From IMG/VR virus record IMGVR_UViG_3300021426_000006, positions 1 through 64,000 of that record: a stretch of 64,000 nucleotides of DNA; one strand, 5' to 3'. The notes under the pieces were generated by a model that saw only the letters and a program-made list of their open reading frames with translations, was not told the origin of the DNA and made no database searches. The stretch comes from a virus (taxonomy: Duplodnaviria > Caudoviricetes). How positions within the stretch are numbered: position 1 is the stretch's first letter; every line of letters starts with the position of its first letter. The position numbers were made by a program, and so were the translations under genes. This document shows positions 1-64,000 of this stretch, one piece after another.

Positions 1-401
1 TTATAGGTGTTTACACAGAAGATATAAATATGCCTGGATTAGACTATGTGTACTTGGTTTACCTATACGACATGGAAAACCTAAGAACAGATATTTGTGT
101 AAATGGCATAGATTCTGTAAAAAATATAAATAACACACTGTATCATGTTATCAAGTTTCCTATATTTTCGGATTTAAAGAACGTACTAAAAGGTAAGTTT
201 CAGTTATTGTCTAATGAAGGATTAAGTAAGATTTATAACTTTTGGAAAGATTATGATAAGAATGTTGCGAATTATCCATTTTCTAATGTAATTTACAACG
301 AACCTTATTATAAAGCTATTCCTGAAGAAACTTACATACCATTGTTTACGAAGAAACCCTGGGGGATTACTGTTAATCGCAGTGACCTCCAGGGTTTTTA
401 A
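1..401 (+). CDS. Hypothetical protein, probably truncated by the left window edge; last gene of the oppositely oriented block
   Basis: The frame is open from position 3 (IGVYTEDIN-MPGLDY...) to TAA at 399-401, with no in-frame TAG. It converges on the minus-strand block. Confidence 0.75.
   Translation, partial: IGVYTEDINMPGLDYVYLVYLYDMENLRTDICVNGIDSVKNINNTLYHVIKFPIFSDLKNVLKGKFQLLSNEGLSKIYNFWKDYDKNVANYPFSNVIYNEPYYKAIPEETYIPLFTKKPWGITVNRSDLQGF
354..399. terminator. Probable bidirectional intrinsic terminator between convergent gene blocks
   Basis: AAACCCTGGGGGATTACTG-ttaatcg-CAGTGACCTCCAGGGTTTTT forms a long GC-rich imperfect stem with a T-run on the right and an A-run on the left. Confidence 0.7.
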
Positions 402-437
402 TTTTTATTACTATCGTGAATTTTACTGATAGAACGT

Positions 438-3400
438 TTATTTTTTATTATTTTTATAATCAGAATCTGTTCCCCATAACTAATCGAATGCACCACCTAC
501 AGAACTCCATACAAGAGGGTCTTGTTGTAAATACCAGTTAGCTCTACTTTTAAGGGCTCCTGGGTACAAATCTTCATACATATTTCCAAATGGAGTAATT
601 CTCATAATGTTTCTGAAAGCTCTGCTTCTACCTGCATACGATCCACTTTTTATTTCTTCAAGTGGACTATGTCCGCTTAAACCGATTAAGTCGGATAAAG
701 TTGTTACAGCTATCATTAAATCGTTTAATGGAGACAACAGTGTTGATATATTCTTGATAACTTCTAACAACGCTGTCGGGTCAAGTACTGATATAAAAGA
801 ATTTACTAATCTAACAGATGTAAGATACCCGAATCTTTCCCACCAATCATCGTCACCAGCACCTTTTGCAAGAGCTTTAAATAAAGTACTAATTCCTACA
901 AGAGTTACTATAGATAAAACTTCAAATAATACTTTCTTTGCAGCATAATTATATAAATCTCTTGTTTCGTCTGTTACGTTTACAGCGTTGAACATTTTTC
1001 CAATAATAGGTAGCTTGGGTATCATCATTTTCATCCAACCTATTAATCCTTGGTGTATTCCAATGTTGACATTACCAGCATCAATATCCACATAACCGTC
1101 CATTATATCATCTTCTTTAAGAGTGGCTCCATCTTTAATATACCTCTTCTAAAAATCATGAGTATAATTCCAGTTTCTGGCTATAACTGTAAACAAATAA
1201 CTACGCAACGTACCTATAGGTTTTAATAATATCTATAGACCGTATCCAGGGTTATCGGAATTTGGAGTTATACCTAAAGCTTCTGCAAGACGTTGATAAC
1301 ATTTTCCAGTAACACGATTTTCTATACGCTTTGTTATATATTGAGCGTATTCTTGTTTTGGCTGCAAGATACCTTCGTCGTTTAATTCGTATGCATCGTC
1401 TAAAGAAACTGATGACTAGCTGTATATTAATTTTGCTAAGTTTTTTGATTCTTTATACGATAAATGTCTTGCACTTTTTTGATATGCCTTTATAAGACTA
1501 TGTTTTGTATAAAATCCGGTTTCTATAATCCCGTCTCCCTATATAAAACGAACGTTTGATAGAGCCATTGTAAGCTGAAATGCACTATTACTATAATCAC
1601 CAAGAGAAAAACCAAACATACCATCTATATTTTCACTCAGTAGTTTTATAAATCTATTTCTTTCAGTACTATGATAAGATTCTTTTATACTTTTAGAAAT
1701 ACCAAAATGTTGCATTTTTGCAACGAGCATGTTTGTAACCTAAATTCCACCAGCATTGCTAAGAGTATTTGGTCCATGTTTTATTATTTTTCTCCAAGCG
1801 TTTATAAAATCCCTTATAGAATAATCTTTACCTAAAAATGCTTCCAACATACCTCTTATAGCAGATTCAAAAAATCCAACGCTCATTGACGTAAAATTAT
1901 AACCAAGCATTAATTTACGACCAAGTCTTGTAAAATGTTGGATAAATTTAACAAGCAGTTGTTGTTTTTTACCAAACTTTACTGATTGATCACCTATTTT
2001 TGTACGATTGTCATACAACTGGTCATCCATCATATTTCTAAGCTGTTTGACAATATTTTTTGTAGACTGTTGATCGTTTGCTTCTGAAAGACCATAATCC
2101 TCTCTTTTTGCAAGTTGTTCTTTTATTATTTCTAAATCAGAAGCAAGCTGAGTCTTTACAACAAAATTATTAGCCATTTCGGTAAAAGCTATAACAGAAC
2201 CGATAACATCGCTTGTTATTGCTTTTTTATTTTCCAGCATCTTCACAAAACGAACAGGTACGTTGTTGATACGAGTACCGTTTGCACGAATTCTTATTTT
2301 TTCATCGTCGTAGTTTATATCATCGTCGTCTCTATCGTTTAGTTGCCATTCATTTTTCCAGTTGTATTTTAATGCATCAAAAACTTCTTTCATGCTACCA
2401 GATCTTCTTAAAATGGTAAGTCGTCTACCAGTAATTTGCGGTAATTTGTAATTATCTGCGTTTGAATTTGGTATATTTTGGTTATTTTTGCGCATCAGCT
2501 AAATCAATGCATCGTATAAAGCATGTATTTTATCGTTTTGTTGTATAATATCCCACTGTTTACTGTTTTCGTACTTATCGTGTTTTGGCTAAACAAATAC
2601 CGTACTATCTCTATCAAAATTCTAATTATAAAATTGAGAATTTTCATCTATATCAGAAAACTATTGGCTATATTGTACAGTCAATGCACCAGGAAAACGC
2701 TTTTTCATGCCATTGACTGTAAATTGTGCATCTAATTTACTGCCATCGATAATTGTACCCTTAGGAACTTGTCTAGTAAAAACACTTACCAAACCAACGC
2801 TCTCGTGTGCGCCACCAGACTTATCATACCATGTATAAGTGTACTGATATTTTTTAATCAATTCATCTTTTATTTCCTAATCTGTTCTATTGTCTGTTGG
2901 GTGATTATTTCTATAATCACGAAGATCTTTAGACAATATATATTCTATTAAACTAGTAGTGCTATCATACATAACCAGTTCAGTACGGAAATAAGTATCC
3001 CAACGTTTTTCTTCGTCTGTTTCATGCTAAGATAACTGCTCTATAAGTTCTCTTATCTAAGAATCAACATCTTTTAATTCGTCCCAGTACTTAATTTGTA
3101 AACGCTTCTATTCTATGTCAATGCCGTTTTTATCGAATTCAGATATAAGCTTTTTAAGATCGTTTCTTCTCTAACGTAACTCGTCTAGACGCGGATCATT
3201 TATCAACAACACTTTCGACAAAACATAATCGTAAAAAAGAGGATTTACTACAACTGTTGTGTTTAATTTTCTAAACCGTTGCTCTTCTATAGAATTTAAT
3301 CCGTGAACCTTTCTAATTTCTTCTATAGCTGCGTTAAATCGCTATTCATTTTGATTATATTTTACACGCTCGCCTTTCCATTTATTAAACTTAGTTATTT

Positions 3401-6221
3401 CTTTTGCTATTCTAAATTCGTCACCAGATTTGATGGTTCCGTCAGAATAATATTGATTGCCTAATTGCTTATATTCTGTTTGTAACTGCATCAAATTCTA
3501 TTGGTCTTCTGGAGATAACTCCCACGTAGCTTTAATAGAACCTGTTGCAGTTTTTATTACAGGACACTTTGACATAATATTATTTATTCTGCTTTGTATA
3601 TTAGACATTATTTGTCTAGTATCGGGAGAAAGCATTGTTCGACGCATGCGATAATAATCTGCAGTAAACATTCTATCTGCATTTTCACACTGCCATTCGT
3701 CAATAGAATCTGCATAATCTTGTAAAATAGATTTGACAATAGGATTGTCGTCAGGCGGTAGGATAGGATTATTATAATAATCCCATGTTATTTGAGGAGC
3801 GTTTGGACCTAATTGGTATATTAATTCTTGATTAGCTTTATCTACGGCCTTTCTTTTATTTTCTTCCATATCTTCATAAAATTTACCGTGATTTAGCTAT
3901 CTTACAAAATATCCAGTAGGGATTCCTTTTTCGTCCATTTCTTGAAACACAGACTATAATTCTTTTAATCCTAATTTACGCATCTGTGGTAAGGCTTCTA
4001 TATAGAGCTTTATTATTTTACCAGTATCTTTCAATGTAGCATGTCTTATATCTGCATTTGCCGACAATATCATATTTCTGACAATTCTTAACACACGAGA
4101 TTTTGATCTGGAGGCAAGTCCTATATACGGCTACATAGCGTTTACATCTTCAAAAAACTTTCCTGTAATTAATTCGTCATCAAAATTTTCCAAAAACCTA
4201 TCTTTCTCTTGTTCTGTAGTAATATCTTCTAAAACACCTTCATTACCATACATGAAGTCGTGTGTAATTCTTTTAGAAACTACTTCTACAGCATTTTTTA
4301 CTCTTCCAGATATAAGAGAACATGTCATATTCATGTCCCTTAATATTGTTCCGAGTTGATACAATACTCCATTGTGAATTATAGTTCTTCCATCAGACCC
4401 AAGTTTTTCTAGAATGATGTCTATAATAGGTCTATAAAATCCATCTATTGTATTTAATACAGACATTAATTGTTGAGAAGTAACATTATTATAGTTCGCG
4501 GCATATAATAAATCCAACTCTTTAAGAATTCTGCCAAGCTCGTCAACGCCTTCTGATACAAACAACCTTAATTTGTCGTCATATTCAAAAACATCATTCA
4601 GCTTTTCTATTAATTGTTGTACGTCATTTGATTTTCTCGCTTCCTTTGGAACAGTGTGCGTGTATTCGTATACTCTTGTAGTCAACCCGCGCATTATCTT
4701 ATCAACGACTTCTATTAAATCTTTATTTCTAGTTTGGGAACCCTACTAATCTTGTTGACGCTGTGGAACATTTAAATTTGCATTACGTATAATTCGAATT
4801 TCGTCAATGTACTGCATTAATAAATCAGCGCAAACCCTGTTTACACAAGTAGGGTCAGAAAATCTACTAACAACACTTCTATAATGATCACTTATGATAA
4901 TAGTAGCTTCGTTAAAATCTTGGTCAGATATATTCAAACCACTCAACGTATGTTTGAAATATTGTGCGTATTCATCGTATTGATCTTTCAATATACTATC
5001 TGGGTTAGCAGAATATCTTTCAAAAAAATCAATACTGTCTTGGATAAAAAGATTTACTGCGTCTTTTAAACCAAAACCGTTTAATCGTCTATCAAATTCT
5101 ACAACAAATGAATTCGGTGGGGTTTGAAATACACGTCTAGCAGTAGGATCTATAAAATGTAATACGTGCTATTCCTATCTAAGAATTAAAGCTTGTTCAT
5201 TTATTCTGAAAGCAATAGACGCTCTTTGTAACAGATATTCTTTTATTGGGTTTGAAAGAAATCTAAAAGCAATTTTAATCATTTCTCCGAATTTTTTCCA
5301 AAACCCTTGAACGTCTGTTGATCTATACATTATTTCGTCAACAACTTTTTCTTCAAGTCTTACCTGCCAACCTTCAGATCTATCTCCAGAATCTAATTTC
5401 TGTACTACAGATTGAATTAATTCGCTATTCCAAAACATTCTGATATAGTGGTGAATAAGCTCGTGGTTAAACGTGGTAGGATCTGCATCAGTTAAACTTA
5501 TTTGTATAAGGTTAGCAGCAGCATCAAGTCTTCCTGTCTAATCATAGACACCCATTTTACCATTTTCTAGATACTCACAAAACTATATCATTACTTTGTA
5601 CCTACCTTGAGAATCTTTCTCTTTAGATACGAAATAAACATTACCATTTTCATCAATCTTTTTTTCAAGCCCAAAAGCTTTAATTATGTTTTTGTTGATT
5701 GAGTCTACAAGCTTTTTTTGTTTTTCTTTAAGCCATTGTATTTTTTTAGAATGAATTTCGTAAGATGAATTATTTTTTACATCTCCCAAATATTCGTTCA
5801 TATCATCTTGTATTAGATTATGAGTTATATCAGAAAGACTAATATAATCCATTTGATCTAATTTTACAGGCTGATTTATTACATCAGAAAAATCTATAAT
5901 ACGCGGAGTATAATCTATTTTAGGCTCTCCGTTTTCATCAACAACAGAACTGTCTAAAGAAGACATGGTCCAATCTCCGCCTATTTCGTTATAGAACGAA
6001 GAGTAATACATTTCTGCTTTTTCGCGAATAGCGGCTTCATAATCATAGTTATTTTTTGCAAGTAACTATTTAAATAAATCCGATCTTTCTCCGTATGGAG
6101 TAAATTCTAAAGAATATCCATTGTTCTATGACAGAACATAATAGGCAGCATCTTCGCTGCCTAAAATGTCTGCATAAAGATCTAGCAATGGTTTATTTTC
6201 ACTTTTTATTAAACATACCAT
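438..6221 (-). CDS. Large virion cargo/ejection protein (~1927 aa, TAG=Gln) with a zincin HExxH motif and C-terminal hydrophobic helices
   Basis: Fragments at 480, 1539, 1740, 2661, 3498, 4131, 4746, 5175 and 5583 share one frame and end in TAG. ATG at 6221 (MVCLIKSENK...NNGYSLEFTPYGERSDLF), TAA at 438. HELIH at 5451-5465. Position downstream of the RNAP matches crAss cargo proteins. Confidence 0.8.
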
Positions 6222-6233
6222 AACTATAATTTT

Positions 6234-9200
6234 TTAACATTCTCGCTTTCTATTATCTTCATCTCTTAATTTAGACCTAACCTTCTTTAAAATATCACCA
6301 AAACGATTTGGATATTTTGGTTCGATAGGTTGTCCATTTTCATAATTGTGAGTAAATTCTGAATCGCCTGTACGTAAAAGTTGATCAGCGGCAGCTTTGT
6401 TCTACTAGAAAGATCTTAACATCATAACTTCTAAAACTTTATCGCTAATAGCATTCCATTCGTTCACAGTAGTCTAAGACATAGGAATAGATCTTCCTGC
6501 GGATTTAACGTCTTTTCCTTCTTTAGACTTAATATATTCGATAAACTTCCAAAATTGATCGTCAGTAATATCTCCGTGCATCCAAGCAAAATATGCTTTT
6601 GAAGACTAGAAAGCGTGTTCAACACTATTAAATTTCATTTTTGGAGTATTTTTGGCTAATTCTGTTTCAAACGGGCGTATTGCAAAATTACTAAGACTAT
6701 TTGTTTTTTCATCGTATGAAGATACATTTATTGTTCCAGTGTTCTCAAGTATATAAATGCCAAATTTACCAGTATATTTTGGATTTGGTTTAACGACTGT
6801 AAATAATCCATACCTTTCATATAACTCTTGTGCAAGCCACTCTGCAAATCTCTTTGGTAAAGCTGCTTTACCCATTGCGGCAGAAGCTGGGAATACTATA
6901 GTATCGCCATCAAACGAAGAAAGTCTGTCGAACATTGCTTCATTTGCTTCCTTAAACATAGTAAAGTCAGCGTCAGTATCCTAAAAATTACCTTTATCGT
7001 CATAGAACCATCTACCGTGATTATCTTGTTGATACTTCTTCACAATAAGTCCAAACGCATTTGGATTGTATGTGGTATCATCGCTCATTCTAACAACAGC
7101 TTGATTGTTTCCAGTAGTACCTTCTGTAACATTTACCTTAAGAGTAGAACTACTTGGAGTATTCTTACGTCTAGCATATTCAGCCTACATGTTTTCTGTA
7201 AACACAACGGCCGTTCTTGGATTTTTTACAGATTCTGAAGTATATGTTGTAGTAGATACAGATACTTTTTTCTAGGTATTTGTAGAAGGAGTTGCTCCAA
7301 AATCGACAGCATTGTTATACCTATCCTCAAGAGACTTTATATATTTATTATATTGTTCCTCTTCTCCAGGTTCTACTAAGTCGAGAACATTATCTTCAAA
7401 CTTCAAATCAAATAAAAATTTAGTAACGTCATCTAAGAAATTTTCTTGAGTTAAATGTTTATTCCCTCTAAATATAGACACAAGAAGATCTTTGAACCAC
7501 ATTTTAAATTCCTCGAATAAGCTAGTATTCTAAGTTTCATCGAAAGTAATGCTTTTCATTACGTCCTAAACTTCTTTGTTTGATATTGCGCAGGAAATAA
7601 ATTCACCAACATTCTCATACGCATGAGCTAATATTTTTGCTCTGCCTGTAGATTTATTAAACACGTCTTCCTTATTGGCTATAGATATATCTCTAATATC
7701 ATTGAATTCGGGGTCTTTTTGCAATTTCCTCTGAAACAAATCATAATACAACTATAATTTTTCATCAGAAATTGCTCTACCCATAGAATCGAAAGGTATC
7801 GCATTTCTAGTTGCTATGTGTAACAACTCGTGTAATATATTTAAATATTTTCCACCTTGCAAATCTGCATATTGATAATATATTGTCGAATATTTACCAG
7901 TAGATGCTGCCACAGAAGATTTTCCTGATTCTTTGTCAGAATATGGAGTGTTAGTTATAAGTATTTTAATATCCTACTCATTAAACCATTTAAACAAAGC
8001 TTCTGTAAGTTTTACAAGAGCTTCACGTTTTTCTTTTGTATCGTATCCAGGTAAATTATCATTCTTAAGATGTTTTATTAAAACTTCTGCAAAAGCGTCG
8101 TTTACTTTAGTAAATATTGGCTCATTTTTTTGAGACTTTTTGATAGAACTAGTACCTTCGTACTCTTTTATCGAACTATCTTTGTCCTAAGAAGATTTGT
8201 CATATATTTCGTATTTATACCCGTTGCCGGCTAAATACTCTAACAAAGGCTCATCTTTTTCAGAAACTAAGAATGTAACGTTTTTACCAAATTGATCTAT
8301 ATGCTATTTGAAAGTCTAATCTAAAGGATTTCCTATACGATTGTCTTCACGCATTACGAGAATCGTAGATGGCATCCAACCTTCATCATACAAATCCCTG
8401 TTTGTTACAGACATTACTGCATTTGTACCAGATTCATAACCTATATTATATGATACCTGTCCGTCATAATCATCTCCAAAAGACCATTTTCCAGGATTGT
8501 GTCCTCTATCTGTAATAGTTTTAAGAGCATCTAATAACTAAGTACCAGATTTAAGTATAAACTTATCATCCTGTTTCTAGTAAACAGATCCGTTTGTTTC
8601 TCCAATAAATCCTTCAGCTTTTTCTATTGCTGTCTATAAGGGTGTTTTTTCAGATTTAACTTCTTCTCGATGTTCTCCAAACGTTTTACTATAAACTTCA
8701 TTTATAGCATTAATCGCAGCAGTTCGTTTTTCATCACCTATATATCTCACAGGAGTTTTTTGCCTTGCTGTTCTTTCTTCTATATTAGGATCTATAGAAC
8801 GAGTGCCAATACCTGCAAAATTCTTTGTAAGTTTTGGTGTTTCTTCTACAACAAAAGATTTTTTGTCAAAATCATATGTAAACCACTATTCTGTTGATAG
8901 GTTGAATACGTGAACAGGTTTACCTGAATCTATAGCCATCTACACAGCCCAACCAGTACCTCCATCAACCTTGCCGTACTTAAGTTCACCTATAGCAAAA
9001 ACAGCATCTGAATTCTTCACCTGATTCCAATTACGAGCCAACAAAGGAATAATATTTGCTTTACGTTCGTCTGACACATTTTTTAGTCTTTCTAATGTGT
9101 CATCCGCCTGTAATACGTGGGACATACCCTCAATAAAATCTTCCCTACTTATCTATGCGTTGCCGTTTGGAGTTTTATTACCGTAGTAGTAATGAGAAAA

Positions 9201-12200
9201 ATGTTTATCATCATCGGGCATGCCGTAAGAAACACCTATTCTCCACCAGTCTGTATCAGATCCATATGCTCCACCAGAATGCATATGGAAGGTTTTTGGG
9301 TCATTAGAATTATTTGGAGACTTATTATGAGATTTTGCTTGCTCCAACTAAGCTTTTAATTCCAAACACTTCGCAAGCATTTCTTTTGCTATATTCTTTT
9401 CTTCCTAAGTAAAAGCAGATTCTTTGCCTACAAAAAGCAGATCGTCTATCATTTGAGAGCGACCATTATTATTTCTTGCATAAAAATTCTTTATATACTC
9501 TAAGTCGTTATACAAAGACAATATATTTTGCCGTATAGAAAATACTCTATAGTTATATTGCTGAGCAAGGTGAGCCTATCTCATCTTTTCGTCTATATCT
9601 TCTAAATAAGAAACAATAGGTTTGATGTTTTTGCCGAGATCCGTGCTCTACCACATATCAGATTCTTCTATCTTCTTTACAGCGTCGCTTATCAAATCAT
9701 TAAGGTCTGCAATAGAGAATACAGAAGAATATATATAATTTTCTATATTTTTTAACGTTGGATTTGATAATATATCAAGTTCGTCATTAAAATTATATAT
9801 TTTATACTGACCCAGTTTATACATAGAATTATTTGTAATTTTATATATAGGAATTACAGTATTTTTATTAAGCTATATTTGACCGATTCTTTTATATATT
9901 ATATATTTCTGCTGGTTTTCTACGTTTCGTATTGGATTAAGCACACGTATGTACGGGCGGTTTAGTATATTACCGTACGAATCAACAACTGTCTTGCTAT
10001 TCCATGGAGTACCTTTTGAATCTATCTTTACTGGTATAAACACATAAGGTATTCTACTTACACCGTTTTTGTTTACAGTATTGTTAAACACTGAAGCAAA
10101 TGGGGTGTACTATGGATCGTCATGTATCGTAGTTGTTTCACCTGTAACTTTGTCAGTAACATCTCTATCACCTTCCAACGATACCGGTTGAGAAAAATCA
10201 AAATCGTCACAAAGTATTGTTTCGGCTCTATCTACTATAGGATTAATAACGCTATTTTCATACTGGATAGACTAGTCTCCGCTGTCTGCAAATAAATAAG
10301 AAACGTCGTTAAGTTCTTCTATAAGGTTTCTTTCGTGCTCAAAAAGACCATAATCTTCCAGCATTTCAAACGGAACATACTTAAATAGATTATTTCCGCC
10401 AGTATCGTTTGATGTTAATAGAGAATAAAACATTAGTTTTACAGCAAAATCTTTTGTAATCTAATTGTTGTATAATTCTCTCCATGCATCAATATACTAA
10501 TTCGCTTTTTTGTTATCGTCGGTGAATGGTATATGAATCTTAATAAAATCAAGTATGTCTATTACATTGTCTGTTTCACTATATTCATCTTCTACATGAG
10601 CATCGTGTAAAATATTTAGTAGCGCATTGTCTTTAAATTTTTCAGCAACACTCATTATACGGAATCCACGTTTGCCGTTTTCCTTTTTTTCTCTTATAGT
10701 TAATATCTTAAGTCTAACTAATTCGTGAGCTAACGAATATGTGTTTTCTCCATCTTTAAACAAAGTAATTGGATCTATACCGTGACTTTTCATTGCACGT
10801 ATAGCCCATTCATTCTTTACTGCGCCTAAAATAACAGAACGCAATTTAGTCTGTTGATCTTCACTTAAAGAACTTTTCTAAAAATCTGATTTTATTCTAC
10901 GCCATATATACTAAAACCCGTACGTTGCTTCTATAGAATCCTATCTCAATATCGTCGTTAGAGTGTTTATTGCCTTTTTTGTCTTATTGTCTATAAATGA
11001 CAATAATGCTTCGTATGTTGGCTTCGTATAGCCAGATTCTGTTATATCTGTTCCGCCGTTTGCAATAAATTGACCTTGTATTTGTGAGTTTGATGTTTCT
11101 ATAAATTTTCCAAAAGATTGTATGTTTGTACCAAACCCTTGCACATCTGTAAAACCTTCTGTCGTTACACCAAATAACCCAGAAATATCACCGAATACTT
11201 TTGTGGAATCTGAAAGACATTGCGATATAAATCTATCATATTGTTGCAAATAATCCATTTGCGCCGCAATAGTGGATCCATGTTTCTTTGTATCAATTTT
11301 CGTAAACTTTACAATATCCGCAGTAGTTTTAGCCTGATTTGAATTTATCTGATTAAATATTACAACAGACATGTATCTCTGTATAGAACTTTCAGCTACA
11401 TCTGAATCCTTACTGCCATATTTAGCTTCTTGGTATATCTTAGATTTTGACGTATCCTTTTGAACCATGTCATCCATATACGCCTTTTCGAAATCTCTTT
11501 TATAAAGACCGTTCAATGCTGTTCTTGCTAAAGATTTATCCCTGTCACTAATTTCAGACTTACGGATTAATTTATATACATCCTTACCTCTAAAGAGAAC
11601 ATCCCTAACAGTAACATCTCGACCTAATGCACTACTTAACACCTACAATCCAGAAACATTTATAATATTTCCGTCCATATCTGCGTATTGAACAGTTATA
11701 TCGTTTGTTATAACCTTATCTAAAGCATCATCTGGTATAGCTTCGGCAAGTTCTTTTAAATATGTTTCAAATACTTCTTTCTGAGCATCAAATAAAGATT
11801 TGTTGGACTTTTTTAAATATTCTCCAGTAACACCGTTTTGTCTAGATGCAAGTTCTTTTATCACAGGTTGATTTAAAAACCATAACCCGTTTTTACCAAA
11901 CCCAGCTCTTATTAAAAAGTTAGAAATATTATAAGTATACTTGTTTATATTAAGCTTTGTTACAAATGGGTCTTTTGCTATATCTACGTGCGCGTTAATA
12001 CCGCCAGATAGCCAAGACATTATACTGTTTCCGTATATATCAAAACCTCTATTCAACGTAGCCATATCAAGCTTGTCTTCTCCGAGGTTTTTTAGATAAA
12101 GTCCTTTTAACTTAACATCATATATCATAGTGTATATATGATTGTTGTTATTTAAGGCATACGGACCAATACCTATTTTACCAACTACAAAATTGTTTTT

Positions 12201-15200
12201 CTAAACACTTTGATATGCAATTGTATCTTGCGACATTGATTCTACAACGTTAGATGCTGACGGATATAAATCCTTATATACATCTTCCCACAAAACAGTA
12301 TCTGCATCAATAGGTCTCCATTTTGTATCGTATGAGTTTTTGTCCATCAATAAAGTAATATAGCCGGAGAATAATTTATTTATAAATGCTTTGTGTAAAG
12401 TATCTAAAAATAAATCCTATTTTCCAGGCTCTATATTATCTAAAAACGTAAACATTTGGTCTTCGTTGTTTACAGTTTCTGGGTTAATATAAAGTCTCGA
12501 TAAGAACAGTTTGTCAATATCAAAATCTGAGCCGGTAAGCTTTGTAAAATCTTTTGGTAAAATTATGCTATCCCTTATTATTGGAACAACGTCTACAAAT
12601 TTAAGAGGGTTTATAGAGGATTGGGCCTATGTAGGAATACGATAGCTTATTGTATACGTTTTTGCGTTTTCTCCAACTAATTTGTGAGCAATAAGCCAAT
12701 CTCTACTTTCTTCAAACGTTTTGTTTTCGTAATCAGGTATTATATCTTTAAAGAAGTCTATAGATATAACGGCATCCATACTTCCATCTTCGTTTATAAG
12801 TTTTAGATCTTTGCCGTTATTTATAGTTTTAAACCCATCATCACCTTCCATAGCAAACACAGAACGCTGTACATATGCTGAACCAGGAGCTCTGGTATCA
12901 ATTATAGATTTTCCTATAAACGAAGAAAGAATACTATCAATCCAACCGGATTGGCTTATTGCAGATAATGGAGCGTTAAGTCTATCGTTTTCTTCGTCAT
13001 AATAAATAGCGTCAAACATGTTACTATTTGCATCTCTAGACATCATTTCGTCATGCAAAAAAGTACTCAATGCTTTTTTGTCTACCTGAGGAATCTGAGC
13101 AACTTTTTCTGAATCATCTATTACACTGTTTTCGTATATTACATTTCCGTATGCATCTTTTTTACAGAACATTCGCATAACTTGTTCAAAACCTATATCA
13201 GCAAGAACATTATAGCAATGCATTATTTCTGAATACAAGTCTCTACCTTTAATAGTTTGTCCTGTAAACGGACTAGTATAATAATCGTTCATACGCAAGT
13301 TACTAAGGGCAATCTTAATGGTTTGTGTACCGAGATTCATTGCCTCTCTTTCGTTTGGATCAGTATTTAACTGTTTGCGCAAAAACCTTATCTATTGTAT
13401 ATAAGTATGGCCGTCATACCGCTGATCTCCTAAGAACTGTTCTATTTTTATAGAACCTTGGCTTCCGGTCTTAACTGCAGATGTCATCATCATAACGTCC
13501 ACATTATTATTGCGCATTGCTTGTAATATTTTACCCATCTTTCCGTAAGAAATTTGTTCAAATATTGGGAACAATGCTGTCTTATTATAATATGGGGTCA
13601 TCAGAGTACCGCCTTGACCGTCATCAGATTTACGGAATCCTGTAGCTGTATATTTTTGAGTACCTACTATAACATCGATTATTGACTTATAAAGATCTTT
13701 ACCTTCTTTGGTCATTACATCAGCTCCGTGTTTTCCTCGAAGAACTTCAAAAGCGTATTTCATATCGTCATCCCACTTTCCTTCTTCTCGCAAAAGCCGC
13801 TCGCACATGCTATCTGTTATATAAGTAGCTCCGTCTGCAACATTGATAGGATCTTCTTCTTTTTTAGAATCTGTTTTTTTAAAATATTGCATCGCATTAG
13901 ATCTAGCCTTATTTTTTAAGACGTTTATTATATCTTTTGCGTAATTTTCAGCAGCTTCTTCAGTAAATCCTTCTTCGTCTTGATGTTTCTTCTTATAATC
14001 ATTGTAATATTTGGTAAATATTACATCTTCTGCTTTATCTCTATTTTTATACAGCTATTCTTGGAGTTCATTGCCGTAAGAATTAATATCCAATTGTGAT
14101 ACATCTGTTCCAGATAATATAGATGCAGCAGATGATACAAGTTCGTCAGTAGTAAACTACTCTATAAGAGCGTCTTTTCCTAACGTAGTACTTTCAGTAA
14201 GGTAGTCTTCTATTTCTATACATCTGTATGTACCAAGTTCCTCCATACCTTCAAGAGGATCTATGTCGTATACATTCACACCGCCGGTAGAAATATCGCC
14301 ACCTCTACGTTTAGTGTAGTCTACAGATATATCTGTAATGTGACCTCCTTTACTTTTCCATTTATAGAAAGATTTACTACCAGAAAACAATCTTTGGTAT
14401 TCCTGCATAGACATAAGGTGCTTGATAGTACAATCTAGCACATATTCCTGAATTGCGGAAGATATAGAAAATGTTTTTATAGGACCATAATGCTTTTCGT
14501 TCGTACTATTATCTACATAATCTTTTAATTTAGCATTTTGCCCAAATGCAGCACGCGCTCTTCTTTGAGCCATATCCAAGATTTCTATTCCATCTAAACC
14601 TACGTTTTCATAAAAACCTTCTGCATTTTTCTTTATTAATCCGACCTTTTCGATTTCTTTTATATCTTCAGCAAATCTATCTAAAAGAATCTTTTGCATT
14701 ATACGCCTCTGATCAAATAAACTAAGGCTGAAGAAATTTCTGTCTGCACTATTAAGATTGTCTCTAGGATTTTCAGTATCTTTGTTCAGATATATTTTAT
14801 CACCGTTCGCAAGTGGTAAGCAACAAAAAGACGAGAACTTCATTCCATTTTCATCTGAATAATTTTTAATCTTTTTTCCAGGATATTTTTTATAGAAATC
14901 TGTTTCGTATGCTATTATTGCTTTTTCTACAGCATCTCTTTCTGATTTAAAATATGCAATAAATCTATCGAGAATTTGTGAATCGAGTATTGTTATTTCT
15001 CCTGTTCTTGGGTCTACTTTATAACAATCGGTATTTGATCTCTTGCCGGTAAGCATACCTACCAAAGGAATACCTTTAAGTACATGGTACGTCTTTTTAT
15101 CAGAAACTGTTGGAGACAACATATATCCTTCATGAAGAAGTTCGAGTTTAGATATTATATCCTCGTTTAATTCTATTTCGAAGTAATCTCTACCTTGGTC

Positions 15201-18200
15201 GCCAATGTTTGAGGTTTTCATACCAACAAACGTAAACACGTCAAGCTTTGCATCTTTTCTAACAGTTCGTTTACCAGTATTCTGGTCGGTTTCCAACAAA
15301 ACAGAACCAGACGCAAACGAATCTTCTTCAAGCATCTGAATGTATGCGTCGTTTTCGTCCTTAGCATTTATTATATCTTTTACGTCGTTGATATAATTAC
15401 TTTCCGACACAATATAATACTGATTGTTGTGAGCCGCTACAGCCATCAGACCTTGAGTACGAAGATTATACTCACTTTGAAGATTTGCTAATCTCTTTAT
15501 AAAACCTGAATCGAAAGCGTGTGTTATTGTTTGTAAAGTTATGTCTTCGTTTACAGATATTTCAGATTGGTTTATATTTGAAAGTCTGGCGAAAAAATTA
15601 GATGGTCTATATTCTGAGAATTGATCCGCAAGCATTGTGTACAACGCATCCATTTTGTTCGACACAGTTGGGTTGTCTTCCATTATCTGGTTTAACCACA
15701 TATCTATCACTTCTTGCCGTACATCTACGCCGCATTCAAGTAGAGCATTATGCAAATAAGTTTCGACATCTTCTGCGTCGATTTCGCTAAACAGTACGCC
15801 GTCTTTTTTATCGAAATATCTCCACTTTAACAAAATGTCTTGTGGGTTTTGCTGTCTATATTGGCTATACGCATATAAGAAACTCTGTTTTCCAACAAAC
15901 AAGTCGTTGTATATTTGTTGAAATACGTTTTCTTGATTCTTCTTAAAACGATATACGTGTTCATCTCTATCATATTTCAATATACCTGTCAATCCAGTAA
16001 TAAGCTAATCTTGCCAGTTTCTTGGCATCTGTATGATGCTTTTTTGATAGATAGTTGTTTTTATGTTTATGGATTTATGAGACTATCCTTCCGTGTCTTT
16101 TTTGTTTTCTACAACAGCCCATACGTGATTGTTTTGCTGCTGTCTTAACGAACGTATTATTTTAATTATAGCAGAATCTATGTTTGCATCAAAAAACTAG
16201 CCATCTTCTCTCTATGTAGGATTACTCTTATTGCCTTCTTCGTGTACAGGTTTCCATCTATTTGCGATCATATTGCTTAAAGAATCGTAGAGATATTTAA
16301 ACATGGCTTTATCCGGTCCAGTATGCGCCAACCTATAGAATTTATCAAGAACATCTTTTGTAGATTTGCAGTTTGCAGTATAATACAAAACTTTTCCGTA
16401 TACATCTTTGAATGGCATGAAAGTACTCATACCAAATTCATTATGATCCGTTGTTTCTCTCCACTTAAGATTTTCTCCTTCCATATATACTTCTCCGTAT
16501 GGAACCGTACTAAACATCCATTTCACCTCTCTAGAAGCTTTATCGAATGGGCTTATCTCAAATGATTCTTGTAGTAATTCTCCAAACGGATTTGTTCCAT
16601 CTTCTCTACCGCTTATTTCTTCGTCCTCCTTGCGTTCTTCAATCTTCTTCCTGGTCTCTATTCTCATATCGGATATAAATTCATCCATTATTTGAGTCAT
16701 CGCGTCCCAATTTGGAAGATCTAATGTAACAAAAGTTTTTGGAACTTTATACGTTTTTGTAACAACGGTACCATCTTTAAGCCGTACTTGTTTTTTAACT
16801 TTTACTTTCTTTTCGTATAAAATATAACCTTCTGGGTTATCCTCAGTCTTTAGTTTTTCGTCAGTAGGTCTTGTTATTTTAGTAAGTTCTCTTATAAGAG
16901 GACTGTCAGAATACGAAAACGTTCTTTGGAACCATTGTAGGAAATCAGTATCTCTTTCGAGTCTTATGCGAATAGCTTTAGCGGAAAAGTTTACCTTGTC
17001 AATATTCTTTCCGAGTGGTGTAATATTATCGTGACGTATCCATGCCGTCATAATTCCATCTACAGCAGCTCTAAGTTGCGCTCTAGATTTTAAATTTTGT
17101 AAAGTGAACTTTTGGTTCGTAGCATGATTCTTAACAGTATATTCGTCATTTTCTTCTGTTATAGTATCTACAGTTGGATTTTCGAACAACTCACGCATTG
17201 TACCGTATATCTGTTCATAGAACGAAGGTTGTTCGTGCAAAATATACTTTTGCCACATTCTACTGATAAACGCAACAACAGAATCGTATACAGTTCTTAT
17301 CTTACTGGTTTGTTTAGGAATCAAATTGTTAGATAAATTTGCTATTTGCTTTGGCGCAAGCTCTTTTTGTTTTAACAATTCCTAAAATTCTTCGTTTGTA
17401 AAGAATTCAGCAACAAACTCTTTAAAGTTTCTAAAACCGTAAGCCTACTTCTACTCGGCTGTAAAAGTGTCTATACAATATGAATAAAAAACTTTTGAAG
17501 CTTTTGCAAAAGCTGTATTGTTTTTTATAGAACCTAGAGTAAATATGTGTACAACCTCGTGAGCTAACGTCTTTATTGGGTGTTTTGCAGATTTGAATAT
17601 GATTATAGTCCACGAACCATCTTCGTTTTGTTTTACAGAACCTTGTTTTTGACGTTCAATTCCGTTTATTATAGCAGTTTCGCCATCTTCTTTAGACAGT
17701 TTTACTTTAATATCAAGTTTACCAAACTTAGGTAATGTTCTTTTTATAAGTTTAAATAAACTTGGATATTTCTTTGCAATAGCTTTAAATACGTCGTCGG
17801 TAGACTTTATGTTTTTTATTACCGACAGATCACTATTTGGTGAGACAATTGGTGACGCATAACTATATTCGTCTTCCTCCTCCTCATCTTCATCGGTAAC
17901 CTCTTCCCATCCTAAGCCTAAAGCTTCTTCTTCAGTAATTACATCATTACTAGCTTCTGTATCTTGAGTCTTTTGCTATATTTCTTGCTGTACTGCTTGC
18001 TGTATTTCTTTTTGTTCTTCTTCAACCTTTTCTTCAACAGTTCCTTGTAGCTTTATATTGTGTATAGAAAGTGTCGTTTTGCTTTTAACAAAATATCTTG
18101 TACCCAAAAAGCCGTTTTTAACAAGCCATTGACACAATGTGTCGTTGTTAAACTGTTCCTTTGTTATAACAAATCCAGAGTCAGAATTATTTATTTTTAC

Positions 18201-21200
18201 TTTAAAATCGTCATTGGAATTAGAAAAATGATCGTATAGCACAGATAACGTTGTTTTGCTCAAATCCTTAAATTTAACGTTAAATGTGTCCCAACTCGGC
18301 ATTATTTCACAATCCTATAATTCTTTTACAAACTGTTCAAACTGTTGATTGTCAAACAATATAAATTCTTTTCCATTTACTCTAACGGCGTCACCATTTA
18401 TATACACAACGTTTGGCAACTCTTGTTTGTCCGAGTTGTGTACTAAACGTTTTCCTATAAATAAATGAAGAAGTTGGTTAGCAATTGTTCTATTTTTTTG
18501 AGATTCTTCAGTTGCCTGATGATTTGTCATTGCCATTACACGATAACAGTTTGCAATGAAATACGCCAGCTGTTTGTTGAATTTTGATCTGGTCAAAGGT
18601 ATTGTAGATACTGTTTCTTGATGTTTAGAGTTTTCTAAATGCTTTTGTTTTACAACCAAGAACAATTTATTCTACCACGATTCTTCTGACTCTGTCTGTC
18701 CAAGTATAGCTGAAGCTTCTTTCAAACCGGTTTGTATTACACCTGTTTTTTGATCGTAAAAGCCGATGTCTACAATTTTACCGTCATCTTGTTTATTCCC
18801 CAAGTTATCTATATCTTTTGAAGATATAATACTTTCGCTATCGTTAAGACCAGTAGGCTTACTTCCTGAAGGTTTTTCGTCGTATACAGTAAACGTCCTG
18901 TTTACATCAAACGTAATTGTTATTTCAGGATTTTCTTCTAAAAGTTTCAGGATTTTCTTCCATTTTTCTGTATACAGCGGATGTGTAGACTACTCATTAT
19001 CTGTATGATTTTTTCTTCCGTATTTTCTATTTTTGTTTTTGTGCAATACTATATTATAAGTCTTGCCTTTATAATCTACCTAATATCTTATATACGCAAC
19101 TCCTTCTGCATTATGCTGCAACGTGGCTTTAAATACACCATTGGTAATAAGATCTTTTTTATCAATAATATCAGATCCATCTACAACATCGATTTCTATA
19201 CCAACCGTTTTACTTTCATCAGGCAAAGCATTTATTTCGTCTATGCGTTTTGCTATTTCTCCCTTTTTACCAGCCTTTGATTCTTCTTCAGACGCTACTT
19301 CTATTTGATGCAACTCTTTTGATATATGCTCGTCGTAGTATTTTTTAGCATTTTGTATCGTTTCGAGAGCTTTATCGAGTTGTGCATATGCTTCTGCTAT
19401 ACTAGAAGGTTCTTTTTCTACAACGGCATCGTCAAATTTACGCAATCTATATCCACTAGTTTTATGCTGTTGTCTATATTTTAATACGGTAGTTATAGCA
19501 TCGTTTACCCTGTTTATCTCACTTTTTACCTTCTCGTTAGCTCTGACGATCAATTCTTTTAACTCCAAAAGCTGATCTTCTTGGTCTGCATATTTTGTTA
19601 TAGAATCGTCGTTTGGAATTAGAGGTATTTTTTTGCCTATATACAATCTATGAACGCTTGTGTATCCGTCTACAACTACTGGCAACAGACATGTAGAAGA
19701 TATTTGAATTTTTCTGCTATCCAATATACCTTTAACCTAAATATCTGCAATAACACTTCGTTCTTGATGCTGAGAAAAAATAGCTTTTGTATTTCCTAAA
19801 GATAGCATATACTGTTCAGCAGTCTGTTGCTGCTTTAAATACATATTATTCGCTATCGTATATATATTTATTATGTGAGCATTTCCCTCTCTGTCGACAG
19901 CTATAAAATCTGGATCCGAAACAACCTCCTGTCCATTTATTTTTGTTACGGATGGAGTAACATTTGTCACAAACTTATACCCGTACACATTTTGCATATT
20001 GCGTTTATATAAAACAACTTGTCTGCAAAAGTTTTTAAATGTATCGCGATCTATATAGTCAGGACGTTGAACAGGATTGTTATTTAGTATTTTTATGGCA
20101 GCGTCTCTAAAGAATTCGTTTGTATAGTAACTTTCCCATGCACGAGGATTACTCTTCAATATTAACAGTTTGATTGCATTTTGATCATTGTTTAATATAG
20201 CTTTGTATATTGAATCTATTATAAACAAATCAGCGCTTTTCATTATACTTCCAATATACACTTTCAGATTAGTATCATCTTTGGTTTTTAAAAATCTGTG
20301 TATATTAAATCTTATTTGAGCTGCAGTAAGTCTATATTTTTCCGCAAGAGTAGCACCGCCTTTCTTAGACGTTTCTACTGGATTAGCAATATACGTTCTG
20401 CCAGACGGAATAATCCTTCCATCCTTAGTGACATAAAACCCATCAGTTAAATATGTTGGAGCATTACTATCTTGTTCTGTTAATTTTGATATAGTTTCCT
20501 ACTAAAGATCTTTATCTTCTGTAACAGAACCCTGGTCTTGATCTTCGATTATAACCTAACTTTTTTGATCTTCTGGTATAGCTACAGATTCAGGCTGTTC
20601 TGGCAGCGGTGTTTCATCTTGAAGTTGTTGGTTATCTTCTGTTGGAGCATCTTGCTATTGTTCCTCCTGTTCGGTAGGAATAGCAGAACTTTCTACAGCT
20701 TCTCCCTATACTTGAGAAGCTGATCCTTCTACATTACTTTCTTGTTCAGTTACTTCTGGTTCTGTATCCAATGTACGTTCTTCCGTAACTTCTTCTTTTT
20801 GTTGCTCGTCTTCTGCAGTAGCTTCTTCTGTAGTCTATTCTGCAGTATCTTCTATTATAGTAGTCTCTTCCGGTTCGATTATAAATGGTTCTTCTATCTC
20901 ATCTTCATCATCTACCATAATAGTACTATTTCTAACTTTATCTTTTATTTTATCAAACAACGAAGAAAGTTTGCTACTTATTCTTGAAAAAATAGAAGGA
21001 GTTTCTTCAATTTCTGTTTCTTCAGAAACATCTGCTTCTGTTTCTTGCGTATCCTATTCTCTTATCTATTCCAACTCGGCAGAATCTACAGAACCAGTTT
21101 CAATTTCATTGTCTTCAGGTCTTATATTTTCTTCTTCACTCTCAATATTGTAATCGATTATCTCCTACAACGCTCTATTTTTTTGTACATTTTGTATAAA

Positions 21201-24167
21201 CTGTTTTACAATATTATGAGAATTGCGTCGGACCTCTTCTAGTTTTGGATTTACATCAGTACTTATACCTATATGCTTTATTATATTGGTGTATAAGTTT
21301 TGATTGAGCATACGCAATGCAGAATTTCTATAAATATCCGCAAGTTTCATACCAGAATTTTGATCCAACAAATAACCTTTTAAGTGTTCGATCTATTGGC
21401 TATAGGTAGTATTTACAGAATCAAACTGCTCACCCGAGTATAATTCTATATCGTTTTTTAAGATATTATATTTGTCTTTCAATAAAGAAATAGATCTATC
21501 TAACTGATTAGACGAAAACGCAAGACCTTTATTTTTTGCATACTCGCGTATAGTTTGTATATCCTGCAAATCATTTAAGAGACTTGCGATCGATATAGCC
21601 TCTGCTACGTTTTGATGCAATTTTAACAATCTTTCTCTATTGCTTATAGTACGCTCTACTACGGTACCATCTTCTTGGCGTTGTTTAAACGTAAAACTAT
21701 TATCATTAAGGGCGTCAAAGTCTTCTGCAGACATCTACTCTTCACCAGCTATCCTGTTTAACGCTTCCATTAAATCAGGATCGTTCATAAGTCTTATTTT
21801 CTCAGCAATATCTTGATTTTCTTCCCGTCTGTTTTCATAGCTGAGTCTTTGATAATAATCATCGATAGCGATTGCGTAATTTGCTTCATCTGATCCAAGT
21901 TCATATCCTAAAGATTCCAATCGCTCTCTAGTAGTCTTGTGGTTCACGCGTGACATTATTCTGTTCGCTTGTCTACTAAGTTCATCAAAATCTTCATCAG
22001 AATACGGAGTGTTTTCTCTGTTTTTATTTTTTTGTTTAGCTCTGTCGATAGCTTCTAAAATTACATCGCTGTTTTTATCAAAACCGTATTTTGCAAAAGC
22101 TGCACCTTTTAATATAGCATCTTGTGATTCTAATCTGTTTGCGACGGCGGAATTAAGAACCTGTTCACGCAAATATCTAGAAGCGTCATATGCTTTTTTT
22201 ACACCTATAGATTCCTGCAAAGAAACTGTAGCGCCAGTCATAAGACCTCCCAAAATCAATCCGCCTTTCCAGTTAGACCAAAATTCACTATCGTTTTGAT
22301 AAGGTGAATCTGCCAAACCAATTTGGCTAAGAACCGCTTTAAATACCTATCCACGTTTTTTTAAATCGTTGACAAACAGGTTCTTCATGTTTCGAAGATT
22401 TATGTCGTCGTCTGCCTGATTTATAATTTTTTCTGCGTCGATTGAATTTAAATATTGAGTACCTTCTTCTGCAGCTTCTGCTAGCGCCGTAACTCCAAAC
22501 GCAGATGCAGCGTGCATAGCTTTGTCGAACATTATTTGATGTTCTAGTTTTGGTAATATGTTGTCTTCTATAGCCTAAACTTTCCGCATAGTGCCATTCC
22601 ACAACCTTCGAGCAAATCTGTTTTGCGATATAATACCACCGGTTATTCCTCCTAAAACTTCTCCTTCAACACCGAATCCAAGAAAATTACCAGTAGCACC
22701 TCCAATTGCCGCACCGGCGATAGCTCTTCCCAAGACTTTACTCTTTTTACCAATGGCTCCGTATGGAGTAACCATCAATACAGATTCCAAAATATCGCCG
22801 CCTGCGGTGGCAACCATATCTCTTTCAAACTGTGTGTCTGCGCCAAGATCACCAAGTTGTCTTGCAGATTTATAATAATCGTACCCGTTTTCAAGTTTTC
22901 TTGGATCTAGTCCACCAATACCGCCTTGGAACATAGTGAAGGCAAGTTCATCATCTATGAGTTTAGTCGCATCGTCTGCATCCAAACCGTATAAATTTAT
23001 AGCAGTGCTTCTTGCTTTAGAAAGCATTTCATCTCTAAGATCTTTATTTTTCTTTATACTTTCCAAAGCCTTTTTTGTAGACGTATCTGATGCTTCTGCA
23101 TGATTTTCTTGCAACGACTGTTGCCATCCATTTCTAAGTGCTTCTAAAAACGATAATGCTCTAACGCTATTTCTAAGTACAGTGTTTGGAATTTTTCTAG
23201 CAACTTTTTCAATACCTACAGAAGTAACCATCTATTGGCCCATGTCTTTTGAATCAGAAAAAGAACTACCTATTATACCTGGAAGATTATAATAAGCGTA
23301 ATTTCCGTTACCAGATTGTTCTACCATTCTGTAATAATCACTAACAGGGTATTCGGTTTGCCACCACAAAAGGTCTTCTTGTTCTTCTTCTATCTGTTTT
23401 GCTCTAAAGTTTTTATAACTCTGTCTAGATATAATAGCGTTTTTATAGTTTTCAAATCTGTTTTCACTTTCTGGGGCAGTATAAGAAGATCTATCTATTT
23501 CATCTCTTCCTTTTGAGAATAGATCGTAGATACCGTAACCAAACCCACCGATAGCTCCCAATACAGCACCGATCACACCACCTGCTGCACCACCTGCTGG
23601 ACCGCCAACTATAGAACCTGTTGCACCGCCAGCTATAGATCCAGCTCCAGCTCCTGTTGTCGTATTGTCTATAACTTCTCCTATAGCTTCCATTATAGGA
23701 TTATGCCCAGCGAGATTTATAAGGCTTTTATCGTTTTTTACTAATTTGTTAGCCTTATCTACAATATCAGCTTTTTTAAGGTATTCGTTGCGAGCATTGT
23801 TTAAAAGTTTAGAATAATGTGAAGCGAGAGAAGAATTACCGTCGTAAAGATTCTTCTTATATTCTTCTTCGTATGTATCGATTAGCTCAGATAAATTAGA
23901 TAAATCAGAATCGGTTATTTCGGAAGCAGCCTATAATATTTCTATTTCTTTTTCATCGTTTCTATTATCATCGTTCAAACTGCTTATCGACGTTTTGTGT
24001 TTAGCAGTCATTAAACTAGAAAACGAATCCCACCAATTCTCAGACCCCCAGTAAGTACGTTCCCTACTGGGGGCATAAGAATATCCATAAAGCCTATCAT
24101 TGAAGTTTATATCGTTTGGTGCGGAATTCTAATATAAAGACAATCTTGTATTAAAATCGTTGTTCAT
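6234..24167 (-). CDS. Giant virion-packaged two-barrel RNA polymerase polyprotein (~5977 aa, TAG=Gln)
   Basis: More than 20 fragments from 6606 to 23693 lie in the same frame. ATG at 24167, TAA at 6234. Catalytic LTGSDFDIDKL (DFDID 12513-12527) is preceded by YRIPT*AQSS, DGATYIT, SAVKTG and LRKQL motifs typical of crAss-like RNAPs. HEVVH at 17547-17561, HELLH at 7818-7832. Confidence 0.88.
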
Positions 24168-24174
24168 GTTTTAT

Positions 24175-26001
24175 TTATTTGTTATAACCTTGCACTACGC
24201 TTTGGGGATTTCCGATCACATTAGAGTTAGAGAAAGAGTGCATATATCTATCATCAATCGCTTCTGTTATAGAAGACACAGTTCTGCTAAACCCGCCATT
24301 CGGATCTCTTTCTATTTTAACCCAACAACATTCATCACGGTCTTCTGGATCATTTGATACTTCTATATAATAATTCCTGTTGCCGGAAAGTACTCTACCG
24401 GTAGGCCAAACTTCTTTTTCACCACTATTAAATATATTAGTATCGTCGGTTTCATTTCGTATATCCCAAGCTCCAGCAGTCCAAGATACGTTATATTGTT
24501 CAAGATCTCCGTTTCCACTAAATCTTTTTATCGCTGATTCTATAGATTTGTGATTTTTTCCATCAGAAAGTCCTCTTGCAAGTACATCTTTCATTACTGT
24601 ACCTACTCCACACATACGGTCTTTGCTTGCGTAAATACCTCCATCGCTACCTTCAGCACCTTGGAAATCTTTTAATATATCCCTCAGCACTGTCATATTT
24701 CCGATAGAAGAAAGGTCTCGTAATATGTTATTTATTTCTTCAGGAGTATCTGTAAAATATGTGCCCCCCGATTTTATTTTATTTACAACATCGGCAACAC
24801 CTTCTATTCCAGCTATTTCTCGTTTCTTACCAAGATTGTCATATTGTGACGCCCAATATTTAACATCTTCTTTAGTATATTTGGATGGGTTTTTAGAAAT
24901 GTCTTTTAACTTATTTGTTATAAACGTTTCCTCATTCCTTAATTTTGTATCCGAATTCTAAGATATATAATTTGAAAGAAGACCTCTCAATGAACCTTCT
25001 GAATCAACCGAAATATTAGTAGTAGCGCTGTATCTGCCGTTTCCTGTATTTCCTGCGTTTTTAACTCTAGCCTCGTCCAAAGCATTCCTATGTCGTAAAT
25101 TTTCTAACGCAACTCTTTGTCTATGTTCGTAATCCATTTTGGCATATTCGTCAATACTTTTAATAGGATCAACAAGCGCCCACGCGTTAGCGTCTGCAAT
25201 ATCTCTTTGAAACTGAGCTTCTACAGCTTCATCAGTAGGTACTTTACCAGAATTTACAACTTTCTACCTAGCTTGATCTCTGAAAAATTCTGCACGGGGG
25301 TCTCCGACTAAAGACGCACTTGCGCCAGGTGCAACTTTCATAAGGTCTGAATCGAGATAACCAGTATATTTATACCTCGGATCCATTTTATAATTTAATA
25401 ATCTCGGGTCGTTTTTAAAATCTTCTGCTGTGAGATCTCTCGGTGTTCTATGTTCGTAACTCTTATAAGTAAGATCTCTAAGAGTTGTTGCTGCTATTGG
25501 TGACGTTCTATCCCAAGTATTAATTACTCCAGTATTAGGATCAACTGTTTGAAAATCTTTAAAATTCACGCCATGATTTCTAGCTATATCAAACAATTCT
25601 TGAGCCTCGCTATATTTCCCAGATGACATTAATTTGTTCATAGCATCCAAATAAACATATCCCGTTTTAGCGTTTGCGCGCATTGCGTTGTATGTTGACG
25701 GATCTACACTATCTGTCAGTTTTCTTAATTCTATTCTGCCTTCAGCGCTCCTCAATGGATCTATACCGTTTGCATATAATTGGTTTATTTTATCTTTTAT
25801 ACCACCAATCATACTATTATATCTATCCATGTCTTTACTAAACGGACTCATAAAGTCTCCATATTCCTTCTTAAAGTCCTTATAGTCCTGTCTAGCCTAA
25901 TCATAATCTTCCTTCGCCACCTATATTGCTCTAAGCATCAGATTAGAATCGTATAAGTCTAATATTGGAAGTGGCGACCTTTCATCAAATGGTGTAATCA
26001 T
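24175..26001 (-). CDS. Virion cargo protein (~608 aa, TAG=Gln)
   Basis: Fragments at 24175 and 25264 are in one frame. ATG at 26001 overlaps the upstream TGA (ATGA). TAA at 24175. Lies between muzzle and RNAP, as crAss cargo genes do. Confidence 0.75.
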
Positions 26002-28268
26002 GCTTGGTATCTATTTAACATTGCATTCAACATTCGGATGTTCATCAAATCTCTAGTAGTAGCTCCTGTCTGATTATAAATATCTGTCAAGAAACTATTA
26101 TATATCTTATTTCTGGCGGCCAATGCCCTATCCATATACTGCTTATCATATTGCGTGGTAGCTATCCTATTGGAAGCATCTTTGTCGCCAACGTTTATAG
26201 CAGCGTTAGCCCAATCAGAAACATATTTATTATTTTGTATCTGAGCATCATATATAGCATTGGCTTTAGCACGCTGTGCTCTATCTACAGCAGCCATGTG
26301 ATATAATTGTTTTTGTCCGGCAGTAAGAGAAGACTGACTCGCCAACTGTTGCATATACGCGTTTAACTTGCTATCTATATCTCGTAAAACTGGTATATTA
26401 TTAATTCGCAATCCAGCCAATTTTGGTAAAGCCATACCTGCATATGTATTAGGACGATAACTATTTATCTTTGATGTAGGCTGTTTTTTTGTGTTTATTG
26501 CTCCAATTATAGATGACGCAAATCCTGGTAGTCTTGATGCAAGTATCTCCCAAGGTTTTATTTCAGGTATTCTTCCTTTATCTATACGTTTTAAATTTTT
26601 GTCTAACCCAGGTTTATTATTTTTGGGGTTACTTTGCTGAGGATTTGTAATATTATACGACTCTAATCCAAAATCAATGGGCGGAACAATACTAGATACA
26701 TTATCTGGTGTAAGACTTGAAGGTTTTTTATCAGGAGAATTCTTTACTGGCGTTCTATTACTGTTGCCATAAAAATAAAAAGGCGGTGTGGTTGCAGATC
26801 TTGACTGTGGGATTAGTTTGTAAGCCAAATTATCAGTATCTGGCTGTTCTGTGCTACTCATTCTCGGGTAATAAGAAACCGCACCAATAGAATTATTATG
26901 CTTGTCTGGGAACATTCTTGGAGACCCAGTATCAACGATACTGGTTGGGATACGTCCTATGTCTGTCAAATTGGCGCCTACTGGAACACCCGATATACTT
27001 TTTAAGTTATCGAACAGGTAACTATAATCTATGTCGCCTATATTGTTTGTTATATTCGGTGTATATTGAGCTGCTCGTAACAATTCCCCAATTTTATTTG
27101 GTTTTTTACCGTATACGTTTGTGTTAGGTAAATCTGCAAGCAGATCATCATAAAAAAGAATTGCGTCTTCTCCAGTTTTAGCCGTAATATATCCGTTACG
27201 CCTATTTTTGTTATTCATATTATTTCTCATATGTACATATGATTGCAAATCCAATAATCTTTGCGGTATGCCTGCAGCTTTGTACACAGGCCAGTCTTCC
27301 GCAAAAGTATTACCTGTTTCTGGGTTAAGAAGTTCTTTCTTTTTAGACGCTGTTAATACAGCATCTCTTCCTCTAAGGAATGTAGGAGCGTTATCTCTAT
27401 GCCCGTTTTTAACTTTATAGCTATTGTATGTCAACGTATCCACAATCTATTCACCTTTATTCGTATAAGAGTTCTGTGGCATATATCTTTTACCATATGC
27501 CGTATTTACCATACCGGCATTCCCACCTCTTGTAATAGGCATTGCATCTTTACCTCCTTCTGCATGTCCGTTCCTAAGATATTGTTCGTAAGCGTTATTA
27601 AAAGAAGCCGCATTATCCAATGCTGCTAAATCCTTAGCTCTTGCTATTTTTCGTTCTTGCTCACCTTTCTTTCCAAAAATTAATTTACCGGCTGCTGCAA
27701 GAGGATTCCCGCTAAGCACATCTGTCAATACACTTTTAGTACTCCAATGATCTAGATACGGCTCTTTGTCTATATTTGTGTCTATTACTTTAAAATTAAC
27801 ACCTCCGAAAGAACTGTTACTAGTATTTTGATTTGATTTTATTTCATCCGCATCTACAGTTTTGTATGTAGCCTCATTTAAAAACCCTTTCGCATTCTAC
27901 GCAGCAATTTCTGCTATAGCTCCCCAAGGACCTAAACCAGCAGATCCAATTGCGCCTGTTGGATTTGGAGTTGTTTGCTACCGTTCTCTTGTTTGGGCCA
28001 AACTAGGTGTTTTGTATTGAAACTGTCCTTTACCGACAACATTTGGATCGCCACCATTTTTAGCGCTTAAATAATCGTTATAGCTTGGATTTGGTTTATT
28101 GAAAAATTGAGAAGTCTGATAAGGATTTTCAGGTATATAATATCCACCGTACTAATAATTAGTATTTGGAGCTGTAAGAGGTCTTGTTCCAAAAAAACCA
28201 GATCCATCCGCGCCGCCATAATATCTAGGAAATGTATTTTTTATAAATTTTCTATCTTTTAACTGCAT
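25998..28268 (-). CDS. Virion cargo protein, C1-like by position (~756 aa, TAG=Gln)
   Basis: Fragments at 25998 and 27447 are in one frame. ATG at 28268 (MQLKDRKFIK...), TGA at 25998. Gly/Ala-rich segments. Confidence 0.7.
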
Positions 28269-31200
28269 GATATATTAAATTTAGTGTTTATGTATTGTAT
28301 AGAAAAATCGGTAGAATTGCTTGATGATTTGAGTTCACATTCCATTGTTCTTCCTCTTAACCTGTCTCCGTAAGAAGATTCTATCCAGGAATTATTTATT
28401 AATTTTCCTGCTCTTGGTATAGCTGCTCTAAAATCATATTCTCTATTGGTTATTCTCTTACCGTTTAATCTACCTTCTTGTTTTAATGGAGTTTTAAATA
28501 TAAAGTCTATAACATGCAGTGGAGAATTGTTTTGCCCAGCATGTTGCAAGTTCTAATATATATTTATGTCATTTGTAGTTTCTTCAGAACCGCCATAAAA
28601 TTTTCCTCCAAAAGAAATAATATTGAATGTTTTTATCTGCTGTTGTTTATTTACTATATATTTTAAATAAGGTACAGCGTCTATTCCAAATAACTAAGAC
28701 CGACCGCCTTCATAATTTGTATTGTCTAAATATAAATTATTTTTGTTTAGACTGTAGTGTTTATCGTGTATATAAATATTGTATTTAGGCTCGAACGTAT
28801 ATATAGAGGTAAATATGTCAGATAATTCATTAAAAACGATACTCTCTTTGTTCACGCAACTGCAAATGACCTCATTATTGCTGGCGTCATAATACATATG
28901 AGGTTTTTCATTTTCAACGTTACTACTTAAATACTACTATACAGTTTTTGTTTTTGAGAGAGGCTATACTCCGCCACGTTCATTAAAACGTAATATTTCT
29001 TTATTGTATCCATCCCACCAATATAAATTATCTGCTGTTATACAATAACACAATTGGTGAGGTTTCATTCCGTTAACGTTACTTAAGTAAAACGGTTTTT
29101 TTAACAAATCTCCGGTACCTAATGATATAGTGTTTTGGTTTATATCTGATATTGCAGCTCTTTCGTTTATGCTCATGTAACCAACAGCGTGTTGCTGCCA
29201 AAAAATTAATTTATCTTTATACGCAGCTAAACACGTTATTTCTCCATATTGTGGGTCAACATCTATATAATTTGAAGGCAAAAAGGTATCAGAATCCCAA
29301 CGATCAGCTCCAGAATATATTACACGAGAGATATTAGATGCATCTGTTTTCGATAATCTACTGGTGGGAGATATTGCTAAAGCATAATATAGAGATGAAT
29401 ATTTCTTATTATATTGATAAGCAAATCCTGTTTGATTAAAATAATACGGGGTAGATTGATTTTCTCCGTTTTCTGTTTTTGTTATCGTCCACTGCTTTGG
29501 AACATTAGATGGAATATCTTGTAAAAGACACGCGTCATCAGAATTTATATTACTGTTGTATATAGTACCATACTATCCTTGAAAATCTATTTCACTAAGA
29601 ACAGGTACACAATATATAAACGAGGCGGTATATGCGTTCCTCATGTATAAACTTGCTATATTGTGCATAGCATTATACTTAAACATCTTTATATATGCGT
29701 CTCCGGAAAAAATATTTAAATCTTGATTTGGATTATTTCCAAATACATCACCGAATCCATAATACGAAGAATTGTTTATAGATGCCGTATTATATCCGTG
29801 ATACGGATTAGCAGGTTTTATAATATTTGCTACAGTTATTGTAAGTGGGTAACTAGTTTGTGGTGTTATTTTTATGTCGCCTGGGTTAATTGCTAACAGC
29901 ATACATTTTCCTGTAGATCCTACAGGATAAGCATACGCTCCAGAAGAAGCTAATCTGTAATAACCTGCTCCGGAGCTGATTGGCCAATCGTCGTCTAGAA
30001 GATTCCAAAAGCCAGAAAGAGCTTTTGACTTTTTTTCATTATCCCATTCAATTTCTCTGTTTGCTATTTTTTGAGTAAAAAACGACGACCATAAAACAAA
30101 GCTCTTGCCATCTATTGGCTTGGCGTTTTTTTCAAACTAAAAGCTTTTACTTTCTTCGTTAAAGAATTCGTTATACGCCGGTACTTGCGGGTACTGTATT
30201 TCTTTTATCTCTATGTTATCGTCTTTTGAGACGACAGAATCGTTATATTGTTTAAATACTCCAACATTTATGCTTGGGTATCGTTTATCAGATACATATA
30301 ACTACAACTCCTTGTTGTCGCCAAGATCGTTTTGTAAACCTTCTGAATGTACATAAGTAGTACGTCCTGAATTAAGAAACGTCGGATGTTTACCACTTAA
30401 TGTAAACTAAATAGTATTATAATCTTTACTGTCTATTGTGTAACTATTTACCAGTTTCAGTCGTAAATTTTTATTATTTTTACCTTCTGGTGCATACTCA
30501 GCAAACTAATTAACATTATTATTTACGCCGTATATATATTCTGGCGACGCAAATTGTACTACACCTTTGTAAGTAAAAGCGTACACATTGTTTGCCCAAA
30601 AACCAAAATCTTCAATGCTTTCTGGACGTCGTAACGTACCAGCTTCGCACATATGTAACGCAACAGGCTGTAATGATATCGGACCATAAGGAAATATAGG
30701 ATTTGCAACGTTTTCATAAGAAACATCTTGATCTACGCCGTCTTTTCTTTCTATAGTTTTTACAGGATAACCAACAATACCCTATGATATATTATATGTG
30801 TCGTCGTATTTATTTCGTATGCACCTTACTATTTCAAACTAAGAACAGTTTGGTATTTTATGTTTCAGTTTAAAATTTATTCCTACTATTTTTATTTTAT
30901 AAGAGACTTTTCTTTTTCCGGGAAAATCGCCACCGCCTATAATATAAGAGTTATCCGAGTCATACTAAGCGTAATCGATAGGTTGTTTTGGCATTTGTAT
31001 ATCTGCAATCCATTTTACACTTGATCTATTTCCGTCTAAATCATATAATATTACGCCAAACCTATAAACTTCTCCGTATTTAAATGTTGTAATCTAATCG
31101 TTTATTGTAGATGCTTGGTCTATATCATTTACAGAAACTTGTTTGTACGTATACTCCCAATCAAACCAATCTCCTGTTCCTCCATACTTATCACTGCTGG

Positions 31201-32794
31201 CTTTCCAATATAGCGGATTATATTCACCGTAAGTATTTCCATTAAAGGCTTCGTGGAACAAATCGTCTTCTGCTTCAGGTTTATTTACTATGTTCCCCTG
31301 ATCATCCAAAATGTATTTTTTTACGCCATCTCTCATAAAGTACATTCCGCTGCTAAAAGATCTTGTATCTACATTTTTAAATGTTAAATCTATACCGCTA
31401 GTTATATCTTTTATATTTGCTTCATATAACCTACTACCGGATAATGTTTCTGTACCATCACTATATATAGCACCGCCTTTACTAGAAAATACAGTCGGAA
31501 TACTACTATTTGCCAAAAGATTATAATAATTAGCAAATCCTTCTACAGGATTTCCACCTCCTCTATCAGTGTATTGAGGTATTATTTCTCCGTTGTAAAC
31601 TTCATACACTTGCGGAGTTTCGGTGTCAGGTTGAATTCTAAATATTTGTATTTTTGTATACGCGTTCGCGTCTATCTTTGGTATAGATATATCAATACTT
31701 TTGTCAGAAGTAGAAGAAAAGCCGGAACTATTATCTTTATATACTGATATAATTTTACTAAGCGGTGATAATTGTGAATATTGTCCATTTCCATCATGAT
31801 ATCTATACGCATATTGCAATTTTGCAATAGGAACATGCCCATCGCCTATTAGAGATAATGTTACTGGTTTTAATACAAGAGACGTATTTTTGTAAAGATC
31901 TCCAAAACTAGTACCTGGTTTAAAGTCATATTGTTCGTATTCATCTTTTACCAAATCAAGCTATAATACTGGCTTTATTCCAGTAAGTATGTATAATTTT
32001 ATATCGTTCGCGTTTTCGTACTTTGTTGTTAAATCCACACCAACACTCCATATATCTTGCTGGCATGGCCCGAATATACGTCTGCAAGAATTTTCTTTTT
32101 CAGTAAACCGCCATATACTAAAAGCTTCTGCAGTAGGATCACTGCCATTGAACGTCTGATTAAACAAATCATAATCAGGAGTGATGTATCTAAATATATA
32201 TGTGTTGTTTCCGCTTATTTGACAACTTTCTATATTTGCCTTGTAAACAATTAAATCCTAATTTTGCTATACGATAGCAACTTCTTTCATTTCTCCTGGC
32301 TCGAAATCTCCAGGATCATACATAACTACTTTCGTTATTTCAGTGAGAGCTGTGCCAGAAGTAGGTCTAACTGTTGCACGTATTGTTATGATTAATTGAT
32401 CTACTAATGGGGAATCGTTATTTGAATAATATGTTATATAAACTGATTTTGGATTAGTGAAATCCGGAAATTGTGTTCCATAACCAAAACTAAACCTGTA
32501 TTCGTTTCTTTCTATGTTTATAGTTTCTTTACTAACTATGACTCCATATTCAGCAACGCTTGTAGTTGCTAATATTTCTTCAAATTCTACAGGATTCGCG
32601 TTATAGTCAGTAAGAGTCTGAAGTTTATTCCCTTCTATTAAATGAAGTTCTCCTTGATTACTTCCTCCGCTAGAAGTTAATCTTAAGTTTTTAGCCATTC
32701 TATACTGATTACTTGGGATATATAGATCGGAAGTATCTGTATTCATGCCACCGTTAAAAGTATTCTTCTATTGTAAATTTTCATTAACGTCCAT
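28259..32794 (-). CDS. Tail muzzle/stabilization protein (P22 gp10-like, ~1511 aa, TAG=Gln)
   Basis: Seven fragments in one frame. N-terminus NTFNGGMNTD...NQYRMAKNLRL and C-terminal YIDVDPQYGEI...WQQHAVG...RLRGRTMEC are characteristic of crAss stabilization proteins. TAA at 28259. Confidence 0.82.
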
Positions 32795-33566
32795 AATAAT
32801 AATCAGTATATATATCTTGTTGTTTATTTATATCTTTATAGAAACTGTAATTACTATCCCACTCTGGAACAAGCTTATTCCAATCGTTTTTAATATTTTC
32901 TACATCTGTTGCGGTTGGCATCATAGCTTCTGCGTAAGCCTGGTTTCTATAAAAATTCCACTACTGCTGTGTATAAAAGTATACATTCTGTGCAGTACTT
33001 ACACCTCTACCACCAAGCGTTCCTGACATAAATTTTGGAAAACACAGTTTCATTGTAACATACCAATAAATGGCTTCTCTATAAGACGATAAATCTGGTA
33101 TCATTGGATAACCACGTTCATCTACAGCAATTGCTTTATATATAAACTTAATATATCCTTTGTTCTTGTTTGTAACAAGCCACCCAGGTTTTATAAAGTA
33201 TTCAGGTCCAGTTTCGTATTTATAAACTGAATACATGTCACCATATTTCGTAGAATTATCTTCTTTCAGCATATTAGTTCTCGGACTCATTGGAACCCAA
33301 GGACCTTTTTCGTTTTCTGAATAAGCCACACCATCGAGCACCGCTAAATCTCGTGGTAATGGGACCTGATTGTCTTCTATCTTTGGAATCGGCTATTCGT
33401 CAACGCCTGATTCCTTTTTGATATACTGCATAGGGGCACCAATCTTGTCAATGGCTTCAAAAATCCATTCTTTAATATCAGAAGTTCTCTATCTAGCTTC
33501 TTTGGAATCTAAATCAGCCATTATTTTTGCAATGACCGATTCACACCTTGTATAATTGTATATCAT
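32784..33566 (-). CDS. Tail ring/tubular protein (~260 aa, TAG=Gln)
   Basis: ATG at 33566 (MIYNYTRCESVIAKIMADLD...EWIFEAIDKIG); DERGYPMIPD...EAIYWY motif; TAA at 32784; immediately upstream of the muzzle. Confidence 0.75.
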
Positions 33567-33984
33567 CTATATTTATATAATCGTGTCTATTGAATATTAA
33601 TTTAGCCAAACGTCTTTTATTTTGTCTGACTAAACATAATTGGTATTTATATCTATCTGGGAACGTTCTTGGTATTTTAGACCAGTATAATCTAAATTTG
33701 TACCCGTCTGAATGTTCATTTAAGTGATAGATTTTTTTATTATATTCTTTACTCGCTTTATAATCTACAGATAAAGATTTATCAGTAAAGTTTTTAGGTC
33801 TATATTTTACAACTTGTATAAGTCCTAACCCATACGGCATTTTAAAGCCCTCTGAACGTTCAAAAATATATTCTAGTATAACATTACACATCTCGTCTAA
33901 AATACGTCTGTAGAGGCTGTAATCTATCTGTATGGGGATTGTCTTATACATATCTTTAAATGTAGAAGACTTTTTATTCTTCAT
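33541..33984 (-). CDS. IHF/HU-like basic DNA-binding protein of crAss-like phages (~147 aa)
   Basis: Lys/Arg-rich; FKMPYGLG and NEHSDGYKFRLYW motifs; position among the ring genes. The ATG at 33984 overlaps the upstream stop region and is preferred to 34038. Confidence 0.6.
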   Translation of the reverse strand: MKNKKSSTFKDMYKTIPIQIDYSLYRRILDEMCNVILEYIFERSEGFKMPYGLGLIQVVKYRPKNFTDKSLSVDYKASKEYNKKIYHLNEHSDGYKFRLYWSKIPRTFPDRYKYQLCLVRQNKRRLAKLIFNRHDYINIDDIQLYKV

Positions 33985-34687
33985 CGTCTTGTGGGCCGTG
34001 CGGTTTAACACTTGCGAGAGTTGCATTATTACTGTCATCGCTTGGTCTGTTCAACATAAATGCCAGTTCATTTTTTATAATAAGTTCTTTTATAATTGGA
34101 ACCATCCACGCAGGTATTTTTATGTCGTCTTCATCCAAGTCGTCATCGTCATCTTCTTCGTCAACTTCTTTTAGCCACATTACGTATATGTACTGTAACT
34201 AATTTTTATCAGTAAGTCCTTGTATGTAAATATGACCGTCGTCTTTATAAAACGCGGTCATATCGCCATAAGTGTATCTTCTCCAGTAGTTATAATATCG
34301 TCTAACATGATCCATGTATTGTATATTTTCTCCATTTGCGTCATGTATAGACAACACACTGTTTTCATCCTCGTTGAAAAGATTTTCTAGAGTTTCTTTA
34401 GTTCTCTTTATATTTATATACTCTTCTGTATGTAAATCAACTGGCTCTAGTTCAAACTGTTGTTCTACTTTTTTTACAAACTCAGAATCAATAAGTTCTT
34501 CTAAATCAATTCTGTGAAGTAGATATAACTCTTTCTTTTTGTCCTTTTCATCTTTCCAAAGCTTATGCTTGTAAGCTTTCACCCAAGAATGAATTTGTGA
34601 TCTGGATAGATCTTCACTTTCGCTTATATTGTTATTTCTTACCAGAAGAAGAATATCATCTGTTATTGTTCTTAATGAAATATTCAT
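33974..34687 (-). CDS. Tail ring protein (~237 aa, one TAG=Gln)
   Basis: Fragments at 34199 and 33974 are in one frame. MNISLRTITDDILLLVRNNNISESEDLSRSQI N-terminus; IPAWMVPIIKELI...PSDDSNN C-terminus. Confidence 0.75.
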
Positions 34688-34820
34688 CGGTTATTCTTTG
34701 TTTTTCTAAAACAAAATAAGCAATTTGATCGGCAGTTAAATTATCAATCCACTCTTTTACATACTTTGAATATTTATTGTGATTGTTTTTTAAAAACCGT
34801 TCAATTAAATAGTTATACAT
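34656..34820 (-). CDS. Small hypothetical protein (~54 aa)
   Basis: ATG at 34820 lies just after the spanin-like stop and the ORF fills the gap. Confidence 0.5.
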   Translation of the reverse strand: MYNYLIERFLKNNHNKYSKYVKEWIDNLTADQIAYFVLEKQRITDEYFIKNNNR

Positions 34821-34824
34821 TGTC

Positions 34825-35484
34825 TTATTTGTTTGATTCAACGATTCTTACATCGTCGGTTTTAATCAAGTCGTTAGTATTTACTATTTCGTATCTATAT
34901 CTATTCACCTTCTTAAAATCAAACGTAAAGAGTCGTTTTATAAAACTTTTTTTATTGGCGTATTCTCTTTTTGTAAATATATACAAATATTGCGTATTTT
35001 TTAAATCTATCTATATATTTACGGTATCTCTACCTATAGTATAATGTACTAATGTAAGAGGGTTATACTAAATACTATCATTGTATATACTATCTTTTAA
35101 GATCTCAACAAGATCACCTTCAACCCCCTTACCCCCATTAACGGATAAAGTTTGAGTTTGAGTTGCTGCTGTATTAACTTCTGATTTTTTTATTTTTAAC
35201 TATTCTCTTACACTATCTATTTGTTGTAGTAATTTATCGTTTTGTTGTCGCAACGTCTTTATATCGAGCTTTAAAACATTATTGGCCTACTAGGAGTCGT
35301 TTACGATCCCCTAATAGGCCTCAATGTCGTTCTAAGCTGTTTCTAGGCTCTCTGACAGTCTTTTATTCTGTTTGCTTAAAGTTATACTCCAAGCAAGTAA
35401 AAGTCCAACAGCGAGGCTACAAACGGCCTTAAATAAGCTTTTACGATTCCTTACTATCCACGTCATTATGGTTAATATGTTCAT
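34825..35484 (-). CDS. Spanin-like (i-spanin/Rz-like) membrane-anchored coiled-coil protein (~219 aa, 7 in-frame TAG); absent from the ORF track
   Basis: ATG at 35484. N-terminal TM (AVCSLAVGLLLAWSITL) followed by a coiled coil. TAG at 35332, 35311, 35290, 35287, 35200, 35068 and 35011. TAA at 34825. Directly follows the holin. Confidence 0.65.
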
Positions 35485-35959
35485 CGTTTAAATCTATTTC
35501 TGTTCCAATATAATCTTCTCCCTTTTTCTTCAAGAACTTACCGAGTGCTTTCCACGGTCCGTCAGGATTTAAAGTATTAAGGTTTTCTAGTATTGACCAC
35601 AGTTCTGTCAATGCTACTATTACAGTAACTCCTCCTGTTAATACAAAGACACCTTGTTCTGCGCCTAGTACGGCACATTCCAATAGCCTAGCTAACGATA
35701 TGATCGTAAACTCGTCTATAATTTTCGTTAGCGTGCCTTTCCAACCTTTATGACTTGTTATTTTTTGATTGAATCTACAAGCCACTTTTATACCATAAAA
35801 CATGTCCACCGTAGTAAATACAAAACAACATACCAGTAATGCTACTATTGGAGAATAGAAAGCGGTTATAATACTCCCTAATGCTACTCCTATCTTACCT
35901 ATAGATGTTCCTGCAGAAAATCCCTCAAACATGCGTTGCATAGAATCTAATAACTTCAT
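35441..35959 (-). CDS. Holin (phage holin 4_1-like, 172 aa)
   Basis: Three hydrophobic segments; DMFYGI...ITSHKGWKG and ELWSILENL motifs. Confidence 0.8.
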   Translation of the reverse strand: MKLLDSMQRMFEGFSAGTSIGKIGVALGSIITAFYSPIVALLVCCFVFTTVDMFYGIKVACRFNQKITSHKGWKGTLTKIIDEFTIISLARLLECAVLGAEQGVFVLTGGVTVIVALTELWSILENLNTLNPDGPWKALGKFLKKKGEDYIGTEIDLNDEHINHNDVDSKES

Positions 35960-35960
35960 A

Positions 35961-36218
35961 TCAATCGTACTCTGCCCAGTCAGAGAGTTCCTTTATATCT
36001 ATATTTAAAACTTTATCATCATTACGGCTTAATTGAATAGTACCGTCTTCGTATTCACCACCTGTTATATATATGTCGGCAGCACCTGTAGTATTAACTG
36101 GAAGCTCTTGTGCAGTATCATAGAATGGAGGATAACCGGAACCATTTATATTGTATTCGTTTGGAGTGTATTTATCACTCTAAGGTTCTATTGGGAACCT
36201 GTGGTTATATATCTCCAT
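35961..36218 (-). CDS. Small hypothetical protein (~85 aa, one TAG); absent from the ORF track
   Basis: MEIYNHRFPIEP*SDKYTPNEY...WAEYD-TGA; the stop lies 1 nt before the holin ATG. Confidence 0.6.
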
Positions 36219-36230
36219 AGTATAAAAAAT

Positions 36231-36263
36231 AAACCTGAAGTGGGTATATACCCACCCCAGGTT
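36231..36263 (-). terminator. Intrinsic terminator downstream of the auxiliary capsid gene
   Basis: AACCTG-aa-GTGGGTA-ta-TACCCAC-cc-CAGGTT hairpin followed on the minus strand by TATTTTT. Confidence 0.7.
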
Positions 36264-36267
36264 ATAA

Positions 36268-37350
36268 TCAAGCCTTAAAGGCGTTAATAATAGCGTTAAT
36301 ACCAGAAAGACCGTTGGCACTAGTATCGAGTTCTCCGGTCTCAGAATCTACACCGTATGGGGCATACATTTCAAGACATTCCTTAGTCCTGCGGAAAATG
36401 TCGTCTGCAGCACGATACTGACGCTCAAACTCTACTGTAGTAACAGCGTAAGTCTTGCTGAGGTCTACCTGCATGTCAGGCTTGATGATGGGATATGTAC
36501 CTTCACCACGGTTAAGGATACCCTGATAACCCATAGCCTGAGCCTCGCGATCGCGAACGATCTTAGCCTCACCAACATACTGTACACCAGGAGTCTTCTC
36601 AATCGTTACGCCAAGAATCTCATGTTTATTCAAAGACTCCCAACCTTCTGCAGCGGGATCCGTAAAGTACATATTGACATTGAAACGTACTTTATTTGCC
36701 CAGCTGATAGAATCAACAACATTGTCATCATCGTAAGGCATTGCAGTAAGAGTAACCTTGTTATTAGCGTAAGAAGCAACAACACGAGCTCTCTTCCACT
36801 CCTTGTTGATCATAGTTGCGATGTTCTGAGCAATAGAAGACTTGTTGTCACCTGCTGCAGTAACATACTCGTATGACTCTGTCCATTTGCGATAACGAGT
36901 AGGCAGGTCTTTGAATGTAAGACGAACAATAATTCTCTTGCCGCCAAGACCAAACTTGCTTTCAAGAGCCTGATTTAGACTAGAGAAATCAATCTCTACG
37001 CTGTCCTCAGTAGACTCCTTAAACTCAGTGTTAACAACACTCTTAAGACTATCCTTAGAGATGATGTTAGACCACTTGATCACAGGAACCTCCACCATCT
37101 GATGGTCGGGCTTGATCTGCTTGTTTGTCTTATTGGTTACGATACCAACCTTAATGTGTTCGTAATTAGCAGCGGTACTTGAAGTAACCACAGGGAAATT
37201 GGCATCGTTACCTACTTTGTTTTCGTCAGTAGTAATTACTACGAACTTACCAGCGTCAGCGACGCTAAGATTGTTATAATCGTTGAGACTAGTAATGACA
37301 TTGCTTGAAGTCAAGTTACTAACCAACACGGTATTTACATATGTAATCAT
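36268..37350 (-). CDS. Abundant structural protein, probable auxiliary capsid protein (360 aa, no TAG)
   Basis: Intact ORF with MCP-like codon bias (many C-ending codons, AAG/GAG), its own leader and a terminator. Synteny with the crAss001 auxiliary capsid gene after the ring genes is an inference. Confidence 0.6.
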   Translation of the reverse strand: MITYVNTVLVSNLTSSNVITSLNDYNNLSVADAGKFVVITTDENKVGNDANFPVVTSSTAANYEHIKVGIVTNKTNKQIKPDHQMVEVPVIKWSNIISKDSLKSVVNTEFKESTEDSVEIDFSSLNQALESKFGLGGKRIIVRLTFKDLPTRYRKWTESYEYVTAAGDNKSSIAQNIATMINKEWKRARVVASYANNKVTLTAMPYDDDNVVDSISWANKVRFNVNMYFTDPAAEGWESLNKHEILGVTIEKTPGVQYVGEAKIVRDREAQAMGYQGILNRGEGTYPIIKPDMQVDLSKTYAVTTVEFERQYRAADDIFRRTKECLEMYAPYGVDSETGELDTSANGLSGINAIINAFKA

Positions 37351-37383
37351 ATATTAATTAATTTATTCTACTCCCCCTACAAA

Positions 37384-37558
37384 TATATATAGTGGTTTTG
37401 CGAGCGTAGCGAGTAAACTCGCGAAGCGAGCAAAAATACTATATATAGCTAAACCTAATTAGCTGGGGTTTCCACGTTTAAATTATCATTACGCTAGCGA
37501 GTTATTTATATCTTCCGTCAGGAAGATTAAATTACGAGCGTAGCGAGTTATTTATATC
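37384..37558. repeat. Intergenic palindrome plus direct repeats with a CGAGCGTAGCGAGT / CTCGCGAAGCGAG core
   Basis: Inverted repeat TATATATAGT..TTTTGC / GCAAAA..ACTATATATA (37384-37447). CGAGCGTAGCGAGT occurs at 37401 and 37535 and a variant CGCTAGCGAGT at 37492. ATTACG(..)TAGCGAGTTATTTATATC is repeated at 37488 and 37531. Confidence 0.85.
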
Positions 37559-37562
37559 AAGA

Positions 37563-38426
37563 TTATTCTTGAGTTAAAACTTCATTGGCCAAAGTTCTGT
37601 ATCTTGAGTCGCTTTGATTTTCAATGTACATCAAAGCAGCCATTTTTATTATTTCTGGCCAAATGTATTCTGGAAAATCCTTATATTCTGTTTCCGGATT
37701 TTCGTCTGTAAGAACATCGGGAGTTTTTATATATCCCAATGTGTAAGAATGTATTTTATAATTTTTGTCGGTTAACAGTCTAAAACCGTTATTAGTCCGT
37801 ATTCTAAGAGGTCTAGCAGTATGATGTTTATAATGGAAATCTGTCAAACTGTTGTTTATTCGGTACATGAAATTGTCGGCAGTGCATTCAAAAACACCTA
37901 TATCTTTTTTATGCTCGTTTTCGGTATTTGATATAACAACATTTTCATTTAACACAAACATCATGTCTTTAGGATAACTATATTCGTAAGAATTATAATT
38001 ATAATGAGTTTTGTCTATTATAAACACAGAATCTTTATCTGAATCGTCGCTACCAGTAGCTTCTGGAGTTAAAACATCATCATCAACTACCCCGATTATC
38101 TGGATAGTATCTTCATCGATGTCACCAGTTAAAGAAATTTCATCTTCGCTTATAAGATCAACTGTATAATAACTTGCATCAGAATTATCGGACTGCGTAT
38201 CTATAACACGATCTTCTCTCCAAAGATTTATTAAATCTCTAGTCCTTTTTTCATTCTGTTCGTATGATGTACGCTTTGGTAAATTGCCATTAAACCGTTC
38301 TTTTACAAATTTTAACTAAGCTTGGTTCAACCAATACAACGAATTTTCTGTATCTGGTTTTTCAGCAGCATCGTCATATTTGTTTATTTCTACTTCAAAA
38401 GAAGCTATTATATCAATTAATCTCAT
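37563..38426 (-). CDS. Tail ring protein (~287 aa, TAG=Gln)
   Basis: ATG at 38426 in an ATGA overlap; YWLNQA*LKFVKERF...SYEQNEKRTRDL; Y..TP...FPEYIWPEIIKMAA C-terminus; TAA at 37563. Confidence 0.78.
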
Positions 38427-39253
38427 GACTGTTCATCTTGATTTCCTCCGGAACGCCTTGCATCTCGTTGATCTTCTCTTGCACGTTTTTGTGCTTCTTC
38501 TTGCTATTGACGCTTTCTCGCTTCTGCTCCAGCTACATAACTCACATAAAGATCGACAGCGCCGCTAACTAGATCATCAAAGGCGTCTATTGGCAATTCG
38601 CAAGGAGTTGAAGTAATTAAACTGAAATGTTGTGGTTGTTTATAATATGTAACTCTAATACCCTCTACAGTAGTATATCTATCATAAATTACTGTTATGG
38701 TAGGATTGCCATCTTTATACTAGTTCAGTACAACAACAGGATATTTGAGTATTCTTAAGTTGTTGTGTGGCGTTTCAATAATCTTCCATACTTCTGATTG
38801 TGATACAAGTCTATTAGGTAAAATTTTAGTACGTAGACTATCGTTAGATGAACCATTTTTAAATGAAAATGTAGAAGATACGTTCGAAACGCTTTTTAAA
38901 TACATATAAAAGTCGTTTGGTAGCATAAAGGTATAAGACCGAGCAGTATCTACTATAACAATTCCATTATTGTCGTGAATATTTGTAGATGCATCCTGTG
39001 TAGCAGTAACTTTTACATTATACGTAGCCAGCATAGATTGTAAAACACTTTCGAAATGAGAAGATAATTTTGATTCTGGTTGAACGTTATCTAGATTTCT
39101 ATATATTTCGTGAATATATTTGTCTTGATATTGGTTCAAATACGAATAAATTGTATCGGTGTCGAGTTTATTTTGAAGCTGCGTTTCCGGTATCATTGTT
39201 TGAATTCTACGTTCGAATTCAATACCTAGTTGTCGTGTTTCGTCTAATGTCAT
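38423..39253 (-). CDS. Tail ring protein (~276 aa, TAG=Gln)
   Basis: ATGA overlaps at both ends; YSYLNQYQDKYI; YYKQP...CELPIDAFDDLVSGAV. Confidence 0.75.
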
Positions 39254-40413
39254 GATTCAAGCCCTCTCATATTAAGTTTAGTGTTTAATCTACGTGATTC
39301 TACATTTTCTAACGCAAAAGATACAGCAAGACTTATTAACTCTTCTGCAACAGTATCGTTACACTCAAATATATATTCTGGTTGCTATTCCGTAACATCC
39401 TCATCATTTTCATCTTCAACCTAAAAGAAATAGAATGTATAACTTGAACGATCTCCTGTTTTCAAATCATTTAAGTCTTTTACAAAAGTATGCGGTTTTG
39501 TTATATAAGATAGAGATATATTAGGAATAGTAGGAACATCTATTGGATCATATACAATATACATAGAATTATTCTCTATATAACATACAGGTTCTTTTAC
39601 CCAAGGAATATTATAGTATGTAGAAAAGAATTTTTGAGCAACGTCATGCGAAACTAATCTTACTGTCAAACCCTTTTTATCCTGACCATCTAGAGGATAA
39701 ATTGTTTTCTTGTCTTCATGTTTTCTATATACAATAAGCTATTCGTTTGATGTCTAAATTTGCTTTGAGTAAATTGATTCTATCCATAACAAATATTTTT
39801 TAGTACTGTCTGGTGTTTCATGATCCCATGTAGTATACGTGTAATCATCTACTACAAAACTATCTTTTATATTATATAATCCAGGATCGTCTTCACCTAA
39901 ATCAATCAAGACAAAAGTATCTTCATTATTATCAAAATAACCTAGCTTTACGTTAACAACATTTCCGTCAAAATCAAATTTATCACCGGCATTGATTTTC
40001 TCAAGTGGAACATAAAAAGAAGCACCGTCTCCTCTATCTTCTAATGTCGTATCGTATACTCTTTCGTAAGAAATCGATGTATATTCAGGCCTCTTAAATA
40101 ATTGTGCGCTTACAAAGTATAGGAATCCATTTGGTAGTGTTGTAGTTACAACATTATCGGCTATCGTCGGATCTTTTGTAAGCAACCTACTTTCTGTAGT
40201 AATTAACGGTTGTATGTCTGAAATTGCCTTTAGATCAGATTCTAAAGTAGAACGTCTAAAATTATTACCAACAACCTTTTGCGATATAAGTGCGTTGTAA
40301 GCCTTATCAAGGAATGTAGCGACCTCGTATTCCGTTAACGATGGATATGACGAAGTAACATTTGCCTTGTCATATTCAATCATGAATTTAGTGTATATGT
40401 CTTTATGCGTCAT
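39250..40413 (-). CDS. Tail ring protein (~387 aa, TAG=Gln)
   Basis: Fragments at 39754 and 39421 are in one frame. FMIEYDKA..SSYPS...FLDKA N-terminus; FECNDTVAEELISLAV..ALENVES C-terminus; TGA at 39250. Confidence 0.75.
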
Positions 40414-40432
40414 ATCTCATTTGATCATAAGA

Positions 40433-41185
40433 TCACTTATTGTTTGTTTCGTTAATAATAGAAAGCTTTAGGTCTTGATTCTTCTTGTCGTCCAAATAAG
40501 CAATTGCATCGTCCAAACTATCTGCAAACATATCGCTTCCGTAAAAGTAATGTGTCTTATCTTTGCGTATAACGCCTTTGGCAATAGCCTGCTCTAATAC
40601 AAATTCTGTATCCTTACGCTTATTGTTTACCCACTTATCAAAAAATCTCTTTGGCTGTTTATCGACAAGTTCAAAAAGTGTAGATTCTACAAGTTCGTTA
40701 GACATTCTGTCAGCACTAACACCGAATAAACGCAAACATTTGCGCATCTGTTCCAACGACAGTTTGTCGAATTCTTTGATTGCGTCTCTACGTACTTTAT
40801 TTATCTTGTTAGCCTCTATAGCCTCAGCCTCACGATTTATAAGCAAATAATCTTTGCCCATAGTGAGCTTATCTAAAGAAGTAGATACACGCTTATGTCC
40901 GCTTAAGAACTTTATAATCATTGCTTGGCGAGGAATAGAGTCATCCAAAATAAGACCTCTAGATCCAACCTTTACGCAAAAATTAGTCCAAAAATCACTA
41001 GTTTTAGCTAAATGGCCCTCTTCATAACCCAAAGCCTTTTCAAAATATTTTTCATCTTCGGGGGTCAACCCGGTATAAATCGACCCAGATCTGGTAAAAT
41101 ACGGAGCAATGTAATCAAAACATGCCTTGTACTTAATCAAACCAGCCCAGGGATTCTTCTTCTTAATTTTTAATTCAACTACCAT
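40433..41185 (-). CDS. Conserved crAss-like protein downstream of MCP (~250 aa, no TAG)
   Basis: Intact ORF. The ATG at 41185 (MVVELKIKKK) is preferred because 41224 lies inside the hairpin. Confidence 0.8.
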   Translation of the reverse strand: MVVELKIKKKNPWAGLIKYKACFDYIAPYFTRSGSIYTGLTPEDEKYFEKALGYEEGHLAKTSDFWTNFCVKVGSRGLILDDSIPRQAMIIKFLSGHKRVSTSLDKLTMGKDYLLINREAEAIEANKINKVRRDAIKEFDKLSLEQMRKCLRLFGVSADRMSNELVESTLFELVDKQPKRFFDKWVNNKRKDTEFVLEQAIAKGVIRKDKTHYFYGSDMFADSLDDAIAYLDDKKNQDLKLSIINETNNK

Positions 41186-41204
41186 AATATAAATTAGTAT
41201 GTTG

Positions 41205-41243
41205 TAATGCTGAACGGGGCGCATAAGCGCCCCTCAGGCATTA
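41205..41243 (-). terminator. Stem-loop after MCP (terminator or mRNA-stabilising hairpin)
   Basis: TAATGC-TGA-ac-GGGGCGC-ataa-GCGCCCC-TCA-g-GCATTA; there is no clear U-tract, so it may be a processing/stability element. Confidence 0.55.
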
Positions 41244-41264
41244 TTTAATTTTTTGTGTTAAACA

Positions 41265-42776
41265 TTAATCTTGAGGGAGATTAGACGTTTCGCTATCATC
41301 TGCGTCGCAATACAGAATACCGCAAGACAGCGGGTTGCGAAGCATAATACCCTCTTCTCCGAGGAAGTGAACCTGATAACCATCACGGCTATTTGAACGC
41401 AGAGTATTTATACTATTTCCGTATCCACTAGGAACAACAGAACCGCCAGTCGTCCACTGTACAAACTCACGACCCTTACGACAAACCTTAACGATGTTTG
41501 CCTGTCCATCACGCTGACCGAGGTCAACAAACAGGAATGTATACGACATCAGGGGTTTACCGGTCAGAGGATGAAGCTGACGGAACATATCCATGTTATC
41601 GAACAGAGGACAACGCTTCAGAGTCAGCTCAATACCGTTGGTCATCTTATAAGTAGTAAACTGTCCGCCAAGAGTCAGGTTCTGACCACTACCAGTAACA
41701 AATACAGTATCGATCATATTAAAGCTTGCTACCTTCTCCTTCAGGATACGGTCAAACTCGCGAATACCCATCTCACCAGTCAGAGCGATAAACTTGCGCT
41801 CGTTTGTTCCAAGCATGTTATAGCAAAGATCAAACAGATAATCTTCGAGCAGTTCTGCGGTAAGAGTAGTATAGTAACGAACGTTAGCGGGGCTAATCTG
41901 CTCGAACAGACCAGACATTGTGGGTGCGGGTCTTCCATTTGAGCCTTTAGTAAGATAAGTACCATCAGAAAGACGATTTGACTTCGAGAAAAGTAGAGCC
42001 TTTTCCTCACGCTTCTTCCACTCACGAAGAGCAATCCAATACTGATAATCAGACCACAGATAAGATGTTTTACCAGACTCGGGATCCTTCAAAGCGATAG
42101 CGAGCACTGTGCTATAAGCATCACCGGTAATATCGTAAGACAAACGAAGAGTCTGAAGATGGTTACGCATCTTAAAAGGAGTCTGATAGTTGATGATATC
42201 TGCCTCATCACTATACTCCTCGTAAGCAGAACCCATACGGCTTACCTGACGACCAGGAAGCAGGAACTCTCCAGGGATATAAGCAGCTTGAGAACCATCA
42301 ACAACATAACACTCATACACCCAAGCGTTACCGTCCTGATAAGGAGTAGCGCCAACACGAACCTGGAAACGATAGTCGTCGAATGACAGGATAGCACCTA
42401 CGTTAAACCACTTCTCTTCGAGAGCGATATAAATAGGAGCACCGTTGGCACCAGGAGTAATTTGGTTAAAGTTGCTTGTATTAACTTCTACACCGTTAGA
42501 CTTAGCCCAACGAATGTTTACAGCATGATCGCTGTCGATCATCACAGACCACTCAAACTCGCGGTTGTCGATAATCATAGTTTTGCCGAGACCGCCAGTA
42601 ATAAGGTCAATTGCGGTAGATACACCGTCATCTTTTGTACCAAATACCAGTGACAGAAGACCAGATACCTCATGAGGTCTTGTCAGCAGTGCATTAGAAA
42701 TCATATTCTCATCTACCAGGTCCGAGAAACGACGTCCACGATACAGCTGGAGATTATTAAGTAAACTATTATTCAT
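41265..42776 (-). CDS. Major capsid protein (503 aa, no TAG)
   Basis: crAss-type MCP motifs (VFGTKDDG, SAYEEYS, MRNHLQTLRLSYDITGDAYSTV, TGEMGIREF, DGYQVHFLGEEGI); strong codon bias. Confidence 0.92.
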   Translation of the reverse strand: MNNSLLNNLQLYRGRRFSDLVDENMISNALLTRPHEVSGLLSLVFGTKDDGVSTAIDLITGGLGKTMIIDNREFEWSVMIDSDHAVNIRWAKSNGVEVNTSNFNQITPGANGAPIYIALEEKWFNVGAILSFDDYRFQVRVGATPYQDGNAWVYECYVVDGSQAAYIPGEFLLPGRQVSRMGSAYEEYSDEADIINYQTPFKMRNHLQTLRLSYDITGDAYSTVLAIALKDPESGKTSYLWSDYQYWIALREWKKREEKALLFSKSNRLSDGTYLTKGSNGRPAPTMSGLFEQISPANVRYYTTLTAELLEDYLFDLCYNMLGTNERKFIALTGEMGIREFDRILKEKVASFNMIDTVFVTGSGQNLTLGGQFTTYKMTNGIELTLKRCPLFDNMDMFRQLHPLTGKPLMSYTFLFVDLGQRDGQANIVKVCRKGREFVQWTTGGSVVPSGYGNSINTLRSNSRDGYQVHFLGEEGIMLRNPLSCGILYCDADDSETSNLPQD

Positions 42777-42789
42777 AAATTAATTAATT

Positions 42790-43956
42790 TTAAAACAGAC
42801 CTGAGGCAAGATCTACAACTGATTTTTGTTTTTCTTGATCAATATTAAATGTTGAATGGTTTTTTTGCGTATGTCTTAGAAGTTTTCTAAGCTTTTCTGC
42901 AGCAGACGTTTCTCCAGTCTTTTTAGCGTTTGAAATAAGAGCATCAGCTTTCATTGTAAAATAAGCTGATTCGATTAGGTTTTTTGAAAGATTTTTATTA
43001 AAATCCTTTTGATATTGTGACAACCCATCGCTGTCTACTTTAAATATATATTCAAACAAAGCCTTCCTATCTTCTTTAGGAATAGAGATTCCACGAATAT
43101 CTGTAAGGTTATTTATGTCATTAGAAACAGAATTAAAGAATTCTCTAGAAGCTGCTTCTTGTTGCTCTGCATATTCGCGTTGCTTTCTAGAAGCCTCTTC
43201 TTCTTCTCGCTTTCTAATTGATTTAAGCCTTTCTAATGCGTCTTCAGATTCCTCGTAAAGCATATCGGCATCTTCGTATCTATTGATTCGTTTGTTAATT
43301 TGATCGTCCGTATACCCATCATGCTTCAATAGTTCTCTTATTACGTTCTTCTGATTACTCTCATCTTCCATATCTATAGAATCAAGAGCTAGATCATTTT
43401 TTTGTATACTGTAAAAATCTTCAAAATTTCCGCCGTTCTTAATGTATTCGTCAAGCATCTGAACACGTTCGTCTGCATACTGCGGAACTGAATTTTGTTT
43501 TACAGCTTCTGTAAGATATTGTGTAAGATCGTCTACAGTAAGCGGTCTATCTTCATCTTTTATATCAGACATATTCCAGCCAAGAGACTCTCCAACCGCC
43601 TCAAAGAGAAGACCGATTTTCTGAGCTTCTATTAGATCAGATTCGGTCGGCGTTTCGTCATTGCCATCTTCTTCAGATTCGAGAGTCTGATTTTGTTCTA
43701 CGTTGTTCATTTTGTCAAGAACATCCTGTGGAATGTTACTGTTGTCTTCTTTTGCTGTTTTATCTTCAACAACAGGTTCTTTTTCATTACCTTCCTCAGC
43801 TTGTGCTGGAACAGTTTCTTTATCTTCTTCAAGCGGTGTTGTTGGAGGGAATAGGTCATCTACATTTGATATTCCATTACCCTCTTCAGCGTTGCTATAG
43901 ATGTTTCCTAAAACATCTTCAAAGCCGCTTGGAATTGTATTTTTCTTTTTTGCCAT
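42790..43956 (-). CDS. Putative capsid scaffolding protein (388 aa, acidic, no TAG)
   Basis: Acidic disordered N-terminus and coiled-coil C-terminus; directly upstream of MCP. Confidence 0.7.
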   Translation of the reverse strand: MAKKKNTIPSGFEDVLGNIYSNAEEGNGISNVDDLFPPTTPLEEDKETVPAQAEEGNEKEPVVEDKTAKEDNSNIPQDVLDKMNNVEQNQTLESEEDGNDETPTESDLIEAQKIGLLFEAVGESLGWNMSDIKDEDRPLTVDDLTQYLTEAVKQNSVPQYADERVQMLDEYIKNGGNFEDFYSIQKNDLALDSIDMEDESNQKNVIRELLKHDGYTDDQINKRINRYEDADMLYEESEDALERLKSIRKREEEEASRKQREYAEQQEAASREFFNSVSNDINNLTDIRGISIPKEDRKALFEYIFKVDSDGLSQYQKDFNKNLSKNLIESAYFTMKADALISNAKKTGETSAAEKLRKLLRHTQKNHSTFNIDQEKQKSVVDLASGLF

Positions 43957-43988
43957 ATTGCAATATAGTTAATTAAGTTTTATTTTAT

Positions 43989-44150
43989 TCAGACTTCATT
44001 GTCTGTATTTTGTAAAAGTTTTATAGTTTTGCATCTACGAATAAGCTCAACAAGTTCATTAGGAGATACGCTAATGGTTTTCCATACATATGTTGGGTCA
44101 CACCCGCAAGTTCCACCGAGCCACCATTCTTCTTGTATTTGTATTTTCAT
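43989..44150 (-). CDS. Small hypothetical protein (~53 aa)
   Basis: ATG at 44150 lies 1 nt after the upstream TAA; MKIQIQEEWWLGGTCGCDP...; TGA at 43989. Confidence 0.55.
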   Translation of the reverse strand: MKIQIQEEWWLGGTCGCDPTYVWKTISVSPNELVELIRRCKTIKLLQNTDNEV

Positions 44151-44151
44151 A

Positions 44152-45864
44152 TTACTTATTATTATGCAATCCATATCCAATACCTCCAACGACTGGCGCA
44201 GTAAGCGTTGTCGCGTTTTCATTGAGCCATTTTGCAGCTTTTTCGTAGTCTGTTATAATATTAAAAAACCGACTCATATTATTGTCCATGTTTGACGGAT
44301 CCATAAAATATTTTCCACTCGCATAACGTAGATGAGCGGCAGTCAATGGTTCGTGTACTAGACCAAACATATCTTTTAATTGTGTACCTCTCGCGGCAAG
44401 TTCGTCGGATCCATTTTTTACAAAGTAGTCGTCCAAAGGTAAGTTGCTTAAATCAAACCCTTCTGGAGTGTTGTGTATCTTGTCAAACGCATGATGCCTT
44501 TCGTGAGACACCACTTTCCAATATAAATCTTCAGCTTCACTCTATGTCAATTTTCTACCTAGCTGAGCTTCTCTTGTAGAAAACAATTTTGATTTTGATA
44601 TAAATATAGGTTTATCTTTAAGCGGTAGCATAAAACCAGCAGACGACGATCGAACCTACGGATCACTCAAAAACTTGATTGCACCATCCCTGTTTCCGAA
44701 AGCGTTATTTTCTAACCACTGGATTGCTGATTCATAATCAGCAGCGTCGTCAATATTATATACCCTACCGACTCCTTCTACAAAATCTCCATTAATACGA
44801 GCACGATTGTTATGCAAGTTAAATATTTGCTTTCCGTGAAAACCTTTATTTTCGTAAAGCATCTTTTCAATCATGTCTGCTTCTTGCCGTGTTGTAAATT
44901 TTTGTGTTATTGGATCTATTGTATACTTTTGTGCGTTTTCCGGTATATTCGGATACACATCTGGTAATTTTGGTTTTTTGAGAATATTACCTACTTCGTA
45001 TTCCGGGTGAACAGCCCGCCATGCATCGTCACGAGCTTTCATTTTTGCGATTTCTTTGCGCACATTATCGTAATCTATAATCTTTGATTGCTTTAATGGC
45101 TATAAAAAACCTCTAACACCAGATAAAATATCAAATTCTGGGCTGACTGTTTCGAGACCCTGGTTCATAGGTAGCCCAGTAAAGGGATTGTGTGTAGCGT
45201 TGTATTCATCTCTCCATTTAACAGCTTGTTCCGAATTATCTATCTTTTTCGGAACATACGTGTATTTAGTTTTTCTTGGAGTTACAACAAGACCTTCGAA
45301 AGTTCTAGTCATATCGTCGTTTGCAGCCCTGAACCAACCTCCTTGACCGTCTTGGTAATATCTATATGAATCCTTACCATCATCAAATTTAGGAATTTTC
45401 CATACATTCTTTTTTGGAACATATCTGTCATAAACAACGCCTTTTTCTAGTCTATAGTTTTCTCTAAAATCCTAATTGTCCGGACCCCAATAGCCATATA
45501 CGTCTTCCATCCATCTTGTTGGATGACTATTTGGTTTCATGAATTCATAATTGCCAGTAGATTTATCGTATGCCACACTGTTTGCGTGCCAGGAAGGTAT
45601 TTCTATGCCATACTGTCCGTACTTTCCACTATTGCCAAGAGTATACATTCCCTGCCCAATTGCTTCGGAGAATGTTTTTGGTTTATCATTCAACTCCCAA
45701 TAACGTCTCGTCCTGTAATCTCCTATTGGCTTTTGATTATCTGGAAGAGTTTGGCGGAAAGACTCAAATTCTTCATCATCAACAGGCTTACCGTTCTTAT
45801 ACGCAGGCAAACCTTCTTTCCATCTCTTAAAACGCTCTCTAAATTGTGTTGGATCTCTACGCAT
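44152..45864 (-). CDS. Virion-associated protein with a C-terminal zincin-like motif (~570 aa, TAG=Gln)
   Basis: Fragments at 45472, 45100, 44656 and 44152 are in one frame; HERHH...DELAARGTQL; lies between portal and scaffold. Confidence 0.72.
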
Positions 45865-46021
45865 ACATACCTCCTTCCATTCTATTAGATAATAAATTAG
45901 CTATTAAGTTGTGTATAAAATCATTAGCTTCATCATGCTGTACTAAATGAAATATAGCTCTTAGAAGCTCATTGTTTTGTCTTGTAAGCTCTAAGAGCTC
46001 TTGTTCTTCATTTCTTGTCAT
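45827..46021 (-). CDS. Small coiled-coil protein (54 aa if TAG at 45857 stops, 64 aa with read-through); absent from the ORF track
   Basis: ATG at 46021 overlaps the portal TGA; MTRNEEQELLELTRQNNELLRAI... Confidence 0.6.
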
Positions 46022-48507
46022 TTCTCTCCTGAAACTTTGTTTGCCCTAGCTGTACGTGCTTTAATCTTCTCTCTTTCAAGAGCAGCTTCATCTTTGGCTT
46101 TCTGCAATTCCATCTCGTGCTTCATACGCTCACGTTCAAGCTCAATCTTCTTATCTTCAATCTCTTTCTTTTGTTTAGCCTCGTAACGCTTAGTATATTC
46201 GTCAGACAGAATCTTACGTTGTTGTGTAGCATCTTTGGCGATCTCCATTGGATCAGGTATATTGTTTGCGTTCGCATCCTTGTCCTCAGTTCCACGATAA
46301 GCACTAATCTCAGCTACAGCAATCTTAGTTTGATTATCAGCATCGATCTTATATCTCTCAAGATCCATCTTAGCTTCCTCAAGCATAAGTTCTTGTTCAC
46401 GCTGTTCGTTCTGCATCTGTTGTAACTGTACAGCTTGCTGTTGTTCTGCTTCTTGTGCTTGCTGTTGCATTTGCTCTTGACGAGTCTGCATCTCCTGAAG
46501 CTTTTGCTTGATTATGTTAAAGTTATCGTTAGTAAGGATTTCAGCAGCTTCAAGTAGACTAGCACCATTCTACATCGCAGGTTGAATGAGTTGTTGAAGT
46601 TTTTGTATGTTCTCAAGATCTTTAGATGTATCTGTTACAAACACATCCATGTCTTCATAATAGAATTTATCAGAAATGTCTATATATGCGCGCTCTCCAT
46701 TATCAAACACATACGACAGTTTTTGTTTACCTGTTTGTTCCCAAGCTCCTTTTGCTGTATTTAGAAGCATATTGAGCACATGTCGTTTGCATTGGTTGTG
46801 TGCCCAGAATAAAGGTTCTGTAATATGTGAAGACTGTACAACTGATCGCTCCACGTTACCAACAAGTTCATTAGAACTAATTGCTCCTTGCCGCTGCTCT
46901 GTAATACCAGATATAGTACCAGCCAGTTGTTCTATCTTATCCATTAACTGAATGTACTCTGCTATTACGTTGGACATAGTAAGATCGAGAGATGTAATCT
47001 GATTAAACGTAGCAGGTTTACCTCCTTCTCGTCCAGGAACGTTCCAACCTTCTTCGTAAGGATTTATAAAGTTCACACCTACACTGGATAAGTAATGCAT
47101 CCAACGATCTGGAGTTATATTCATGGACTTTGGGATCTAAGTAATATCCATGTTTATTACTTTACCCTTATCTCTTGCAATTGCCAACTCTAAACGATAC
47201 CACAGTACGATATACATGTATTGCAGTGGTTTGAGTATACTAACAAGCGATCTGGGCCTGCTGTTTGTATTGCTGTATATACAACCACAATAAGGAAGCT
47301 TTTGAGAATTTGGGTTATCTATAGATACATGCTGGTATTCCAACGGCTGTATGCCAAAGTATAAATCAGAACCAGCTCTATATCCCTCCCACACTTCTAT
47401 AATCCAATCGGGTTCTACAGAAAGCTCTGTACCAGTCTTTTTATAGCTTTCGTCTGCTATTTCTATCTAAGGCTGGCCAGCTTCATCTAGAGTAGTGACG
47501 TAATATATTTTCTTAAACGACTTCCAGCAACAATGCCATACGTTTATAGAATATCTATTCTTCTAATCAAACGCAGGATTGTCGTATATGCGCCACTGGA
47601 TACCACCGCCAAAATTATCTACAGGATCTTTTTCTCCTGCGTCATTCATTGGCACACCAGTAAGCATTTCGTTCAATTTATTAAGATCTTTTTCTGAAAT
47701 TTTATTGAAATATCTATCGTAAACCTCATATACAGGCAAACGCATCTTCCTACAACACCATGACCCGTCTTCTATGAATTCTAAGTCGGGACTCTTATCG
47801 TGTGAGAAATACATCGGGTTCACTCTTTCTGCGTAAGGCTCGTCGTTTAGAACACCAACGTAATATACTTCCTCTCCTGCAATCAATGCATCTTTCCACG
47901 CTTTCAAAAACTCATTATCCAAATTAAGCTTTTCTCGCAAGTATACGAGTGTATGATATGCAGTATTTTCTACAACGTCTTTATAATCGCGCTGCATGTA
48001 TTTTGCAATCGCCTCTGGAGGCATTATTTCCCCGCTTTGGAGTTGCTGCTAGAACTATTGCTGCTCCTCTGGACTCATTTTTCCAGTAATTGCAGCCATT
48101 ATATACTGCATGAGGAACTCTTTCTCTTTATCCATCAATTCGGATGCAGCTTCCTGAGAAGTACGCACAACTCTAAAATTCATCGGTCTCTTTGTTTCTT
48201 CACCTATAAGAAGGTCTATCTTAGGCCGGATAATATTGAAGTCTTGCGGGCTTGCGGGAAATCCGTCTTCAACTTTAAAAGGATTTGTCACTCGTTTAAA
48301 ATCCTTTTCGTCAAATATACTATTATATAGATTATAATAAGTTTGCATTTCCCCGAATTGTGTCTTACTCAAGCCTCCAGATGCCACATTACCTTCTCCG
48401 ATAATGTAGTTTACACAATCATGCTACCATTTTTCGTTCTTTTTTGATAATGGTAGTTTCTATTGAGGAAACGTCGAATTGTATAAATTGTCTTCTACTT
48501 TAATCAT
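46018..48507 (-). CDS. Portal protein (~829 aa, TAG=Gln)
   Basis: Five fragments in one frame. FPQ*KLP..KKNEKW, NIIRPKIDLLIGEE, WEGYRAG, YIVLWYRLELAIARDKGK and GITEQRQG...VGNVER are crAss portal motifs. Follows TerL. Confidence 0.9.
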
Positions 48508-48509
48508 TG

Positions 48510-50570
48510 TTAAAAGCTAAATAACGGTATGTCATCGTTTACATTGTCTTTGGAAGCAAACCATTGCTAACTAAACAGTGGTAATTCGAAGAGCTCAACC
48601 TATTTGTTTTTATCTTTTGCAGCGGCCACTTTTACTTGAAACAATTCTTCTCTGTATATCATTGTCATACAAAGAGCTATCACTCGGTCTACGTTTTTTA
48701 TACCGTCGTTTTCAATAAGTTCTTCTATAAGCGGTTCGCTGTATACTCTCTCTATATTAGGGTGTCCTGGCTCATATTCTTCCATCAACCATTCTAATAT
48801 TAAACCTTCTCCATACGCCCTAATAGCTTTTGTCATGTGGCAGCCTTTTCGGCGCTGCACTTTACTGTCTTTAAAGACTTCCGATATAATTTTATCTGGC
48901 TAATCTGCCAGCAAATAATCACAGTGTTTATTTGTAAAATATGGGTATATGCCCTTTCTTTCGTTCTCAAATAACAGTCGCGCATTATAGAATATCAAAA
49001 GCTTTCTAACATTTTCATAATATTCTTCTGCTGTATCTGGACGACCTGTGTATTCGGCTACAATTACGTCATTCCATGCTTCCCCTGCGCGTACTCTTTT
49101 AAATATAAAAGTAGATCCTAAGGAATTTGTAAATGACTCATCGTGGTCATACGGATCACAACCGCCGATGTATAAGCCGAATGGGGGGTCTGGGATAGGA
49201 TATTCCCATATGACTACAGATCCGTTTGGTTTGTCATCTTTTTTTAAATGGTATGTTGTTATATCTCCTGATTTCTTTTCTGTCGCCTACACACCGCCAT
49301 TTCCATCCCAACTAAGATCAACTATGTGTTTCATGTTTTTAATCTTTGTGTTGGTACGTATTTTCGTCAATTGATCCATTAGCAACTTTCTAGGGAATAT
49401 ATTTTTACCCAACTCTAATACAGCTTCTTGCGGTTTTAAAGGACGTTCTGATATAAATCTATCTATAGATGTTTGTGATGCTCCTCCATCTTTAATTGTA
49501 TTACGTTGGTTTATAAGTTCTTCAATAGCTTTTTCTTTTAAGCTGTTTCCAAACTTATCCATAAATATTTGGTTTCCAGCATCATCAAACGACTATAAAT
49601 TGCTCCAAGCAGGCACAAAAAATCCGCATTCTGTTTGTTCCTATCCGTCATCCCAAATATTAGGAAAACTCAAAACATTGAATGCTTTAGGGTTATAAAA
49701 TATGTTTTTTAGACCGTCGAACGATCCACCCTCAGTACCACCAGTTCCAAATAAACAAAGTAGACCGAAAGCTACACCATCGTCGGTTTCTACAGCAGGC
49801 TGCTCTATTCGCCAAGCTGTTTCTAGATTCGGGAATTTACCACCTTCTTCAAATAGTACAAGCTTGCCACGAGTACCACGAAGACGTTCTGGATCATTTT
49901 TCAAAGTAATACCTGTTATACTTGACAAATATCCTTGTTCAGTTTGTTTACCAAATTCGTCTGTAACTTTATATCCAGATACCCTTTCCAATCTAGTAGA
50001 TGTCAATCTTTGTTTTGACCAAGCTGTATGCTTGTCAACAAAATCCATTATCTACCATGCTTTTGTAAGTAATCCGTCACCAACTAGAAACTTTTGTTCA
50101 GAAGCGACAGCAAAATTTTTAGATCCAGGTATGAGTTCATAATTTCTCACCAACATAGAAGCTCCTTTGAAACTATAACCTCTCTATCTACATTTTAGAG
50201 TAGCCATATGTTTTCCTTGCTATTCAGCTTCTTCTATTGCGTTGAAATAATAATAATCATAATCCCAAAAATCAGGAAAGTTTAATATACGTTCTCGTTT
50301 TGTACGTATATTACCATACCTATCAGTGTACTCTTTTTCTTCAAGTTTCATGATAGGGCTGTAATTTAAATAGAAGTAATGGTAACCTGTTATAGCGTCT
50401 CCATCAGGTGCCACATATCCATTTAAACACCTATTTGTTTCTTGCTCCCAAAATTGTATATAATCGGTAGTACCTCTGGGAGCTAATGTATAACAGCCGT
50501 GTTCTTGAAAAAATATAGCCGACTGTCGAAACTTATCAGAAGAATAAATTTTTTTATTAAAGTCTACCAT
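48510..50570 (-). CDS. terL: Terminase large subunit (~686 aa, TAG=Gln)
   Basis: Walker A LKCR*RGYSFK, Walker B LVLFEEGG, GTGG coupling motif, nuclease YIGGCDPYD and NVDRVIAL; TAA at 48510. Confidence 0.93.
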
Positions 50571-50575
50571 AGCTA

Positions 50576-51145
50576 TTATGAATTATAAACAGAATTTAAA
50601 CGATTCATCCAACCGGTTAACCATTTTTTCTGTGATGGGTTTCTAGAAACAATTCCGTCGAAAAACTATTTTCTAGCGTCGTAGAGCTTTTTCTTTAACC
50701 CGTCTGCACTGTTTATAGCGGTGATTGTTTTAGGGCCAACAGAACCGTCCTAAGTAGCTCCTACGAGGCCTTGTATCTTTTTTATCATGCCTACACCAGA
50801 ATGCCATACCCAATCCGCTATCATATTTGCTACTGTTTGATCCATAATCTAATCTCCGCATACTTTATTCCAGTACATAGTATACACTATATCTTTCCAT
50901 ACAGAGTACTGTATATTTTTTAGATCATTAACTGTTGGAGAGGGAAGCCCCTTTTTTGTACAATATGCTTTATATGTGTTTAGTGTAACACCAACCATTG
51001 TAGCACCTCCAGTATCAGCAGGATCATTTGACCATCCTGTTTTCTTTGCACGGTTAAATGCTGCTTCTAATGATTCTCCTGATTTAACAGTAGTACTTGC
51101 TTCCCATCTTAAAAGAATAGGAATAAATTTATCAATTATTGCCAT
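50576..51145 (-). CDS. Endolysin, glycoside hydrolase family 108 with a C-terminal PG-binding region (~189 aa, 3 TAG)
   Basis: LRWEA, NDPADTGGATMVGVT, YW, DWVWHSG, DGSVGPKT and GWMNRL motifs; TAG at 50849, 50750 and 50666; TAA at 50576. Confidence 0.85.
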
Positions 51146-51146
51146 A

Positions 51147-51665
51147 TTATCTTATTGTTTCGTATAAACCTATAGTACCACCACCTTTAACACGTCCAGC
51201 TTCAAGTTGTTCTGTCTTCGCTTGTTTCATTGCTATATCGAGTGATTTTACTATGTTACCTACATCCTTTAATATTCTAGTAACCTTTATAGCAGTATCT
51301 ATGTCCATAAGACCTTTAGAATAATCATTCAACGCTGCTATAAGTCCTTCGGCAGCCATCTGAGACGCACTTAATAATCTAGTCCCAGGAGTTTCTTGAA
51401 ACTCTATAAACCTCTTACAAAGCTCTTCTACTTCTTCAGAAGGCTTATAGTTAGGATCTTTGAACACGTCTTTGGCTACAACAGAAGCTCTTTCATTTAC
51501 TGGATACGCTTCGTATGGCGTATTCCACCTGTGTAGCCAAATCACGTATTCGATCTCTTTTAGTGCCAAAGATTTATCTTTAGCAAGATTGTAATGATCT
51601 TTAAAGGGAGGTATAGCTAAATCTTCTGTACTTAACTTAATTTTATCCCCTTGTATATCAAACAT
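51147..51665 (-). CDS. Conserved crAss-like protein, putative terminase small subunit (172 aa, no TAG)
   Basis: Helical protein ending RVKGGGTIGLYE; position upstream of TerL (function inferred from position). Confidence 0.5.
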   Translation of the reverse strand: MFDIQGDKIKLSTEDLAIPPFKDHYNLAKDKSLALKEIEYVIWLHRWNTPYEAYPVNERASVVAKDVFKDPNYKPSEEVEELCKRFIEFQETPGTRLLSASQMAAEGLIAALNDYSKGLMDIDTAIKVTRILKDVGNIVKSLDIAMKQAKTEQLEAGRVKGGGTIGLYETIR

Positions 51666-52053
51666 ATCTTTTTACAATTTTTGCAAACATTTTGTACATT
51701 CTTTGCACCAAATGCCCTATTAGATATGCAGCTTCTTCGCTGTATTCGTCAATACCATAAAAAGAACATACGTGCGATTGTACATGTTTTGCTTCGTGTA
51801 TTACTGTGTTTACGAATTGACTAGCGTCTGTAGAAACACCTATACAAACAATACTCATTTTATATTCTGTGTTACTGAATGTAAAACCGGTGTTTTTATG
51901 TTTAAGTACTCGAAAAGCTCTTCTTATATCTTTTTCTGAGCAATTCAACTATCTTAATGAATCTTCTACTTCTACAAAATCGTCTTCGTCAACACCATAG
52001 TATACTAAAACATTCCAGCCTCTTTTACCAAGCTATATATACTGTGCAATCAT
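51658..52053 (-). CDS. Small zincin-motif protein (~131 aa, 2 TAG)
   Basis: ATG at 52053 in an ATGA overlap; NTVIHEAKH...EEAAYLIG. Confidence 0.7.
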
Positions 52054-52430
52054 ATAAATTCAGACCAATCAATAGTTATATGCATTCCGTCAATATCCGA
52101 AAGCCAACGATTAAAAACTTGTCCGTCATAACCGTCTGGGTCATCTATAACACCTTTTATATATTTACAAAGGTGCTATTCGTCATTTGGTACTGCATTC
52201 CCAAGGAAGTCTGCTTTGCACATGTTTGCAACATATACATAGTCGTAAAGCATATTATACTAAAGCTTAGTGTTAGTGAGTTTTAATTTGTCATCTATTT
52301 CCTGTTTCGTGAAAGGTTTTAATTCTCCGTTTTCATCCGACATTAAGCTGACTGCAAACTGACACAAATCTTTAGTAAAATGCGGGCCAAATAATTTTAA
52401 ATACTTCTTAAAACTTTTAGTTGCTTCCAT
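52050..52430 (-). CDS. Hypothetical protein (~126 aa, TAG=Gln); absent from the ORF track
   Basis: MEATKSFKKYLKLFGPHFTKDLCQFAVSLM...YDYVYVANMCKADF...IDDPDGYDGQVFNRW; TGA at 52050. Confidence 0.75.
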
Positions 52431-52926
52431 TTCCTTGTCTAGTTAACATTGATTCCAGTCTCGCCAGAACATCTTCCATGCGATCCATTCTACCAGAAAT
52501 GTCGTTTATGGCATCGTCTCTTTCCTGTTCTTTTGCGTATACAGGATTCAACTGTTTTAAAATGTTTTCGCAAGCTTCGATATTTGTTTTGTGCTGTTCT
52601 ACGCTAGCCAAAACACTTTTGCTATTCTAAAGCATTGCGTCAACTTCCTGTATCATACCTTCTTTAGTTTCGCTAATGACATAGTCACCATACGAATGAA
52701 TAGTACTATTACTAGGAATACCTACAAACTCTTTTTTCTCGTTACCAATTTTAACTATTATATCTACAACACTTTGCAAATTAGTACCAAAACTAACAGC
52801 GGGGTTGTAGGTCTTATACATAGGATGAGGGGCTGTCACATTCTCGACATACCCTGTTACAACTTTAGGTTCTCCTGTTTTATCCAAAATGTGAAGAACT
52901 GTTCCTTGGCGTAATCCTGAAAACAT
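52417..52926 (-). CDS. Hypothetical protein with a beta-rich N-terminus and coiled-coil C-terminus (~169 aa, one TAG)
   Basis: Fragments at 52627 and 52417 are in one frame; TAA at 52417. Confidence 0.78.
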
Positions 52927-52943
52927 ATTAATTAAAAAATTAA

Positions 52944-52979
52944 GAGTTTTCTGGGGGTAATATATACCCCCTTAAACTC
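52944..52979 (-). terminator. Stem-loop inside the six-gene module (terminator or attenuator)
   Basis: GAGTTT-tct-GGGGGTA-atata-TACCCCC-tt-AAACTC, followed on the minus strand by TTAATTTTTT. Confidence 0.6.
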
Positions 52980-52982
52980 GAG

Positions 52983-53360
52983 TTAAACAAATCTACCCAT
53001 GCGGTCACGACGACGCATACGCATTGCGCGGCGTCTGTAAGCGCGAGAGTTACGCATATCCATATCGTCTACATCATGATTACGCATGCTAGAACGCATT
53101 GCATAATTACGATTATATCTATATGACCCGCGTCTACGAAAATCAATATCTTGATCTTCGTCAGATTCTTCAACAGGTTCATAACGATCTTCGGACTCAT
53201 CATATTCGTCTTCGTCTTCTTCTGAAGACTCAAAACAATCATAAAGCGTCTCTTTAAGCTCGCAGAGAGCCATCTTTTTCTTATGTCCAAGATCTTCAAT
53301 CTCGTCGATAAGGTCGAAGGCTTTATCCTTTGCTGCTTGACGCGTTTCTATTATTATCAT
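52983..53360 (-). CDS. Hypothetical protein with an acidic middle and Arg-rich C-terminus (125 aa, no TAG)
   Basis: Intact ORF; ESSEEDEDEYDESED followed by RRRAMRMRRRDRMGRFV. Confidence 0.78.
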   Translation of the reverse strand: MIIIETRQAAKDKAFDLIDEIEDLGHKKKMALCELKETLYDCFESSEEDEDEYDESEDRYEPVEESDEDQDIDFRRRGSYRYNRNYAMRSSMRNHDVDDMDMRNSRAYRRRAMRMRRRDRMGRFV

Positions 53361-53386
53361 AATTTGTAAAAATTAAATGGTTAATA

Positions 53387-53719
53387 TTAAGCTGCAAGAG
53401 CAGAGGTAATCTGCAAGATACCGTTAAACCTGTCATTAAATACAGTAATTACACCAGTACCGGTGATGTCTGCAGCAGTTACGGGAGTCCCATTAAAAAA
53501 GGTGAGTGCACGGGTGACGCCGTTGAGCGTGATAGATACTGGTAATGTACCAGTAGTATCAGCTGGGATGGCGTCAGCAATGCGAACCGTAAAATACCCG
53601 ACAGGCTATATTCTGCGGAATCCAAGAGCGAACTCCACAGCAGTGTCGTTTACAGTTACATTGGTCGTGCTCAGATAAGGAACTCCATTTACATTAGTAG
53701 TTACATTAAAGCACCCCAT
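53387..53719 (-). CDS. Hypothetical beta-rich protein (~110 aa, one TAG); absent from the ORF track
   Basis: MGCFNVTTNVNGVPYLSTTNVTV...RI*PVGYFTVRIADAIP...NGILQITSALAA-TAA. Confidence 0.75.
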
Positions 53720-53732
53720 ATTACATCCTCAA

Positions 53733-54656
53733 TTAAAATGAAACATTGTTACCCCAGAAACCATTTCCGAAGCCGTTAAAACCACCATAGAAACCACCGC
53801 TCACATATGGAGTTGTGTTAACTGCGGTCAACTGCGGCCACTGTACAGGTACAGTATTTGGCTGAGCAGATTTGATTGCTACGAGCTGGTTCTGTATATC
53901 GTTAAATCTCTCATTGAGTAAAATAGTCTGTCTTTCGTTATTAGCGTTAGAACGAAGAAGAGCATTATCAGCAGTAAGAGAATCAATTTTATTCTGCAGC
54001 TCGCGTTTCTCAAGATCGCAGAACTTGTCGTTGATCATGACACTTTGAGCATTGATAGCTTCAGTTATGTCTCGAGCATTCCGCTCGGCCTGATTAGACA
54101 GAGTATTAGTCTACTGACACATACCAAGCTGATCAGCAGCCTGATTTGCAGCCATTTGAGACTGAATAGTATTTGTCTACTGAGCAATAGCAAGACGGTT
54201 CTCACAGCAGCACTGACAGATCTGAGAAGCTATTGAAGCATTTCCAGCCTGTATTGCATTCTGTAATTGTAAACCGCTCATGCCTACTTGAGTACCAACA
54301 GAGTTGATAGCGTTGTTCAATGTGAATATACCATTCTGAACAGTATTGACTTCGGTGTTAAGCAGATTTGCGATGCTGTTAATAGAATCGCGGTTGCCTT
54401 GAATAGCATTCATCAGAAGCTCACGACCTGTGTCGTTATTCATCTGATTGGACAGGAAACCTGCACCGTTGCCAAAACCGCCACCAAAACCATTGTTGCC
54501 ATAAGCACCACCCCAGATAAGCCAGAGGAACAGGATCCATATCCAGTTACCGTTTCCACCAAATCCACCGTTGTTGTTTAAGGCTAGCAGCAAATTAGGA
54601 TCAATGCTGCTGTTGTTTCCGTACTCAGGAAACATCATAATTTTTGAATTTTCCAT
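53733..54656 (-). CDS. Gly-rich, single-TM, coiled-coil protein with a CQCCC motif (~307 aa, 2 TAG)
   Basis: Fragments at 54177 and 53733 are in one frame; GGFGGNGNWIWILFLWLIWGG; ICQCCCENRLAIAQ*TN; MCP-like codon bias. Confidence 0.82.
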
Positions 54657-54818
54657 AATTTAGTTTTAAATGATTAATGATTAATAAACATCTTTCGATG
54701 CTGTTGATTACAAAGGAAGGTTATCTTTAACCAACCTTTGCTCTCAACACCAAAACACTTTTTAACGTGGGTGTTACCACATAATCATCATCTTTAATCA
54801 TTAAAACTAATAGGAATT
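54647..54818 (-). promoter_or_regulatory. Predicted multibranch 5' leader structure that base-pairs over the start codon at 54656
   Basis: 54647-54683 is an imperfect inverted repeat of 54782-54818. It encloses hairpins at about 54689-54700, 54711-54740 and 54767-54780. Confidence 0.55.
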
Positions 54819-54820
54819 AG

Positions 54821-54866
54821 TAGCGACCTCGGTGGAATCGAACCACCTTATATACCATAGAGGCCT
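54821..54866 (-). ncRNA. Anticodon-less tRNA-like element (acceptor stem + mini D-loop + canonical T-arm)
   Basis: Minus strand reads A-GGCCTC-TATGGTATA-TAA-GGTGG-TTCGATT-CCACC-GAGGTC-GCTA: a perfect TPsiC arm stacked on a 6-bp acceptor-like stem, with no anticodon arm and no CCA. Confidence 0.6.
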
Positions 54867-54897
54867 CCCCATTTTAGACAGTCGGGGATCTGTTATA

Positions 54898-55986
54898 TTA
54901 ATTCAATAACGTATCTCCAGTATTGGAATTTATCTTTTCGACAAATTGTGTATCCAATTGCGACATTGGCAATATTCTGGATGACACACTACTCCAACCA
55001 GTATCGCTTGTATAAACACTAACCGCAGAGTCTGGCACATATATGTTTATCTTGCTTAGCACGTTTCCTCCAAGTGATCCTTGAGTAAACGAAAACGTTG
55101 TCATGTCGTCAGCGTCGCTTTCATCCGTAAACACCATAGGTGGAGTTGCGCAGTTTATTACAAGATTGACCGTAGACGGATATTCGTTGGCATTACCATC
55201 AAACATTTTGTAGTGTATATACTAGATGTCGCTCCCGATATAAATAAGATTTAAATTCGGAACGTGTCTCACTGTGTATTGCAGCATATATACTACTTTT
55301 GGCAAATATATTTCTCTTGCGCCATTGTCGCACAAACACGCGTGATTAGCTCGTGTCACGTTTGGACATACTATCTTCTATAAGTTAGGAGTTGTATCTT
55401 CATTTGCTCTACTATCACCAGCTGTTTCTTTATCCGCACTAGCATTTCCAAATATACTTCCAGACTAGTTTTTATATTTTCTACGCGAAAGTTCAGTAAG
55501 ATTTCCTGTATTCAAAAAGGTCAAACTACCAGATCGTATAAATCTTCGGGCAATATTTCTTAAATTTGGAAAAACGCTGAGGTCTATCGTAGTTATAGAA
55601 TCGTTTATAAATATATTATGGAAGTCCTATGCTCTCTAATTCTAATTTGTACTATACAACCAATAATCCGTGATAATACTTGCAGAATCAAATGTCACTA
55701 CGTTGTTTGACTACTAGACACCGTAGTTTTGTAAAAACGATGCGACACGGCCTTCAAGAATAGAGTCTTCAAAATACATAAGCCTTGTTGTAGCAGATAT
55801 ATAAAGATGGCCTTCAAACCTACCTGTTAAATAATTATATTGGTGATCATAAATTTGGTCTACCTATAACCGTCCTTCAAGTATCACATTTTCACTATCC
55901 AATGCAAGATTGTATAAACGTTCTATTATATTATACGAAACCGCTTCCGTACTGCCGGTATTTTGCTATATTTTTAATGTTGTCAT
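54898..55986 (-). CDS. Leucine-rich-repeat (BspA/LRR_5-like) protein, candidate receptor-binding protein (~362 aa, many TAG)
   Basis: ATG at 55986 (MTTLKI*QNTG...), 2 nt after the upstream TAA; IDLSVFPNLRNI repeat; C-terminal CATPPMV...IYVPDSAVSVY...GWS cap typical of BspA-like proteins. Confidence 0.7.
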
Positions 55987-55988
55987 GT

Positions 55989-58900
55989 TTAAGAAACGTT
56001 TAAAATTTTACCGAACATCGCAAACGTCTTTGTATTAGAAATATTCTAAATATCAAGGTGCGATATATTTGAAGAATTTTGTACAGATGTATTGTTTGGT
56101 TGTAACACTACAGGACTGTTTAATATCACTTTGGTAGGAGTTCCTAACTACAAATTAGTTATTTTTGAAGCCGTAGGCAATATTACATTCAACGATGTAT
56201 TTTGTACATTAACGTCTGTTATTTCAGTATTTGTAGATAAATCTATATCTCCAGAAAGTCCTGTACATCCGCTTAAAGATAGAACTTCAAGATTTGGTAT
56301 ATTTGTAAATACAAATTCTCCGTTTGTATTACGTAGCGAAGTACAGTTAGTAATACTAATACTTGTGATGTTTGGGATATAATTTAAAAATGAACTGCCT
56401 GTATACATAATTAGGGTTCTAAGCGTCTCTCCTGAATTTTCAGTTATCTATAGCTCGCCCGTTAAAGAAAGCAAATCTAATCTATAAACGCTATTTCCTA
56501 TAGAATGAGACGACTTGGCGTCTATAATTCTATACAATACTGGGTTACTTATTGTGTCAAACAAAGCAGTTGAATCGTTGATTATAATCAAAGATTTACT
56601 TACTTCTATAGTTTTGTTAGAAGCAAAAACCCATTTGATGTTAATAGCATACTCTATTATACTATCATCTATTGGAAAGTTATTAGAAGCCCAAGTAGCA
56701 TTTATAGAACCGTCGTCGTTGCTTTGAACGTCTATTGTATTGTCCCAATTAGAAGTAGTTATCGTATTTGTAGACTTATTGTATTGTATGTGGCCTCCTG
56801 TAGAATTTTCTATCGTGTACAAAATGTTGGAAACAGTAGCCGTAGTATCCTGGTTGGTGGTACAGTATAATTTGGCTGACGCACCAGAGCCTACAAATGC
56901 AATAAAGTTACCGCTAGACTTTACGTAATTTCCATTTAGAGAAGTATACGCCACAGATAAATCTGTTGGATATGTAACACCAATAATATGTATAGTAACA
57001 TATTGGTCTTGTACACCTAAAGTAACATGCACCCTTACGTCGTAGTTGTGACCTACTTGTGATTCCCTAGTCTGTAAATAAGCAAATCCATCACCAGATA
57101 GCTCTGGGTTTATTATTGAACAACCTTGATATATAATTCTTCTAGTGGGATCTGTTGGTGTATCCATAGTCCACGTAAACTCATTGTTTATTTCGTCAGA
57201 CAGCATGAAAGTTGTAGCGTTTAATGATGCACGACCACCTTCGTTTAAGTATATTTCACCGTCCTGTATATAAGCATCTCCGCCTACAATAATTTGCGTG
57301 TATTCTAACTCATGGTCTACAACAAGTCCGGACGAGTTTCTATCAAATACCGAATCACCAAACCACTCTTTTATCTTACCGAGTTGAAGTGTAGTCAATG
57401 GAGTACCGTCTTCATTTTTCAATAGAATATAACCCCTAAGATTATGATTCATTTGAGCAATTATTTCAAGCTCTTCATACGTAAGCATGTTTTCTGAACC
57501 TAATGAGTTGTCCCATCGTATCTTGTCGGCGTTGAATGCATACGAACTTAAATTTACATTGGCTTGCGCTGTTATCGATGCAATCCAGTTTTTTATAAAT
57601 TTAATCGAATTTGCATTTTGACAACTTATACCATTCATTGTAACAGAAGTCAAATTAGTAGGAATAGACTGCATTTTCTAAATCGTAGACGCAGATCCGT
57701 TCGACGAAGTAATTTCCCAAAAACTAAGGTCTTCCCACGTAGAATCGTTCATGTACAGAGTGCTAACGCTAGACGGTAATTCAACATTGTTAAACGTGTT
57801 TCCAGAAGAAGAACTATAGAAATCAGACAGCCCAGAACCCATCGCGTATACATTCTTTAAAGAAGAGATGTTGTTGTCGTGTATAAAGTCTCTGGTGCCA
57901 GTTTGATTTATTTGGCCCCTGATGTTAAGCGTTTGCAAGTTCTCGAATGCTTCTTTTTGTCCACGAATAGCACCTCCTAGAGATCCTCTTACCGTAGTGT
58001 ATGTATCTGTAGACACCCCGGTGAGTTTTGTTCCTATGTTTATCTCTTTTAAAGGAGAACCCAAAACTTTAGAATAAACACCAGTAAAATCTACGGCATC
58101 GAGTCCAGCAGCTATTTCACTAAGATCTACTGTGTCCATAAAATTCGCACCATATATATGGAACGGGTTTTTCGTATTTAGTACTGGAGCTACATAACTT
58201 AACGGATTGTTCGGACTTACCTGTTCGGTGTGTATTGTTTTATTATCCTTTTGTATTACTATATAAGTAGATTTATTTGGGATAATATTTATTTTTGCGT
58301 TAGACCCTTCCGATACGTTGGCAGTAATATATATAGAGTGATTCTTATAATCTCCGCAGAACCACTTTGCGTCATAATAATCCATTGATGTACTTAACCA
58401 CCAATGTCTATGAGTCATTCTAGCTCCCTGCAACCATCTGAGCCATTCATTATCTGTACCTCTGGACTGTATATATTTAAAATCTCCACTCTTATTGTAC
58501 ATTGTTTCACACCAGGCATTCGCATAGTTTTCATCAAACATTTCAGAAACATTGTTGTACGAAAGTCCTGCTTCATGCAATGCGTCTGCTGTCTTTGGAA
58601 CTATTGTGTTGGCCCAATATGGCCACGCTTCTAAAGCATCCCATAGCCAATTGCTTGTGACAATATTACCATTACTATCAGCACTCCTACCAGATATTGC
58701 ATATGTAGTAATACTACCAGGGAGTTTGGTATTTCTATCGATAGGTGGATTATAGGCAATACCGCCATCGTTTTTATTACCAAGAGCAATATCCATATCC
58801 CACGGTTCATAATGGAAATGAACACCATCGTATGTCTTTATTTGAGCGTTTCTTTCCATCGAGTCAACAAGACCGAAACGTAAAACGAAGATGTAATATG

Positions 58901-61900
58901 CAGCCATTTTATATAGATCCAGGTGATCGGCCGCTTCGTCTTGGAACTTTTGTTGATTGTTTCTGGTACTTACAACCCATTTAAACCAATCAACGAAAGG
59001 CTTAGCTTTCTTCGCAAACTTAGAGTTGTCACCAAACTTATCTGTTCCGTCTGATACATCTCCTGCCAGATCGTCTGGATCTGGGTATATCATCTCGAAC
59101 GCGCGTTCCCATTTATACCGTTTTTCCGAAGAACCTTCTTCGTTTGAAGCATACTCTGTTTCATCGAATCCGTCAGAAGTCATATATGATGAATACATGT
59201 TGTTTGACTCAACGACTTCTATGCGCAAAACGTTACCGTTGTCCCAAATCTTATTTTCAGACTTATCGTCGCTTTTGTGAGTAGTAGTTAAACAGAATGG
59301 GTCTTGTTGTACTTTGTATATGCTGCGTTCTCCATACAAGAAATCAGATTTCTTATCATCCATAAACACGTATTGGCCCAAGAATGTTTGTGTGTCGTCG
59401 TTTACATTCTGATAAAATACAGCGCATGGAATTGAATCTGGAGACACTCTTAGTTCATATGGAAAATCGCTGTTTGGAAAATAGTCATTCCACACAGAAT
59501 CTAAGTTATACAAATCCTTTTGGTCCGATGGTATACTGGTGAATAATTGCGGTTCTGTACGAAGCTTATACTGGTCGTCTATTTCCGCATTATACCAGCT
59601 AGACTATATAAGTCTTTCCAAACCTCCGTTATGTACGCCAGACGAGTCTGCATAGTTTGCTTGAAATACGAACTTGTTGGAAGGTATAGAGTTATCTTTC
59701 ATCCTATACCTATTTTTATTAAGAGGTAATGGATCTTGTGGAGCTATTTCAAAAGTAGGAATCGCTGTAGAAGTAGATTTGTTAAACCACACTTTCATTG
59801 AAGGTATAGGATAGTTTAACGTACTCTGTCCATGCTTCCTTATCTATATGTTGTTTATCTTAAAGTTTTTTGTAGAATCGTATGGACAGGTTCTTTCCAG
59901 TGTTACTTCTGATACAGAATCTTCTTTCTTCGCCTATTGATTCAAAATGTTTGAAAGATCTCCAGATATTAAGAACGTATCTATTTTGCTCTTACACAAC
60001 TCGTAACTTATCTTGTCGCCTACTCCTAGTATATTGTTGTTGTCGTATATTTCGACCTTGTTGTTGCTATCAAACACGTAGTTGTTATATGCTTGTGTGT
60101 ATGTTATAGCATAGTTGTATATGCGCATGTTATACACTCTTACACCCGAAGCAGATCCTCCTATTTTTATACCTCCTAAACTATTGTATGTTCCTCCTGC
60201 AGCATAGCTAGCACGTTCTAATATACCGTTGTTTACAATATAAGCCAAATTTGCTTCTTTTCCAGCAGAGTTACTACTGTTTATTATAAAAGCAAGTTTT
60301 AGTCTTTCGTTAGATTTATAGTTTGTATGAACAACCTCTTCGTTTGCATTGTTATACAGGGTAGCTGTGGTAGGAGTAATCTCGATTCTTGCTTGGTTTT
60401 CGGATCCTATTTTGATAAGTACGTCATTGTCGTTGACTACCTTCTCTGTTTCGAATTCTACTTCAATGGTTTTTCCATCTGTGTTAATATCAAACCCAGC
60501 AAACGGATTGTGATTCGCAACTGCATATTCTCCAGTACCGCAAGTTCTGAAACTGTTTTCGTACCACCCTGAATTTGCGTTCCATTGTATACCTGTAAAG
60601 TTTACAGGTACTCCGTTTTGAGAATCTTCCCAAGTGGAATTATCTGTACTACTATTGGTTTTACCAAAGGCAGAAAGCTTGAACACATAAGAACCTGTTT
60701 CGCTTACATTAAAGTCATTATTTCGAGTTATATGAATGGGTATCCGCAACAGTTCTACATTGTTGTATTGTGCAGACAAAAACGTCAACGGCTGTGATTC
60801 TTCATCGTATTCGGAATATATTTCAGGAATGTATTGCAGATCTGGTGACTTTGTTTGCGTGTTTGCAGTAATCGTAGACAGTACTGTTGGATTTTGGTCT
60901 TCACTATCTTTGTATAGTTTCCAAGTAATTGTCAGTTTAGAATCACTTTGTTGGGCATCTGTATAATAACCCCAAGAAAGCTGTTGCTACATGTACTGCT
61001 GAGCAGTAAGTATCAACGAATTGAACGGAAATACGCCGCTGTCGAATGATGTAGATATTGGTATAAACTTTTCTACAGATATTTCCGGGTTAGCTATTAC
61101 AAATGTATAGTATAACAGATTACTGTTTATTACAGTACCCCCATCGTTATATGAAGATTGTGAATATATCTGCAGTGTATGTTTACCAGGCGCCAAATTA
61201 AACGCTATGGTTTTTTCTGTATTTATTTTTACACCACTATTTGCCAGTACATCGGTTGTATATATTTCCTACGTATTTGTTCCGCTGTCTATAACAAAAT
61301 AAACTTTTGCTGAACCGCTGTCATCATTTCTTTCAAAGAAGCATGGTATTCGTACAGAACTCCCGCTTGTATATTTATCGTAGAATTTAAAATCGCTGGA
61401 TACATTTAATTGTAACACAACTATATTAAAATACGCAGAATTTCTTGCACCGCTTTCTGTGCCTCTACCGGATATTGTTATTGTATTCTTTCCAGCCTTT
61501 AGATAATTGTATATGCTAAAATCAACAACATCTCCTTTATTATACCACCTGGTAAACGTGTTTGTCTTACCAGTAGATTCGTTGACTATTGTATATGTTA
61601 CAGCAAGTCCTTCTGAAGATTCTCCTTCATCATTATAAATACTCCAACTATATTGTATTCTCGCTCCTATATTGTTGATGTCTCCCTGTCTTATATATTT
61701 GTTAGAATTGTCTAATCCAGCAAACGTCAGCTTATAGTCGCTCGGTCTAACAAAACTAAAAAGCTCTAACTCTGAATTATCGGAAGGATTTTCAGCCCAC
61801 AGTTCATACGCCCGCTCGCTAGAGAACATCCTGTATTTATTGTTTGTTATATCCTCTTTTAAAACAAACGGCCGCTTAAGTCTGTCTTGTAATAATTGCC

Positions 61901-62012
61901 GGATTGATGCTCCGGATACTTGTTTTTTATCTGTTACGTCTTGTCCAGTGAAAGAATTAATACCTGTGATCCAATCCGTAAATTCGTCTATTACACCATT
62001 ATATAAATCCAT
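55989..62012 (-). CDS. Large tail-fibre-like protein with LamG-like, CotH-kinase-like and LRR regions (~2007 aa, TAG=Gln)
   Basis: Seven fragments in one frame; TAA at 55989; KTIEVEFET...IKIGG...VRVYNMRIYN (LamG-like); GQYVFMDDK, VDSMERN and WDMDIALG (CotH-like); C-terminal LRR (PNLEVLSLSGCTGL). The start could instead be the TTG at 62036. Confidence 0.75.
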
Positions 62013-62023
62013 TGTATTTACTT

Positions 62024-62197
62024 TTAATCTGCCCAAGGCGTGTTATCTGTCCAAGGATACTAATCTACCCAGTATCCGTTATAAAAACTCGAAAGTATTA
62101 TACTAGGCCATATTTTTTGGCCGTACCAATATACAGCAATTACTGGAGTTGTTTTTGCGTATATAGCAGTAACATCTTTATTTCTAAACTTCAGCAT
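62024..62197 (-). CDS. Small Trp-rich hypothetical protein (~57 aa, one TAG); absent from the ORF track
   Basis: MLKFRNKDVTAIYAKTTPVIAVYWYGQKIWP...GYWVD*YPWTDNTPWAD-TAA. Confidence 0.65.
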
Positions 62198-62214
62198 TGT
62201 GTATAATATTTATG

Positions 62215-63546
62215 TTATACAGCCCAAGGACCGTAGTTACTCGTTTTAGCCCAGTTTATGAAAGTAATAATATCGCTTGCGTTACAAGTGTTTGAACCAA
62301 CTTTAATCTCTATTTCCGAATCAGCCTTGAGTTTTATTGTATTTTCTGATTCTAGATTTAACCCTGTAGTCTATTTTCTAAACTTAACCCAAGTATAATC
62401 GCTAGGCGATGACGGATTTTCAATATCGGATACTTTCAACCAGAATTCTGCTTTATCGCTTAAACTGTTCGCATAATCTGTAAAATAATCTTCTGTTGTG
62501 ATTTGCATGTTATATGTAAGATCGTCTAAAGTATAATACTCTCCTACATTAAATGTTTCCAACCAAATTTCATCAGCTTCTGATGGAGTTGTCTGTTCAT
62601 CATTGGATTTATCTATAACCACGTAAACAGTCTAGGTAGCAATTTCTAAATTACCCTTTTTAGTAATCTTTGCAGATGTTCCTGCTCCATTCAAAGCAGA
62701 AGCTGTTTCTATTATACTCTTGGTTGTAGCCGTCGGATCAGTATTATCAATGTTGTCATAGAAATCATCCGCAGCTTTAACATACTTGTACGAAGTAGTT
62801 GCGTCTGTAGCATCTGCCTTATCTGAAGGAACTTTAGTACGTGTTGACATCTTCCATACACCATCCTTATTAAAACGATATTCGTCTGTGAATATAGATG
62901 TCTTTTCAGTATTAAACGTACCGAACTCCAAACCGTCTCCGCCGCCATGCTCAAACTTAATCTTATTCATATGGTTGTCTGAGTCATATCCTTTTGGCTG
63001 CAATGCGATACCTCCGTGTGATTCTGATCTGAGATCGATAGCCTGTGCGCGAACCTTAAGATAACCTCTCGTGTTCTTTGCAGAGTTTACTGTAACGTCC
63101 ATCACGTTCGCATTATTACCCACTTTATCTTTTGTGGTAAGCAATATCTCAGATGCATTTAGCTGAAGTTTTGTTGGAATTTCGTCGTTTTCACTCTCCG
63201 TCAATACTTTTACAGACACTTCGTCATTTTTTGAAGTGCCTCTATGATGTGCCCAAAGTTCAATATCGTCTCCTGGTTTAAGCGCGATATTGCCGCCCTT
63301 TGCATTTGTAGCATCGCTAGCCTTACCTTCACCAGTACCAATAGCCTCACGAGGTTCAATATTTATATTGTTACTTCCTCTCAGTGTTACGTTTACACCG
63401 TTTGTTTTAGTGGTGTACTGTATGTTGCCAGTCTCTTCATTTAGAAGGTTGTCTATCTTTTCAGCAACTTCTGGGGCAACTTGACCAACATCATAAGTTC
63501 CAGTTACATTACCGGATTGATCTTTAACTTGTATTTTTTTAATCAT
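62215..63546 (-). CDS. Putative fibre/structural protein (~443 aa, TAG=Gln)
   Basis: Fragments at 62632 and 62371 are in one frame; TAA at 62215; beta-repeat-like GNIALKPG / GGIALQPKG segments. Confidence 0.7.
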
Positions 63547-63920
63547 GATATTATTAATATTTCGTTATCTACAATACCTGTTGTTATAAGTACATCTCCT
63601 TCCACATATCCGTTTAAAGATTGTAGTATATCGTCGTCTGTAGAAGGTTCATCTGGTATTACTGGTTCGTCTGGTGTATCAGGCTCTCCAGAATCGTCTT
63701 CTACAATAAAATATAAAACGTCATCGTATGATTCTAAATTATTGTAATCAGACTAGCTTAATATTACGTTGGATGAATTGCCATTAAACATCACACCGTG
63801 TGTCCATATGGATTTTATATCCTTTATAAAAACTATAGACTTTTCATCCAACTTATTTTCCTATAAAGCTTTATCGAAAGAAGTTTTTGTATTAAAAAAT
63901 ACTTTGCTGTTCTTAATCAT
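63543..63920 (-). CDS. Hypothetical fibre-associated protein (~125 aa, 2 TAG); absent from the ORF track
   Basis: MIKNSKVFFNTKTSF...SIVFIKDIKSIWTHG...; Pro/Asp linker; ATGA overlap with the gene starting at 63546. Confidence 0.68.
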
Positions 63921-63935
63921 TATACAGTCTATTAA

Positions 63936-64000
63936 TTACTTTTCTTTCAAAATAACATCTGTAATACCTTCCTTGCGATAATCTCCTTCTCCTTCGTGAC
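63936..64000 (-). CDS. 3' end of a gene truncated by the right window edge
   Basis: Open frame ...HEGEGDYRKEGITDVILKEK-TAA. Confidence 0.45.
   Translation of the reverse strand, partial: HEGEGDYRKEGITDVILKEK

Follow-up and report, generated by a model that had tools for sequence, protein, structure and literature searches.

A conserved leader RNA whose long closing helix lies against the start codon of a cassette gene in a TAG-recoded crAss-like phage

In the lambda N leader and at the R sites of T7 early mRNA, the cutting of a long duplex by RNase III allows or enhances translation and separates messages; RNase III processing takes about two helical turns of double-stranded RNA (~20 bp or more). 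The leader of E. coli rpoS forms a long-range inhibitory stem that is opened by the small RNAs DsrA, RprA and ArcZ, and in the operator of T4 gene 32 a pseudoknot at the 5' end precedes an A/U-rich leader. Few viruses of the gut and rumen are as abundant as the crAss-like phages, and to our knowledge very little is known about the timing of their late genes or about message control in non-Shine-Dalgarno hosts.

The leader domain described here, which is closed by a helix named P1 and contains three hairpins (P2, P3 and P4), can be compared with each of these systems. It resembles the lambda N and T7 sites in being a phage leader with a long imperfect duplex over the initiation region, and differs in that cleavage is known there and only proposed here, in that the host is a Bacteroidota without Shine-Dalgarno sequences, and in that it has a conserved three-helix pseudoknot core, which those sites lack. 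With the rpoS leader it shares a long-range helix in the 5' UTR that takes up the ribosome-binding region as its 3' strand, and a trans-acting opener would be needed in both cases; in contrast to rpoS, the phage genome holds no candidate anti-stem RNA, and size, sequence and inner architecture are unrelated. The likeness to T4 gene 32 is that an A/U-rich initiation region is preceded by a small H-type pseudoknot, which is exactly the layout of relatives devoid of the domain; here, however, the A/U stretch is paired in P1, and the product is a membrane/coiled-coil protein and not a single-strand-binding protein. P2 has the H-type topology with an A-rich loop 3 of the preQ1-I and SAM-II riboswitches, but gives no Rfam match and lies within a larger domain, and P1 is too long for a ligand-tipped switch.

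The window, i.e. the whole stretch of DNA that was analysed, covers the first 64 kb of a virus record of 103,222 bp that carries direct terminal repeats, and nearly all of its genes are carried by the minus strand. When TAG is read as sense, the summed long open frames rise from 11,345 to 20,386 codons (one frame reaching 5,978 codons), and the phage records that come closest belong to uncultured crAss-like phages of pig faeces; the phage is therefore called TAG-recoded and crAss-like. Rumen metagenomes are the main source of its relatives. The leader domain is located in a 241-nt gap between a 362-aa gene and a 307-aa gene (Table 1). The latter contains two in-frame TAG (=Gln) codons and is the first gene of a six-gene cassette, after which come an endolysin homolog (50579-51145) and packaging genes. 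No terminator was called on the sense strand between the upstream gene and the leader (minus strand, 53500-56500).

Table 1. Features of the leader and of its surroundings (positions in the window)
Feature	Position	Strand	Description
Upstream gene, 362 aa	54898-55986		Weak BspA-type LRR similarity
Pseudoknot, 5' side of the tRNA-like element	54866..54893	(-)	S1 ACAG/CUGU, S2 CCCCG/UGGGG, loop 3 CUAAAA
Anticodon-less tRNA-like minihelix	54823..54865	(-)	Acceptor-like stem GGCCUC/GAGGUC, 12-nt GG loop, T arm GGUGG-UUCGAUU-CCACC
P1 outer extension, 5' side UUCC	54813..54816	(-)	Pairs with GGAA 54651-54654 (G of AUG plus codon 2)
P1 5' arm	54785..54810	(-)	10 + 7 + 3 + 5 paired bases, broken by a 1x1 loop and bulges
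P2 pseudoknot-capable hairpin	54754..54780	(-)	S1 GUGG/CCAC, S2 AACAC/GUGUU, loop 3 GUUAAAAA
P3 two-part hairpin	54702..54749	(-)	Lower helix GUUGA/UCAAC, 3x3 internal loop RAG/URA, upper helices
P4 short hairpin	54688..54701	(-)	GCAUC-GAAA-GAUGU; directly abuts the P1 3' strand
P1 3' arm	54660..54687	(-)	A/U-rich, -4 to -31 before AUG; weak inner G.U pairs extend to ~-38
Start codon AUG	54654..54656	(-)	A at -3; N-terminus conserved from that Met in all relatives
Regulated gene, 307 aa	53733..54656	(-)	Gly/Asn-rich membrane and coiled-coil protein; family phrog_16490

A first-pass annotation of this DNA had proposed that an imperfect inverted repeat, with the start codon in one of its arms, closes a domain of three hairpins. 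Both arms are present, the start codon being the CAT at 54654-54656 (ATG on the minus strand), and the three hairpins closed by the repeat helix were recovered when 54640-54825(-) was folded using RNAfold. All energies given here are nearest-neighbour predictions. The domain (54660-54810, minus strand, ~150 nt) is closed by P1, which is made of 25 bp (10 + 7 + 3 + 5 pairs) and is extended outwards by four more (UUCC/GGAA). The predicted energy of 54640-54825(-) is -53.7 kcal/mol, for a mean of -28.5 kcal/mol (sd 3.7) in dinucleotide shuffles, i.e. z = -6.82, and none of 200 shuffles was as good; z is -5.57 when the tRNA-like element is added to the folded stretch, and the antisense strand folds 9 kcal/mol worse than the sense strand. 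The P1 arms by themselves account for -19.8 to -20.7 kcal/mol. When the 5' arm was paired with 60-nt windows genome-wide, the mean was -8.8 kcal/mol (sd 2.7), and only a handful of ~10,300 such windows equalled the pairing of the P1 arms. No second copy of either arm was found in the 103-kb genome, only short A/T-rich chance matches.

Homologous leaders were searched for by BLAST against ~160 loci of the gene family, which gave partial matches on a few metagenome contigs, and by a covariance model (R1) built from the window sequence alone and its structure, which was used for all model searches. R1 recovered the loci L110, L085, L089, L147 and L093 and the 5'-truncated L087, at 19-79 bits, and no further copy of the domain was found by it among ~170 loci; in the phage genome the domain is single-copy. 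These six homologous leaders are carried by rumen metagenome contigs and are 69-74% identical to the leader of the window where BLAST aligns. Each homolog, when folded singly, gives the same four-helix architecture. In all copies P1 is long and A/U-rich (15-25 bp) and P4 is followed by a U-rich tract; the 3x3 internal loop of P3 (RAG opposite URA) is conserved among the homologs, and the loop of P4 is GAAA in 4/7 copies.

Pairing and covariation were counted on the six homologs, leaving out the window as the source of the structure. The stem put forward by the first-pass annotation is borne out by covariation: compensatory changes were observed in 31 of the 53 pairs (0/500 shuffles), and 89.5% of the cells are paired, compared with 69.0 +/- 2.1% in shuffles and only 31-47% when the structure is slid by 1-3 columns. 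The two helices of P1 are 87.5% and 95.8% paired, with double changes in 7/8 and 4/17 pairs respectively (for instance AAUGAUU/AAUCAUU in the window and AACGAUU/AAUCGUU in L110), and in L093 the arms are entirely different in sequence. Double changes affect 12/18 pairs of P3 and 4/5 pairs of P4, the latter being 100% paired. Fitting the alignment used for counting to the model tilts the counts towards the structure; this bias is not considered as the source of the signal, because the single-sequence folds are independent of it and because of the slid controls. MAFFT alignments of the domain (A1 and A2) were structurally inconsistent and were excluded from the counts.

The inverted repeat closes a conserved RNA fold of ~150 bases, probably of the cis-regulatory-leader type. 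No open reading frame runs through the leader in any copy; short ORFs are present, with neither frame nor peptide conserved among the copies, and reading of their sequences revealed no conserved Bacteroidota promoter (TAnnTTTG) inside the domain. Since the core of each arm is near-palindromic (TTAATGATTAA/TTAATCATTAA) and the sequence is A/T-rich, features acting at the DNA level were also considered, namely operator dyads (TTAATNATTAA), a cruciform, an origin or a MITE-like insertion. The compensatory changes include G.U pairs, seen on the sense strand only and valid on one strand only, R1 scores 190.6 bits on the sense strand of the window vs 35.8 bits on the antisense strand, and the domain is single-copy with z = -6.8, which also argues against chance. 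Such DNA-level features, chance and an RNA thermometer (see below) are, even when taken together, hardly credible as explanations.

The GTGG/CCAC element had been annotated as a plain hairpin. Its two strands are where they had been placed, but the element is more likely to be a small H-type pseudoknot, in which a second stem, S2 (AACAC/GUGUU), competes with the hairpin and can also form together with it. Covariation of S2 is seen in every one of the six full copies (AACAC/GUGUU, ACGCU/AGCGU, UAGGCA/UGCCUA, CGCU/AGCG, AUGCU/AGCAU and AUACUU/AAGUAU), whereas S1 is invariant in them as GUG/CAC and holds a single further pair that covaries, being G-C in the window and U-A in L085. The order S1-S2-S1'-S2', the 0-1 nt between S2 and S1' and the A-rich strand with UAAA correspond to the classical H-type layout. 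P2 is thus likely to form an H-type pseudoknot, a grade that is no firmer because the case for S1 comes from its invariance and the one extra covarying pair.

A small pseudoknot with an A-rich loop 3 is the commonest element among the leaders of this gene, since it was detected in 67/89 distinct upstream regions vs 8/89 shuffles. The recurrent form has S1 ACAG/CUGU (compensatory variant ACAC/GUGU), a covarying S2 and loop 3 CUAAAA or AUAAC. In some leaders it makes up the 5' part of the tRNA-like element, and in others it stands free, with its end 31-47 nt before the AUG. Two small pseudoknots are present in the window, P2 and the one at 54866-54893, which adjoins the domain without being part of it.

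These elements are those on which an effector-responsive switch would act: a metabolite or a protein (possibly the cassette's own product or a phage late factor) would bind the pseudoknot and the four-way junction, and shift the stability of P1, much as riboswitches do or translational operators such as those of T4 gene 32 and the r-protein leaders. The invariance of short or unpaired elements (GAU..UGUG, GUG/CAC, loop 3 UAAAA and the RAG/URA internal loop) speaks for such a switch, as does the fact that the small pseudoknot with the A-rich loop 3 is the one element common to most leader versions (67/89). It is nevertheless considered as distinctly unlikely, given that none of the seven loci matches an Rfam riboswitch or leader even at E = 5-10, that P1 is much longer and more stable than the P1 helices of riboswitches, and that neither an alternative anti-P1 fold nor a trans RNA complementary to the arms was found.

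In the neighbouring element (54823-54893), the pseudoknot is joined by an acceptor-like stem, a GG loop of 9-12 nt and a T arm; there is no anticodon arm. ARAGORN called no tRNA anywhere in the window and Rfam gave no tRNA hit, a cloverleaf with an anticodon arm being absent. Across 24 distinct copies of the element, pairing extends to 95.2% of the cells, and compensatory changes affect 14/21 pairs (0/500 shuffles); S1 of its pseudoknot is 100% paired, with a swap from G-C to C-G in three copies. The tRNA-like element is a real conserved RNA, and a module independent of the domain.

The proximity of the two modules was seen correctly in the first-pass annotation, which placed the 5' arm a few nt after the tRNA-like element (the gap to the outer P1 pairs is 7 nt); the coupling that it proposed is not obligatory. 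The element is found upstream of the domain in the window, L089, L110 and L147. It is absent from the upstream sequence available for L085 and L093, where the preceding ORF ends 30-45 nt before P1, so that 2/6 full copies are without the mimic, and ~40% of the relatives devoid of the domain carry it. Coupling of the domain to the tRNA mimic is possible in this phage, and is not a property of the family.

The same observations bear on a role of the leader as a 5'-end stabiliser or punctuation mark, in which a cut by RNase P/Z at the tRNA-like element would leave a 5' end ~7 nt before P1 and block 5'-end-dependent decay. The minihelix is a conserved RNA of the kind that RNase P accepts, 7 nt separate it from the outer P1 pairs, and no sense-strand terminator lies ahead of the leader. 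With two homologs lacking the element, and with a pairing of -4 to -38 that a stabiliser does not need and that would, by the Prevotella data given below, block translation, this role is judged very unlikely.

Regarding the start codon, the first-pass annotation had stated that the stem buries it. The 3' strand of P1 does cover positions -4 to ~-38, but the AUG itself lies at the edge of the helix, with only its G paired in the minimum-free-energy structure. Elsewhere the start codon is fully paired (L110), enclosed by outer pairs (L147) or 6-8 nt clear of P1 (L085 and L093). In each of the six copies, 0-8 nt lie between the end of P1 and the AUG, which in the window, L110 and L147 is enclosed by outer pairs. 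For -30..-3 of the window, pairing with a partner 60 nt or more away has a probability of 0.82; none of ~90 relatives has a higher value, and most stay below 0.3. To open -18..+12, a predicted 12.5-13.8 kcal/mol is needed with P1 and 5.9-6.3 kcal/mol without the 5' arm; this cost is 7.4-15.6 kcal/mol in the other copies of the domain (7.4 in L085) and 3-8 kcal/mol, mostly 3-6, in relatives devoid of the domain. Among these, L084 (92% protein identity) has an open initiation region, and because such close relatives do without the domain, the mask is regarded as accessory.

In Prevotella bryantii, a rumen Bacteroidota, structures of -5.2 and -11.1 kcal/mol beside the start codon lowered protein to 12% and 0.7% respectively, with unchanged mRNA, whereas a hairpin of -9 kcal/mol at -21 was harmless (PMC3155529). 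In Flavobacterium, mRNA structure and an A at -3 tune initiation (PMC6847099). Within the closest protein clade, two non-homologous cassettes (L001/L086 and L003/L098/L088/L044) are likewise closed by an A/U helix of 15-30 bp, which either adjoins the AUG or contains it. Because two unrelated cassettes repeat this geometry, a role at the initiation region is ranked above an incidental location. A translational role for the leader, as suggested in the first-pass annotation, is the best reading, and we infer it from the conserved helix that occludes the initiation region, the opening cost and the P. bryantii measurements (PMC3155529).

Among the forms of control that had been suggested, a thermosensor is unlikely. 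Predicted in silico, the long-range pairing of -35..-4 stands at 0.76 at 30 C and falls only to 0.74 at 42 C and to 0.67 at 60 C. An RNA thermometer of the fourU or ROSE-like kind was rejected, as the predicted masking helix does not melt at ~30-42 C, P1 being predicted to stay intact up to 60-70 C.

A device acting on transcription was considered as well, either a put-like antiterminator or an attenuator with P4 and the U-rich tract as a weak terminator, since the leader heads a long late operon and the tract follows P4 in all copies. P4 is short and G+C-poor (4-6 bp, of which 2-3 are G-C), the minus strand gave no terminator call, and the constant pairing of the pre-AUG region would be left unexplained, which makes such a device highly improbable.

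More weight is given to a stand-alone stable ncRNA, in which P1 would be a processing stalk, as around rRNAs, and the excised ~125-nt P2-P4 core would act in trans, for instance as a protein-binding or decoy RNA, the proximity of the AUG being a by-product of a compact genome. In the relatives the intergenic slot is a hot spot of RNA modules (free pseudoknots, two kinds of tRNA-like element, further cassettes), a mask would not need so conserved an inner core, and the distribution of the domain on the protein tree is patchy, all of which would fit an RNA of this kind. We regard it as unlikely on account of the 3' arm, whose distance to the AUG is 0-8 nt in every case, always in front of this one gene family and irrespective of the upstream sequence, of the outer pairs that enter the AUG and codons 2-4 in three homologs, of the unrelated cassettes with the same geometry, and of the single copy of the domain in the genome.

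The reading that we prefer, with a probability of about 0.5, is that of a translational mask, off by default, that would be opened by processing (RNase III-like) or by a factor. The leader would be a cis-acting RNA transcribed with the mRNA of the first gene of the late cassette, and the 3' strand of P1 would occupy the A/U-rich pre-AUG stretch that Bacteroidota ribosomes, working without a Shine-Dalgarno sequence, need single-stranded, so that the folded leader would keep the 307-aa gene translationally off. Spontaneous opening is implausible because P1 is 15-25 bp long, with about -20 kcal/mol, and is predicted to be stable to 60-70 C, and there would be no kinetic window for initiation because the 3' arm is made before the AUG. 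An opener is implied, since P1 is too stable to breathe and yet the gene is conserved.

The first-choice trigger of the proposed mask would be an RNase III-type endonuclease that cuts the long A/U duplex and frees the initiation region; the cut would also free the inner domain, and detach the message from the tRNA-like element and from the fibre-like genes that lie upstream. A site of this type is favoured because of the long imperfect A/U duplex, the tRNA-like processing signal beside it and the location at a gene-module boundary. The P1 duplex measures 25 (+4) bp in the window, ~23 in L110, ~19-20 in L089, 18 in L147, 17 in L085 and 15 (+5) in L093, and the 15-19 bp of some homologs are borderline for RNase III. 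An RNase III site alone, moreover, would not need a conserved inner core. As the pseudoknot and junction core is conserved, something would also recognise the interior of the domain; this recogniser could open or stabilise the gate, or else the core, once excised, could serve a separate function. The second-choice trigger would be a phage or host factor binding this conserved core. Processing and protein binding had both been among the options of the first-pass annotation. No trans RNA complementary to either arm of P1 was found in the phage genome.

A related reading, which we put forward only tentatively, is that the leader is one of several interchangeable pseudoknot-based cassettes gating the late cassette, in which a factor would dock on the small H-type pseudoknot with its A-rich loop, and the helix would be the gate, opened by this factor or by RNase III and timed to the availability of suppressor tRNA. 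The domain is patchy on the protein tree, with at least two gains or losses, and this distribution fits an exchange of leader cassettes; the tree is quick and poorly resolved (first 150 residues) and supports no more than "patchy".

The seven known copies (~4% of the gene-family loci examined) come from this phage or from rumen-type metagenome contigs, all uncultured. Scans of IMG/VR for exact patterns of the central hairpin and of the conserved P1 arms gave no match, this record being the only one there, and blastn of the region against INPHARED matched the coding part only. Contigs of species-representative genomes and a further model search of 58 loci added no member. Rfam 15 gave no hit on the window at gathering thresholds, only chance-level hits on 54560-54980 at E <= 10, and no hit on the six homologous loci at E <= 5; a literature search found no description of the domain RNA. 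The kind of device, an initiation-masking leader helix, is known; the RNA family, its architecture and its setting in a host without Shine-Dalgarno sequences are uncatalogued.

For the biology of these phages, the leader is a covariation-supported, uncatalogued RNA that heads a conserved cassette just before the lysis and packaging genes. One and the same intergenic slot holds several unrelated start-masking cassettes, a recurrent pseudoknot and a tRNA-like minihelix, which points to modular control at the RNA level.

The conserved tRNA-like element upstream of the regulated gene is a composite RNA that lacks an anticodon arm: it consists of an H-type pseudoknot, an acceptor-like stem (7 bp), a GG loop and a T arm, and ends in a 3' ACAA tail. 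Among 24 distinct copies, 95% of positions considered as paired do pair, and 14 of 21 pairs are compensatory; the ACAG/CUGU stem of the pseudoknot has a compensatory variant, ACAC/GUGU. In appearance the element is a pared-down substrate for RNase P/Z. A second tRNA-like type, found 5' of the ATG, possesses acceptor stem, D arm and T arm, with an insert of 30-55 nt (beginning GGGAGACAGGC) in place of the anticodon region; just two of these were called by ARAGORN, as odd tRNAs of 88-89 nt. In the other arm of the phage genome, beyond the window, the same software predicted tRNA-Met, Glu, Gln(UUG) and Trp, as well as a permuted "tmRNA*"; additional T-arm motifs were not called as tRNAs, and no tRNA with a CUA anticodon was called anywhere in the genome.

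Relatives devoid of the large leader domain (the ~150-nt RNA closed by the A/U helix P1) carry a free-standing small pseudoknot, such as ACAG-UCCA-A-CUGU-AUAAC-UGGA; the A/U-rich leader that comes after it is unstructured, and the words ACUAA/AUUAAC recur in it. Pseudoknots of this kind were detected in 67 of 89 upstream regions, against 8 of 89 shuffles. Two of the domain copies (L089 and L110) display an extra candidate pseudoknot between the tRNA-like element and P1. Two more types of leader cassette, represented by L001/L086 and by L003, L098, L088 and L044, lie 100-135 nt before the ATG; neither was matched by R1, the covariance model built from the window's domain alone. Both types are closed by an A/U helix of 15-30 bp that abuts or contains the ATG, and the L003 type encloses a pseudoknot (GUAG/CUAC + CCCGA/UCGGG) and a G+C-rich hairpin.

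Features of the leaders, genes and genome (L-numbers, loci of relatives; distances in nt before the ATG)
Feature	Position	Strand	Loci	Detail
Regulated gene	53733-54656	-
tRNA-like element	54823-54893	-	L006, L009, L013 and 20 more
Second tRNA-like type			L005, L007, L013, L019, L022, L028-L030, L037, L084
Free-standing pseudoknot	31-47		L009, L013, L018, L019, L022, L028-L030, L034, L038, L117, others
Candidate pseudoknot	~147		L089	AGUG/CACU + UGGCAA/UUGCUA
Candidate pseudoknot	~149		L110	UAGG/CCUA + CGCCC/GGGUG
TAnnTTTG motif	60-80		L041, L043, L047-L054, L056-L059	TAACTTTG (example)
tRNA genes	~79.1-99.6 kb	+
Permuted tmRNA*	82330-82723
T-arm motifs	82398, 82699, 93999
Bacteroidales homologs			L165, L167, L170	Parabacteroides
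Bacteroidales homolog			L173	Alistipes putredinis DSM 17216, 1.2-Mb scaffold
Bacteroidales homolog			L169	Rikenellaceae, 819-kb contig

Upstream of distant relatives of the regulated gene lies a -7 promoter motif of the Bacteroidota type (TAnnTTTG), with a short hairpin after it; in those phages, therefore, the gene is the first of a unit transcribed by the host polymerase. In the window, two in-frame TAG codons interrupt the gene, each flanked as Q-TAG-TNT, so that gene callers using the standard code return a fragment of 159 aa; among the database homologs, such truncated calls (125-280 aa) are numerous. Homologs of this Gly-rich membrane protein with 41-46% identity are also carried by Bacteroidales genomes, some of them on large chromosomal scaffolds, an indication that the cassette exists in prophage copies and a clue to host range.
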